DNA of 64,000 bases from positions 2,208,001 through 2,272,000 of the forward strand of contig OZ241362.1 of assembly GCA_965200315.1 (NCBI GenBank), read 5' to 3'. The notes below the pieces were generated by a model. It was given only the letters and a program-made list of their open reading frames with translations, was not told the origin of the DNA and did not search any database. The DNA comes from Candidatus Latescibacterota bacterium. Lineage in GTDB: Bacteria > Latescibacterota > UBA2968 > UBA8231. Within the stretch, counting starts at the first letter, position 1; every line of letters starts with the position of its first letter. Below, piece by piece: positions 1-64,000 of this stretch. A program made the translations under genes and the position numbers.

Positions 1-1
1 G

Positions 2-478
2 CGCATAGTAGCGTTGGCCGTTGACCAGTTCCTCGCGGGTGAACCCGTAGATGCTGCCGCCGGAGTGGTCGGAATCCACGGTAATCGACAGCGTATCGTC
101 CTGCCACCACTTGAGGGGGGCTTCGTTTTCGATCTTGAGGGTATCGTCGCTGATTCGGGCGAAGCAGTACCAGCTATTGTCCGGAGGCGGACTCCAAGCT
201 GTGTAGATGGTGAAGTCGAAATCGGCCGCATCGACGTAGTCTGATTCGCGGTCGAAGAATCCCTCCCGCTCCAGCGCGAGACGAGAGTCGAAAAAGGCCC
301 AGTCGCCGTCGTCGCCATCTATGGTTATCGCCGCGGGATCGGGGACCTTGACGAAGGGGACCGTAACGCCGACATGGGCGGACGCGAGGCTGGTTAGGGA
401 GAACGCCAAGACGAGACTTGTGAGGAAGGCACTGAACGGAGCGCAGCAATGCGCGTCCTTATCGCTAGCTATCGTCAT
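2..478 (-). CDS. Secreted CBM9/DOMON-like sugar-binding-fold protein, 3'-truncated by the window edge; paralogue of 9920..10831
   Basis: Not in the ORF track. Hand translation from ATG 478 (SD GAGG upstream) gives MTIASDKDAH...SLASA-HVGVTVPFVKVPDPAAITIDGDDGDW...WSPPPDNSWY...WWQDDTLSITVDSDHSGG...NGQRYYA. This aligns throughout with HVGVTVFYPQVPDPAAITIDGNDDDW...WSAPPDNKWY...WWKDDCLQITVDADHLGG...NGQRW. Confidence 0.85.
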   Translation of the reverse strand, partial: MTIASDKDAHCCAPFSAFLTSLVLAFSLTSLASAHVGVTVPFVKVPDPAAITIDGDDGDWAFFDSRLALEREGFFDRESDYVDAADFDFTIYTAWSPPPDNSWYCFARISDDTLKIENEAPLKWWQDDTLSITVDSDHSGGSIYGFTREELVNGQRYYA

Positions 479-661
479 ATCTTTCCTCGCGTTCAATTAA
501 TACCCAGTACCATTTTCAATGCGTTGAACGACCTCGTGGAAGAAATCCCGCGACCAAATGTCGATGGTGCGGGTCGCGCACGAACCGATTATACCGCAAT
601 AAATTAGTGGACATTGTATGCTAAAAATGTGAGAACCTGTCCACTACGAGCACGTCGCAGC

Positions 662-3037
662 CTAGTAGGCTACGCTGATAATGCGGTGCTGACTCGCAGC
701 CCCGGCTTGGGCCTCTACCTCCACTCGACACAGGTACGAACCGGGGGGGACTACGCGTTCGTCTTGATCTTGGCCGCTCCAAATGTAGAGATAGGACTGG
801 TCGGGCTGGCGCAGCCCCTCAAGGATGCGGACGAGCCGGCCATCGAGGGTGTAAATCCGCACTTGGGCCGGTGCGTCCGTCTTCAAGATGTGGAAGCGGA
901 TTTCCGCAACGTCGCCGATCCCATCGCCGTTGGGGCTGAGGAACGATTGCACCGCGAGGTTGGTGATCAACTGGTCAGTGCCCGGAACGCTGGGCAAATA
1001 CACGGTTGTAGCGGCGCGGCGCAGCGGATCAACCGGCTGCCACACCGCTAGCTGCCCCTCGTTGCCGATGAAGGCCCGAAAGAGCGTGGCGTTGCGCTCT
1101 ACGACCGTACTAAATGTCAGCGCAACTTCCTCGCGCCGCACTGTGCGCGGCAGTTCCACAAGCAGCGAATCGCCAGCGACGCGCACCGCGGCTGGCTCGG
1201 CTTCGGCACCGCCTATAGTGAGAGCAAGCGAGTCGGGGTCGGCGGGCGACGGGATTTGCAGCAGGATGCGATCAAACCCGGGGTTACGCGACGCAAACTC
1301 TGGAGTTATGTGGAACGAAAAAAGCTGGCGCATGCCCGCCTCGGCCGTACGCGGCAGCACCTCGCCGGTAACTCCGGCGAGAAAGGCGTCGGTAAATTCA
1401 ATCTCCAAGGCGTGTACAGTCGGCGCAGTGATCGGGCGGTCTGAGCTGAGGATGAGCTGGACTTGGACGAAGCGGCGCGGGCTGGGAGACAGAAACTGCT
1501 CGCCGGAGCGCTGGTAAAAATTGCTCCACTCGCTCCAGTCCTCGTCAATGCCGATAGTGCTCTGGGTCTCGCCCCGCAGCGCCTTCGGCATCTGGTCGTA
1601 CTGCTCGGCCGTCACTTCGGTGCCATCCTTGCGGAAGTAGCGAAAATTTTCTTGCAGCTCGTTGCCCGAGCGAGTGCGCGCCTGAATGCGAGCACCCGGG
1701 GGCAGGTCGGCTTCCCAGAGCAGGGATTTGATCACCTTCGCCCGATTGTCGCCGGCGATTTTCCCCAAGTCGATAAAGTCCGAACTCATCTCCACTTGGG
1801 CCACGTGGCCCACCGCAAACACGAGCGTCTCAATCAAAAAGCCGCTCTGGAACTGGAAGCTAGTCTGCGAGCCGCCACCACCGACCCATTCGGCCGCGAT
1901 AAAGCGAACCGGGCGCGGCTCAAAAAGATACGTCAATTGGCCGGGGAATTCGGTCGAGGACGCGAGCAAGGCATCTGTATCGCCGACGAAGAGCTGGTCT
2001 AAATCGACTTCGCCCGTCAGGGTGCGGCGACCGTTGGAAACGCTCAAGCTATGGGTGCGAATCTGGGGCAGGTTGGAGCCGTACGTCAGGGTGCGGAGGA
2101 GAAAATCCGAAGTGCGCATCACGATCCGATCCACCCAGAATAGCGCACCCAAGTCCCAATCCCAAGCAATGGGGTCTTGACCGCGCTCCCGCCGTGCTCC
2201 CCAATCGGTATTGGCGTTGCCGTCGGCCATCTTGAAAGGAAAGCCCCGGCCCGAGCGCTCCTGAATCGCGCCGCCGCGCTCTAGGGTCTGCAAGGCAATG
2301 TTTTCCCCGAGCGTGTACACTTCCACCTCGGCAAGGGCTGCGTCCGGCGTCTTGGCATCTACCAGAATCCTTATGAATTGCAGCAGGTCATAGGTAGTGT
2401 CCTCAGTCTCCTCGCGTGCGCCCCGCTCCCGCGTCACCTCCCTCACCAGCGGCTTCACATCATAGGTCACCACGGTCTCGTCAATGGGCTTGGTGGTGCC
2501 GCCTATCAGGTGAAAAGAGAATATGTCTTGGCGCGTCACGCGGCGTCCCTCGGAGCCGAAGACTCGGAATTCGCGGAAGGGCCGCGCACCCTCTTGATCG
2601 GGGAAAATGAGGCGAATCTCCGACACGAGTACAGCCCTTCCTAGGTTGATCTCGATCCACCAGTCCTCTAAGGGAGCGTCCGGGTCGGGTTGCCAAAAAG
2701 TCTGGGCGCGGCCGTCTATGGCCCGGCCGGCCGTTGCGAGATTGGTGCCGGCCTTCCACGCGCCACCGCGCATCTCTTTGCCGCTCACCAACTCGTGGGT
2801 GAATTCGTCCGCATTGACCGCGGCGTTGTGGACGCCCTTGAATTCGAGGGGGGTCACCGAGCCGGTTGGGGAAAATGTGAGGGTCCCGGCCGGAAAGGTC
2901 CACTGCTGCCACTCGGCTTTGCGGTCCACCCGGTACACCTCCAGATCGGCACTCCGAGTCTGGGCGTACGTCGCCAGCACGAGGGCGGCCAAACTCAAAC
3001 CCGCGAACAGGAGGAACGTTGAGCGAATGCGCTGCAT
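662..3037 (-). CDS. Large secreted protein with discoidin-like domain and C-terminal FlgD-Ig-like domain
   Basis: Signal peptide from ATG 3037 (SD AAAGGAGAGG). AIDG...W...INLG discoidin-like motif. C-terminus LSPNGDGIGD...IYTLDGRLVR...WSGQD...VPPGSY...VAY. Confidence 0.75.
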   Translation of the reverse strand: MQRIRSTFLLFAGLSLAALVLATYAQTRSADLEVYRVDRKAEWQQWTFPAGTLTFSPTGSVTPLEFKGVHNAAVNADEFTHELVSGKEMRGGAWKAGTNLATAGRAIDGRAQTFWQPDPDAPLEDWWIEINLGRAVLVSEIRLIFPDQEGARPFREFRVFGSEGRRVTRQDIFSFHLIGGTTKPIDETVVTYDVKPLVREVTRERGAREETEDTTYDLLQFIRILVDAKTPDAALAEVEVYTLGENIALQTLERGGAIQERSGRGFPFKMADGNANTDWGARRERGQDPIAWDWDLGALFWVDRIVMRTSDFLLRTLTYGSNLPQIRTHSLSVSNGRRTLTGEVDLDQLFVGDTDALLASSTEFPGQLTYLFEPRPVRFIAAEWVGGGGSQTSFQFQSGFLIETLVFAVGHVAQVEMSSDFIDLGKIAGDNRAKVIKSLLWEADLPPGARIQARTRSGNELQENFRYFRKDGTEVTAEQYDQMPKALRGETQSTIGIDEDWSEWSNFYQRSGEQFLSPSPRRFVQVQLILSSDRPITAPTVHALEIEFTDAFLAGVTGEVLPRTAEAGMRQLFSFHITPEFASRNPGFDRILLQIPSPADPDSLALTIGGAEAEPAAVRVAGDSLLVELPRTVRREEVALTFSTVVERNATLFRAFIGNEGQLAVWQPVDPLRRAATTVYLPSVPGTDQLITNLAVQSFLSPNGDGIGDVAEIRFHILKTDAPAQVRIYTLDGRLVRILEGLRQPDQSYLYIWSGQDQDERVVPPGSYLCRVEVEAQAGAASQHRIISVAY

Positions 3038-3050
3038 AGCCTCTCCTTTT

Positions 3051-5018
3051 TTAGTAGGCAACGCCCACTGCACCGAGGCGCGTGAAGCGCTCGCGCTCGG
3101 CGTCGGCAGTCACCTCGGCGAGGTAAAGCCCCACGGGCACTGGATTGCCGCTGTCGTCGAGACCGTCCCATTCCCAAGCAAAAGAGCCGCTGCTGCGTAC
3201 GCCGGCAAACAAGGTGCGCACCCGCTGGCCGCCAAGCGAGAAAATCCGCACGGCCAACTGCACGGGTTGCTGGAGCTGGACCAAAGTACCGGAGATGCGC
3301 ACGCGCTCGTTGACCCCGTCGCCGTTGGGCGTCACCACGGCCGGCTGCACCGCAAAAAACGGGAGCAGGTTGCGCGCCGAAGCAGCCGTGGTCAGCACGC
3401 GCAAGTCGTTGGTCCAGACCGTAGGGTTGGCGTCTCCGGACAGGACCTGCTGAGGAGCCTCATCGCTTTGGGTGTCGAAGACTCGGGCGCGAAAGAACGT
3501 GGATTGAACGAAAACTTCGGCGTCGAAAACGACGCGCAACGCACTCGGCGATTGGTGCGTCAGCCGTTGGCTCGGAAAGAATAGCTTCAGGCCCCGCTCG
3601 CCCTCGACGACGCTGTCGGGCGCGGTCGCGACGGGCGGATCGCCGGTGAACATTTCCTTGAACTGCGGCCTAGCGGGCGTGAGGATCTCCAAGGCGTCAA
3701 AGCCCACATCCGTCTCGATGATGTCGGCGCGGATGTCGTAGGCAAACGTCGAGAGTTCGCCGGCCGGCACTCGGGGCTTGTTGCCCAAGGGGCGGGGGGT
3801 TTCCAGCACGGAAATTTCTCCTATGAGCTGCTGGGCCAGCGGCGGAATGGAGTGCTCGACCACCAGCGAGTTGACCCGTATGCCGTCGAGGATAGAGTGG
3901 CTGGTGAGCGCGATTTCGAGCTGGAAGAAACGACGCGGGCTAGGCAGCTCAATCCGCTGGCCAGACTCGGCAAAGGGCGGCGACCACTCACTCCAGTTGA
4001 CTTGGTCGTCTTCGACCGGGCCGCGCACGTTCAGGCCCAGCCTGCCGTAATCGCCTTCGGAGACTTCCTGCACATCGCCGGTGAAGACATTGACGATTTC
4101 GTAGAACACCTGCGGAGTATCGTCGCGGCCCGTGCGCATGCGAATAGAGACTTCTGCATCGGCCATTGGCTCGACATCGATGCGGCCCTCTTGCTGGCGC
4201 AAGGTCTCGGTCGTCCACCGCAGGCGACTGAAGTTGGCCACTTCGCCCAAGTCGATGATCTTGGACAGATAGCGCCCCCCCGGCGGAAAGCCCGCTCCGT
4301 ACACCTCAAACTCGGCGATCTCAAAGGGATTGGTCGAAGTAACGTTGAGTTGGATGTAGCGGACGAATTGCAAGGGGAAGGGAATTTGCGCCACGCTTTC
4401 CGTGGTAAAATCCACTTGGGTCAGCAGGTTGTACACCGGCAGGTTTTCCGGCGTGAAGCTCACGCCATCGCTGACCTGAATTTTATAGCCGCGGATGAAG
4501 TCGTCGGCAAAGGGCCGCCCGCGGCTGTCGGCCCCTTCTGGGCGCGGGAAAAACGAGATGCGGTTGACAGGGAAGCGCGTGCCCAAGTCAAAGAAAAAAG
4601 CCCGGCCCGCTTGCAATACTCCGAATTCCTTGAAGCGATTTTCGCTGGCGGTCTGCACTTCGCCATCGACGAGCGGGGCATTGCTCTGCTTGAAGGGCAC
4701 GTTGTCCCACACCCGCGCCTCGGCCTCACTGATGAAGTCCAAGGGAAAGCCCTCGGTCCATCTTAGCTGCCGGACGATGTTGTCGTTGGGATTAAAACCC
4801 ACCAATTGAATGGCCCCGGCAGCATCAAAGCTGATGGCCGTGGAATTTAGCTCGTCGTCCTTCCAAGAGCGACCCGCACCGCCCAATTCCCACTCCTCGC
4901 CCGCCGCGCCCGCGGCCATGACCAGCACCATAGAAGCACAAGACAGCGATCTGAACGCGCGCAAAACAATTCCCTCACTATTTGGCGAAATATAGCCCGT
5001 TTTCACCCAGCACCTCAA
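3051..5018 (-). CDS. Secreted FlgD-Ig-tailed protein, paralogue of the neighbouring gene; true start uncertain
   Basis: Shares RTGRDDTP, NWSEWS, PRRFFQ, VTPNGDGVN, WDGLDDSG.PVP.G.Y and terminal VAY with 662..3037 and 12775..14781. Confidence 0.75.
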   Translation of the reverse strand: MRCWVKTGYISPNSEGIVLRAFRSLSCASMVLVMAAGAAGEEWELGGAGRSWKDDELNSTAISFDAAGAIQLVGFNPNDNIVRQLRWTEGFPLDFISEAEARVWDNVPFKQSNAPLVDGEVQTASENRFKEFGVLQAGRAFFFDLGTRFPVNRISFFPRPEGADSRGRPFADDFIRGYKIQVSDGVSFTPENLPVYNLLTQVDFTTESVAQIPFPLQFVRYIQLNVTSTNPFEIAEFEVYGAGFPPGGRYLSKIIDLGEVANFSRLRWTTETLRQQEGRIDVEPMADAEVSIRMRTGRDDTPQVFYEIVNVFTGDVQEVSEGDYGRLGLNVRGPVEDDQVNWSEWSPPFAESGQRIELPSPRRFFQLEIALTSHSILDGIRVNSLVVEHSIPPLAQQLIGEISVLETPRPLGNKPRVPAGELSTFAYDIRADIIETDVGFDALEILTPARPQFKEMFTGDPPVATAPDSVVEGERGLKLFFPSQRLTHQSPSALRVVFDAEVFVQSTFFRARVFDTQSDEAPQQVLSGDANPTVWTNDLRVLTTAASARNLLPFFAVQPAVVTPNGDGVNERVRISGTLVQLQQPVQLAVRIFSLGGQRVRTLFAGVRSSGSFAWEWDGLDDSGNPVPVGLYLAEVTADAERERFTRLGAVGVAY

Positions 5019-6955
5019 CCCCAGAAAATCACATTGCCGACCATGCCGGTAAAGTGATCGACAAACAGAAAAAGGCCCCCCGGCACGATGTGCCCGGCAA
5101 TCATGCCCATGAAAAAGGGGCGCGTCTTGCGGTAGAGCGCCACGCCGCCGTAGCGCAGCACCGCCACCTTAATAAGCCACGCCAAAAACATGTCGAACCA
5201 CAGGTGATCCATAATCCCGGTCGGGCCAATCGGGTAGCCGAGAGGATGGAGGGGCCACCAGACGTAGTACCAGCGCGCCAACATCAAGAGCAGCATCACG
5301 CCGGCCCCAATCCCGGTGTTGATCCAACCCCACAAATGCGGCTCGCTCGGCGTGCGAATCAAGCCAGCGGCATAGTCGTAGAACCCGTGCTGTCCCCCGG
5401 GAATTTTCAAGTTGAGCGCCCCGTACGAATAGCCCAGTTCCATAACCACCCACATCGACGAGACCATCCCGATGGCCATGGCCAAGAGCATCGTCCAAAA
5501 CAGCGGGCGTTTGGAACCGCCAAAGCCCTCGCCTAGCTTGAGACTGTTGGCGGCTGACGTCATGGCAAAACTGCGGCCAGTCGTCCAGAAATAGGTCGTC
5601 GCCAGCACGATCAATCCTTGGGCACCAATGGCCGACGAGCCAACAGCGGAGACGACGATGGCGGCCGAGCCGACCGGGACCGAACCGTCCGAAAGCCCTC
5701 CTTCGGCGATCAGGCGCGTAAAACCGACAAAGAGCGCGGCCGCAGTAAAGAGAAACGCTAGCGCGACCCAGACCGGCAAACCCGCCAGCGCGAGCCACGA
5801 GACCATCACCGCGCTGCTGGCCAGCAAGATGAGCGCAGCCATCCGGTAGGATAGAATTTCGCCGGAGTCCTCTACCGTTGGGTCGCCCCACAGGGCCTTG
5901 CGACAGACCGCCCACAGGTGCTTGCGGGCCGCGAACAAGCCAAATAGAAACAGCACCAACATGCCGCCCATCGACTGGTGGACGAGGATCGGGTCGATGA
6001 TCGAGTGCCCACCTCCTATCATCTCCGAACTGGTGACGCCCAAGACGGCAAATGTGGTGCGCAGGGCGTTGGCGAAGAGGTTAAAAAACCACAGGCTGAA
6101 GGCGATTTCGGTCTTGAGAAAGTAGAAAAAGCCCAAAATGTTGAAGCGAAATTTGAATTGCAGTTCGGACAGATTGTCGAAGATGGGCAGGATGAAGTGG
6201 ATGGGATCGACATTGGTGGCGATGGGCACGGTCTCCGGGAAGTAATTGTGTAGCCCGTGCAGGGTGCCCCATACAGCCGGCACGGCAAAGCCGGTCCACA
6301 TCACCGGGTTTTTGAAGAATGGGGCCATGCGGTCCCCTCCGGCGTCTTGCTCGGTGAGGGCCATCGGCACTTGGACCAGCGGATAGGTGAGCCGCTCGTA
6401 GTCGTTCCACTGCCTGCGCAGAATCGCCATCGCGGCAATCATCGCCAAGTACAAAGCCCACACAAACGGTGCCCAGCGCGAGAACATCGGCAACCAGCCG
6501 GCCCACGGGATGGCCTGGCCCTGCTCCAAGCCCTCGTAAAAAGGCCACATGATCGCTAGGTCGCGCGGTTCCAACCAGTCCGCTATGTGGGGTTGGATGA
6601 GCGTGTGCCAGTCGTTTTCCGGCGTGGCAAAGTAAAAGGGAGTGAGGATCGTGCCGATGAACCGGCCGGCAAAAAACACCGGTAGGGGCGAGGCCATGAC
6701 CATCATTATATAAATGAGTAGGAGCTCGCCGCGATTCAGCCCGGCTCGCGGATGGATCAGCTTGAGCAGCGGGTTGATCAAGCCAGCGAGGAAAAAGAGC
6801 AAGAACAGGGCACCGACCGTGCTGGTCCCGAGCGTCATGTACGAGCCGCGCAAAAAGAAGACCCCGTACGAGTCGCCCGCGGCCACGAAAAACGTAAACA
6901 GGCAGCCGAGAATCAGCGTCTTGGGCGTGAAGACTCCGGCCGCTGGGGGTTGCAA
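5015..6955 (-). CDS. Polytopic inner-membrane protein, DUF6785/DUF6784-like (putative transporter)
   Basis: Many hydrophobic segments. Motifs RRQWNDYERLTYPLVQVP, RLIAEGG, WWPLHPLGY, LRYGG..LYR...PFF.G recognised from this family. Confidence 0.7.
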   Translation of the reverse strand: MQPPAAGVFTPKTLILGCLFTFFVAAGDSYGVFFLRGSYMTLGTSTVGALFLLFFLAGLINPLLKLIHPRAGLNRGELLLIYIMMVMASPLPVFFAGRFIGTILTPFYFATPENDWHTLIQPHIADWLEPRDLAIMWPFYEGLEQGQAIPWAGWLPMFSRWAPFVWALYLAMIAAMAILRRQWNDYERLTYPLVQVPMALTEQDAGGDRMAPFFKNPVMWTGFAVPAVWGTLHGLHNYFPETVPIATNVDPIHFILPIFDNLSELQFKFRFNILGFFYFLKTEIAFSLWFFNLFANALRTTFAVLGVTSSEMIGGGHSIIDPILVHQSMGGMLVLFLFGLFAARKHLWAVCRKALWGDPTVEDSGEILSYRMAALILLASSAVMVSWLALAGLPVWVALAFLFTAAALFVGFTRLIAEGGLSDGSVPVGSAAIVVSAVGSSAIGAQGLIVLATTYFWTTGRSFAMTSAANSLKLGEGFGGSKRPLFWTMLLAMAIGMVSSMWVVMELGYSYGALNLKIPGGQHGFYDYAAGLIRTPSEPHLWGWINTGIGAGVMLLLMLARWYYVWWPLHPLGYPIGPTGIMDHLWFDMFLAWLIKVAVLRYGGVALYRKTRPFFMGMIAGHIVPGGLFLFVDHFTGMVGNVIFWG

Positions 6956-6958
6956 GGA

Positions 6959-9598
6959 CTATACCCCGCCGGTGGCAGCGAAGATGCGGACGAAGACGAT
7001 TGATTGCTTCTGGGTTTGCTCCGCGAAGAATTGGCGCTCTAGCAGGAAGCCCGCGTTCATGGTCAGCTCGTACCCTTGATAGGACGACACATTGGTCAGC
7101 AGGGCCGAAAACACGAGGCTGCGGAAGTCATCGATATAGCTCGGCGACGCCTCGGCTGGACGCTCGACCAAGTTCTCAAAGAGGCTGAATTCAACGCCGA
7201 AGTCCAAGAGCGTCTTCGGCAGGAGCACGTACTGGCCCAAAAAGAAAAAGCTCTCAGTCAGTTCGTTGGATTCCAAACCGACCAGCGCGGTGGGGGTTTC
7301 TCGCTCGTACATACTCTTCCACTTGGGATAGAGAGCGAGCCGATCGCTGGGACGGAAGGAGTAATCGGCCTTGTTAATTAGGCCCCAAAAAGAGCGGTCG
7401 CGCTTTAGGTTGGCCTGCGCACCGAGCTGATTGAAGCGCTCGTACTTCAGCTTGCCTTCGAAGTTCAGATTGGCAATGCGAAAGTAGCGGGCCTGCACGT
7501 ACAGCGAGTTAACAAAGGTATCTTGGTTGTCGAGCGGATCGGCAAAATCCGTCAGGCCGATGGGGTCGCGCCAGACGATGCGGTCCTCGGGCAAGTTGTC
7601 GGCCACTAGTTTGGCGTGTTGAAAAAGGGCCACGTCTAGCCCGGGATAGGATTTTTCCAAGGTCAGCAACCCGTAGAACGAGCGGCTCGCGCGGTCGCTG
7701 CTCAGTTGGTGCTCGGCGAGCCGGCCGACGGTCAGCCGGGAACTCTCGGTGATTTTTAAACCTCCGTACGCGTTGTACCCGCGATGGTCGCGCTCGTAGG
7801 GATAGTCGGGCAGGCGGTCGTCCTCAAAGCGGTCAATGATCGTGTTGTTGTTCATGTCCATGCCAAAGAGAAACTCCGGCGGATCGACCTGATAGCGCAG
7901 GAAAGGCTCGACGTAATCCGGGCGGCTGTTCTGGTTTTGGTTGAAGTCGGAGATAAAATCGTTGTTCTCGTCCAGCCCGGGAAAAATCTCGGTGTCGCGG
8001 CCCTGCGAGCCGCCCTCGCCGCCGAACCCCTGACTCTGGCGATAGCGTTGCCAATCTGTGTAGCGATCTTGGTCGTCGTTGTCATCGACAAACTCAAAGA
8101 GGTTTTGGGTCTCGCTGGCGTAGTCGATGACCCCACCCGGGTCGGCGATAAAGGCCGTGGTGCTGTAGTCGGGATCTATGGTGAACACCTCGCCGTACGC
8201 AAAGAAGGGGTAGCGCTGGTAAGAGGCCGTCGCGTACCCGGCTTCGGCCGTTTCCTTATAAGCGGGCAGCTTGCGGAAGTTCTGATTGGGGAAGCGGCGG
8301 AAGCGGCGATTGAGGGCCCATTCGGCCCGCAAGTCGAAGTGGGCGAGGTTGATCAGTTCCAAGTCCATGCCGATCACCTCGTGCCCGGTCGGCAGGCCGT
8401 AGGCAAAGCGCACAAAGGTCTGATTGGAGCCATCGGAGATCTCGTCGCGGGCTTGGGCCACCGGCAAGAAAACCTGCTCGCCCCGGGCATTGGTCTGGAG
8501 ATTGGAGGCGATCTCTATGCGGTAGTCATTGGACACCACCAGCTCGAATTCGAGCTTCTTGGCCTCGCGGAAAGTGCCCACTTTTTCGGTTGGGCTAAAA
8601 TCGTTGCGAATGTCGTAGATAAGCTCAATTACGTCCGAGCCGCTCACCTCCAAGATGCCCTCTCGCCGCACACCGCCGCGCACCAAGGGCACGATCTCCG
8701 GGTGCAGCTCTCCGTCGATGATCACCTGATCGACGAAAAACGAGGCCCCGGTTTCCTCGGATTCGGGCGAATCGTCGGCAATGCGGATGATGACCCGTTC
8801 GACATTGCCCGTGTTCTGCGGGCCAGTCAGCAGGCCCTTGAGCGAGTTGTCGCCGAGGCTCAGCTCGCTGCTGGTATTGGACACATTGACCCACGTCAGA
8901 CCCAGCTTGGCGAAATCGCCCACTTGGGCCACGCCGCGCGCCCCGAGCAGGCGGGTCGTGTTTTCGATCGCCGACGCTCCCCCGGCCTCGTTGAGGGCGG
9001 TAAACCCCGGCGCGTTGAGGCGCGAGCCAAGGAGGGTCAGCGCGTATTTGTCGGCGAGAAAATCCCACTGCAACCCGTTGAACGTGGGCTTGGAAAAGGT
9101 CAGGGGGGTGAGCGTCGTGCGGATGGCGTCGCCCACCGTCAGGGAAGTGTGGAACTGGCCGTGGCTGGCCGACGAGATGACGAGGCTGTCGAACCACCGG
9201 CCAAAGCGGGTGCCCTTCAACAGGGCGCTGCCTTGGCGCAGAGGACTGGTTTCAGTCCAGTCGTAGATGACCCAGCCGCGATTGATGTACTGGCCGAAGA
9301 GGTTGTAGTTGCGGGTGCCTTCGAGCAGGATGTTGACGTAGCGCTGGTAGTGGTCGCGCGCGTAGTTGCTGTACTCCCAGCCGCGCCACTGGTATTCGTA
9401 GTACAGATTCTGCGGCAAGTACCACTTGCGCCGGTTGGGCGCCAAGGCACCCGGATGGATGCGCACCCCGCGAATCCCGGGTTCCTCAACCGGCCGAAAG
9501 CCCGTAGACAGCTGGGCAAAAGCCGTGGATTCCGAGAGTATAAACGCGCACCACAACAGCAAGATCGGCCCTCTGCTACAAAGGGTTATCAGCCTCAT
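6959..9598 (-). CDS. Large secreted / outer-membrane protein with Asp-rich Ca-binding-like motifs and beta-barrel-like C-terminus
   Basis: Signal peptide. DDNDDQDRYTD, GLDENNDFISDFNQN and DMNNNTIIDRFEDD motifs. Alternating aromatic-rich strands at the C-terminus. Confidence 0.6.
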   Translation of the reverse strand: MRLITLCSRGPILLLWCAFILSESTAFAQLSTGFRPVEEPGIRGVRIHPGALAPNRRKWYLPQNLYYEYQWRGWEYSNYARDHYQRYVNILLEGTRNYNLFGQYINRGWVIYDWTETSPLRQGSALLKGTRFGRWFDSLVISSASHGQFHTSLTVGDAIRTTLTPLTFSKPTFNGLQWDFLADKYALTLLGSRLNAPGFTALNEAGGASAIENTTRLLGARGVAQVGDFAKLGLTWVNVSNTSSELSLGDNSLKGLLTGPQNTGNVERVIIRIADDSPESEETGASFFVDQVIIDGELHPEIVPLVRGGVRREGILEVSGSDVIELIYDIRNDFSPTEKVGTFREAKKLEFELVVSNDYRIEIASNLQTNARGEQVFLPVAQARDEISDGSNQTFVRFAYGLPTGHEVIGMDLELINLAHFDLRAEWALNRRFRRFPNQNFRKLPAYKETAEAGYATASYQRYPFFAYGEVFTIDPDYSTTAFIADPGGVIDYASETQNLFEFVDDNDDQDRYTDWQRYRQSQGFGGEGGSQGRDTEIFPGLDENNDFISDFNQNQNSRPDYVEPFLRYQVDPPEFLFGMDMNNNTIIDRFEDDRLPDYPYERDHRGYNAYGGLKITESSRLTVGRLAEHQLSSDRASRSFYGLLTLEKSYPGLDVALFQHAKLVADNLPEDRIVWRDPIGLTDFADPLDNQDTFVNSLYVQARYFRIANLNFEGKLKYERFNQLGAQANLKRDRSFWGLINKADYSFRPSDRLALYPKWKSMYERETPTALVGLESNELTESFFFLGQYVLLPKTLLDFGVEFSLFENLVERPAEASPSYIDDFRSLVFSALLTNVSSYQGYELTMNAGFLLERQFFAEQTQKQSIVFVRIFAATGGV

Positions 9599-9919
9599 GA
9601 TCCAACTCCTGAGACAGTGGTTAGTGGCCAGTGGTCAGTCTCTGAAACTAACTGCTGACCACTCAAGAAAAGCGAGTGCCTTCGGCTGACAATATACGCC
9701 TCGTACCCACTGCTTACCAAGTCAGCACCGCGCTGCTGCGCTGGCAAAAACGGCATTTTCTCGCAGCAAATTTGTTTCGCCTGTATGTGCTTTTTTGTTT
9801 ATAATGTAGAATCACTTCAGCATTATCGTCTATCCGAAAGGAGGTTGCACCGCTTGCTGAACGACGATTCCATATTCCTTTTTCCTTTTTCTATTTCTTC
9901 CAATCAAGGAGCGTATAGT

Positions 9920-10831
9920 ATGAGAAAGTTCGGCTTTTTCGCCTTGTCTTGCGGGCTGGCGTGCTTGCTTAGCACGGCCGCTTTTGCCCACGTTGGCGTG
10001 ACCGTGTTCTATCCCCAAGTGCCCGATCCGGCTGCCATCACCATCGACGGCAACGACGACGACTGGGGTTGGTACGACCCAGCTCTCGCCCTCAATCAGC
10101 CCGACTTCTTCGACCGAGCCAGCGATTTCGTCGAGTTGACGGACTACGACTTCACCATCCTCAACGGTTGGTCGGCACCGCCGGACAACAAGTGGTACGG
10201 CTTTGCTCGCTTTGTCGATGACACCCTCAAGTACGATTCGCCCGTCAAGGAATGGTGGAAAGACGACTGCTTGCAGATCACCGTTGACGCCGATCACCTC
10301 GGCGGCAATATCCTCGGTTCCGACCTCGAGCAGATCGCCAATGGCCAGCGCTGGCACGTGCGCATCTTCCCGCCGGCTGGCGAGTCCCTGTTGCCCAACC
10401 AGACCTGCTTCTTCTACAGCCAGCTAGAGTTCATCGACTCCCAAGAGCTGCTGTGGGGAGTGGAGCCGGAGTTTTTCGAGGCCGCGTGGACCGTCCTGCC
10501 AGCGGGTGCCGAGAACCTGACGGTTGGCCCGGTTACGTACACCTATGAGTGGCGGGGTGCCCTGTGGGACATTTGGGGCCTAAGCGAGAGCGAGAGCACG
10601 CGGCACACGTTCGCCGAGGACGACGTGATCCACCTCGGCTATCGCCCGCTCGACGCCGACCGCCCCGGCGGTGGACGCAAGCACTCCATGTACATCAACG
10701 ACGGCAGCCAATCGCAAGACGTCGACGCCTCGCAGATGCCCGACTTCTGGGCGCTGGCGGCGACCGAGACTAACGTGGAAAACGACACTTGGGGCCACAT
10801 CAAAAACAGCATGTCCCAACGCCTCAAGTAA
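9920..10831 (+). CDS. Secreted CBM9/DOMON-like protein with TWGxIK-type C-terminal motif
   Basis: SD AAGGAG before ATG 9920. Signal peptide ending AFA. IDGNDDDW motif. C-terminus NVENDTWGHIKNSMSQRLK. Confidence 0.75.
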   Translation: MRKFGFFALSCGLACLLSTAAFAHVGVTVFYPQVPDPAAITIDGNDDDWGWYDPALALNQPDFFDRASDFVELTDYDFTILNGWSAPPDNKWYGFARFVDDTLKYDSPVKEWWKDDCLQITVDADHLGGNILGSDLEQIANGQRWHVRIFPPAGESLLPNQTCFFYSQLEFIDSQELLWGVEPEFFEAAWTVLPAGAENLTVGPVTYTYEWRGALWDIWGLSESESTRHTFAEDDVIHLGYRPLDADRPGGGRKHSMYINDGSQSQDVDASQMPDFWALAATETNVENDTWGHIKNSMSQRLK

Positions 10832-10849
10832 CAACCCGCGGCGCACACC

Positions 10850-10888
10850 ACGAGGGAGGGGGGCAAAAGGCCCTTCTCCCTCGTTTCA
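10850..10888 (+). terminator. Probable intrinsic terminator
   Basis: ACGAGGGAGGGGGGC-AAAAG-GCCCTTCTCCCTCGT stem (two G:U pairs) just after the 10831 stop; short U tract. Confidence 0.6.
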
Positions 10889-10910
10889 CGTTCTATCGCA
10901 ATACTTGCCA

Positions 10911-12488
10911 ATGCGTTTTTTCAACACGGCTGGTCCGGTCAAGCCGGCAAAGCACTACTGCATCGCGCCGTTGGATCGGCTGAACTTGGCCGAGATGCTT
11001 GAGCTGGTGCGGGACGAGAAGTATTTCGTGCTACACGCGCCGCGTCAGACTGGCAAGACCTCGGCCCTGCTAATGCTGCGCGACCTGCTCAATGCCGAAG
11101 AGCGCTACCGCTGCGTGTATGCCAACGTCGAGGTCGGACAGGCAGGACGGGAAGATACCCAGCGCGCTATGCAGGCGATCCTCGGCGAATTGGCCTTGCG
11201 CGCCCGGCAGGCCCTGCAAGACGAGCTCGTCGAAGAAATCTGGTTCGATGCCTTGCAGCGCTACGGTCCCGATGGGGCCCTGCGGCAGGTACTCAACCGC
11301 TGGGCGGTAGCCGACCCGACGCCGCTGGTGCTGCTGATCGACGAGATCGACTCACTCGTCGGCGACACCCTCGTATCGGTGCTGCGGCAGCTACGGGCGG
11401 GCTACGACACGCGTCCCGAGGGTTTCCCGCAGAGCGTGGTGCTGTGCGGGGTGCGCGATGTACGCGACTATCGCATTCAATCAACCGCCGAGAACGCCAT
11501 CATCACCGGTGGCAGCGCATTTAACATCAAAGCCGAATCGCTACGGCTGGGTGCGTTCAGCGCGGAGGAGGTGCAAACGCTGTTGGCACAGCACACGGAA
11601 GAGACCGGACAGGTGTTTGCCGACGACGCGCAGCACACCATCTGGGAACTGACTCAAGGGCAGCCGTGGCTGGTCAACGCTTTGGCGTATGAAGCTTGCT
11701 TTAAGAACGAGGCCGGGCGAGACCGGAGTCGTTCCATTGACGCCGCGGCGATCTGGGCGGCGCGGGAACAGCTCATTGCACGGCGCGAGACGCATCTGGA
11801 TCAGCTAGCCGACAAGCTCAAGGAGGAGCGCGTGCGGCGCGTGGTCGAGCCGCTGTTGAGCGGTGGCCAACAACGCCACTTTGCCGACCGCGACGTGGAG
11901 TATGTGCGCGATCTGGGGCTGGTCGCTTACGACCCGCCGTATCGCATCGCCAATCCGATCTACGCGGAGGTGGTGCCGCGCGAACTGACGTGGGTGGTGC
12001 AAGAGGAGTTTGAGCAAGAAACCGCTTGGTATGTGGATGCTGAAGGCGGGTTGGACGTGGGCAAGTTGCTGGCGGCGTTCCAAGCATTTTTCCGCGAGCA
12101 CTCGGAGCACTGGGTGGAGCGATTCCAGTACAAGGAAGCGGGGCCGCAACTGCTACTTCAGGCCTTTTTGCAGCGGATCGTCAACAGCGGCGGTCGGATA
12201 GAGCGGGAATATGGGTTGGGTCGGATGCGGACGGATTTGCTGATCGTGTGGCCGCAGGGCGATCAGATGCTTAAAGTTGTGATCGAATGCAAAATTCTGC
12301 ACAAGAGCTTGGAGCAGACGAAGGCCGAGGGATTGGAGCAGACAGCGGCCTGCATGGATCGCTGCGGGGCCGAGGCGGGTCATCTGGTAATTTTCGACCG
12401 GCGGGCAGGGCGGCGGTGGGACGACAAGGTGTTCCACTGTCGCCGGGAGTCGGATAGTGGAGTGGTGATTGAGGTGTGGGGGATGTGA
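10911..12488 (+). CDS. AAA-like ATPase with C-terminal PD-(D/E)XK-like nuclease domain
   Basis: Starts MRFFNTAGP. Walker A APRQTGKTS, Walker B LLIDEID. C-terminal EREY..G..RTDL...VIECK. Confidence 0.8.
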   Translation: MRFFNTAGPVKPAKHYCIAPLDRLNLAEMLELVRDEKYFVLHAPRQTGKTSALLMLRDLLNAEERYRCVYANVEVGQAGREDTQRAMQAILGELALRARQALQDELVEEIWFDALQRYGPDGALRQVLNRWAVADPTPLVLLIDEIDSLVGDTLVSVLRQLRAGYDTRPEGFPQSVVLCGVRDVRDYRIQSTAENAIITGGSAFNIKAESLRLGAFSAEEVQTLLAQHTEETGQVFADDAQHTIWELTQGQPWLVNALAYEACFKNEAGRDRSRSIDAAAIWAAREQLIARRETHLDQLADKLKEERVRRVVEPLLSGGQQRHFADRDVEYVRDLGLVAYDPPYRIANPIYAEVVPRELTWVVQEEFEQETAWYVDAEGGLDVGKLLAAFQAFFREHSEHWVERFQYKEAGPQLLLQAFLQRIVNSGGRIEREYGLGRMRTDLLIVWPQGDQMLKVVIECKILHKSLEQTKAEGLEQTAACMDRCGAEAGHLVIFDRRAGRRWDDKVFHCRRESDSGVVIEVWGM

Positions 12489-12774
12489 GACCGAACCCCG
12501 TGTAGCCGACCCCGGTCGCGGTAAACCACTAGTGCCAGATACGTTTCTTGGCGTTTGACGTATCTGGCTCCTATTAACCGCAGTGAACAAGCGGCCCTGA
12601 CGAGACGCCCGCGATCCTACGAGGCTCTGAGCCGAGTGAGAGACCAAAACCCTAGTTTGAGAATGCTTCTAAGACATCGAGAAACCGCCGAAAATGGCCG
12701 AAATCAAAAAATGTGATAAAACCCTAGCCTGCGAGGAAGGTGGGAGCCTTTTTTACTCTTCCTTGTTGCGTCGG

Positions 12775-14781
12775 ATGCGATGGGCGCTGTTGGCTTGTGC
12801 CGCGCTGATGTGTAGTCCCGGGGCGGCGCAAGAGTGGTGGCAACTCGGCGGGCAGGGCGGCGTTTCGCCGGCGGACGTGGCGGATTTCAGCCTGATGATA
12901 GACAACGCAGCCGCTTCCCACGCACTCCAGCCCTTTGAACTCGACCCGAGCGAAAACATCTTGCCCCAGCTCGGCCCTTGGCAGCGCTGGCGCTTTCCCA
13001 CCGACCCGCAATTCCGCCCCGGCCATCCGCGCTTTTGGACGGACATCAACCACAACGTCCTGTACAAGGCCACGGAAACCTTTCTCTTCGTCGATGGGGA
13101 CTCGACCACGTACGTGGAGCGACGCGACGATAAGCAGATTTTCTATACCATTGACTTGGGCACTCAAGTGCCGGTAGAGCGCTTTGTATTTTTTCCGCCC
13201 GAAGGCGTCAGCCCCGAAAGCGACGAGCCTTTCAAGCCCAATTACATCCTCAAGTCCTATAGTCTGACGGCCGCCCAAGCCGAGACCGGCATTATGCAAG
13301 AAGAAATAGAGCGCGGGTTCGTCTGGCGGGGCGATGGGCCGTGCTGCCCGCTGGCCATCCCCCTCGGCTACGAGGAGCGCAATGCCGACGCGGAGACCGA
13401 AATCGCGTTTCCCACGCAATACCTCCGCTTCTTCCGCCTAATCGCCATTCCCGACGGATTCACCCTGTACGGCGATCCCATTGTCACGCGCTCGGCCTTT
13501 GCCGAGATGGAAATCTATGGCCGGGGCTTCGCTCCGCAGGCGACCTATGAGTCGCAGATCATAGACTTGGGGCGGGAAGTCAACTTCGGACAGGTGCGCT
13601 TGTCGGTGAGCAGATGGCGCAAGGACGGGGAGCAACTGCTGCCGTCCGGCGGCCCAACCCGCGCCCAAGTGGAAATTCGCACCGGGCGCGACGACACCCC
13701 AACAGCTTATTTCGGCTTTGACGATCTGGGTGCCCATGTAGAGGTGACCAAGAAGCAATGGGATCGACTAATACCTCTAGAGACGCGCGGCGCAACCATA
13801 GCGGTCGGCTTCCGCGGTCCGGTGGCCGAGGATCTGAAAAACTGGAGCTTCTGGTCGCTGCCGTTGGCGGACTCGGGCCAACATCCGCGCCTGCCGTGGG
13901 GCCGCTACTTCCAATTGCGCGTACAGCTAGCAACAGACGCGCTGTGGGAATTTGCCCGCCTCGATTCCCTGCAAATCGAGATCGCGCCCCTGCTGGCCGA
14001 CCGGGTCGTCGGCGAGATCGTCCTCGCGGCGGAACCTCACCCCCAAGGCGGACAAGTGCGCGTCCCAACGGGCGAGCAAACCCCATTCACGTACGACCTA
14101 GGCGTGGAATTTGCCAGCGCGGACCGCATCGGCTGCGACGCCGTGCGCATCTCAGCACCAGCGGAAGCCGCATTTCGCTATCTGGAGATGGGCGACCCGC
14201 TCAGCGTTGTAGAGCCGGATAGCCTGCGGCGTGAGGCAAGCGGCTTTGTGCTGTTCTTGCCGCGCCCCCTGCATCCGAGCGGCGATCAGCGGCTGCGCAT
14301 CGGCCTCGAAGCCGTGCTGTACGGCGAGGCCGGCGAATTTGGCGGCGAGGTTTTCAACCGCAGCGAGCCCAGCCTGTTGCAGCGCGTCGAAGGAGGAGAC
14401 GTCAGCGCGGAGCTAGGCTCCAACCAGTTGCTCGTCGTAGCGTCTGCCGCCTCCACGGGTGGGGTGCTGGGAGACATTGAGGCCGGCAGCGGCGCGTTTA
14501 CCCCCCAAGGCGACGGCGTAAACGACCTGTTGTCCATCCAATACACCCTTTTCCGGGTGCGGGAGTCGTCTCAAGTGCAGGTTGGCGTGTATGCGCTCGA
14601 TGGGCGGCCGATATGGGCAGCGGATCCAAAGGTGCTGGGCGCAGGACGCCATGCAGTGCTTTGGGATGGCCGGGACGCGGCCGGGCAGTTGGTTCCCGTA
14701 GGCGTGTACTTGGCGCGAGTGGAAGTGGAAACGGATAAGGGGCAAGAGGTGCGGATGCAGCCAGTGGCCGTGGCGTACTAG
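12775..14781 (+). CDS. Third secreted FlgD-Ig-tailed paralogue
   Basis: Signal peptide MRWALLACAA. RTGRDDTP, NWSFWS, FTPQGDGVND, WDGRDAAG..VPVGVY, terminal VAY. Confidence 0.75.
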   Translation: MRWALLACAALMCSPGAAQEWWQLGGQGGVSPADVADFSLMIDNAAASHALQPFELDPSENILPQLGPWQRWRFPTDPQFRPGHPRFWTDINHNVLYKATETFLFVDGDSTTYVERRDDKQIFYTIDLGTQVPVERFVFFPPEGVSPESDEPFKPNYILKSYSLTAAQAETGIMQEEIERGFVWRGDGPCCPLAIPLGYEERNADAETEIAFPTQYLRFFRLIAIPDGFTLYGDPIVTRSAFAEMEIYGRGFAPQATYESQIIDLGREVNFGQVRLSVSRWRKDGEQLLPSGGPTRAQVEIRTGRDDTPTAYFGFDDLGAHVEVTKKQWDRLIPLETRGATIAVGFRGPVAEDLKNWSFWSLPLADSGQHPRLPWGRYFQLRVQLATDALWEFARLDSLQIEIAPLLADRVVGEIVLAAEPHPQGGQVRVPTGEQTPFTYDLGVEFASADRIGCDAVRISAPAEAAFRYLEMGDPLSVVEPDSLRREASGFVLFLPRPLHPSGDQRLRIGLEAVLYGEAGEFGGEVFNRSEPSLLQRVEGGDVSAELGSNQLLVVASAASTGGVLGDIEAGSGAFTPQGDGVNDLLSIQYTLFRVRESSQVQVGVYALDGRPIWAADPKVLGAGRHAVLWDGRDAAGQLVPVGVYLARVEVETDKGQEVRMQPVAVAY

Positions 14782-14857
14782 GAACAGCTTGATTCTCAAG
14801 GCATTTTGACTTTATATAGGCGGCGGCTTGTCTTATCCATACCATTCTGCGCCCTTA

Positions 14858-14878
14858 TGCGTCCATCTGCGGATCATC
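14858..14878. repeat. Dispersed intergenic repeat, copy 1 of 4
   Basis: TGCGTCCATCTGCGGATCATC; matches copies at 22083, 24973 and 46996. Confidence 0.8.
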
Positions 14879-14949
14879 GCATGAATGATGTAGGGCTGCT
14901 ATATCTCTCACCCTCGTATCGAACAACCTGAGTAAACAAGGAGAGCTAC

Positions 14950-15555
14950 ATGGTACCACCATGGAACGTAATTGGTAAAGCCGTCGAGACAATTGCTAAA
15001 GTCGCCCCGGCAATAGTCGCAGCCGCCAAGCCTTTCATTAGTAGGTCCGAGCCTGACAATGACGAAGAACAACGCCGAGAACATGAAAAGCAACTCGAAC
15101 ATGAGCTCGAAGAACAACGCCGAGAACATGAAAAGCAACTCAAACATGAGCTCGAAGAACAACGCCGAGAACATGAAAAGCTCGAAGAACAACGCCGAGA
15201 ACATGAAAAGCTCGAAGAACAACGCCGAGAACATGAAAAGCAACTCGAACATGAGCTCGAAGAACAACGCCGAGAACATGAAAAGCAACTCGAACATGAG
15301 CAGCGAAAACGCAAAAAGCAAGTGATAGCAATAGGAGTAGTGTGTCTTATTCTAAGCTTAGTAATTGGCTCTGTTACTTGGTACGGCCTCCAACCCAGCC
15401 AACCTAGTGAGCAGATAGTCGCGCTTGAAGAACTCGAGAAGTACGAAAAGGCACGGGATGCTGGTCTCCAAGCCCTAGAAGATTATGTCATTAACAACCC
15501 GAACAGTCCGTATATTTCCCAAGCAAAAGATCAAATTCGGGCTTATCAAAGATAA
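14950..15555 (+). CDS. Membrane-anchored coiled-coil protein with internal tandem repeats
   Basis: SD AAGGAG. E/K/Q/R/H-rich repeats, then RKRKK and one TM helix (VIAIGVVCLILSLVIG). Ends with a TPR-end-like YVINNPNSPY. Confidence 0.75.
   Translation: MVPPWNVIGKAVETIAKVAPAIVAAAKPFISRSEPDNDEEQRREHEKQLEHELEEQRREHEKQLKHELEEQRREHEKLEEQRREHEKLEEQRREHEKQLEHELEEQRREHEKQLEHEQRKRKKQVIAIGVVCLILSLVIGSVTWYGLQPSQPSEQIVALEELEKYEKARDAGLQALEDYVINNPNSPYISQAKDQIRAYQR
15061..15300 (+). repeat. In-frame composite tandem repeat: 6 x 30-bp unit and 4 x 15-bp unit
   Basis: A=CTCGAAGAACAACGCCGAGAACATGAAAAG (LEEQRREHEK), B=CAACTCGAACATGAG (QLEHE). Order AB AB A A AB AB; copies nearly identical. Confidence 0.95.
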
Positions 15556-15565
15556 GGAGTAGTCT

Positions 15566-16438
15566 ATGTCTATATTTTTTTCTGTTCTTGCTCTAGCGGC
15601 TTGTCTAAGTCTGGTCGCCTGTGGCGACGATGACGAGAAAGCACGGCTCTTAGAGGGGGTCGTAAAACGGTCGGCGTTGAACGACTCTCTCAAGAAGGAG
15701 ATAATCCAGTCCGAACTCGACAAAACCGCTTTAGAGGCCATAAGCGACAGCCTGAGTAAATTTGGGGACCTTCTCTTAGAAAAAAATAATCAGCTCAGCA
15801 ATGAATTGGAGAAAACCAAGCAAGAGGCCGACAAATACCGCCAAGACAACGAGCACTTGCAGCGGGAAATCGTCCAACTAGAGGAGGAGATTGGCCAACT
15901 AGAGGAGGATAAAGTTATCAGCGAGCAGGAAATACGTAGGCTAGCTGTTGCGATCGACAGTATTTCCGTAGATCGGGACCACCTAGTAGGAGCCAACCAA
16001 GAATTAAAAAGCAAACTGACAGAAATCAGGGAGACTCTCAATGCCGTCCACAGGGTTCAGAAATCGGTACGTCTTCTGGTAGGCACTGAGAAACTACTCA
16101 AAAGCAACCGCTTTCTCGAGACAGGGCGCCGTGTGACCCTACGCAAACAATACAAACGCAAACAATACAAATTGGTCGAAAAGATCGAAGGCGACGACTC
16201 TCGGATCAAAATTGTGCCCCTCAATCAGCAACTGGACTTGACGCTAAATTCAATTCCAGAAGCCCTAGTTGGCCGTTCGGGCAAGCTCAAACTAAAAGCA
16301 CTGGTCGACCGCCACGGCAAGCTCAAGGAAGGCCGCGATTACAAAATCAATAAAAGTAAGGGAACTACAAGCATCACCTTTATAAACCGCGTTTTAGAAG
16401 GGACGGCTGTGCTGGCCGTGGTCGAGGTCGAAGATTGA
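15566..16438 (+). CDS. Coiled-coil lipoprotein
   Basis: Lipobox LVAC-GDDD, long heptad region, beta-rich C-terminus; SD AAGGAG. Confidence 0.7.
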   Translation: MSIFFSVLALAACLSLVACGDDDEKARLLEGVVKRSALNDSLKKEIIQSELDKTALEAISDSLSKFGDLLLEKNNQLSNELEKTKQEADKYRQDNEHLQREIVQLEEEIGQLEEDKVISEQEIRRLAVAIDSISVDRDHLVGANQELKSKLTEIRETLNAVHRVQKSVRLLVGTEKLLKSNRFLETGRRVTLRKQYKRKQYKLVEKIEGDDSRIKIVPLNQQLDLTLNSIPEALVGRSGKLKLKALVDRHGKLKEGRDYKINKSKGTTSITFINRVLEGTAVLAVVEVED

Positions 16439-16485
16439 GGAAGTTACCGAGGCTTGTAACTTAAAGAAGGTGAAGAGAGATCATA

Positions 16486-16857
16486 TTGAATAGAATCAAA
16501 CATATTACTGCTAGTCAGGGAGACTACTTCCGAATCGTCCCAGGCATTGCAATAAAGCAAGTGGGCAGTGCAGTTGATAGTGCCTTCTCTGAGCTTAAAA
16601 GCATCATGGATTCACAACAAGCGACGACTGAAATTCCTAATCGGGACCTTCCAGAGGTAATTGATGCACTAAAAAGAGTATGTCGCTTGGTTGCTCAAGA
16701 TGCTGATGAGGGTACACGTGGTATATTCCATAACATTGAACATACTTGCACACAGTTGTTGGAAGATTATTCCGTGCGTCCAGAAGAATCGCAGCCCGAT
16801 CAGGTTCTACAAGACACTGATGATCTACAACAACCTTCAGGAGTGGACGATGAATAA
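16486..16857 (+). CDS. Hypothetical protein
   Basis: 123-aa ORF with TTG start, co-oriented with neighbours and overlapping the next ATG. Confidence 0.45.
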   Translation: MNRIKHITASQGDYFRIVPGIAIKQVGSAVDSAFSELKSIMDSQQATTEIPNRDLPEVIDALKRVCRLVAQDADEGTRGIFHNIEHTCTQLLEDYSVRPEESQPDQVLQDTDDLQQPSGVDDE

Positions 16858-17257
16858 TCAAAATAGTCCTACGCCCGAAATTTTGACCTCTCAAATGGGT
16901 CTGAACTGGAAGAGGTGTTATGGCGATGTCTGGTGTATGCTTAATGCTGTAAACCTTGATCACGAGTATTTCAATAAAGATATCTCTGATATCTATATAA
17001 TTTGGCATGGGGGTACAAGTAGTATAAAGCCTAGGGTGGTATACGTCGGTCAGGGGAACATCAAGGATCGCATAATGCACCATCGGCAGAACCCAGAGAT
17101 ACAAAATTATGAGTATCTAGGGCTTTATGTCACTTGGGCAAGGGTATCCGAGAAGTATCGAGATGGTGTAGAAGCGTACTTGGCCGATAAATGGGATCCC
17201 ATTGTCGGCGAATACTATCCAGAAGTCCTGCCCATAGAGGTGAACTCGCCGTGGTAG
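16850..17257 (+). CDS. GIY-YIG-like nuclease-family protein
   Basis: ATG 16850 after AGGAG. Pattern DIYIIW...VVYVGQGNIKDRIMHHR...VEAYL, with the first Gly replaced by Asp. Confidence 0.6.
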   Translation: MNNQNSPTPEILTSQMGLNWKRCYGDVWCMLNAVNLDHEYFNKDISDIYIIWHGGTSSIKPRVVYVGQGNIKDRIMHHRQNPEIQNYEYLGLYVTWARVSEKYRDGVEAYLADKWDPIVGEYYPEVLPIEVNSPW

Positions 17258-17277
17258 TCATTCGGCTTTTGAACTAG

Positions 17278-17547
17278 CTGAGTCCCAGAATTATCAGAGC
17301 AGGCAGTCTCATTTTTTGGTTTCACAGTTTTGATGCGCTTCACGAGAACCGAGCTAGTGTTCATGTAGGGAAGGGGACGCAAGATGACCACAATGATGCC
17401 AGAATCTAGATCGAACCTACTATCCAGATCGCACGTTCTGGCCGCGTCCTGAGACCACATGAATTAAACCGAGCACTGAAGATCATTGAGCAAAACCAAG
17501 TGTATTTATTGGAGGCATGGTATGAATACAGAGGTAAAACAAACTGA
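17278..17547 (+). pseudogene. DUF4160-like toxin gene with in-frame stop
   Basis: Hand translation: (CTG)SPRIIRAGSLIFWFHSFDALHENRASVHVGKG...DARI*IEP...ELNRALKIIEQNQVYLLEAWYEY. TAG at 17407-17409 sits where the family has Trp. Directly upstream of a DUF2442 gene. Confidence 0.7.
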
Positions 17548-17860
17548 AGAACGGATTAAAGTGAAAAGATATGAGATTCCATATCCGGTTTCTGCATATA
17601 CCTTTCCTCAAGAAGCCTCTATTCGCCATGTGCGCTTTGACGATGTGCATATTCACATCGAATTAGCGGATGGACGCATTCTTTTGGTGCCCCTGCAATG
17701 GATTCCGACGCTCTATCACGCATCGCCCGATGAACGAGAAAAATACGAGATTAATCCAAGCCGCACGACGCTCTTGTGGGATGCCGACAAGTGCGATATT
17801 AACGACGAACTCCATATTGCGGACTATCTCGGCTCTGGTAGATCGAAAAACGGAGCCTAA
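17522..17860 (+). CDS. DUF2442-family (antitoxin-like) protein
   Basis: IHIELADGRILLVPLQWIPTLYHASPDEREKYEI...LLW motif. Confidence 0.8.
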   Translation: MNTEVKQTEERIKVKRYEIPYPVSAYTFPQEASIRHVRFDDVHIHIELADGRILLVPLQWIPTLYHASPDEREKYEINPSRTTLLWDADKCDINDELHIADYLGSGRSKNGA

Positions 17861-17918
17861 AAATTTGAGGACAGTCGCATTGGAGAATGATTCATCACCT
17901 CGCCAAGAAAGCCAAATC

Positions 17919-18692
17919 ATGCCTACATCATCTCATCGCTTATTCGCCTTGCTGTGCGCCGCCCTGCTCGCCAGCGGCTGCGGCCACAAACTCGGCTACC
18001 GCCACTTTGCCGGCCCCATACTGCCGGCCACTAATTTGGCAGGGGCAGATTTCGTCGTCCGCGACGACCACAGCATCACCTTCGTCAAAAACCGCTTGGA
18101 AGTGAGCATGTTGCCGCTGACCGTGGCCATGCTCAATCGGCAGCTAAGCGGCCACTCGCAGCGGCCGGAGGGCTTTCACGATCCCAACCCCTATCTCGCG
18201 CCGGTCAATCCCTACACCTATGGAGACTGGAAACCGGGGTGGGAAGCGGAGCATCCCACCCGCTTTACGGTCTTTCTGCTCAAGGTAAAGAACTACGCGT
18301 ACCCCAAGGTGTGGCTCAATCCCTACTCCATAGAGATCGCCAGCGCCAATGGCCGGCGCTACCAAGCCTTCACCCGGCTAGCGCTAGACGAGTACTTTGC
18401 CCCGTATGCCCTAGGCTATGCGGGCAATACCTTCCTCCCCTTCCGCGAGCGGCGCGACCTGTTGACCCGCACCATGTATCCAGAAGACGAGATGATCTTC
18501 AGCGGCCAAGAACGCGAAGGCTTCATCGCCTTCGCCCCGCTGGCTAATGATGTCGAAGCACTTGAAGTGCGGATCCCGGAGATAGTACTGCGCTTCGACT
18601 ACCGAGATCAGCCGATAGAGACCATAGACATCGCCTATCCATTTACGCGCGAAGTGTACTTGGCCAAGCAACGCCGCGCCGAGGAACTCTAA
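17919..18692 (+). CDS. Hypothetical lipoprotein
   Basis: Lipobox LASGC after a hydrophobic core; stop overlaps the next start. Confidence 0.65.
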   Translation: MPTSSHRLFALLCAALLASGCGHKLGYRHFAGPILPATNLAGADFVVRDDHSITFVKNRLEVSMLPLTVAMLNRQLSGHSQRPEGFHDPNPYLAPVNPYTYGDWKPGWEAEHPTRFTVFLLKVKNYAYPKVWLNPYSIEIASANGRRYQAFTRLALDEYFAPYALGYAGNTFLPFRERRDLLTRTMYPEDEMIFSGQEREGFIAFAPLANDVEALEVRIPEIVLRFDYRDQPIETIDIAYPFTREVYLAKQRRAEEL

Positions 18693-20377
18693 TGGTGCTC
18701 GCTCGGGTCGTTATCGGAGGCATCCTCGCGTCGCTGTGGTGGAGTGGCTGCGAACCGCAAGTAGATGGCGATGTGGTCGCCAAGGTAGGCGACGAAGAAA
18801 TCGAACTCGCAGACCTGCGCCAGTTCCGCGAAGAATCCACCGCCAATTACCGCGACCCCGAAGCGGGCCTCGAGGCGTGGCGTTTCTACTTGCAGACGAT
18901 GATCGACATGAAACTGATGCTCATCGCGGCACAGGAGCGGCAGCTAGATCAGACGGTGGAGTTCGTGCGCCAATGGGAGCGGGAACGGCGCAAGAAACTG
19001 GTCGATGAGTACGCCGTACGGACCATTCTCGCTGATGTCGATCTCGCCGTAGAAGGTATGCGGCAGGAGTTTGCGACGAGTAAATGGAATCGGATGTTGC
19101 GCCTAGCCCATATCCGCACCGCCAGCGAGACAGAAGCCCAAAAGGCCATGCGCGACTTGGAGCAGGGGTGGAATTTTGCCGAGGTGGCTCGCAGGTATTC
19201 TATAGCGCCAACAGCCGCCCACGGCGGGGTAATCGATGCTTGGTATGGACGCGGCAACTTGGAGGAGATGGGCCTGCCCCTAGATGTGGGAGAGCAGATA
19301 TTCGACCTACAGGTTGAGGACTTGAGTCAACCCTTACTGGTGGGGGAACACTACGAAATTTTCAAGGTCCTGTCCCAAGGCCCAGCACCGACTCACTACC
19401 GAGCAGCCTTCTTGCGCGAGCAGTACTGGAACGAGTTTCGCACCCGCTGGAATGAGCTGATCGCCCAACTCAAAGACCGGCTAAACGCCCAGCTAGATGG
19501 CGAGGCGATCCAGTTGCTGGTCGCTAGAATGGCCGAATCCGATGGTCGCGGGATGCTGTTGGGTCCCGAAGAACAGGAAGTGATCCTCTGCCGCTTCAAG
19601 GGCGGGCAGGTAACGCTGTGGGATTTCGCCGAAACCTATAACGCCTATTGGTTCATCCGCTCGGTCTCCTTCGACAGCAGCGGGATTGCCGAGTTCGTCC
19701 ACCGGGACCTCTTGCCGCGCACCCTCGTCTATCAAGCGGCTTTGCAGGAAGGCTTAGACCAAGATTCGACCATAGCAGCTTGGTTGCAGGACAAGAAAAA
19801 ATCACTGCTGCTCGAAGCCCTGCGGAGGGAGGACGTCGTCGAGCAGACCGAAGTCGATAGCGCCATGGCCCGCCAGTACTACGACGACCATCCTCAACAG
19901 TTCATGGAGCTAGAAGAGATTCAGGTGGTGGAAGCACTGCTGGCGACCCGCGCCGAAGCGGAACAGCTCTTGCAGCGGGTCCGCGCTGGCGAACCCCTAG
20001 AAACGCTGGCCGCCCGCCACACGCTGCGCACGGATACCGAGGGTGGGCATGGGCAATACCACATCCACAATCACCCCTCCGAGCGGCGGGTTTTCGGTGC
20101 CTTTTACGATTCGGTGGTCGCCGCGCCGGTGGGCGTGCTCACCGGCCCGGTGGCTCTCGACGAAGGCTATTCGATCTTCGAGGTGCGGGAGCGCATTCCC
20201 CCGCGTCCTACGCCTTTTGCACAGGCGGCTTCGCGGGCGCGGTGGTGGGTTCAGAAGCAGCAAGAAAAGACCCTCTTCGACTCCTTGTTCACCCGGCTCA
20301 GGAATCAATACGCCGATCGGGTTGTGGTATTTGAGGAGCAGTTGGGCAAACTAGACTCTAGCCCCGCTAGCCCATGA
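18692..20377 (+). CDS. PpiC/parvulin-type peptidyl-prolyl isomerase lipoprotein (SurA/PrsA-like, two domains)
   Basis: LAHIRT...FAEVARRYS...GG first domain and a second LETLAARHT...GG...GYSIF domain. Confidence 0.75.
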   Translation: MVLARVVIGGILASLWWSGCEPQVDGDVVAKVGDEEIELADLRQFREESTANYRDPEAGLEAWRFYLQTMIDMKLMLIAAQERQLDQTVEFVRQWERERRKKLVDEYAVRTILADVDLAVEGMRQEFATSKWNRMLRLAHIRTASETEAQKAMRDLEQGWNFAEVARRYSIAPTAAHGGVIDAWYGRGNLEEMGLPLDVGEQIFDLQVEDLSQPLLVGEHYEIFKVLSQGPAPTHYRAAFLREQYWNEFRTRWNELIAQLKDRLNAQLDGEAIQLLVARMAESDGRGMLLGPEEQEVILCRFKGGQVTLWDFAETYNAYWFIRSVSFDSSGIAEFVHRDLLPRTLVYQAALQEGLDQDSTIAAWLQDKKKSLLLEALRREDVVEQTEVDSAMARQYYDDHPQQFMELEEIQVVEALLATRAEAEQLLQRVRAGEPLETLAARHTLRTDTEGGHGQYHIHNHPSERRVFGAFYDSVVAAPVGVLTGPVALDEGYSIFEVRERIPPRPTPFAQAASRARWWVQKQQEKTLFDSLFTRLRNQYADRVVVFEEQLGKLDSSPASP

Positions 20378-20434
20378 CATCACTCGTCGGGGCAACCCAC
20401 GCTCACCTCAGCTTCTCTGCTTTCTACTAGTTTC

Positions 20435-22081
20435 GTGGCCGCGGTTTTGTCTTTGTGGGTGCTGCTCGTCGTGGGCAGCGCGGGATGCGGGCCAGCGGAG
20501 CCGGAGATCGGACCGGCATTTGTCGAGGTCGCACAGGAGGCGGGCATTGAATTCCACCATCAGAATGGGGCGAGCGGGCGCTACTACTATGTGGAAACCT
20601 ATGGGTCGGGCGCGGCCTTCCTCGACTACGACAACGACGGCGACCAAGACCTCTATGCAGTCAACAGCGCGTCGCTGCCGGGTTTTGCCGCCGAAGACGT
20701 CCCTATCAACGCGTTCTATCACAACCGAGGCGATGGCACCTTCGCGGATGTGACGGCGCAAACGCAGACGGGGCACCCGGGTTATGGCATGGGTGCTTGC
20801 GTCGGAGACATCGACAACGACGGGCACGTGGATCTGTACGTGACCAACTTTGGCCCCAACGTCCTCTATCGCAATCAGGGCGACGGAACCTTTGCCGATC
20901 AAACCGCCGACGCCGGGGTCGGCGATCCTCGCCTGAGCACTAGCTCGGCATTGGCCGACATCGACAACGACGGCGATCTAGACCTCTATGTGGCCAACAA
21001 CGTCTCCGTTGACTTAGCGTCCGACGAAGGATGTCGCCAAGGGGAGATCCCGGTCTATTGCGCCCCCACCCAGTACAAAGGAGAATCCGGTGCCCTTTTC
21101 CGCAACGATCAGGGCGGAAAGTTCGCCGATATTACCCGACCAGCCGGCGTGTACAGCGAGGCCGGCCGCCAGTTGGGCGTCGTATTTGGCGACTACGACA
21201 ACGACGGCGACGCGGACCTGTATGTGGCCAACGACATGAAGGCCAATTTCCTCTTTCGCAACGACGGCGCGGCGCGGTTCGCCGAAGTGGGATTGAGCGC
21301 GGGGGTGGCGCTCAGCGAGAGCGCTCGTCCCGAGGCCGGCATGGGCACGGACTTTGGCGACTGCGACCGGGACGGCGACTTGGATATAGTAGTTTGCAAC
21401 TTCCAGTGGGAAAGCTGCCGCCTCTATCGCAACGACAGCGACGGCACCTTTGCCGACCTGAGCTTTCCGTCGGGGTTGGGCGAGCCTACGCTTTCGACTT
21501 TGACCTTCGGCACGGATTTTTTCGACTACGACAACGACGGCGACCTAGATCTTTATCTGGCCAATGGCCACGTCCATCCACAAGTGCAGGCGTTCGACCA
21601 AGCCGCGTCCTATCCGCAGCCGGACCAACTCTTTGCCAACGACGGGGCTGGACGGTTTGCGCTCGTGTCGACTACGGCCTTGGGTGGAGTCGGACGGGGC
21701 GCGGCGTTTGCCGACTACGACAACGACGGCGATCTGGACGCTTTTGTCTCCAACAACAATCAACGGGCATTCTTGCTGCGCAACGACAGCGGCCAGCGCA
21801 ACCACTGGATCGCCTTTAAAACCGTAGGCCGGGTCAGCAACCGGGACGGGATTGGGGCGGTGATCCGGGTGGTAAGCGGCGATTTAGTGCAGGTTGAGGA
21901 GGTGCGCAGCGGCAGCAGCTATCTTTCGCAAAACGATCTGCGAGTGTACTTCGGCTTGGGCCAGCGGCAACGGGTGGATCGCGTCCAGATCCGTTGGCCC
22001 AGCGGGATCGTGCAGACGCTCTTACAAGTGCCCATCGACCAGATCCACCAAGTGGAAGAACCTTCTCCTTCCTCCGGCTAG
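20435..22081 (+). CDS. CRTAC1-family FG-GAP/VCBS repeat protein with ASPIC/UnbV C-terminus
   Basis: Repeated D(Y/I)DNDGD.DLYV motifs. SNRDGIGA, GSSYLSQ, FGLG and IRWPSG ASPIC motifs. Confidence 0.9.
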   Translation: MAAVLSLWVLLVVGSAGCGPAEPEIGPAFVEVAQEAGIEFHHQNGASGRYYYVETYGSGAAFLDYDNDGDQDLYAVNSASLPGFAAEDVPINAFYHNRGDGTFADVTAQTQTGHPGYGMGACVGDIDNDGHVDLYVTNFGPNVLYRNQGDGTFADQTADAGVGDPRLSTSSALADIDNDGDLDLYVANNVSVDLASDEGCRQGEIPVYCAPTQYKGESGALFRNDQGGKFADITRPAGVYSEAGRQLGVVFGDYDNDGDADLYVANDMKANFLFRNDGAARFAEVGLSAGVALSESARPEAGMGTDFGDCDRDGDLDIVVCNFQWESCRLYRNDSDGTFADLSFPSGLGEPTLSTLTFGTDFFDYDNDGDLDLYLANGHVHPQVQAFDQAASYPQPDQLFANDGAGRFALVSTTALGGVGRGAAFADYDNDGDLDAFVSNNNQRAFLLRNDSGQRNHWIAFKTVGRVSNRDGIGAVIRVVSGDLVQVEEVRSGSSYLSQNDLRVYFGLGQRQRVDRVQIRWPSGIVQTLLQVPIDQIHQVEEPSPSSG

Positions 22082-22082
22082 C

Positions 22083-22108
22083 TTCTGCGCCCATCTGCGG
22101 ATTATCTT
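22083..22108. repeat. Dispersed intergenic repeat, copy 2
   Basis: TTCTGCGCCCATCTGCGGATTATCTT immediately after a stop codon. Confidence 0.75.
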
Positions 22109-22132
22109 ATGGATGAGGTAGGATTGTATAGC

Positions 22133-23659
22133 ATGAGCAACCAGTCGAAAAGAACCAGAGCGTACCGCTGGGCCGTTATCTGCCTGCCGGCCCTGCTCAA
22201 CGGGTGTACACCCGCCGAAGAAAGCCTAGTCGAGCGAGAGGTTCGCTATCAGCACCAGATCGCGGAAGATCCGACGGATGCTGAGTCTCATTACGCGCTC
22301 GGCCAAGTGTACCACGAACAGGCGCGTTACCCCGAGGCCCTACAGTTGTTTCGCCTAGCCCAAGCGCTGGATTCCACCCACACCGGAGCGCAAGTGGGGA
22401 TCGGCAACATCCTGTTCAGGGGGGGCGAATTAGATCGAGCCTCACAAGCATACCAACAGGCCGTGCAGGGATGTGCCGATTGCGCGGACGCGCACCGGGG
22501 GCTGGGGGCCGTCTATCTGCGTCAGCGGCGCTTTGCCCAAGCCCGCCAAGCCTACCAACAGGCGCTTTTAAGTGAGCCAGACCATGCCCCTTCGCACTAC
22601 AATATCGGTGCGGCCTTCGGCCAAGAAGGCGCGTATCAAGAGGCGGCGGCGGCGATGGAACAGGCCATTGCTAGCGACTCTAAGTACCTCTTGGCGTACA
22701 CCGCGCTGGGCGATGTGTACTGCCTCAAGCTGGGGCAGTGCGAAAAGGCCGCCACACTCCTCGCACGGGCCGTGACCTTGCAACCGACGGCAGTCGCCCC
22801 CCGGATCGGCTTGGGGCGGGCCCACCTCCGCCTAGGAAGGTACGAGGAGGCCGCGGCGAGCTTTGAGGCCGCCATTGCCGCGGATTCGACGGCCGCAACA
22901 GCCTTTAACTGGCTCGGGGTAGCCCACACCAAGTTGGGGCAATACGAGCCTGCGGTCCAAGCTCTGCGCCGCGCCATTCGTCTCGATATGCTCAACCCAC
23001 AAGCCTATTACAACCTATCCCAGACCTACCAGAAACAGGGCAAGGCCAAGGCTAGCGAAGAGGCCCTGCGCGCCTTCAACCGCATTGATGTGTACTCTGG
23101 GGACATCCTCCGGTGGAAAACAATCCTCAACGGCAACCCGCACGATGCGATGGCGCTCTTTGAACTGGGCCGGATCTATGCTCGACTGGGCGTCTCAAAA
23201 GAAGCAGCCGCGTCCTTCCAACGCACGCTGACGATCAACCCCGCCCATGCGCCGGCTTGGCACAATCTAGGCAATGCCTACGCCCGCCTCGACCGCTTGG
23301 ACGAGGCTATCGCCGCCTTCCGCCAAGCACTGGCGCTGGACGAAGAGTACGCTCTCGCTTGGTATAACCTCGGCAATGCCCATTTTGCCAAAGGAGAACT
23401 AGCACAAGCCCGCAAGGCATTCACCACGGCGCTCAATCACCGGGAAGGATACGCAGACGCCTACCACGGCCTCGGGGGAGTGGCGCTGCGCGAAGGGGCA
23501 GCCGAGGAGGCATTGGGCCACTTTCGCACGGTCTTGGCGGCAGATTCGAGCTATGTCCGCGCCCATTACGGCTTGGCCTTGGCCTACCGGGCGCTCGGCG
23601 ACTCCCTGCGCACGGTGCAGGCACTGAAGCACTTCAAGCGGCTGCGCGGTGGGCCGTAA
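22133..23659 (+). CDS. TPR-repeat lipoprotein
   Basis: LLNGC lipobox; many TPR units (AWHNLGNAY, AYYNL, A..GLG). Confidence 0.85.
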   Translation: MSNQSKRTRAYRWAVICLPALLNGCTPAEESLVEREVRYQHQIAEDPTDAESHYALGQVYHEQARYPEALQLFRLAQALDSTHTGAQVGIGNILFRGGELDRASQAYQQAVQGCADCADAHRGLGAVYLRQRRFAQARQAYQQALLSEPDHAPSHYNIGAAFGQEGAYQEAAAAMEQAIASDSKYLLAYTALGDVYCLKLGQCEKAATLLARAVTLQPTAVAPRIGLGRAHLRLGRYEEAAASFEAAIAADSTAATAFNWLGVAHTKLGQYEPAVQALRRAIRLDMLNPQAYYNLSQTYQKQGKAKASEEALRAFNRIDVYSGDILRWKTILNGNPHDAMALFELGRIYARLGVSKEAAASFQRTLTINPAHAPAWHNLGNAYARLDRLDEAIAAFRQALALDEEYALAWYNLGNAHFAKGELAQARKAFTTALNHREGYADAYHGLGGVALREGAAEEALGHFRTVLAADSSYVRAHYGLALAYRALGDSLRTVQALKHFKRLRGGP

Positions 23660-23660
23660 C

Positions 23661-24936
23661 ATGCGGTCTATGCTGGCCTTGACTTTTGTCGCGCTGTCTT
23701 GCGCCACAGAACCGTCGGTGCTAACACGAAGCGCATGGCCGTCCGCTTGGCGGAGATCGCGCAGAATTTGAACCCCACCATTACAACGCGGCGCGGGTAG
23801 AGTACCTCAAGCTCTTGCCGCAGCCATCCGATACCGCCGGCCACCTGCGCACCCGTGCCTATCTGGCGCGGGAACGATTGAGCACCGGCCAGAGCCAAGC
23901 CGCCATTGACGAGTTTGAAGAGCTCCAGCCGCAGCTACTACAAGTCGATCTCAGACTGACCCCAGACGTGCGCGTTCTGCTGGGGCTGTCCTATATGCGC
24001 CTAGGGGAGCAGGAAAACTGTCTCGCTCGGCACGCGACGGTCGCGTGTCTTTTGCCGATTGGCAGCGACGGAATCCACGCCATTGAGCGGGGGTCGCGGG
24101 CGGCGCGGGCGGAATTTGCCGCGTATTTGGCAGAGCACCCAGACGACCTCACCGTTCGCTGGCTTTTGCAGATACCATTACGAGGCCAGCGCCGCCGACT
24201 ATCTGGGGCTGGCGACCGCGGCCGAGCGTCCCCGCCTGTACCGCAACAAGGGCGACGAGACCTTTGCCGAGCGCAGCGCGGAGGAGGGCGTTGACAAAGT
24301 GCTCTATGCGATGGGTTGCGATTTCGGCGACCTTGACAACGGCGGTTGGCTGGATTTTTACGTCGGCATGGGGTCGCCTTCGCTCCGCTCGGTCATGCCC
24401 AGCCGCATGTTCCGCAATGCCGCCGGGCGCTTCCGGCGGCTTCGGCCATCTGCAAAAGGGGCACGGCGTGGCTTTTGGCGACCTCGACAACGACGGCGAC
24501 CAAGATATCTATGCGGTTATGGGCGGGGCCTATACTGGGGACGTGTTCCAGAACGTCCTCTTTGAAAACCCCGGGCACGGCAACCACTGGATCGCGCTTC
24601 TATTGGAAGGAGTACAATCCAATCGCGCCGCCTTGGGAGCGCACATCAGAGTCCAAGTCGCAACTGTGGAGGGAACGAGGAATATCTACGCCACCGTCGA
24701 CACGGGGGCCAGCTTCGGCGGATCGAGTCTGCAACAGGAGATCGGTCTGGGACAAGCCACGGCCCTCGAAGCCGTCGAAGTTACCTAGCCAGCCACGGAC
24801 GCACGGCAACTGTTTACCGGCCTCGAAATGGATCAGTACTACAGCATCCGCGAAGGCGACCGGACGCCGGTCCGGCTCGACCGCCGCTGGTCATGCAGGC
24901 TGCGGTGGGAGACCGCGCTATAGCAATGCGGAATGA
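23661..24936 (+). pseudogene. Fragmented second CRTAC1/FG-GAP-ASPIC gene
   Basis: Pieces lie in different frames: GEQENCL...CLLPI; RLYRNKGD...GDLDN; GFGHLQKGHGVAFGDLDNDGDQD...SNRAALGA...QEIGLG. In-frame TAG at 24786-24788 (EVT*P), after which the homology continues. Confidence 0.8.
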
Positions 24937-24972
24937 TCGAACGGTTCGAGATGCGGATCGCCTTGTTTACTA

Positions 24973-24998
24973 TTCTGCGTCCATCTGCGGATCATCTT
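24973..24998. repeat. Dispersed intergenic repeat, copy 3
   Basis: TTCTGCGTCCATCTGCGGATCATCTT. Confidence 0.8.
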
Positions 24999-25067
24999 GT
25001 GAATTAGGTGCCCTGCATGACGCAGCCGTCCGTTTAAGCTAGGCCGCATCTAGGCCGCCGAAGAATT

Positions 25068-26543
25068 TCACCGCCTCCAGCCCTTCTCTAGCCGGCTCGC
25101 CTGTTTCTTCGACAGCCCACCCAACGCCTTCATGGCGTCCAACAGCCGCATCCGCGTCAATTCTGGCCCCAAGAGCGCGGCGGACTCAAACAGCGGCGGC
25201 CCCACCCGCTCGCCAGTCAGCGCGACAATGAGCGGTACGGTCACGTCGCGGACTGGCCACTCCCAATGCGCGGCCACCCGGCGCACGGCGGTGGCCACGC
25301 TGTCTTTGTCCCACTCCGCCACCTCGTCCAAGGCCCACACAGCCGTTTGCAACATTCGCGCTACCTCGGCGGCCTCCCGCTTTTTCGGCACCAAATCCTC
25401 GGCCTTTGGCTCCACCTGCCGGGCAAATAAAAACGCCACGCGCGGCACAAAATCCCCCAGCGTCTCTAGCCGCTGCTGCATAAAAGGCAGCATCTGCCCC
25501 ACGTATCCGTCGTTGAGCAGCCAGCCCTTTAGCTCCGCCAACAGGGCTTCCGGCGTCCGATCTTCGCGCAGATAGCGTCCGTTGAGCCAGCCCAGCTTGT
25601 CTATGTCGAAGATGGAGCCGCCCAAATTGAGCTTCGCCGGGTCGAAATGCTCGGCTAACTGCTCCACGGTGAACTTTTCGTCTCCGATCGGCGGATAGGC
25701 CATCAGCGCCAAGTAATTGAGCAGGGCCTGCGGCACATAGCCAGCGCGGCGATAGTACTCTACCGAGGTCGGGTTCCGCCGCTTCGACATCTTGGAGCCG
25801 TCGGGATTGAGCAGCAACGGCAGGTGCAGGTACGTCGGCGGCGTCCAGCCAAAAGCCTCGTAGAGCCTGAGGTGCTTGGGCGTGGAGGTGATCCACTCCT
25901 CCCCCCGAATCACGTGGCTGATCCGCATCAAATGATCGTCCACTACCACGGCCAAGTGGTAAGTCGGAAAGCCATCGGACTTCATCAGCACTTGGTCGTC
26001 CATATTCCCCCACTCTAGGGAAATCGGCTCCCGGAGCATATCCTCGACTATACATGCTCCCTCCTTCGGCATCTCCAGCCGAATCACATGCGTACATCCC
26101 GCCTGCATCTTGGTCTCTACCTCTTTAGCAGACAGCCTCCGGCAATGTCCGTCGTAGCCGATATGCTCCTTGCGCTCCTGCTGCTCCGCCCGCAGCGCGG
26201 CCAGCCGCTCGCTCGTGCAAAAGCAGGGATAGGCATGCCCGCTGGCGACCAACTTCGCAGCGTATTCCGCGTAGATGGACAAGCGCTCGCTCTGCCGATA
26301 CGGGCCGTAAGGACCGCCCACATCGGGGCCCTCGTCCCACGTCAACCCCAACCACCGCAGCGACTGCATGAGCTCATCTTCGTACCTCTTTTGCGACCGC
26401 GCTTGGTCGGTATCCTCGATGCGCAGCACAAACTGCCCTTCGTTTTGCCGCGCCCACACCCAATCGAACAGCGCTTGATACGCGGTCCCTACGTGCATGG
26501 GGCCGGTCGGCGAAGGCGCGATACGCACTCTCACGTCTGCCAT
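25068..26543 (-). CDS. gltX: Glutamate--tRNA ligase
   Basis: RIAPSPTG.MHVG (HIGH), LRIEDTD, PYRQSER, YPCFCT, KMSKR. Confidence 0.97.
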   Translation of the reverse strand: MADVRVRIAPSPTGPMHVGTAYQALFDWVWARQNEGQFVLRIEDTDQARSQKRYEDELMQSLRWLGLTWDEGPDVGGPYGPYRQSERLSIYAEYAAKLVASGHAYPCFCTSERLAALRAEQQERKEHIGYDGHCRRLSAKEVETKMQAGCTHVIRLEMPKEGACIVEDMLREPISLEWGNMDDQVLMKSDGFPTYHLAVVVDDHLMRISHVIRGEEWITSTPKHLRLYEAFGWTPPTYLHLPLLLNPDGSKMSKRRNPTSVEYYRRAGYVPQALLNYLALMAYPPIGDEKFTVEQLAEHFDPAKLNLGGSIFDIDKLGWLNGRYLREDRTPEALLAELKGWLLNDGYVGQMLPFMQQRLETLGDFVPRVAFLFARQVEPKAEDLVPKKREAAEVARMLQTAVWALDEVAEWDKDSVATAVRRVAAHWEWPVRDVTVPLIVALTGERVGPPLFESAALLGPELTRMRLLDAMKALGGLSKKQASRLEKGWRR

Positions 26544-26716
26544 CTTTTATCTCCTCGTCTTTGGGCTATAAACCAAGCCCTAGCCGCTCCTGCACAACGC
26601 GGCCTATTGCACATTTAGCTTTTTTTCCTAAGTTTATAACTTATAATGATTAACGTGCTTTCGCTGGCGTCCCGCCGCACGTATTTCTCGCCCTTTCAAT
26701 CCAATAGATAGGATTT

Positions 26717-27898
26717 ATGCTGTTTACCGAGCTCGACCTAGCACCCTACATCCTCAGAGCACTCGACGAGATGGGCTACGAGGACATGACGCCCATCCAA
26801 GAACAAACCATTCCCCACATTATCGCCGGCAAAGACGTCATGGGCCTAGCCGAAACCGGCTCTGGCAAGACCGGCGCCTGCGCCATCCCCCTGATCCAAG
26901 CCACAGACGAGTCGCTCAACGCCATCCAAGCCCTCATCTTGGTCCCCACCCGCGAGTTGGCACTTCAATACGTCCAAGAGGTGGACGAAATCGCCAAGTA
27001 CTCAGGCGTGGTGCCGTTTGCCATCTACGGCGGCTTTGACATGGACATCCAAAAGGCCAAGATCAACCACGGCGTTCACGTGCTCGTGGCCACGCCGGGC
27101 CGTCTCATCGACTTTATATGGAATCACAGCCTCGACCTGACCCACGTCAAAACTGTGGTCCTCGACGAGTCCGATGAGATGCTCAAGATGGGGTTTATCG
27201 AAGATGTGGACTTTATCTTGTCCTGCATCATGCAGGAACACCAAACCTTGCTTTTTTCCGCGACCATGCCCCCGGAGATAGAGCGGCTGACCCGACAATA
27301 CCTCAAGTCGCCCGAGCGCATCCATCTCAACCGCCACCAGCGGGCACCCCAATCGCTCGCCCATCACTTCCTCCACATTTCCCGCCGCCGCTGTGACGCA
27401 CTCGTCAATTACATTGAAGACCAAGATATCCAACAGGGCATCATCTTCTGCAATTCGCGCGACAAAGCATCCGACTTGTTCCGCGATCTACAAAGGCGCG
27501 TCCGCTCGGTCGATATCATCCACGGCGGGCTAGACCAAGAGCGGCGCACCTCCATCTTCCGCCGCTTCCGCCAGCAGAAGATCCGCTTTATGGTAGCCAC
27601 GGACGTGGCCGGGCGCGGCTTGGATTTTTCGCACGTCACCCACGTCATCAACTACGACTTTCCCTTTAACGCCGAAATCTACACCCACCGCACGGGCCGG
27701 GCCGGGCGCATGGGCCGGGCCGGTAAGGCCCTGACCTTGGTCGGCGACCGCGACCTCCGCGACCTCAAGCGCCTGCTCAACGCCAACCGCATCCACGCGC
27801 ATTGGGAAGGCACTGCGCCCGACTTGGACGACATCCGCGCCAAACGCAAAGGTCGAGGACGTAGACGTAGCCCGCGCGGCAAAAAACCTACCCGATAG
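26717..27898 (+). CDS. DEAD-box RNA helicase (motif II reads DESD)
   Basis: AETGSGKT, PTRELA, TPGR, DESD, SAT, HRTGRAGR; basic tail. Confidence 0.93.
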   Translation: MLFTELDLAPYILRALDEMGYEDMTPIQEQTIPHIIAGKDVMGLAETGSGKTGACAIPLIQATDESLNAIQALILVPTRELALQYVQEVDEIAKYSGVVPFAIYGGFDMDIQKAKINHGVHVLVATPGRLIDFIWNHSLDLTHVKTVVLDESDEMLKMGFIEDVDFILSCIMQEHQTLLFSATMPPEIERLTRQYLKSPERIHLNRHQRAPQSLAHHFLHISRRRCDALVNYIEDQDIQQGIIFCNSRDKASDLFRDLQRRVRSVDIIHGGLDQERRTSIFRRFRQQKIRFMVATDVAGRGLDFSHVTHVINYDFPFNAEIYTHRTGRAGRMGRAGKALTLVGDRDLRDLKRLLNANRIHAHWEGTAPDLDDIRAKRKGRGRRRSPRGKKPTR

Positions 27899-27944
27899 AG
27901 CCGATCAGACGCTCTCCGCAGCGCACCAGCTAGCGGTCGTTTGT

Positions 27945-28727
27945 TCACGGCGCATCCGGTGAATTGGCTTTTTCCAACTCAGGCAGCAACCCGTATTTGA
28001 CCCAACCAAAATTTGGATCTATTCCAAGCGCCTTTTCAAAGGCCGCTCGCGCCTGCTCCAGCTCACCTCGGTCTTGGTAAACGATGCCGAGCCAAGCGTA
28101 GGTTTCCCTGTGCCCCCATACTGGCTGGATGGGATCGGTCGGCTCTTCTTGGGCAAAGAGTTCGGCGGCGCGTTGGAGCCCTTGCAGGCCCTTTTCTTTA
28201 CTTCCACCAAATATTTTGGGGGTATTAAAATCGCTGATGGCCGCGCTTAGTACCACGCGCGGATTGTCGGGAGCGAGTTGCTTGGCTTTCTGGATAGCCT
28301 TTCCAATTTTGGGACCCAAGAGTATGGTTTTCATAGGACTCAGGCCGATTTGTTGCCCGTACACGCTTGAGAGCAGAGCATAGGCTTCAGCCGCTTGCGG
28401 GTCAATCTCGGTAGCCTCTTGTAAGTGCCCGACAGCGGCTTTAAGGTGATCAAGAACCTGATCTTTGCTTGCTCGGCTCGAGCCCAATAGCCCGGCAATG
28501 CGGTAATCGGCCAAAGCGATGTAGTAGTGGCCCCATGCAGACAGACCCGTGTCGGCTAGGGTACGCTCAAACATCGCCCTAGCCGCGTACATAGAATCGA
28601 GGGCACTCTCATTTTCAGCAGCTTGCAGCATCTGCTTTCCACTGACGAGAAGACTATCGGCCGGTTGGGCGAGGGCAGGATGGGTAATCGAGATAATGAA
28701 AGCGAGTGAGAGCAGAAAACGTCGCAT
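27945..28727 (-). CDS. Secreted TPR protein; paralogue of the C-terminal domain of 30991..32679
   Basis: Signal peptide ending ALA-Q. YYIALADYR, ALLSSVYGQ, NPRVVL, FGG.KE.G and P.WG motifs shared with the fused domain. Confidence 0.8.
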   Translation of the reverse strand: MRRFLLSLAFIISITHPALAQPADSLLVSGKQMLQAAENESALDSMYAARAMFERTLADTGLSAWGHYYIALADYRIAGLLGSSRASKDQVLDHLKAAVGHLQEATEIDPQAAEAYALLSSVYGQQIGLSPMKTILLGPKIGKAIQKAKQLAPDNPRVVLSAAISDFNTPKIFGGSKEKGLQGLQRAAELFAQEEPTDPIQPVWGHRETYAWLGIVYQDRGELEQARAAFEKALGIDPNFGWVKYGLLPELEKANSPDAP

Positions 28728-28747
28728 AAGGGCCTCTCTAATGAAGT

Positions 28748-30985
28748 TTAGTAGTTCAGGAAGACGGAGACACCAAAGTAAATGGATCGGCGAAAGAGGG
28801 TGGTGCGTAGCTGGCGCTGAGTATAGTCGATGCTGTAATCATAGTCGAGCACATTTGCGCGGTTGAGCAGGTTGCTGACCGCCAAGTAGAAGACCGCTTG
28901 ATGCCCAGAGCCAAAGAAATGCAAATAGCTCAACTGCCCATCTATCTGTTGAAAGGACGGCAACCGTTCTGAGCCGACGGGTCCTTCTATGGGCAGATAG
29001 TAGCTTTTTTCTACTACGGGAACGGCACCGACGATTGGCGTGATGGGCCGGCCGGTGGCGTATCTCAGGGTCAAACCGCCGCTAAGGGTGCGGACGATCT
29101 GCATTTTTGTAACCAAGGTCAGATTGTGCGTGATATCAAACGGCGAAGGGGCTTCTTCGCGGATCATATCAGACTCTAGGTGGCGCACCTGCAATCGGCG
29201 CGATCGCAACAGACTATAGGCCATCCACCCGCTCAAGCGCGCATTGAGAAAACCACCGTACTTGCAAAAGAGGTCAACTCCAGAAGCTCGACCGCTACCC
29301 GTATTTGCGAGGTTCAGGTCGGGGTCGTCTAGGACGAGATTGCGGTAGGGTTTGTAGTAAGCCTCCAGCCGTACTAGGAGTTGCCCGCGTTCGTGGTGCA
29401 GGCCACCTATCCAGTGTTGGGCGCGTTGGGCCCCCAGATTGGGGTTGCCGCTAGTGGAGTTGTATGTAAAGGGGGCGGGGAATTGGTGGTAGATTCCCCA
29501 AGCGAGCCGGGCATTTGTGTCTTCTGAAAACTGGTATCGCGCAGACAAGCGCGGATCTAGGACAAAACCGTCGCCCAAGCTGTGGTGGTCGGTGCGCATA
29601 CCGACATTGGCGACGATGCGGCGCACGGGTTTGAAATCGACCTCAAAGTAAGCACCCGTGTGCCGACCACCGTAGGAGGTGTCGAGTTCAAAAATCTCTG
29701 CCTCGGGGTCGAAAACATCGCCCTGAGGGACGCTGCCCACGAATCGGCTGTCAGCGTATTCCATTTCAGCACCGAGGCGCAAGATTCCGAAATCGTCGAG
29801 GACGCGTTCCCAGTCCGTGCGAATTTTGCCGGTCCAGTCGCTAGGGATCAGGTCTAGATTGCCCAATTGCCGACGGGTCTTGTACTGGCTGAGCGAGGTG
29901 CTAGTCTGTATGGACCAATCGGCCCATACATCCGTCCACTGGAGATTGTGCAATGCCCTATCACTGCTGTTTCGGTAAAGGCCGTCAAAGGAAGGCTCTG
30001 CGACCTGCACCCCGATCTGGTCACCCGCATTGAAACTGAAAAACTTGAGGCGTCCGGTAGGCGAATATTGATAGATCAGATTGAGGTTGCCATCGTGCCC
30101 TTGCGGAGTGGTGATGAATTCTTCGCGGTGACCATTGACGCGGAGCAAGAGATCAGTAAAGCTGAGATTCCCCGTGAAGCGCAGACCGAGCTTATCCTCA
30201 ACAAGAGGCAAGGCGAGTCCTACAGAGCCAGCAGCGAGGCCCAAACCGAACGTATAGGTCTGTTGTGCGGGCATGTCTAGGCTCTCCATTGCCAGCACCG
30301 CGGAAAGCGCATTGCCGTAGCGGGCGGAGAACCCGCCGGTGGAAAAGGCCGTACCCTGTACCATAAAGGGGGAAATTGTGCCGAATGCTCCGCCGGTGGG
30401 CGATTCGTACCTGTAGGGATGCACCACCGTGGCTTGATCGAGCAGAATGACGGTCTCACTTACATCACCTCCCCGAACAAAAAGACCGGCACCGTCATCT
30501 ACGGTGGCAACGCCGGGAAAGGTTTTGAACGCACGAAAAATATCGGCGGCAGTTCCAGGCGTTGTAACCACATCTAAGGGGGTAAGGGTAACGGTCTCAT
30601 CCTCCCCGGTGGTATAGGTGCTAACTGTGACGACGGTTTCACCGAGTTCAATGAGGATGCGATGCAACACTAGGCGCACCGTTGTGGTATCGCCCGCAGT
30701 CAAGTGCAGGGTCTGCCGGGTGGGTTCAAAGCCGATGAAGGAGGCACTCAGGCTGTGTTGCCCGAGGTGGCGCGTAGAAAAGGCAAAGCGGCCGTCGCGG
30801 CCGGTTATGGCACCGTCGGTGGTGTCGATGATTTGTAAGTTGACAAAGGCTATTGGTCGTTCTGCTTCATCAACGACCTCGCCGCGCACAAAGGCCCGAT
30901 TCTGAGCAAAGGCGGGCAAAGAGAAACAGATACAAAAAAGGAGAGCGCTCGCCCCTTTCCACCAAGCTGTGCATCTCTTATCCAT
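28748..30985 (-). CDS. TonB-dependent receptor with N-terminal carboxypeptidase-regulatory-like domain
   Basis: Signal peptide. Plug motifs FPGV, LFVRGG, GGFSARYGNALS. DPRLS and NLLNR motifs; terminal aromatic residue (FLNY). Confidence 0.9.
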   Translation of the reverse strand: MDKRCTAWWKGASALLFCICFSLPAFAQNRAFVRGEVVDEAERPIAFVNLQIIDTTDGAITGRDGRFAFSTRHLGQHSLSASFIGFEPTRQTLHLTAGDTTTVRLVLHRILIELGETVVTVSTYTTGEDETVTLTPLDVVTTPGTAADIFRAFKTFPGVATVDDGAGLFVRGGDVSETVILLDQATVVHPYRYESPTGGAFGTISPFMVQGTAFSTGGFSARYGNALSAVLAMESLDMPAQQTYTFGLGLAAGSVGLALPLVEDKLGLRFTGNLSFTDLLLRVNGHREEFITTPQGHDGNLNLIYQYSPTGRLKFFSFNAGDQIGVQVAEPSFDGLYRNSSDRALHNLQWTDVWADWSIQTSTSLSQYKTRRQLGNLDLIPSDWTGKIRTDWERVLDDFGILRLGAEMEYADSRFVGSVPQGDVFDPEAEIFELDTSYGGRHTGAYFEVDFKPVRRIVANVGMRTDHHSLGDGFVLDPRLSARYQFSEDTNARLAWGIYHQFPAPFTYNSTSGNPNLGAQRAQHWIGGLHHERGQLLVRLEAYYKPYRNLVLDDPDLNLANTGSGRASGVDLFCKYGGFLNARLSGWMAYSLLRSRRLQVRHLESDMIREEAPSPFDITHNLTLVTKMQIVRTLSGGLTLRYATGRPITPIVGAVPVVEKSYYLPIEGPVGSERLPSFQQIDGQLSYLHFFGSGHQAVFYLAVSNLLNRANVLDYDYSIDYTQRQLRTTLFRRSIYFGVSVFLNY

Positions 30986-30990
30986 TGTGA

Positions 30991-32679
30991 TTAACCATCC
31001 AATCCCGGCAATAAGTGGCTCTTCACCCAGCCGTTGTCGGGATTCACTTCAAGGGCTTTGACAAAGGCTTCCCTTGCTCCCTCGATATCTCCGGCTTCTT
31101 GACGCATGATGCCCAAGTGGGCGCAGGCTTCATCGTAGCCCCAAGAGGGCTGCAAAGGGTCGCGGACTTCCTCTTGGGCGAACAGCTCAAGGGCCTGCTC
31201 CAGCTTGGCGATCCCCCGCTCCTTGTCGCCGCCGAACAAAGCAGGAGTATAATAGTCACTTATTCCATCTGTTAAGACAACGCGAGGATTATTGCCATCG
31301 AGTCTCTTAGATTTTTCAAGGGATCTTTTGGTCTCAGGGCCCAGCACCATGCCCAGTTGAGGCTTCAGGCTGAGCTTTTGACCATAGGTGCTAGCTAAGA
31401 GGGCATGGGCGTCGCTGAAGTTGTCTTCTAACTCAGTAGCCTGCTTGAGGTACTCTATGGTTTGGTTGACACTCTGCGCCTGTTCGTCGGGCGCGGACGC
31501 AAAGAGCGTGGCGAGTCGGTATTCGCACAAAGCCAAGTAATACAGGGCAAATTCCTCGTGGTGGCCGTTTTGGCGAGCCTGCTCAAATAGTTTCTGTGCC
31601 TTATATAATTGTTCGAGGTCGGCGGTATCAATTGCCTGCTGAAGCAGCTCTTTGCCCTCGACGAAAAGAGCTTCAGATTCAATGCTCTGATCATTTTTTG
31701 CGTTTTTTTGACCATAGCGCATATAGCGGCTCCCCGTGGCGAATAGGTACACATCTTCAAGATCCGCGGTTTTTACAGAAAATTGATGTATGCTCAAGCT
31801 GTTAAGACGATCTATAATTGCCTCCCTAAACATCTCATCCTTGCCATATATACACGCTCCTTGAGAATTGACGTCGATGTGGGTTACCCCAAGACAGTCT
31901 GCAAAGGTTTCGGGATCGACTTCGGTTTCTACCTCTACTTTGAGGTTTAGCTGAAACTGTTCGAGCAGTTGTGGTACCGGACCAGAGGCAATAATTTGGC
32001 CTTTGTTCATCACGCAGACCACGTCGCTGTACTGCTGGGCTTCCTGCATGTTGTGGGTAGTCATGACAATGGTGAGACCTTGGAGACGGTACTGGTTTAG
32101 TACGTCCCAGAGTTGCCGACGCAAATGCGGATCTAAGTTGCTCGATGGCTCATCGAGGATCAGCAGCGCAGGTTTGCCTACTAAGGCAATGGCAATGAGC
32201 AGCCTGCGCTTTTCTCCTCCCGACAGGTCTTTGTAGGCTATTTTCTGCTGACGCTGCAACTCAAAAACGTCTATTAACTCGTCAGGATCAATCGGGTTCC
32301 GATACATTTTCGCATAAAGGCGTAATGCCTCTTTAACTCGAATATCATTATAGAGAGAATCTTCTTGAAATTGAATGCCGATTCTACTGCGTATGTCCTT
32401 GCGCCGCTGCAGATCGGGGATTCTTTCACCAAACAAGTGGATGTCTCCAGAGTCAGGGTTTTTTAAGCCTACAATGCAATCTATAATAGACGTTTTACCC
32501 GTTCCATTAGGTCCTACCAAACAAAAGACCTGTTGTGGATATACGGTAAAACTAACGTCTTCGACGGCGACGATCTTGCCGTAGCTTTTGTGCAAGTTAT
32601 TTACCTGAATAATAGACATTTGATCTCGGCTGGATTCAGTAGGAAATAAGCTATTCAAAGTTGCAGTCAGGATTTCCAT
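30991..32679 (-). CDS. ABC exporter ATPase fused in frame to a TPR domain (alternative start ATG 32619; possible internal start ATG 31722)
   Basis: GPNGTGKT, LSGGE, LILDEP, TTH, then LEDVYL. No stop before a TPR domain homologous to 27945..28727. Confidence 0.85.
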   Translation of the reverse strand: MEILTATLNSLFPTESSRDQMSIIQVNNLHKSYGKIVAVEDVSFTVYPQQVFCLVGPNGTGKTSIIDCIVGLKNPDSGDIHLFGERIPDLQRRKDIRSRIGIQFQEDSLYNDIRVKEALRLYAKMYRNPIDPDELIDVFELQRQQKIAYKDLSGGEKRRLLIAIALVGKPALLILDEPSSNLDPHLRRQLWDVLNQYRLQGLTIVMTTHNMQEAQQYSDVVCVMNKGQIIASGPVPQLLEQFQLNLKVEVETEVDPETFADCLGVTHIDVNSQGACIYGKDEMFREAIIDRLNSLSIHQFSVKTADLEDVYLFATGSRYMRYGQKNAKNDQSIESEALFVEGKELLQQAIDTADLEQLYKAQKLFEQARQNGHHEEFALYYLALCEYRLATLFASAPDEQAQSVNQTIEYLKQATELEDNFSDAHALLASTYGQKLSLKPQLGMVLGPETKRSLEKSKRLDGNNPRVVLTDGISDYYTPALFGGDKERGIAKLEQALELFAQEEVRDPLQPSWGYDEACAHLGIMRQEAGDIEGAREAFVKALEVNPDNGWVKSHLLPGLDG

Positions 32680-33395
32680 TCAATCCGTATCTTAAAAACC
32701 ATAATGTTGAAAACCTGATGGCACAATATGCACGGTAAAAGGCTGCCAGAGGTAAGATACATGATACTCAAAATTACACCAAGCAGGGTTTTAGAGATCG
32801 CATTTGCCAAACCGTAAGCTATATGATTCATTCCAAATGCACAAGACGAGATGACAACAGCGTATTGTACAGGTATGTTTAGGACATCGGTTGCATAAGA
32901 AATCAAGTGGCTTCTCCACAGAATCTCCTCTAGAAGAGCCTCGACAAGGATACAACCCAGTAACAGACTGATAGGTAATCTTTGTCCTTTCCTGACAATA
33001 CGTTTGGTCTCTCCAAACATCCATTGTTCTGCTATTGGCCTGCTTCCCATCCGCAGCTTTAACCACATCCGTGCTGCAACGATCTCTGAATAATAAAAGG
33101 CCACGCCGACACCGACACTTATTAAAATCGTAACGCCGAGCGATAAGGGCATTGGGAGGCCGAACCATACAGGCCATGCAAAGGCCGACTTCAGAATGTG
33201 GATAGCTGGGTCGCACAAGCTCAAAATTAAGAGTAGAGCACCCGTAAGAGATGCCAAAGGCATGACAAAGTCGCAGCGGTCCAAGGCTGCATCAATCGTT
33301 TTTTCGGATAGAATCCAACTACCTATCAGGTATAAACCTGAATGTATTGCATAAAAGAGGCCAGGATAGGCCAATAAAAAAACAAAACAAAACAT
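32667..33395 (-). CDS. CPBP/Abi (CAAX type II) intramembrane protease, SagE-like
   Basis: EEILWR, FGMNH and HQVFN motifs in a multi-TM protein. Confidence 0.85.
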   Translation of the reverse strand: MFCFVFLLAYPGLFYAIHSGLYLIGSWILSEKTIDAALDRCDFVMPLASLTGALLLILSLCDPAIHILKSAFAWPVWFGLPMPLSLGVTILISVGVGVAFYYSEIVAARMWLKLRMGSRPIAEQWMFGETKRIVRKGQRLPISLLLGCILVEALLEEILWRSHLISYATDVLNIPVQYAVVISSCAFGMNHIAYGLANAISKTLLGVILSIMYLTSGSLLPCILCHQVFNIMVFKIRIEWKS

Positions 33396-33410
33396 AGGTC
33401 AGACCTGAAG

Positions 33411-34874
33411 TTAGGGAAAAGGGACGGGCCCTGGCTTGAGCTCTTTGAATGTGAGTGGCTTATCCCTCAACCCCATTTTCATGGGTAATTCGTAAATCCG
33501 AGGGTGGCCCAAGTAGGGATGCGCACTGATATGGGGCTGTACTAATTCAGGAATGAATACTTTGACCACCTTTACCTGAGACATCTGTCCGTGGGTACAG
33601 TCAATGACGATGGGATCTATATTATATTGTTGAAGTATATCTTTGAGATATTCCAACTGTTCTTCTGAATGCTTGAGCTTTACCTTTGGTAATTCCGACA
33701 GAGCCACTGTATCATCACTGCGAAAAAAATCTTTCAGCCGTCCATTATGTTCAGTGTGTCCGTAGTATCCAATGGTTTCCAAAAACGTCCGCATTTCAGC
33801 TAGCGGTTTGTCCGGTGGAGCGTCGAATATTGTTTGGATACCTTTCATAAACTGCCGTTGAGGTGTCAACATAGCAGATTTTAATTGCAGTTCGGACTGC
33901 CCATATTCCAGCAAGGCTCGTACGAAAGCTTCTTCTCCATCCAATGCCGCTGCTGACCCAGCCTGATAGGCGAACTTTTTATAGTAGGGGACTAGCTGAG
34001 TCGCTGAGATACAGGGCAACTTAGGGAAACCTACGTCGTGTAACCAAAAATTCACATCACCAGATAGAGATCTGATATATTCCAAATCTCTGTTAGTTTT
34101 CTTGGAAGAGAGTGGTTTGTCAACTTCTACTCGACGCAGTGGAATATTTGCATACCAAGACAGCATCAAGGCATCGCGCTCGATAAGCTCTGTTACTCCA
34201 GCGATGATGGCCAAGGCTTCGTCTACATGAGAGGCCATACCAGAAGATGATGAATAGCCGATACGGGATTCCTCGATAGACGGGATGTATAAGAATAGCA
34301 CGAGCTGTATAGGAATCCAAATCTCTTCTTGGCTGATGAGCCTACGTCCCTTGATCCAATCGAGTTCAGAGTCATGAGTAAAAGGTTGAAAGAAGAAATC
34401 GGGAGTGGCGTATTGTTCATCTGCAAACAGAGGAAGTGCTTCCGGCATAATAGCATTCTGACCTGCTTGTTGCAGGGAGCTATAGGACCCGACATATCTC
34501 TCCAAATCCTCTTTCAAGAAAGCAAATGTCCCAGACATCCTTTCAACGCTTTCACCTAAGTCGGATAGAAATGAAGACGAGAGTTCAAAGCCTTTACCTC
34601 CCGCAATCATAGAAGAGTCCAATCTGAGATCTAGGGAAGGCAAACCGACGATCTGGCGCATGACTTGATCGGCATCCCAGTGCTTGCTATTGACAGCGAC
34701 GGTTTGGGAAATTCCAGCTCCACCATTGTAAACAGTCGAATATCGTATCGGGCCATTGGGGAAATACCACGAGAGCATTTCTCTGATTGCCCGACCTTCT
34801 TTCCCACTCATTACATTGGGTAAGGTCTCTTGATGAGGGTTGATGTAAGTGGAATGCAATTTCATAGAAGTCAT
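33411..34874 (-). CDS. YcaO cyclodehydratase (azoline-forming type)
   Basis: GESVER, SSGMASH...ELIERDA, RALLE ATP-binding motifs. Pro-rich C-terminus PGPVPFP. Start moved to ATG 34874, downstream of the permease stop and after GGAGGT. Confidence 0.93.
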   Translation of the reverse strand: MTSMKLHSTYINPHQETLPNVMSGKEGRAIREMLSWYFPNGPIRYSTVYNGGAGISQTVAVNSKHWDADQVMRQIVGLPSLDLRLDSSMIAGGKGFELSSSFLSDLGESVERMSGTFAFLKEDLERYVGSYSSLQQAGQNAIMPEALPLFADEQYATPDFFFQPFTHDSELDWIKGRRLISQEEIWIPIQLVLFLYIPSIEESRIGYSSSSGMASHVDEALAIIAGVTELIERDALMLSWYANIPLRRVEVDKPLSSKKTNRDLEYIRSLSGDVNFWLHDVGFPKLPCISATQLVPYYKKFAYQAGSAAALDGEEAFVRALLEYGQSELQLKSAMLTPQRQFMKGIQTIFDAPPDKPLAEMRTFLETIGYYGHTEHNGRLKDFFRSDDTVALSELPKVKLKHSEEQLEYLKDILQQYNIDPIVIDCTHGQMSQVKVVKVFIPELVQPHISAHPYLGHPRIYELPMKMGLRDKPLTFKELKPGPVPFP

Positions 34875-34882
34875 GGTAAATA

Positions 34883-35656
34883 TTATACCTCCCATTTGAA
34901 TGTTCGAGTGGAGATCAAGTATGATAGTACGGTTATGACTATGAGAAACAGCAATGAATTTACATACTGAGATATAGGATCCCCGAGCCATACACCAGAA
35001 AAGGTCATAACCACATGAGTTAAAGGAGAACCCCAGCTTAAAGTCTGTAGCCAATCTGGAAACATTTGCCGCGGGAAGGTGGCTCCCGATATAAAAAACA
35101 TGATGAGAAATAAAAATTGGCTTAGAGCTTGGGTGCTTCTTGGAGATTTGGAAAGACTATTTACCAAGAAACCCAAAGCAAAAAAACAAGTCATACAGCT
35201 CAATCCCACAAACATGACAACCGCCCAGTGCCCACGGAAATGGAGGTCAAAAATGATCTCTGCGACCGCAATTAGGATCAAGGAAGAAACAATAAAAATA
35301 ATCGTTTGCATTGCGACATGGACGCAAAGGTAAAATCCAAGTGAGAGTGGACTGATGACATAGCGTTTGAGGATACCGAGCAGACGGTACTCAACCAAAA
35401 AATTGGTGAGGTTAGTCAGACCTGCTTGGCCGATATATGCAGCCATGAGTGCTGGAGCATAGAAATCAATGTAACGCACGTCGGGACGGTCCCACATCGG
35501 GGCTTCTCCAAACATAGAGCCGAACAGGAGAAAGAAAAAGATGGGCAATACAAATGTAAAGAAGGCAGCAGTAGGCTGACGCAGGAACAATTTGCACTCG
35601 ACGCTCCAGAGCGCGACGAAGCTCTGGAGCCAGATAGTTCTATTTGAAAAGGCCAT
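34883..35656 (-). CDS. ABC-2 type permease
   Basis: EYRLLGILKR, ISGATFP...P.WLQ...PLT motifs; about six TM helices. Confidence 0.9.
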   Translation of the reverse strand: MAFSNRTIWLQSFVALWSVECKLFLRQPTAAFFTFVLPIFFFLLFGSMFGEAPMWDRPDVRYIDFYAPALMAAYIGQAGLTNLTNFLVEYRLLGILKRYVISPLSLGFYLCVHVAMQTIIFIVSSLILIAVAEIIFDLHFRGHWAVVMFVGLSCMTCFFALGFLVNSLSKSPRSTQALSQFLFLIMFFISGATFPRQMFPDWLQTLSWGSPLTHVVMTFSGVWLGDPISQYVNSLLFLIVITVLSYLISTRTFKWEV

Positions 35657-35669
35657 CTTATGCGAACCT

Positions 35670-36650
35670 TCAACTGTCTCTATCGGTGACTTTTCGGAGA
35701 CGTGACTCTTTATCCACTTTATCTCCAAAGGCAACTACTAGGGTTGTAAATTCTCTTCGTCCATCCAACCCCAAAAAGGAGTCTGTGAGCTCATCGTCGA
35801 AGCCAAATACCATACATGATCCTAACTCAAGTGCCGTAGCGACAAGGTGCAAATTCTGGCTTACGACGCCAGTTTCAAGATGGGCCAATCGGTACGATTT
35901 ATAGGCACCGTACTTCCATGTAAGCCGCGATATATCAGGGGCGATAAAAATGACTACACTTGCCTCAGCTAACCATTTGTGAGAGTAACAACAGTTGACC
36001 ACACGCCAGCGAAAATTCCCCCTCTCAAGCAGCTCTAGGCAGCTTTGCTTAGAATTGTAATGATATAACCCTTGCGGAGTGTCTTCGACCTCGTTGATCA
36101 CGAGATAAAATTCGGTGCATTGCAGCCCGCCAGCAGTCGGAAAATTGCGTAGCGTAACATCGCGACGATTATATGCTAATATAGTATCCCGTACACCGCA
36201 GGCCTGCCCTAATAGCGTACTCAGTCTTTCGATCGATAGAGCTGATCGCTTAAAGTCCCGGGCCGAGGTTCTATTATTGATTACATCCGAAACAGATTCA
36301 GTGATAAGTGGAAACTCTGCCTCTAATTGGATGTTTTTTGCACCAATGAATTCTTTGTGTAAGTCCGGTGCTATTTTTTCGTTTACTCTTAGAAAGGATA
36401 GCCATTCGTCTTCCGTTGGATAGTCTTTTAATCCGTTTACCACGATAGCCAACTCGTCCATAGGTCCATTAACTGACCTGTCTCGTTTGGTACGCTTTAG
36501 AAGATCATATAAAACTTGCTGCTCCTGAGACTCCAATTCTTCCAACTCTTGAAGCAGCTTTGGCTCTAGGGTAGTCGTCGGCTCTGAATGAGGCAACGAA
36601 TCTGGTATCTCTACCGCAGTGGACTTTCTCTCTCTAATTGCCATTGTCAT
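35670..36650 (-). CDS. SagB/ThcOx-family FMN-dependent azoline dehydrogenase
   Basis: RTSARDF, RNFPTAGGL, GLYHY, WKYG (Lys-Tyr), E.G...QN..L.ATAL.LG. Confidence 0.92.
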   Translation of the reverse strand: MTMAIRERKSTAVEIPDSLPHSEPTTTLEPKLLQELEELESQEQQVLYDLLKRTKRDRSVNGPMDELAIVVNGLKDYPTEDEWLSFLRVNEKIAPDLHKEFIGAKNIQLEAEFPLITESVSDVINNRTSARDFKRSALSIERLSTLLGQACGVRDTILAYNRRDVTLRNFPTAGGLQCTEFYLVINEVEDTPQGLYHYNSKQSCLELLERGNFRWRVVNCCYSHKWLAEASVVIFIAPDISRLTWKYGAYKSYRLAHLETGVVSQNLHLVATALELGSCMVFGFDDELTDSFLGLDGRREFTTLVVAFGDKVDKESRLRKVTDRDS

Positions 36651-37450
36651 CTATCCGCGTTGATGGGTGAGAAGGTAAGGAGAGCGTAAACGGACCGCTC
36701 TACACCGTCGGCTTGCACGAATTCGTCTACTTTCGTGTCGAGAAAATCTTGGTGGACGGTCGCAGAGTATCTATAGAATTCGTACTGATATTGAAAGTAC
36801 CCCAGCAATCGTCCTATATCAAGCAAGGTATGGCGGTAGCCCCTGGGGCCGTAGATGAGCATGTATCGCCAAGGACAGGCGACGACGATCAACATAGTCG
36901 AACACTCTTCAATGCTTATAGGCGGTGATTTCCAGAACAGGTCGGGCAAAAATGTGGCTTCATTTTTCACTTCACGCTCAATCCAGAGATAGTCTAATTC
37001 TGGAACGATGCGGAAGAGCATTTCGTTGTGTAGCAAGAGCAGATCGATAGCATAGAGTAGATTGGCTAGGTATCCCGGTTTGGCAAAGAGATTCAGTGGG
37101 TCTTGAAGCCAACTAGGGAGTTGGTCACAGGGGATTCTTAATCCAGGGGCATTATCAACTATGGCCTCTTCTTCAACGCGATAGGCGGTTTCAAAAAACC
37201 ATCGGCGCACCTGTTCAAGGATTGAGGTATCAAGGGGAATCTGAAGGGTCGAGTGAGGATTCAGCTTCGAGTTTTCATGGTACAATTCGGCCACATGTGG
37301 CTTCGGTCTGACTTGGCGGTAAAGGTAATCCGAAGCAGCCGAGTGGCTCAGGTCAATGCTGTGAGGAGAAGGTATAGGCGGCGATTCCAAAGACATTTGA
37401 ATGCGCTTTAAGAAGGAGTCCGGATCAGTAAGAGGAGATTCGACAGTCAT
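36647..37450 (-). CDS. Degenerate SagB/nitroreductase-like protein
   Basis: Retains ELYHENSK, LYAIDL, YGPRGYRHTLLDIG and F.D..VD....DGVE. Lacks R.S.R, P(S/T).GG and the Lys of Lys-Tyr. Confidence 0.7.
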   Translation of the reverse strand: MTVESPLTDPDSFLKRIQMSLESPPIPSPHSIDLSHSAASDYLYRQVRPKPHVAELYHENSKLNPHSTLQIPLDTSILEQVRRWFFETAYRVEEEAIVDNAPGLRIPCDQLPSWLQDPLNLFAKPGYLANLLYAIDLLLLHNEMLFRIVPELDYLWIEREVKNEATFLPDLFWKSPPISIEECSTMLIVVACPWRYMLIYGPRGYRHTLLDIGRLLGYFQYQYEFYRYSATVHQDFLDTKVDEFVQADGVERSVYALLTFSPINADR

Positions 37451-37529
37451 TTTGCACTCCGTTCGGTAATATTATACCAGATTGACGAGCTGTACTTTTC
37501 ATAGTCAGTCTTCACGTTTGCTAAGAGAC

Positions 37530-38639
37530 CTAGAGAAACATGTTTCTGTACCCGTTCCGCATACCAACAGATACAGGGGATCTAGGTAATTTCAGGATTT
37601 CTTCGTAATCGACATAGGGCTTTTCAAAATTGATGCGAAAGCATCGACCTATCAAAGAAGATTTTCCAGACAAAAGGAAAGACGAGGCGGCACCTGCCAC
37701 AAAGCCGGCAGCTATGCTAGCGTAGGGCGGAAACGCAAATTGATGGCTGTAAAGGCCATTCTTACTCATTTCCTCCTTATAGGTATAGTACTCGCTGTGC
37801 TTGACGGACAAAGTAGCTTCCGATTGGATTTCAAACTCGTTGTAGCAGCACGTTTCTCCAGGCACATAAATAGGGCCGATGCAGGCTTCACTGCCGTCCA
37901 TAAATGCGGATATCCACGGCTTTTCGGCGGAAAGTGCTGAGAGATCTACGGTGTGAAAGAGATGGGAAGAGAATACTTCGGAGGTTGCGACGACAAAGTT
38001 TGAAGCGCCAAATAGGCTTTCTAAGGCATCTTGATTATGATAGGATTCTTTGATCGCCTTGAGACGATCATAACCGAGATCTAACAGATGCAATTCCAAG
38101 GACTCGACGTAAGATCGCCCCTTCTCGATATAAGTCGAGGAACGATTAAACTGAGCCTGATCAACCGTAGCATTTTCGATGTGTCGGTCGTCCAAGATTT
38201 GCATCTGGCCGACCCCGATTTTTGCGAATTCTTCCGCCACGCGGCTACCGAGATAACCGGCACCTACGATGCCAATGCAGATGTTATCGAGGTCTTGGTT
38301 GCCACCTACGATAGCATTCAAATAGCTTACGATAGGACTTTCATTGGCTGGAGAGATAAACCCTTGGGAGGTCAGAGTTGAGATTAGTTCTTCCGCATCT
38401 TCGAGCTCTCCTTCCCCAATCACTTTTTGCTCTTGGAGATCTTGCAGAGAAGCTGGTGACGCCAAACGACGGAGTACTCGTCCTAGAAGATGAGTTCTGC
38501 CTTCATCTCTGATCGTCTGGTTGAATTTGGACCTCACGCCGTGTAATACTAAAATTTCATCTTCGCCGCAAAAGATGAACTTGAGTGAGGGATTGAGCAC
38601 GAAGCGGCAATTGGTAATGAATTCGGTTTTGATTTCCAT
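37530..38639 (-). CDS. E1/ThiF-like TOMM scaffold (SagC-like) with probable N-terminal RRE
   Basis: IGIVGAGYLGSRVA Rossmann motif, IGPIYVPGETCCY, terminal ILKLPRSPVS; winged-helix-sized N-terminal region. Confidence 0.85.
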   Translation of the reverse strand: MEIKTEFITNCRFVLNPSLKFIFCGEDEILVLHGVRSKFNQTIRDEGRTHLLGRVLRRLASPASLQDLQEQKVIGEGELEDAEELISTLTSQGFISPANESPIVSYLNAIVGGNQDLDNICIGIVGAGYLGSRVAEEFAKIGVGQMQILDDRHIENATVDQAQFNRSSTYIEKGRSYVESLELHLLDLGYDRLKAIKESYHNQDALESLFGASNFVVATSEVFSSHLFHTVDLSALSAEKPWISAFMDGSEACIGPIYVPGETCCYNEFEIQSEATLSVKHSEYYTYKEEMSKNGLYSHQFAFPPYASIAAGFVAGAASSFLLSGKSSLIGRCFRINFEKPYVDYEEILKLPRSPVSVGMRNGYRNMFL

Positions 38640-38746
38640 AGATATCTACTCTTCTAATTGTTATAAGTTAGCCAAAAACAGTTAATCGCGATTCCCGATC
38701 AGCAGACCTAATAGAAACTAGGGCATTTATATCAAGAGGTTAAGTG

Positions 38747-38784
38747 CCTGCCTGTAGTAATCAACATAGATAACTACAGGCAGG
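38747..38784 (-). terminator. Strong hairpin between precursor genes and enzyme genes (attenuator or mRNA stabiliser)
   Basis: CCTGCCTGTAGTAATC-AACATA-GATAACTACAGGCAGG: 16-bp stem with one mismatch; no long U tract. Confidence 0.65.
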
Positions 38785-38844
38785 ACAATACTAAATACCG
38801 TTTGAGATCAAAGTAGCCTCAGCCATAAAAACAATAAACGGCAC

Positions 38845-47063: not shown

Positions 47064-48887
47064 ATGACTGCTACTCCGATCATCATGGACTGGGACCTGA
47101 CGAGCTATTTCGCTGAATTTGATGGCCCGGCCATGCGGCAATTCAAAGACAAACTGCAACGGGATATTGCAGCGGCACGTCAGCAAGCCGCCGCCTTAGC
47201 ACCGCTTGCCGAGGCCAATGCCGCCGCTTGGGAGGGCGTGTTCCTCCGGACTGAGGGGCTGACTGACCGCCTCTCCCATTTGGGCTCCTACCTCGGCTGC
47301 CTCACCGCGGCGGACGCCGACAATGAGGACTACGCCCGCGAGGAAGCCGCCTTTGCCCTGCTAGCGGCCGAGAGCGAAAAGCTCGATGTCGAACTCCTGT
47401 GCGCACTCAAGGACACCTCGGACGAAATGTTTGCCAAGTTTGTTCAACGGCCCGCCTTGGCCGACTGCGGCCACTTCCTCGGCCGCCAGCGCGAAGACGC
47501 CCAGCGCACCATGAGCCCGGAGAAGGAGATCCTCTCTGCCGACCTCGGGGTCGACGGTCTCCACGCCTGGGACCGCCTCTACGACTCAATTTCCGGCAAG
47601 CTCGAATTCGACATGGCGTTTCCCGATGGCCGCACCGAGCACCGCCCCATGTCGCAGCGCCGCGCCCTGATGGAAGATCCCGACCGCCGAGTCCGCCAAG
47701 CCGCCTTCGATGGCGGCAATCGGGCCTGGGAAACCATGGAAGACGTCGCCGCCGCCGCGCTCAACGCCATCTCGGGGACGCGGCTGACCCTTAACCAGCA
47801 TCGCGGCGTGGATCACTTTCTCGATGTCGCTCGCTTTCAAGCGTCTGTTTCGCCCAAGACCCTCGACGCGATGTTCGCGGCTATCGCCGAGCAAATCGAA
47901 CTGCCGCGCCGCATCCTCGCCCTCAAGTCGCAACTCATGGGCATTGAGGGCGTCGCCTGGTACGATCTGGGTGCGCCGCTACCGCTGCCCGACCAAGGGC
48001 AACTCTCTTGGGAAGAGGGCACGGATCTCGTCGTCCGCTCCTTTGCGGCGGCCTACCCACGCCTAGGCGAGTTCCTCGGCCAAGTCTGCGAACGCCAATG
48101 GATCGAGCACGCGCCCCGCCCCGGCAAGCGGCCCGGCGCTTTTTGCACTGGCTCGCTGTTGACCCGCGAGTCCCGCGTCTATATGACTTACAACGACACC
48201 CTCGGCGATGTGCTCACGCTCGCCCACGAGGTCGGCCACGCCTTCCACAGCTACATCATGCGCGACGTGCGCACCTACGCCCACTTCTACCCGATGACGC
48301 TGGCCGAATCGGCCTCTACCTTCGGCGAAATGATCCTCACCGAGGGCATCCTCGCCGACCCTTCCTTCAGCCCGGCCCAAAAGGCCAGTGCCCTCGACCA
48401 AGAAATTGGCCACGGCGCGATCTTCCTGCTCGACATCCCGGTGCGCTACCAGTTCGAGAAAAAGCTCTACGAGGAGCGCACCGACGGCGAACTCACGGTC
48501 AGTCGCCTCAAAGAGCTGATGGTCGAAACCCAGCGCGACGTCTTCGGCGACGCACTCGCGCAGGGGGGCGAAGACCCCTACTTCTGGGCCTCGAAACTCC
48601 ACTTTTACATCACTGGCGTGACCTTCTACAACTTCCCTTACACCTTTGGCTTCCTGCTCAGTCGCGGCCTGTATTCAATGTTCAAACAAGAGGGCCGCGA
48701 CTTTCTTCCCCGCTACGAGGAATTCCTGCGCCTCACCGGCAGCGACACGGCCGAGGGCGTGGCGCGCCGTGCCCTCGGTCGCGACCTCGAAGACACTCAG
48801 TTCTGGACCGAGGCCATCCAGACCTTGGAGGCCCCGTTGGCCGAGTTAGAGAAATTGCTACCCGAGGTTCTACCTGATCATTCGTAA
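47064..48887 (+). CDS. M3B oligoendopeptidase F family peptidase
   Basis: WDL start, KRPGAFC, HEVGHAFH, AESAS, FYNFPYTFG; SD AAGGA before ATG 47064. Confidence 0.92.
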   Translation: MTATPIIMDWDLTSYFAEFDGPAMRQFKDKLQRDIAAARQQAAALAPLAEANAAAWEGVFLRTEGLTDRLSHLGSYLGCLTAADADNEDYAREEAAFALLAAESEKLDVELLCALKDTSDEMFAKFVQRPALADCGHFLGRQREDAQRTMSPEKEILSADLGVDGLHAWDRLYDSISGKLEFDMAFPDGRTEHRPMSQRRALMEDPDRRVRQAAFDGGNRAWETMEDVAAAALNAISGTRLTLNQHRGVDHFLDVARFQASVSPKTLDAMFAAIAEQIELPRRILALKSQLMGIEGVAWYDLGAPLPLPDQGQLSWEEGTDLVVRSFAAAYPRLGEFLGQVCERQWIEHAPRPGKRPGAFCTGSLLTRESRVYMTYNDTLGDVLTLAHEVGHAFHSYIMRDVRTYAHFYPMTLAESASTFGEMILTEGILADPSFSPAQKASALDQEIGHGAIFLLDIPVRYQFEKKLYEERTDGELTVSRLKELMVETQRDVFGDALAQGGEDPYFWASKLHFYITGVTFYNFPYTFGFLLSRGLYSMFKQEGRDFLPRYEEFLRLTGSDTAEGVARRALGRDLEDTQFWTEAIQTLEAPLAELEKLLPEVLPDHS

Positions 48888-48938
48888 GAAGTCGGCAGAC
48901 TCTTCGCGCTCCAGCCACCCGCAACCCCAAGGATTCCC

Positions 48939-49694
48939 ATGTTGCGCTTACTTCTAGTTTTCCTCTTTTGCATCGGTTCAGCCCACGCCGCCGACAATCC
49001 CCCGGCCCCCGGCTTCAACGCCGCTGGTTCCGATCCCAAGGCTATCGCCTTAGCAGACGAAGTCATGGCCGCGATGGGTGGCCGCGCCAACTGGGACGCT
49101 ACCCGCTACATCACTTGGCGTTTTTTTGGTTTTCGCTTACACGTGTGGGACAAGTGGACCGGGGACATTCGCTTCGAGCAGGGCGATCTGACGGTGCTGA
49201 TGAATATCCACAGCAAAGAGGGCCGCGCCTTCTCCGCTAGGGAGGAAATCAGCGATCCCGACACGCTCGCGGCCAAGCTCGACCACGGCTACCGCTCTTG
49301 GATCAACGACTCGTACTGGCTGGTCATGCCTTACAAGCTCAAGGACACCGGCGTCACCTTGCGCTATCGGGGCCTAGAATCCACCGAGGACGGCCGCCCT
49401 GCCGAAGTGCTGGAACTCACGTTCAAAGATGTCGGCGTCACCCCGCACAACAAGTACGCGGTCTGGATCGACCAAGAATCGCGGTTAGTGACCCAATGGG
49501 CGTTCTACCGCGAGGCCGCCGACGCCGAACCGGGCTTTATCGGCCCCTGGACCAACTGGCAGCGCCACGGATCCATTTTGCTCTCCGACGGTCGCGGCGA
49601 GCGTCAGCACACCGATGTGGCGGTCTTAGACAAATTGGCGCGCTCGGTTTTCACGAGTCCGGCCCCGCTGGATTGCTCTTGCCTTCTCGAGTAA
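48939..49694 (+). CDS. Conserved secreted hypothetical protein
   Basis: Signal peptide ending AHA; AMGG..NW, WINDSYWL.MPYKL.D.GV and VGVTP.NKY motifs. Confidence 0.7.
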   Translation: MLRLLLVFLFCIGSAHAADNPPAPGFNAAGSDPKAIALADEVMAAMGGRANWDATRYITWRFFGFRLHVWDKWTGDIRFEQGDLTVLMNIHSKEGRAFSAREEISDPDTLAAKLDHGYRSWINDSYWLVMPYKLKDTGVTLRYRGLESTEDGRPAEVLELTFKDVGVTPHNKYAVWIDQESRLVTQWAFYREAADAEPGFIGPWTNWQRHGSILLSDGRGERQHTDVAVLDKLARSVFTSPAPLDCSCLLE

Positions 49695-49733
49695 ATAGGC
49701 CACTGCACTGCTAGGCCGATATAGTCAACGCAA

Positions 49734-49764
49734 AAAAGCCGACCCAGCTATTGGGTCGGCTTTT
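49734..49764. terminator. Bidirectional intrinsic terminator
   Basis: AAAAGCCGACCCA-GCTAT-TGGGTCGGCTTTT between convergent genes. Confidence 0.9.
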
Positions 49765-49788
49765 ACTTTTGCATGAGGCGCGTTCAGC

Positions 49789-49809
49789 TCAGGCTGCCCG
49801 CAGTTCATT
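49789..49809 (-). repeat. Diverged duplicate of the 3' end of the PhyH gene (55534..55554)
   Basis: Minus strand AAT GAA CTG CGG GCA GCC TGA versus AAT GAG CTG CGG GCG GCG TGA. Both encode NELRAA*; 18/21 nt identical and all 3 changes synonymous. Confidence 0.8.
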
Positions 49810-52800
49810 TACCTAGGTAGGATACGTGGTGCTAGTTCCTTCTTTAAGTTGGCGCGTGAAGAGAGCTGGACGAGGTCAAGGGTATCATTCTTATGTCCAA
49901 TTTGTACGAGCCGTGCAATCGGCCCCTCTGCCTCTGGCGAGAGACACTCTAAGTGTCCGAATACGATGACAGCATCCCGCGCTCTCGACAGAGCGACATT
50001 GAGCCGATGCCTATCGAGTAAAAACTGAACGCGACCACGATTCCTCGTCATTAGGAGGATCACAATGTCCGCTTCACCGCCCTGAACTGCATCTACAGTG
50101 GTAACCTTTATGTTGAAGTGGAAATTCGAGTTCTTGATCTCCTGATCAACAGCATTCCGCTGAGCTTTGTACGGACAAACCACTAAAACGCTCAACTCCA
50201 TATCTTTCGCCTGCCGCTGAAGGTGCCGTAGCACCGCGTGAAGTGCCTCCCTCTCTGTCCGGTTTTCTATCGACATTGAGGATTGACTCTTATATTGTCG
50301 GTAGGCCGAGACTTTCGTGAAATCGACAAATACCAATCGCTTGCTTGTTAACGTCCAGTCACCGTCTTTTCTGTGGGACTTGAGGTGCCCATCGTAAAAC
50401 AACTTGCTGACGATGTCACCGATATCCTTGTGCATACGGTACTGTGTTGTCAGCATACCTTTGTTGGAGTCGGGTAGCTGATCGAATATCTCGTGAAACA
50501 TGTTGCGCCGAAGGAGTTCCTCAACCTCCTTCAAAGATAACCTGTATCCAATACCCTCATCTAATACATCGGCTGTCACTGTTGGGGGCAACTGGTTGTG
50601 ATCGCCGACGAGAATGACCTTTCGGGCAACAGAGGCCGGAATAACTAGCTCTGCACCAAAGGCCTTTCCCGCTTCGTCAATAATCGCGATGTCGAACGTG
50701 CGATTCCATAACCCATAGTCGCGTCTAGCCATTCCGACACACGTCGCAGCATGGATCCGCCGCGGTCCCAAAAGCCACTTCGCCGCCGATTCTCGGCCCT
50801 CACGCGTGTCCAGCAACTCATTCCACCGTTTCCAAGATTCGTTCCCAAGCTCTTCTTCGTCTGGCTCCTTTTTTAAGCCCTCTAACAAGCGCGAATGCCA
50901 CACCGGCTCAAGCACGGTTCCCTCAACCCGCTCCACACTGCCGTAACGCACAACTTCCTCAGAGAGCCTGCCGGCCTTCATCAGGAGGTCGTTGACGAGC
51001 TTGTCGACCGCTACATGAGTTGGAGCTGCAATAAGAACGCTAGGCCACGTCTGTTCCTGCCCTTGCTTAAAAAGCGAAAGGAGCCAGTTCACGAGAAGCG
51101 TAGTCTTCCCAGTACCAGGTGGCCCCCAGACTGCCACAACAGCTTCATCAGAGTTCAACAACCTCTCGACAGGTGCCTTGCCGAGGTGACGGTTTTTAAC
51201 GGTATCACCTGATAGACCGAGGAGAGTCGAATGAACCCTTGCAGAAGCAAACTTTCCAAGAATGGCATGCTCAAGTGCCCTAGATAGGGTTTGCTGCTGC
51301 AAACCCTCGGCTTGTTCAATCCGGGAAAGTCCGAACGGCTTGATATCCCCAAAGTTTGCCTCAGCCGGGACGTCGAGTTCAAGACGGCAAATGCCAAGCT
51401 GTCGGTCTTTCCATTTGGCACGTTTCACCTTCCAACTGCGATCATGCCCAACTACCTGAAGTCTGGTGAACCCGTCAGCGGAAGTGGCTTCGTCAACCCA
51501 GACAGGAGGTTCGCTGTCTAAAATCGTGCCAACAACGACACGTCCACTACGTTCGCTCTTGCCAGGAAGAAAACCACAAGAACCCGTTATTTGATGGTAC
51601 TCTTGTTGATCTTGATAGATCAGTGACAGCTTCCTCAGGTGGCGGGCTGTTCTGCGTTGCAGCAGCATCTGCTTCTGACTACTGAGTTCCGCATGTATGG
51701 CTTCGACGAACAAATTGAAGAGCGAGCGATCTGCTTCTTTGTCATCTGGGGTCCCTGGAATAAAAGCGGTGATGCCAGCATGAACGCGAATGGAGATCGG
51801 CGAATCGATTTCATCGAAGAGTATATCTTCAAGGACAAATGCCTTGTGTTCTGCATCAACCGTCGTTACAAGTGTGACCTGACCCATCGTGAAGGCAATT
51901 CTGCCTGAGTCCATAAGATGTATTCGCCAAGGGGCATCAGTCTCATTGGAGATGCGTTCGTATGCCTGCACTAGGAGTGCCAACATCGCTTCGTTGACCG
52001 CCAGTAGGATAGGTGACCAGTACTTGCGGCTGCCTTCAATGCGAGGATGAAGACGAACACGAAGAGGCTGATCGCTACGTCGGTCAGCGATCTCTCGTAG
52101 CGTCCATATTTCGGGATAGACATCTGCGTTGCTCTCAGGCGTCAACCAACTATAATCTTGTGAACTCTTACACGGCAGAAGAAGTGGAGCCCCAAGATAT
52201 TCAAGTAGGATACCTTCTCTATCTCGATGAATGACCTTTGCGGGTAGTGCCCCACCACCGTCAAGCAGGTTGGCCTCAAGCAAAGCAGCACCTGTAGTCG
52301 TTACGCTTGCAACTCGCTTCTCGTGGTCAACATTGAAAAGCATTGCGCGTCCATTGAGGTCGCTGGACCAATCTTTCTCTTTGAGGCGGTAGCCATGAAG
52401 TTGCTTGGGGATCTTGCCATCAAAATGGACTAGCCCGGCCTCCCTTGGGAAGTCATTGGGTAACTCAAGGTCTCCTATACTCGGGATATTACTCTGGGCA
52501 CCACTTGCTACAGCAGAGAGGCTTCTCTTTAGCTGCCTCAAATAAGCCCGTTCCGCATTGATTTGGATCAGGGCAAGCTCGAGTTCCAAGACGATCTGAC
52601 GAAAGGAATCCCGCTCACGGCTACCGAAGGGCCTATCCAAGATTTTACGAGCTTTGGCTTGGCCAGCAACTAAGTCAGTAGCAACAGCATCTCTCATGTT
52701 GAGTTCCTGCTCAATGAAGGAATCCAAGTGATTCACGTAGTCGCTGATTAGAGGACGCCTAGCCCTTGCCTCAGCAGCATGAATTTGAGCAAGCTGTGCC

Positions 52801-52907
52801 TCTAGCGCATCAATTTCTTCCTGAACTTCGGCGGTACGACGACCGTTCCACCAGCTAACTGCACTGGCAGTGAGACTGATCCCGGCGATGGCGAGTAGAG
52901 GGACCAT
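49809..52907 (-). CDS. SF1B Upf1/DNA2-NAM7-like helicase with N-terminal hydrophobic segment and coiled coil
   Basis: GPPGTGKTT, APTHVAVD, IIDEAG, VGDHNQLPP, QYRM, TVDAVQGGEAD, RLNVALSRAR. N-terminus MVPLLAIAGISLTASAVSWW. Confidence 0.9.
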   Translation of the reverse strand: MVPLLAIAGISLTASAVSWWNGRRTAEVQEEIDALEAQLAQIHAAEARARRPLISDYVNHLDSFIEQELNMRDAVATDLVAGQAKARKILDRPFGSRERDSFRQIVLELELALIQINAERAYLRQLKRSLSAVASGAQSNIPSIGDLELPNDFPREAGLVHFDGKIPKQLHGYRLKEKDWSSDLNGRAMLFNVDHEKRVASVTTTGAALLEANLLDGGGALPAKVIHRDREGILLEYLGAPLLLPCKSSQDYSWLTPESNADVYPEIWTLREIADRRSDQPLRVRLHPRIEGSRKYWSPILLAVNEAMLALLVQAYERISNETDAPWRIHLMDSGRIAFTMGQVTLVTTVDAEHKAFVLEDILFDEIDSPISIRVHAGITAFIPGTPDDKEADRSLFNLFVEAIHAELSSQKQMLLQRRTARHLRKLSLIYQDQQEYHQITGSCGFLPGKSERSGRVVVGTILDSEPPVWVDEATSADGFTRLQVVGHDRSWKVKRAKWKDRQLGICRLELDVPAEANFGDIKPFGLSRIEQAEGLQQQTLSRALEHAILGKFASARVHSTLLGLSGDTVKNRHLGKAPVERLLNSDEAVVAVWGPPGTGKTTLLVNWLLSLFKQGQEQTWPSVLIAAPTHVAVDKLVNDLLMKAGRLSEEVVRYGSVERVEGTVLEPVWHSRLLEGLKKEPDEEELGNESWKRWNELLDTREGRESAAKWLLGPRRIHAATCVGMARRDYGLWNRTFDIAIIDEAGKAFGAELVIPASVARKVILVGDHNQLPPTVTADVLDEGIGYRLSLKEVEELLRRNMFHEIFDQLPDSNKGMLTTQYRMHKDIGDIVSKLFYDGHLKSHRKDGDWTLTSKRLVFVDFTKVSAYRQYKSQSSMSIENRTEREALHAVLRHLQRQAKDMELSVLVVCPYKAQRNAVDQEIKNSNFHFNIKVTTVDAVQGGEADIVILLMTRNRGRVQFLLDRHRLNVALSRARDAVIVFGHLECLSPEAEGPIARLVQIGHKNDTLDLVQLSSRANLKKELAPRILPR

Positions 52908-52919
52908 TTCGTTGCGCTA

Positions 52920-53342
52920 CTATTTCTTTAGTTGCACGATTTTGTCGGAGAGCTGCAACAGGTATTGATGTACCTCCTTCTTGTCATCGTCAGGAAGGTC
53001 TGGAGCCTTGGCTTTCTCCATAACATCGTCAAACAGCGACAACAGTCGCATCAGTGCTTCACGGGATTGTGCGAGCTCTTCCATTTTGGGCTTATTCTGT
53101 TCTCGGGTATCCTGCAAGTTAGCTTCCGCCTTTTGGACGTCAATCTCAGCTGCTCTGATACGTCCCTCCCACTCCACACAGGTTTTCTGAAGCTCTTTGT
53201 GGGACTTGAACACATCGCAAACAGATTGGATCGCGACAATTGCTTCCTTACATACCTGTAGCTTTGCAACCTCAACTTTCGTAGCAGCCATACCAGCGTT
53301 CTTGGCAATTTCAGCGGGGAGGTTCAATTTTTTGTCGAACAT
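52920..53342 (-). CDS. Small helical/coiled-coil hypothetical protein
   Basis: SD GAGGAG; 3-nt gap from the upstream gene. Confidence 0.75.
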   Translation of the reverse strand: MFDKKLNLPAEIAKNAGMAATKVEVAKLQVCKEAIVAIQSVCDVFKSHKELQKTCVEWEGRIRAAEIDVQKAEANLQDTREQNKPKMEELAQSREALMRLLSLFDDVMEKAKAPDLPDDDKKEVHQYLLQLSDKIVQLKK

Positions 53343-53345
53343 CGT

Positions 53346-53861
53346 TCACTCCTCTGTTTGGACCGAAGTCTCGTTATAGTTTTTGAGTCCGTGGCGAAAA
53401 TCTGTCCACGCGCCTTCCAGCGACTGCAGTTGCCTGTCAAAGGCTTCCAAGTCCGGCAGTTCAGATGAACGAATAGCCTCAAGTTCATCCAAAGTCGTCC
53501 TGTATACACAGCTACAAGCCAAGACCAACTCACCAAGCCTTTTTTGTATATCCTTTCTCTGTTTTATTGCCTCCTTGGCTAAGTCCAATTGTTCGCCGAG
53601 TTGTTGACGCTCAAGTCGTAGCCGTTTCTCTTCGTACGGAATAAATTTTTGTAATCCATCTCGATGCTCTCTAGCGGCTCTGAGATTCAGATAGGAACTC
53701 ACAGCATCCGCGACTGAAACCGCCGCCTCGATAGCCAACAAAGCAGGATTGGCTTTCGCTGCTGCTCTCGTCAGACCCGTCTTAAGACCATGCTTGGCAG
53801 CGAGTCTTGCGCTACTTGCCATGAAAGTGAGAGCGTGTCTGGGGACATGAGTTGCCATCAA
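53346..53861 (-). CDS. Helical protein with Ala-rich hydrophobic segment and coiled coil
   Basis: ANPALLAIEAAVSVADAVSSY; start overlaps the upstream stop. Confidence 0.75.
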   Translation of the reverse strand: MMATHVPRHALTFMASSARLAAKHGLKTGLTRAAAKANPALLAIEAAVSVADAVSSYLNLRAAREHRDGLQKFIPYEEKRLRLERQQLGEQLDLAKEAIKQRKDIQKRLGELVLACSCVYRTTLDELEAIRSSELPDLEAFDRQLQSLEGAWTDFRHGLKNYNETSVQTEE

Positions 53862-55429
53862 TCATTCACTCCTATAAGACACCAAGAGTCCGGAATTAAG
53901 TGCTTAGCAACCCTATCTGAAGCCACAGAGACACCATTCTTACCTATGGAGGGTAACGGAGGGAACGACGATCCCTTGAGCTTCCGCATAAAAACGCCTT
54001 CACTATCCTGCAACCGCCACAGCGTAGCTGTGTACGGTTCAAAAAACAGTGTCTCAAGAGACTCACCGTTCTTCCGTGCAACTGCATGGCATTGAACCAT
54101 AAGAAAGTTACGACATTTCGAGTTCCCATTCGCAGGGCGATATGGCTTCTCTCCAACCGGGGCGAAGACGCTCCACAGTCCGGCCAAGAGCCAGGGCTCT
54201 GGCGTGTCAATATAAACAGGCTTCCAAGGAAGTGATCCGTCGCGGCGCAGGAACACTCGCAATCGATCATCCTCTTGGAGACGTGCCAGTATCGATCGCT
54301 TATCTTCGGGGACGATACGTTCTATGAGCGTTTCAGGCAAAGCCTCATCGGTCGCTCGTAAAAACATATCCTCCGCTGGTCTGTTACGAGGCGGGCGGGG
54401 CCAATTACGAGGATGTTCGTCCTGTTCGCGCTGATCTTCGGCTAGAATAAATTGAGAGGATGGGTGTGCAGCACTCGCAAACAGGCCACGAATAGGGTCT
54501 GCATTAAGTTCTCTTGCGTGAACTACAGCCTCGGCAAGGTGCTTACCCTTCTTACTCGGACGCCACCCTTTAGCCAAGCCTTCCTCAACAAGGACTTTAT
54601 GTATCTGATCAAGTGTTAAGTATGGCAAGCCGGTAGTGGACTGAATGTCGTCCCGCGATCTTTCTGCGACGAGGTCCTCAAGGACATAAAGTACAACCGG
54701 GTCACAGCTTCGCGGTGTTTTTGCGATCGCCCATATTTTGAAGGGTAGGCTACTAAACGCGATAGAAATTTGTGGGGACTCGGGTTGTGGCAGGCACGCC
54801 CGAAGACTTCCAATAGCTCTCGCTCGCCGTTCTTTTTTATCGGTCAACCAGCCTTCAGGAAGTTCCACACGGGTGATTTTGACCTCAACTTCGTCCCCAA
54901 GAGCAACAACTTCGGAAGGATGGTCAATCCATTCCCAGCCGAGTTCCGCGATAGGTAACCAGACTCGGAAAGCACCCGAGTCTAAGATTACGCCCCGGTC
55001 CTTAAAATCGACGATCCTGCCTTTGAGTCGATCACCTTCATTCAGGCTTGAGAGTGCTGTGCGAGCTTTGGCCTCGGTAACGGCGCTGATACTTGCCTTC
55101 CATCCTTTGGGATCATGCTTGATGAGGACAAAATCGACTTCTTGCCCATCTTGAAGCACTTCGGATGGAGAATCGATAAAGCGATCTGCCATCTCATCCA
55201 AGAAGACGACGGCCGTGAGATTACTTGAGGCAACCTTGGCGAATTTATCGCCGACGTACTCGACGCGACCGCTTACGAGGTCGCCAGGGTTTGGCCCACT
55301 CCGAGCTGTTGATCTATATGGCCTATTGGATCGTGGCCTGTCGGGTCGTGAACGCTCTTGCTTAGCTTGCTTAGTAGGTTGCTCCCCTTCTCCAAAGAGC
55401 AAAGACAATAGGTTATTCCAGAGGCTCAC
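53858..55429 (-). CDS. Tandem S1 RNA-binding-domain protein with wHTH-like and unknown C-terminal region
   Basis: Two S1 repeats (GDLVSGRV...EMADRFIDSPSEVLQDGQEV; EGDRLKGRI...ELGWEWIDHPSEVVALGDEVEVKI). HTH-like DDIQSTTGLP...LVEEGL. GTG start. Confidence 0.8.
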   Translation of the reverse strand: MSLWNNLLSLLFGEGEQPTKQAKQERSRPDRPRSNRPYRSTARSGPNPGDLVSGRVEYVGDKFAKVASSNLTAVVFLDEMADRFIDSPSEVLQDGQEVDFVLIKHDPKGWKASISAVTEAKARTALSSLNEGDRLKGRIVDFKDRGVILDSGAFRVWLPIAELGWEWIDHPSEVVALGDEVEVKITRVELPEGWLTDKKERRARAIGSLRACLPQPESPQISIAFSSLPFKIWAIAKTPRSCDPVVLYVLEDLVAERSRDDIQSTTGLPYLTLDQIHKVLVEEGLAKGWRPSKKGKHLAEAVVHARELNADPIRGLFASAAHPSSQFILAEDQREQDEHPRNWPRPPRNRPAEDMFLRATDEALPETLIERIVPEDKRSILARLQEDDRLRVFLRRDGSLPWKPVYIDTPEPWLLAGLWSVFAPVGEKPYRPANGNSKCRNFLMVQCHAVARKNGESLETLFFEPYTATLWRLQDSEGVFMRKLKGSSFPPLPSIGKNGVSVASDRVAKHLIPDSWCLIGVND

Positions 55430-55533
55430 TGATCCCCCTGTTGTTATGGGGTACTTTCATCGGTAGGGTAGTGTTCTAAGAGAGTTTCGGGAGAAAGCTA
55501 TACAGTAGGGCCAGATTCTGATATGAACTAACT

Positions 55534-56346
55534 TCACGCCGCCCGCAGCTCATTCTCGGGCGCATTCTCCAGCCGCGACAGCCAGTAGGACACATCGTAG
55601 CTGTCGTCGCCGGTCAAGAAGCGCCACAGCTTGATGCGGTTGACGACCTCTAAGCGCACCTCGTTGCCGTACCAGCGATGGTTGGCGTTGAGCAGCGCGG
55701 AGACCTCCGCATCGTCGATATCGTCGGTGTTCCACAGCTTTTTCTGCCGCACCGTGGGGTTGAGCCGCAGCTTGAACATGTAGCGCTTGCGGCCGGTTAG
55801 GTTGGGCTGGGCGCAGTGCCAGATGCCGTGGTGCGCCACGGCCACCGTGCCGGCCTTGCAGACCATCGGCATCTGCCCGAGGAAGTTTTGATAGCGGGCG
55901 ATGTCCGACTCGCTGATGCGTCGGTAGTGACTGCCGGGCAGGAACATGGTACCGCCCATCTCCCTCGGCGTGTCATGAGCAAAGTAAAAAAACTGGACGT
56001 CAAAGTGCAGCCGGGTGTCGATAATCGCGTCGGCGTGCCAGATCTGCCCGTGCTGGTGGTGAGCATCAACCGTATGCACGGCGTGGTGGTCGTAGAGCGG
56101 GTCGGGGCCGACTAAGCTGTGAACGATCCCCTGAATCTGGGGCAGGCGCACCACTTGACCGATTACCGCATCGGCCCACAATTCGGCGAGCGGCGCGCCA
56201 GCGCGGCCCCGTGGGACCCCGGCTTCCATTTCCGCACATGCGGCGCGATTGATCTCGTCGGGCACCAGCTCGTCAAAGCGCAAAAAGCCATCGGCGACAA
56301 ACTGCGCCATCTGCTTGGTATTCAGGAGATATTGCTTATCGACCAT
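55534..56346 (-). CDS. Phytanoyl-CoA dioxygenase (PhyH) family Fe/2OG enzyme
   Basis: F..DGFL, WHAD, GGT.FLPGSH, G......H..IWH, R. Confidence 0.85.
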   Translation of the reverse strand: MVDKQYLLNTKQMAQFVADGFLRFDELVPDEINRAACAEMEAGVPRGRAGAPLAELWADAVIGQVVRLPQIQGIVHSLVGPDPLYDHHAVHTVDAHHQHGQIWHADAIIDTRLHFDVQFFYFAHDTPREMGGTMFLPGSHYRRISESDIARYQNFLGQMPMVCKAGTVAVAHHGIWHCAQPNLTGRKRYMFKLRLNPTVRQKKLWNTDDIDDAEVSALLNANHRWYGNEVRLEVVNRIKLWRFLTGDDSYDVSYWLSRLENAPENELRAA

Positions 56347-56620
56347 CGATTGCCTCCAGCTTTTCGAGGATGTACTCGTATTTCAGGTAGGACGTGTTGT
56401 ATTCCATGCCTGGATAGGCCGGGTACTGCTGGGGGAACTGCACCACCCGCCACCCGTCTCGCATGGCCGCCACCACCGAAGGATAGGGCGGTTCCTCGCT
56501 ATCGCCGCTGCTAGATCGGTCCTCGCCCGTGCCGTCGTACAGCGACCAAGCCACGGTTTGGCTGTGCAAATCGGGAGAATGGGCGTAGAGCACCAATAAT
56601 TTCTGCCTAAGCTGGGCCAT
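56336..56620 (-). CDS. Small hypothetical protein coupled to PhyH
   Basis: SD GAGAGG; overlaps the PhyH start; PPY.SV.AAM.DGWRV motif. Confidence 0.65.
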   Translation of the reverse strand: MAQLRQKLLVLYAHSPDLHSQTVAWSLYDGTGEDRSSSGDSEEPPYPSVVAAMRDGWRVVQFPQQYPAYPGMEYNTSYLKYEYILEKLEAIDGR

Positions 56621-56690
56621 CGCGTCCTCTCGTTAAGGGTATTCAATAATAGGACGCGACACAGCCCACAGCAATGAGCCTGTCGCCCGC

Positions 56691-64000: not shown

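Follow-up and report, generated by a model that had tools for sequence, protein, structure and literature searches.

Four genes follow one another on the minus strand of the 64,000-nt stretch of Candidatus Latescibacterota DNA analysed here (the window). In the order of reading, the open reading frames are gene A (53858-55429, GTG start, 523 aa), gene B (53346-53861, 170-171 aa), the small, helix-rich gene C (52920-53342, 140 aa) and gene D (49809-52907, 1032 aa), of which B and C belong to no known family. Gene B counts 171 aa from a TTG, and its homologues begin at an ATG one codon further in. According to the ORF list, A and B share 4 nt, B and C are 3 nt apart and C and D are spaced by 12 nt, in agreement with the coordinates, shared orientation and tight packing reported in the initial annotation of this DNA. 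Conservation of the A-B-C-D order had been named as a check; each of the 25 related loci fetched (11 genome and 14 metagenome loci, with redundant pairs included) shows this order up to the limits of its contig. Purifying selection acts on all four genes, with dN/dS values of 0.24-0.37 relative to locus L014 and 0.29-0.42 relative to L015; a value of 0.26 is recorded for gene C and 0.37 for gene B. They form a single conserved, translationally coupled unit. Contigs from RNA libraries of one study (X5 and X6) span all four genes; since such libraries may contain DNA, this coverage is compatible with expression, which is possible, but is not proof of it.

The unit is carried by a 5.7-kb island whose GC content (0.510 over 49807-55532) lies well below that of the left (0.609, 46100-49784) and right flanks (0.601, 55555-60555). 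It is framed by an imperfect 22-bp direct repeat that a default repeat scan of the window did not report. The left copy (49789-49810) shares 2 nt with the gene D stop codon, the right copy (55534-55555) covers the 3' end and stop codon of a PhyH-like gene (PhyH domain, E 3.1e-08), and the two agree at 18 of 22 nt. A near-identical PhyH-like gene (81-95% DNA identity) was found in 27 of 30 other genomes of the same genus, and the empty sites in this genus hold one repeat copy only. Of the 21 same-genus loci in which both flanks could be fetched, 19 have them abutting or overlapping by 10-21 nt, and the two exceptions have gaps of 94 nt (L041) and about 650 nt (L042). This comparison shows that the island is bounded and precisely inserted and, together with the drop in GC, upholds the earlier statement that the four genes are the entire cargo of an AT-richer island. 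Upstream of gene A, an island-specific leader of about 100 nt on the minus strand (55430-55533), missing from the empty sites, presumably contains the promoter of gene A; no sigma-70 consensus was found in this leader, and a Shine-Dalgarno-like AGGGGG stands 5 nt before the GTG. Just past gene D, in core DNA, lies a GC-rich hairpin with T-runs on both strands (49734-49764). It is terminator-like in both directions, is also present at the empty sites and is likely a terminator common to gene D and the convergent left-flank gene.

The cassette is mobile and patchy. Among 60 relatives, 3 carry it, as do 4 of 168 genomes of the phylum, and its carriers include Latescibacteria, KSB1, Marinobacter, Ectothiorhodospiraceae, Burkholderiaceae and Caballeronia, with Gamma- and Betaproteobacteria among them. 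One genome (G023) bears it at a different site and has an empty PhyH site, so that the genus has two different insertion sites. Searches of 72,556 plasmid records, 50,697 phage records and the IMG/VR contigs gave no match to the cassette, and the sole mobility markers are the flanking repeat and one integrase/KfrA neighbourhood (L023). In a raw count, 5 of 14 independent contexts have known defence genes nearby. The neighbours include a type I R subunit (2.6e-51), an HNH protein and ApeA-HEPN/PDC-S58 (3.4e-85) at L013; a DrmD-like protein (6e-92), a type IIG RM enzyme (8e-272), GmrSD/HEC-05 (3.8e-44) and MqsA at L016 and the similar L062; two GmrSD genes and an SNF2 helicase at L020; and SoFic (3.2e-117) directly upstream at L068/L069. 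In the window, a BanI-like restriction endonuclease and a methyltransferase are found 3.75 kb away. Of the association with defence islands that had been anticipated, proximity was thus observed as a raw count, while enrichment is not demonstrated. No model in PADLOC 2.0, one of the two resources named for this check, or in NCBIfam r20 and PHROGs fits the cassette as a system.

Protein D has a complete Upf1/IGHMBP2-type SF1B core with intact ATPase motifs, and the designation as a Upf1-like helicase was borne out by Pfam (AAA_12, E 1.6e-39; AAA_11, E 3.4e-30) and PADLOC matches as well as by the invariance of the Walker A motif GPPGTGKT, DEAGK and other motifs across 41 sequences. The structure model (pLDDT 84.4) places a stalk at 397-441, a 1B barrel at 443-532 and RecA1/RecA2 at about 580-1015, preceded by a hydrophobic helix (2-20), a helical hairpin (26-134) and a family-specific beta-rich region (158-390). 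When the N-terminal 570 residues were used as a query, 54 proteins were retrieved, 51 of them 1004-1059 aa long. Residues 1-19 are the most hydrophobic 19-residue window of D, with a Kyte-Doolittle mean of 1.59-2.10 in 10 of 10 homologues, and a membrane anchor formed by the N-terminal helix is plausible on this hydropathy index. The helix is modelled with a pLDDT below 50; membrane helices typically score this low when the membrane is left out of the model. Since residues 1-19 precede WWNGRR, the bulk of D is predicted to be cytoplasmic.

Protein A (model pLDDT 87.2; 55 full-length homologues) begins with a short hydrophobic/amphipathic helix (3-12) and a disordered basic linker (14-43), whose net charge is positive in 29 of 36 sequences. 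The S1 repeats and winged-helix-like region noted earlier were confirmed as two S1 domains (45-214; Pfam S1, E 4.9e-15, two stretches) and a MarR-like winged helix (232-313), followed by a family-specific C-terminal domain (314-523). A profile of this last domain retrieved 39 representatives out of 1.84 billion sequences searched. In 33 of these (438-644 aa) it forms the C-terminal end or lies close to it; the remaining six comprise a 383-aa match to profile positions 1-74 only, four short fragments and one doubtful case. The domain occurs only in the A architecture.

Protein B combines a conserved N-terminal segment, including a moderately hydrophobic helix (40-58), with a helix-rich C-terminal half. 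It matches nothing in Pfam or PADLOC, and none of its 81 homologues, all of 113-192 aa, has a Pfam domain or an informative name. An alignment of the B family contains 28 invariant columns. Protein C has sub-threshold matches of coiled-coil type only (Spectrin 0.01, NsnC 0.01, JetC 0.048) and lacks 26 residues present in a 96%-identical relative (L014). Of 25 loci, 24 have a homologue at the equivalent place, and the contig of L061 stops short of C. The families of A, B and D are closed and similar in size (55, 81 and 54 clusters). From composition and the sub-threshold matches, B and C are inferred to be coiled coils. The hydropathy of C reaches a maximum of 1.01.

In line with the earlier reading, neither a nuclease nor a kinase domain was detected in the four proteins (Pfam, E ≤ 0.1), and no other effector domain was recognised in Pfam, PADLOC, NCBIfam or PHROGs. 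PLDc_2 has no match in the window, and the six matches in the genome are all more than 0.9 Mb distant. Profiles of A 314-523 and D 140-400 matched no solved protein by sequence at E ≤ 0.1. These regions, about 470 residues in total, match the helicase core of D in strength of conservation and could conceal an enzyme.

Given these features, a role in defence or conflict has a probability of about 0.6, and the most likely identity of the cassette is a helicase-centred system, absent from the catalogues and without a recognisable nuclease, that acts against phages or mobile elements. In the mechanism that we propose, the island would encode a horizontally mobile four-protein system directed against phages or other invading genetic elements. 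At its centre, D, a predicted ATP-driven 5'-to-3' translocase of the Upf1 type, would be held at the inner membrane via its N-terminal helix. The S1 domains of A would catch single-stranded nucleic acid of the invader and pass it to D. The substrate is most likely RNA, although modules of the S1 and Upf1-like types also bind ssDNA. B and C, judged by their composition, may serve as helical adaptors, using the helical hairpin of D to assemble the complex or to regulate it. The motor itself would be the output, stripping or blocking proteins on the bound strand, in the manner of Sen1 with polymerases and Upf1 with mRNPs, or exposing the strand to host RNases, so that invader gene expression would be shut off without a dedicated nuclease. 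The chain as a whole, from a defence role to a nuclease-free motor output, is tentative and falls somewhat short of even odds.

The same sensor and motor could instead lead to abortive infection by membrane damage, the version favoured in the initial annotation. Here, engagement of invader nucleic acid by D would drive an ATP-dependent rearrangement of the hairpin, B and C, and the N-terminal helices of D would bundle with the B helix into a membrane-disrupting oligomer. The conserved hydrophobicity of D 1-19, with invariant G9 and W19 that would suit helix packing, the conserved B helix (mean 1.51), the conserved N-terminal helix and basic linker of A and the lack of another effector domain found in A-D are all in keeping with it. 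However, a lone N-terminal helix has the appearance of a plain anchor rather than a pore, the B window is under the usual threshold of 1.6 and includes an acidic residue besides an invariant Glu, C is devoid of hydrophobic segments, and no pore-forming family in Pfam or PADLOC was matched by A-D. This outcome is judged unlikely.

A role outside immunity is likewise improbable. The cassette would then be an accessory module for RNA metabolism or RNA quality control, loosely degradosome-like, with a membrane-associated helicase and an S1 adaptor, acquired horizontally for the benefit of the host or to help a mobile element persist. RNA decay machines regularly include S1 proteins and SF1/SF2 helicases; no defence neighbour was recognised in 9 of 14 contexts, and in the window the island is surrounded by housekeeping genes (rpe, oligopeptidase F, a sigma factor). 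Such a module accords poorly with the rarity and patchiness of the cassette, its differing sites within one genus, a GC content 0.10 under that of the host, the SoFic, GmrSD, type I/type IIG RM or ApeA genes close by in five contexts, and the fact that the closest catalogued helicase to D is a defence protein, MkoA.

Most helicase-centred defence systems, such as Hachiman and Nhi, couple a motor with a nuclease. The least probable alternative, a nuclease or other enzyme hidden in A 314-523 or D 140-400 and licensed by D as in those systems or in Mokosh (likewise a motor-nuclease pair), would overturn the step in which the motor is the effector; the strong conservation of both regions and the invariant R155, R187, H195, R198, D216, R228, R285 and H330 of D speak for it, but in the A domain no His or Lys is invariant, the columns that do not vary are mainly Trp, Pro, Gly and Phe and look structural, and neither a solved protein nor a Pfam nuclease family was matched.

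The cassette was also compared with known systems. Protein A was rejected as a ribosomal bS1: it scores 28-56 bits against equivalog cut-offs of 368-918, and it has two S1 repeats, a winged helix and a unique C-terminal domain, whereas bS1 has four to six repeats. The host genome has a separate bS1-like gene elsewhere (624-aa open frame). Protein A was also set beside the S1-domain RNA binders PNPase, RNase E/R, Tex and GSP13. Nothing ties A to ribosomes, and neither the ribosome surveillance nor the membrane-acting effector suggested earlier drew specific support; a real, mobile, patchy and uncatalogued unit is supported. The eukaryotic Upf1-like helicases (Upf1, IGHMBP2, Sen1/SETX and ZNFX1) share only 18-24% identity with D, which lacks their CH or zinc-knuckle domains and differs in N-terminal region and partners. 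CoCoNuT systems of types II and III similarly join a Upf1-like SF1 helicase (CnuH) with coiled-coil proteins and are predicted to target RNA. They are defined by the CnuB/McrB GTPase and CnuC/McrC nuclease, whose domains are missing from A-D in Pfam searches. The closest likeness is to Mokosh, which is defined as a helicase with a PLD nuclease, and in type I a Ser/Thr kinase domain, and whose defence depends on the helicase ATP site. Both are patchy and island-borne and share a Upf1-like COG1112 core, with D matching MkoA (E 3.3e-92) and MkoC (E 1.7e-35) over residues 580-991 only. Assignment to Mokosh (type I MkoA/MkoB; type II MkoC) was rejected because the cassette has neither PLD nuclease nor kinase; here the helicase is accompanied by an S1/winged-helix protein and two small helical proteins, and the 570-residue N-terminal region of D is confined to the D family. 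The claim of an undescribed system thus stands in that no system model in PADLOC, NCBIfam or PHROGs fits, with a qualification: given the kinship of the D core with MkoA, the cassette is related to a helicase lineage already known, here combined with new partners.

The four genes called in the initial annotation are all present on the minus strand: gene A (53858-55429, 523 aa, with a GTG start) encodes an S1 protein, genes B (53346-53861, 171 aa) and C (52920-53342, 140 aa) encode two small helical proteins, and gene D (49809-52907, 1032 aa) encodes a Upf1-like helicase. They are tightly packed, with an overlap of 4 nt between A and B and gaps of 3 nt between B and C and of 12 nt between C and D, and purifying selection acts on all of them, with dN/dS at 0.24-0.37 when compared with the closest relative and at 0.29-0.42 with the next one. 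An AGGGGG run lies upstream of the GTG start of gene A, where no sigma-70 consensus was found, and a hairpin with runs of T on either strand is located in core DNA just past gene D. The GC content is 0.51 within the island that carries this cassette, compared with 0.60-0.61 in both flanks, as expected from its earlier description as AT-richer. Comparison with empty sites also bears out the view that the island is a precise, bounded insertion with A-D as its entire cargo.

Of the 30 other genomes of the genus that were searched, 27 contain a near-identical copy of the right flank's PhyH-like gene. In 19 of the 21 fetched loci that hold the left flank too, left and right flank meet directly or with an overlap of 10-21 nt; the exceptions are L041, with a gap of 94 nt, and L042, with one of about 650 nt. 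About 22 nt of the 3' end of the PhyH-like gene are doubled in the window (49789-49810 and 55534-55555, 18 of 22 nt identical), whereas the empty sites, as read at their junctions, contain a single copy. Given that this direct repeat occurs twice in the window and once in empty sites, the insert amounts to about 5,745 bp, made up of the four genes and a leader of about 100 nt. The repeat was detected solely through the empty-site comparison; since it spans 22 bp without a 9-nt exact seed, it had been missed by the default repeat scan. Neither an integrase nor a tRNA was found in the island, and no tRNA was found in the whole window. Two congeners of the window's genome carry the cassette as well, one (G011) at the same site and the other (G023) at a different site, with its PhyH site empty.

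The order A-B-C-D is kept in all 11 species-representative genome loci located by tblastn with the four proteins and, as far as the contigs reach, in all 14 metagenome loci, among which seven pairs overlap or duplicate each other; the conservation that the initial annotation had asked for is thus observed. One genome contig (L019) ends inside D. In a Proteobacteria MAG contig (L018, 2688-8389), A is split at residue ~420 and D at ~398, each into two frames, which may reflect decay or long-read assembly errors. According to their record titles, the genome loci belong to Latescibacteria/Latescibacterota (three), KSB1, Marinobacter, Gammaproteobacteria, Proteobacteria, Ectothiorhodospiraceae, Burkholderiaceae and Caballeronia calidae, that is, to at least four phylum-level lineages. 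The family numbers only some 55-80 clusters in a set of 5.8 billion proteins; its marker domain is present in 4 of 168 genomes of the window's phylum, and the cassette in three of 60 close relatives. The distribution is patchy, and the cassette is transferred horizontally, with two insertion sites in one genus.

All four genes are covered by contigs of two RNA libraries (X5 and X6, both from a single study), which is compatible with expression of the cassette, although not proof of it. These contigs stop near the hairpin, at 49771 and 49673, where DNA contigs continue; as they come from one study and are assembled contigs, the stops are unusable as a 3' end. In all four runs compared, contigs break at 53278-53307 and 53710-53739. 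Run X1 also has a 60-nt contig, at a depth of 13 versus 35, that links 53739 back to 53278; it could represent a minority 462-bp tandem duplication comprising the larger part of gene B and the beginning of C. Within gene A, two 129-nt alleles with 6 differences were observed at 54843-54971.

Protein D is a Upf1-like SF1B helicase. Its two RecA domains (Pfam AAA_11 and AAA_12) have intact motifs, with GPPGTGKT, DEAGK, GDHNQLPP, TVDAVQGGE and NVALSRAR invariant or nearly so in 41 D sequences, and a stalk (helix 397-441) and a 1B beta-barrel (strands 443-532) stand ahead of RecA1. In the structural model (pLDDT 84.4), the full Upf1-type helicase extends from residue ~417 on. Ahead of it, residues 2-20 form an N-terminal helix of low confidence, residues 26-134 a helical hairpin and residues 158-390 a beta-rich region. 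D matches Upf1 and IGHMBP2 structurally, and its alignments to IGHMBP2, Upf1 and SETX begin at model residues 413-417 and span both stalk and barrel. The N-terminal region is specific to the family, given that a search with residues 1-570 yields 54 proteins and that 51 of them measure 1004-1059 aa. In ten of ten homologues the most hydrophobic window is residues 1-19 (Kyte-Doolittle mean 1.59-2.10), directly followed by WWNG and basic residues; judged by this hydropathy index, the N-terminal helix would fit an N-out, C-in membrane anchor. D also matches, below cut-off, an NCBIfam model named "PLuB", a name contained in no relevant paper found.

The model of protein A (pLDDT 87.2) begins with a short hydrophobic helix. 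The protein has two S1 domains (Pfam and model), a disordered linker whose net charge is positive in 29 of 36 members of the family, and a family-specific C-terminal domain of 210 residues (314-523). A profile of this last domain, searched over 1.84 billion representatives, found 39 proteins. Of these, 33 measure 438-644 aa and have the domain at their C-terminus or close to it, and among the 21 more distant matches that were scanned, 19 contain an S1 domain as well. Size, domain position and S1 co-occurrence thus indicate a fixed architecture, with the C-terminal domain nowhere else visible to HMMER. The number of S1 repeats varies in the family, one member having four stretches. Identity with ribosomal protein bS1 was rejected, since A scores at best 56.3 bits against equivalog cut-offs of at least 368 and has two S1 domains instead of four to six.

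For B and C, no family above threshold was found in Pfam, PADLOC, NCBIfam or PHROGs, and the 81 homologues of B are all small and without informative names. A crude heptad-contrast script gave no separation between B, C or residues 1-140 of D and a stretch of the helicase core used as control, so that their coiled-coil character is best called putative. The C protein of the window lacks 26 residues close to the N-terminus that its same-site relative (L014:10052-10552) carries and is otherwise 96% identical to it; the difference is an in-frame deletion, and the segment concerned is poorly conserved.

The cassette brings an S1/winged-helix protein, an intact Upf1-type motor and two small helical proteins into strict linkage, and none of the four contains a known effector domain. 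In the mechanism that we favor, D would be anchored in the membrane, the S1 domains of A would capture single-stranded invader nucleic acid and pass it to D, and B and C would act as helical adaptors. The output would be the motor itself, which would displace polymerases, ribosomes or other proteins, or expose the strand to host RNases. Upf1, IGHMBP2, Sen1/SETX and ZNFX1, the closest structural relatives of D, act by such motor output. Alternatively, as a rival mechanism, the N-terminal helices could bundle and damage the membrane.

Another rival is an enzyme hidden in the ~470 residues with family-specific folds (A 314-523 and D 140-400). In the structure searches, the S1/winged-helix parts and the helicase core took up the lists of matches, so that these two regions were barely probed. 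Of their two profiles, A5 matched no PDB sequence and A6 matched one at chance level (E 0.31), and the ESM Atlas returned scores of at most 0.85 or no usable match for these regions. Profile-profile comparison paired part of the C-terminal domain of A (389-457) with D 283-356 (E 0.012, probability 3.5%) and D 216-272 with the second S1 domain of A (130-197, E 0.12); neither pairing is significant, and both show the same order of strands and helix in the models. As a weak lead, the N-terminal region of D may repeat an S1-like barrel and the C-terminal domain of A, in which case adaptor and motor would share paralogous modules. Complex prediction of D 1-420 with full-length A, run without controls, reached a median of 0.24 against a mark of 0.32 and is neutral on binding.

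Genomic neighborhoods were surveyed by comparing flank ORFs of at least 100 aa (greedily chosen, some short ones being omitted) with PADLOC and Pfam. The sample consisted of 61 ORFs from ten genome loci, 26 from five metagenome loci and the window's own neighbors; overlapping or look-alike loci were counted once, which gave 14 contexts. PADLOC-recognized defense genes occur in the fetched flanks of five of these 14 independent contexts, a raw count without a background rate, and the scan recognized no defense neighbor in the other nine. The neighbors include a type I R subunit, HNH and ApeA-HEPN (L013), a DrmD-like SNF2, type IIG RM, GmrSD and MqsA (L016 and L062), two GmrSD genes and SNF2 (L020), SoFic directly upstream (L068/L069) and, 3.75 kb away in the window and L014, an island with a BanI-like REase and a methyltransferase. 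Elsewhere, the cassette adjoins an integrase and KfrA (L023) or a PIN gene (L015). Non-specific PADLOC matches were not counted, namely the mad3 match of an ABC ATPase and the UvrB matches in L015 and the ZorB match of an OmpA-family protein in L019.

The restriction island of the window (43657-46057) is a second low-GC island (GC 0.42-0.47), and three core genes lie between it and the cassette. Its methyltransferase (584 aa) is of the N6/N4 DNA type, and its BanI-like type II restriction enzyme ORF (214 aa), which covers profile positions 126-331 of 338 only, may be 5'-truncated or wrongly started. A ThiF/E1-like gene (5e-12) with weak PADLOC E1-E2 matches (2e-09) is found at 37530-38639. In other loci, a baeRF-family gene (bacterial release-factor-like, 7.6e-40) sits just upstream of the cassette (L022:135-1142) and the ApeA-HEPN gene just downstream (L013:13790-15067), which places translation- or RNA-directed conflict genes beside an RNA-binding cassette.

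Patchiness, cross-phylum transfer, a GC content below that of the host, the insertion evidence and the defense neighbors count for a role in defense. The nine contexts without defense neighbors count against it, as does the absence of any match to the cassette in the plasmid, phage and IMG/VR viral-contig collections searched. A non-immune role in RNA metabolism, the remaining rival, would suit the contexts without defense neighbors, and the patchiness, the lower GC content and the defense neighbors speak against it.

The cassette is a well-delimited, cross-phylum and uncatalogued four-gene set, and it is most likely a new form of helicase-centered immunity. Of the anti-phage system proposed in the initial annotation, the uncatalogued four-gene unit without a visible nuclease or kinase holds, while the membrane-acting effector is retained as a rival only. 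A far more specific picture, to which we would give roughly one chance in five, is a nuclease-free bacterial counterpart of Upf1/Sen1/ZNFX1-type surveillance, in which a membrane-anchored motor and an S1/winged-helix loader sense invader RNA (or incoming ssDNA) at the envelope and act purely by ATP-driven RNA-protein remodeling, with the C-terminal domain of A and the region before the D core as paralogous docking modules. The cassette would be a tractable bacterial model for eukaryotic Upf1/Sen1/ZNFX1-like antiviral and RNA-surveillance helicases and would broaden the link between bacterial defense and RNA-targeting immunity. The small size of the family and its presence in cultivable Proteobacteria (Caballeronia, Marinobacter and Halomonas, by record titles) make it practical to test.

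To our knowledge, helicase-centered immune systems are common, and in nearly all that have been described the motor is accompanied by a nuclease. In PADLOC-DB 2.0, A and B are unmatched and C has only matches at 0.01 and 0.048, in line with the novelty first proposed. None of the models of NCBIfam r20 (June 2026, including recent anti-phage models) was above cut-off for A-D, and PHROGs v4 gave no PHROG for A-C. A four-gene system of S1 and Upf1-like proteins is likewise undescribed in literature listings and abstracts and in term look-ups in two discovery papers, whose supplements could still list such a system.

CoCoNuT types II/III, in the parts of their description consulted, join a Upf1-like helicase with coiled-coil proteins, a combination that the cassette resembles. 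They are defined by McrBC, whereas A-D include neither a McrB-type GTPase nor a McrC nuclease and the island holds just four genes. Among catalogued defense proteins, the core of D is closest to MkoA of Mokosh (PADLOC 3.3e-92 and 7e-81), with MkoC at 1.7e-35. In the portion consulted of the preprint by Millman et al., Mokosh is defined by a COG1112 helicase and a PLD nuclease; the nuclease is either fused (MkoC) or the product of a neighboring gene (MkoB), and in type I the helicase gene also encodes a Ser/Thr kinase domain. D is such a Upf1-like (COG1112) helicase, but no PLD domain was detected in A-D at E <= 0.1, and no Ser/Thr kinase family is among the 20 Pfam matches of D at E <= 0.1. 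When all six frames of the genome were searched for PLDc_2, 6 matches came up, none in the window and the nearest ~1 Mb away. Three matches outside the window (G000:C1:1226988, 3704363 and 5108451, in the window's genome) lie in open frames of 1011-1137 aa and are possibly Mokosh type II-like or other PLD-helicase genes. With PLD nuclease and kinase both absent from the island, membership in Mokosh fails on two defining features. Instead, the Mokosh-type Upf1-like helicase of the cassette comes with an S1 RNA-binding adaptor, two small helical proteins and a probable membrane anchor, and no effector is recognizable; such a set would reveal either how a helicase motor defends without cutting or a new effector fold.
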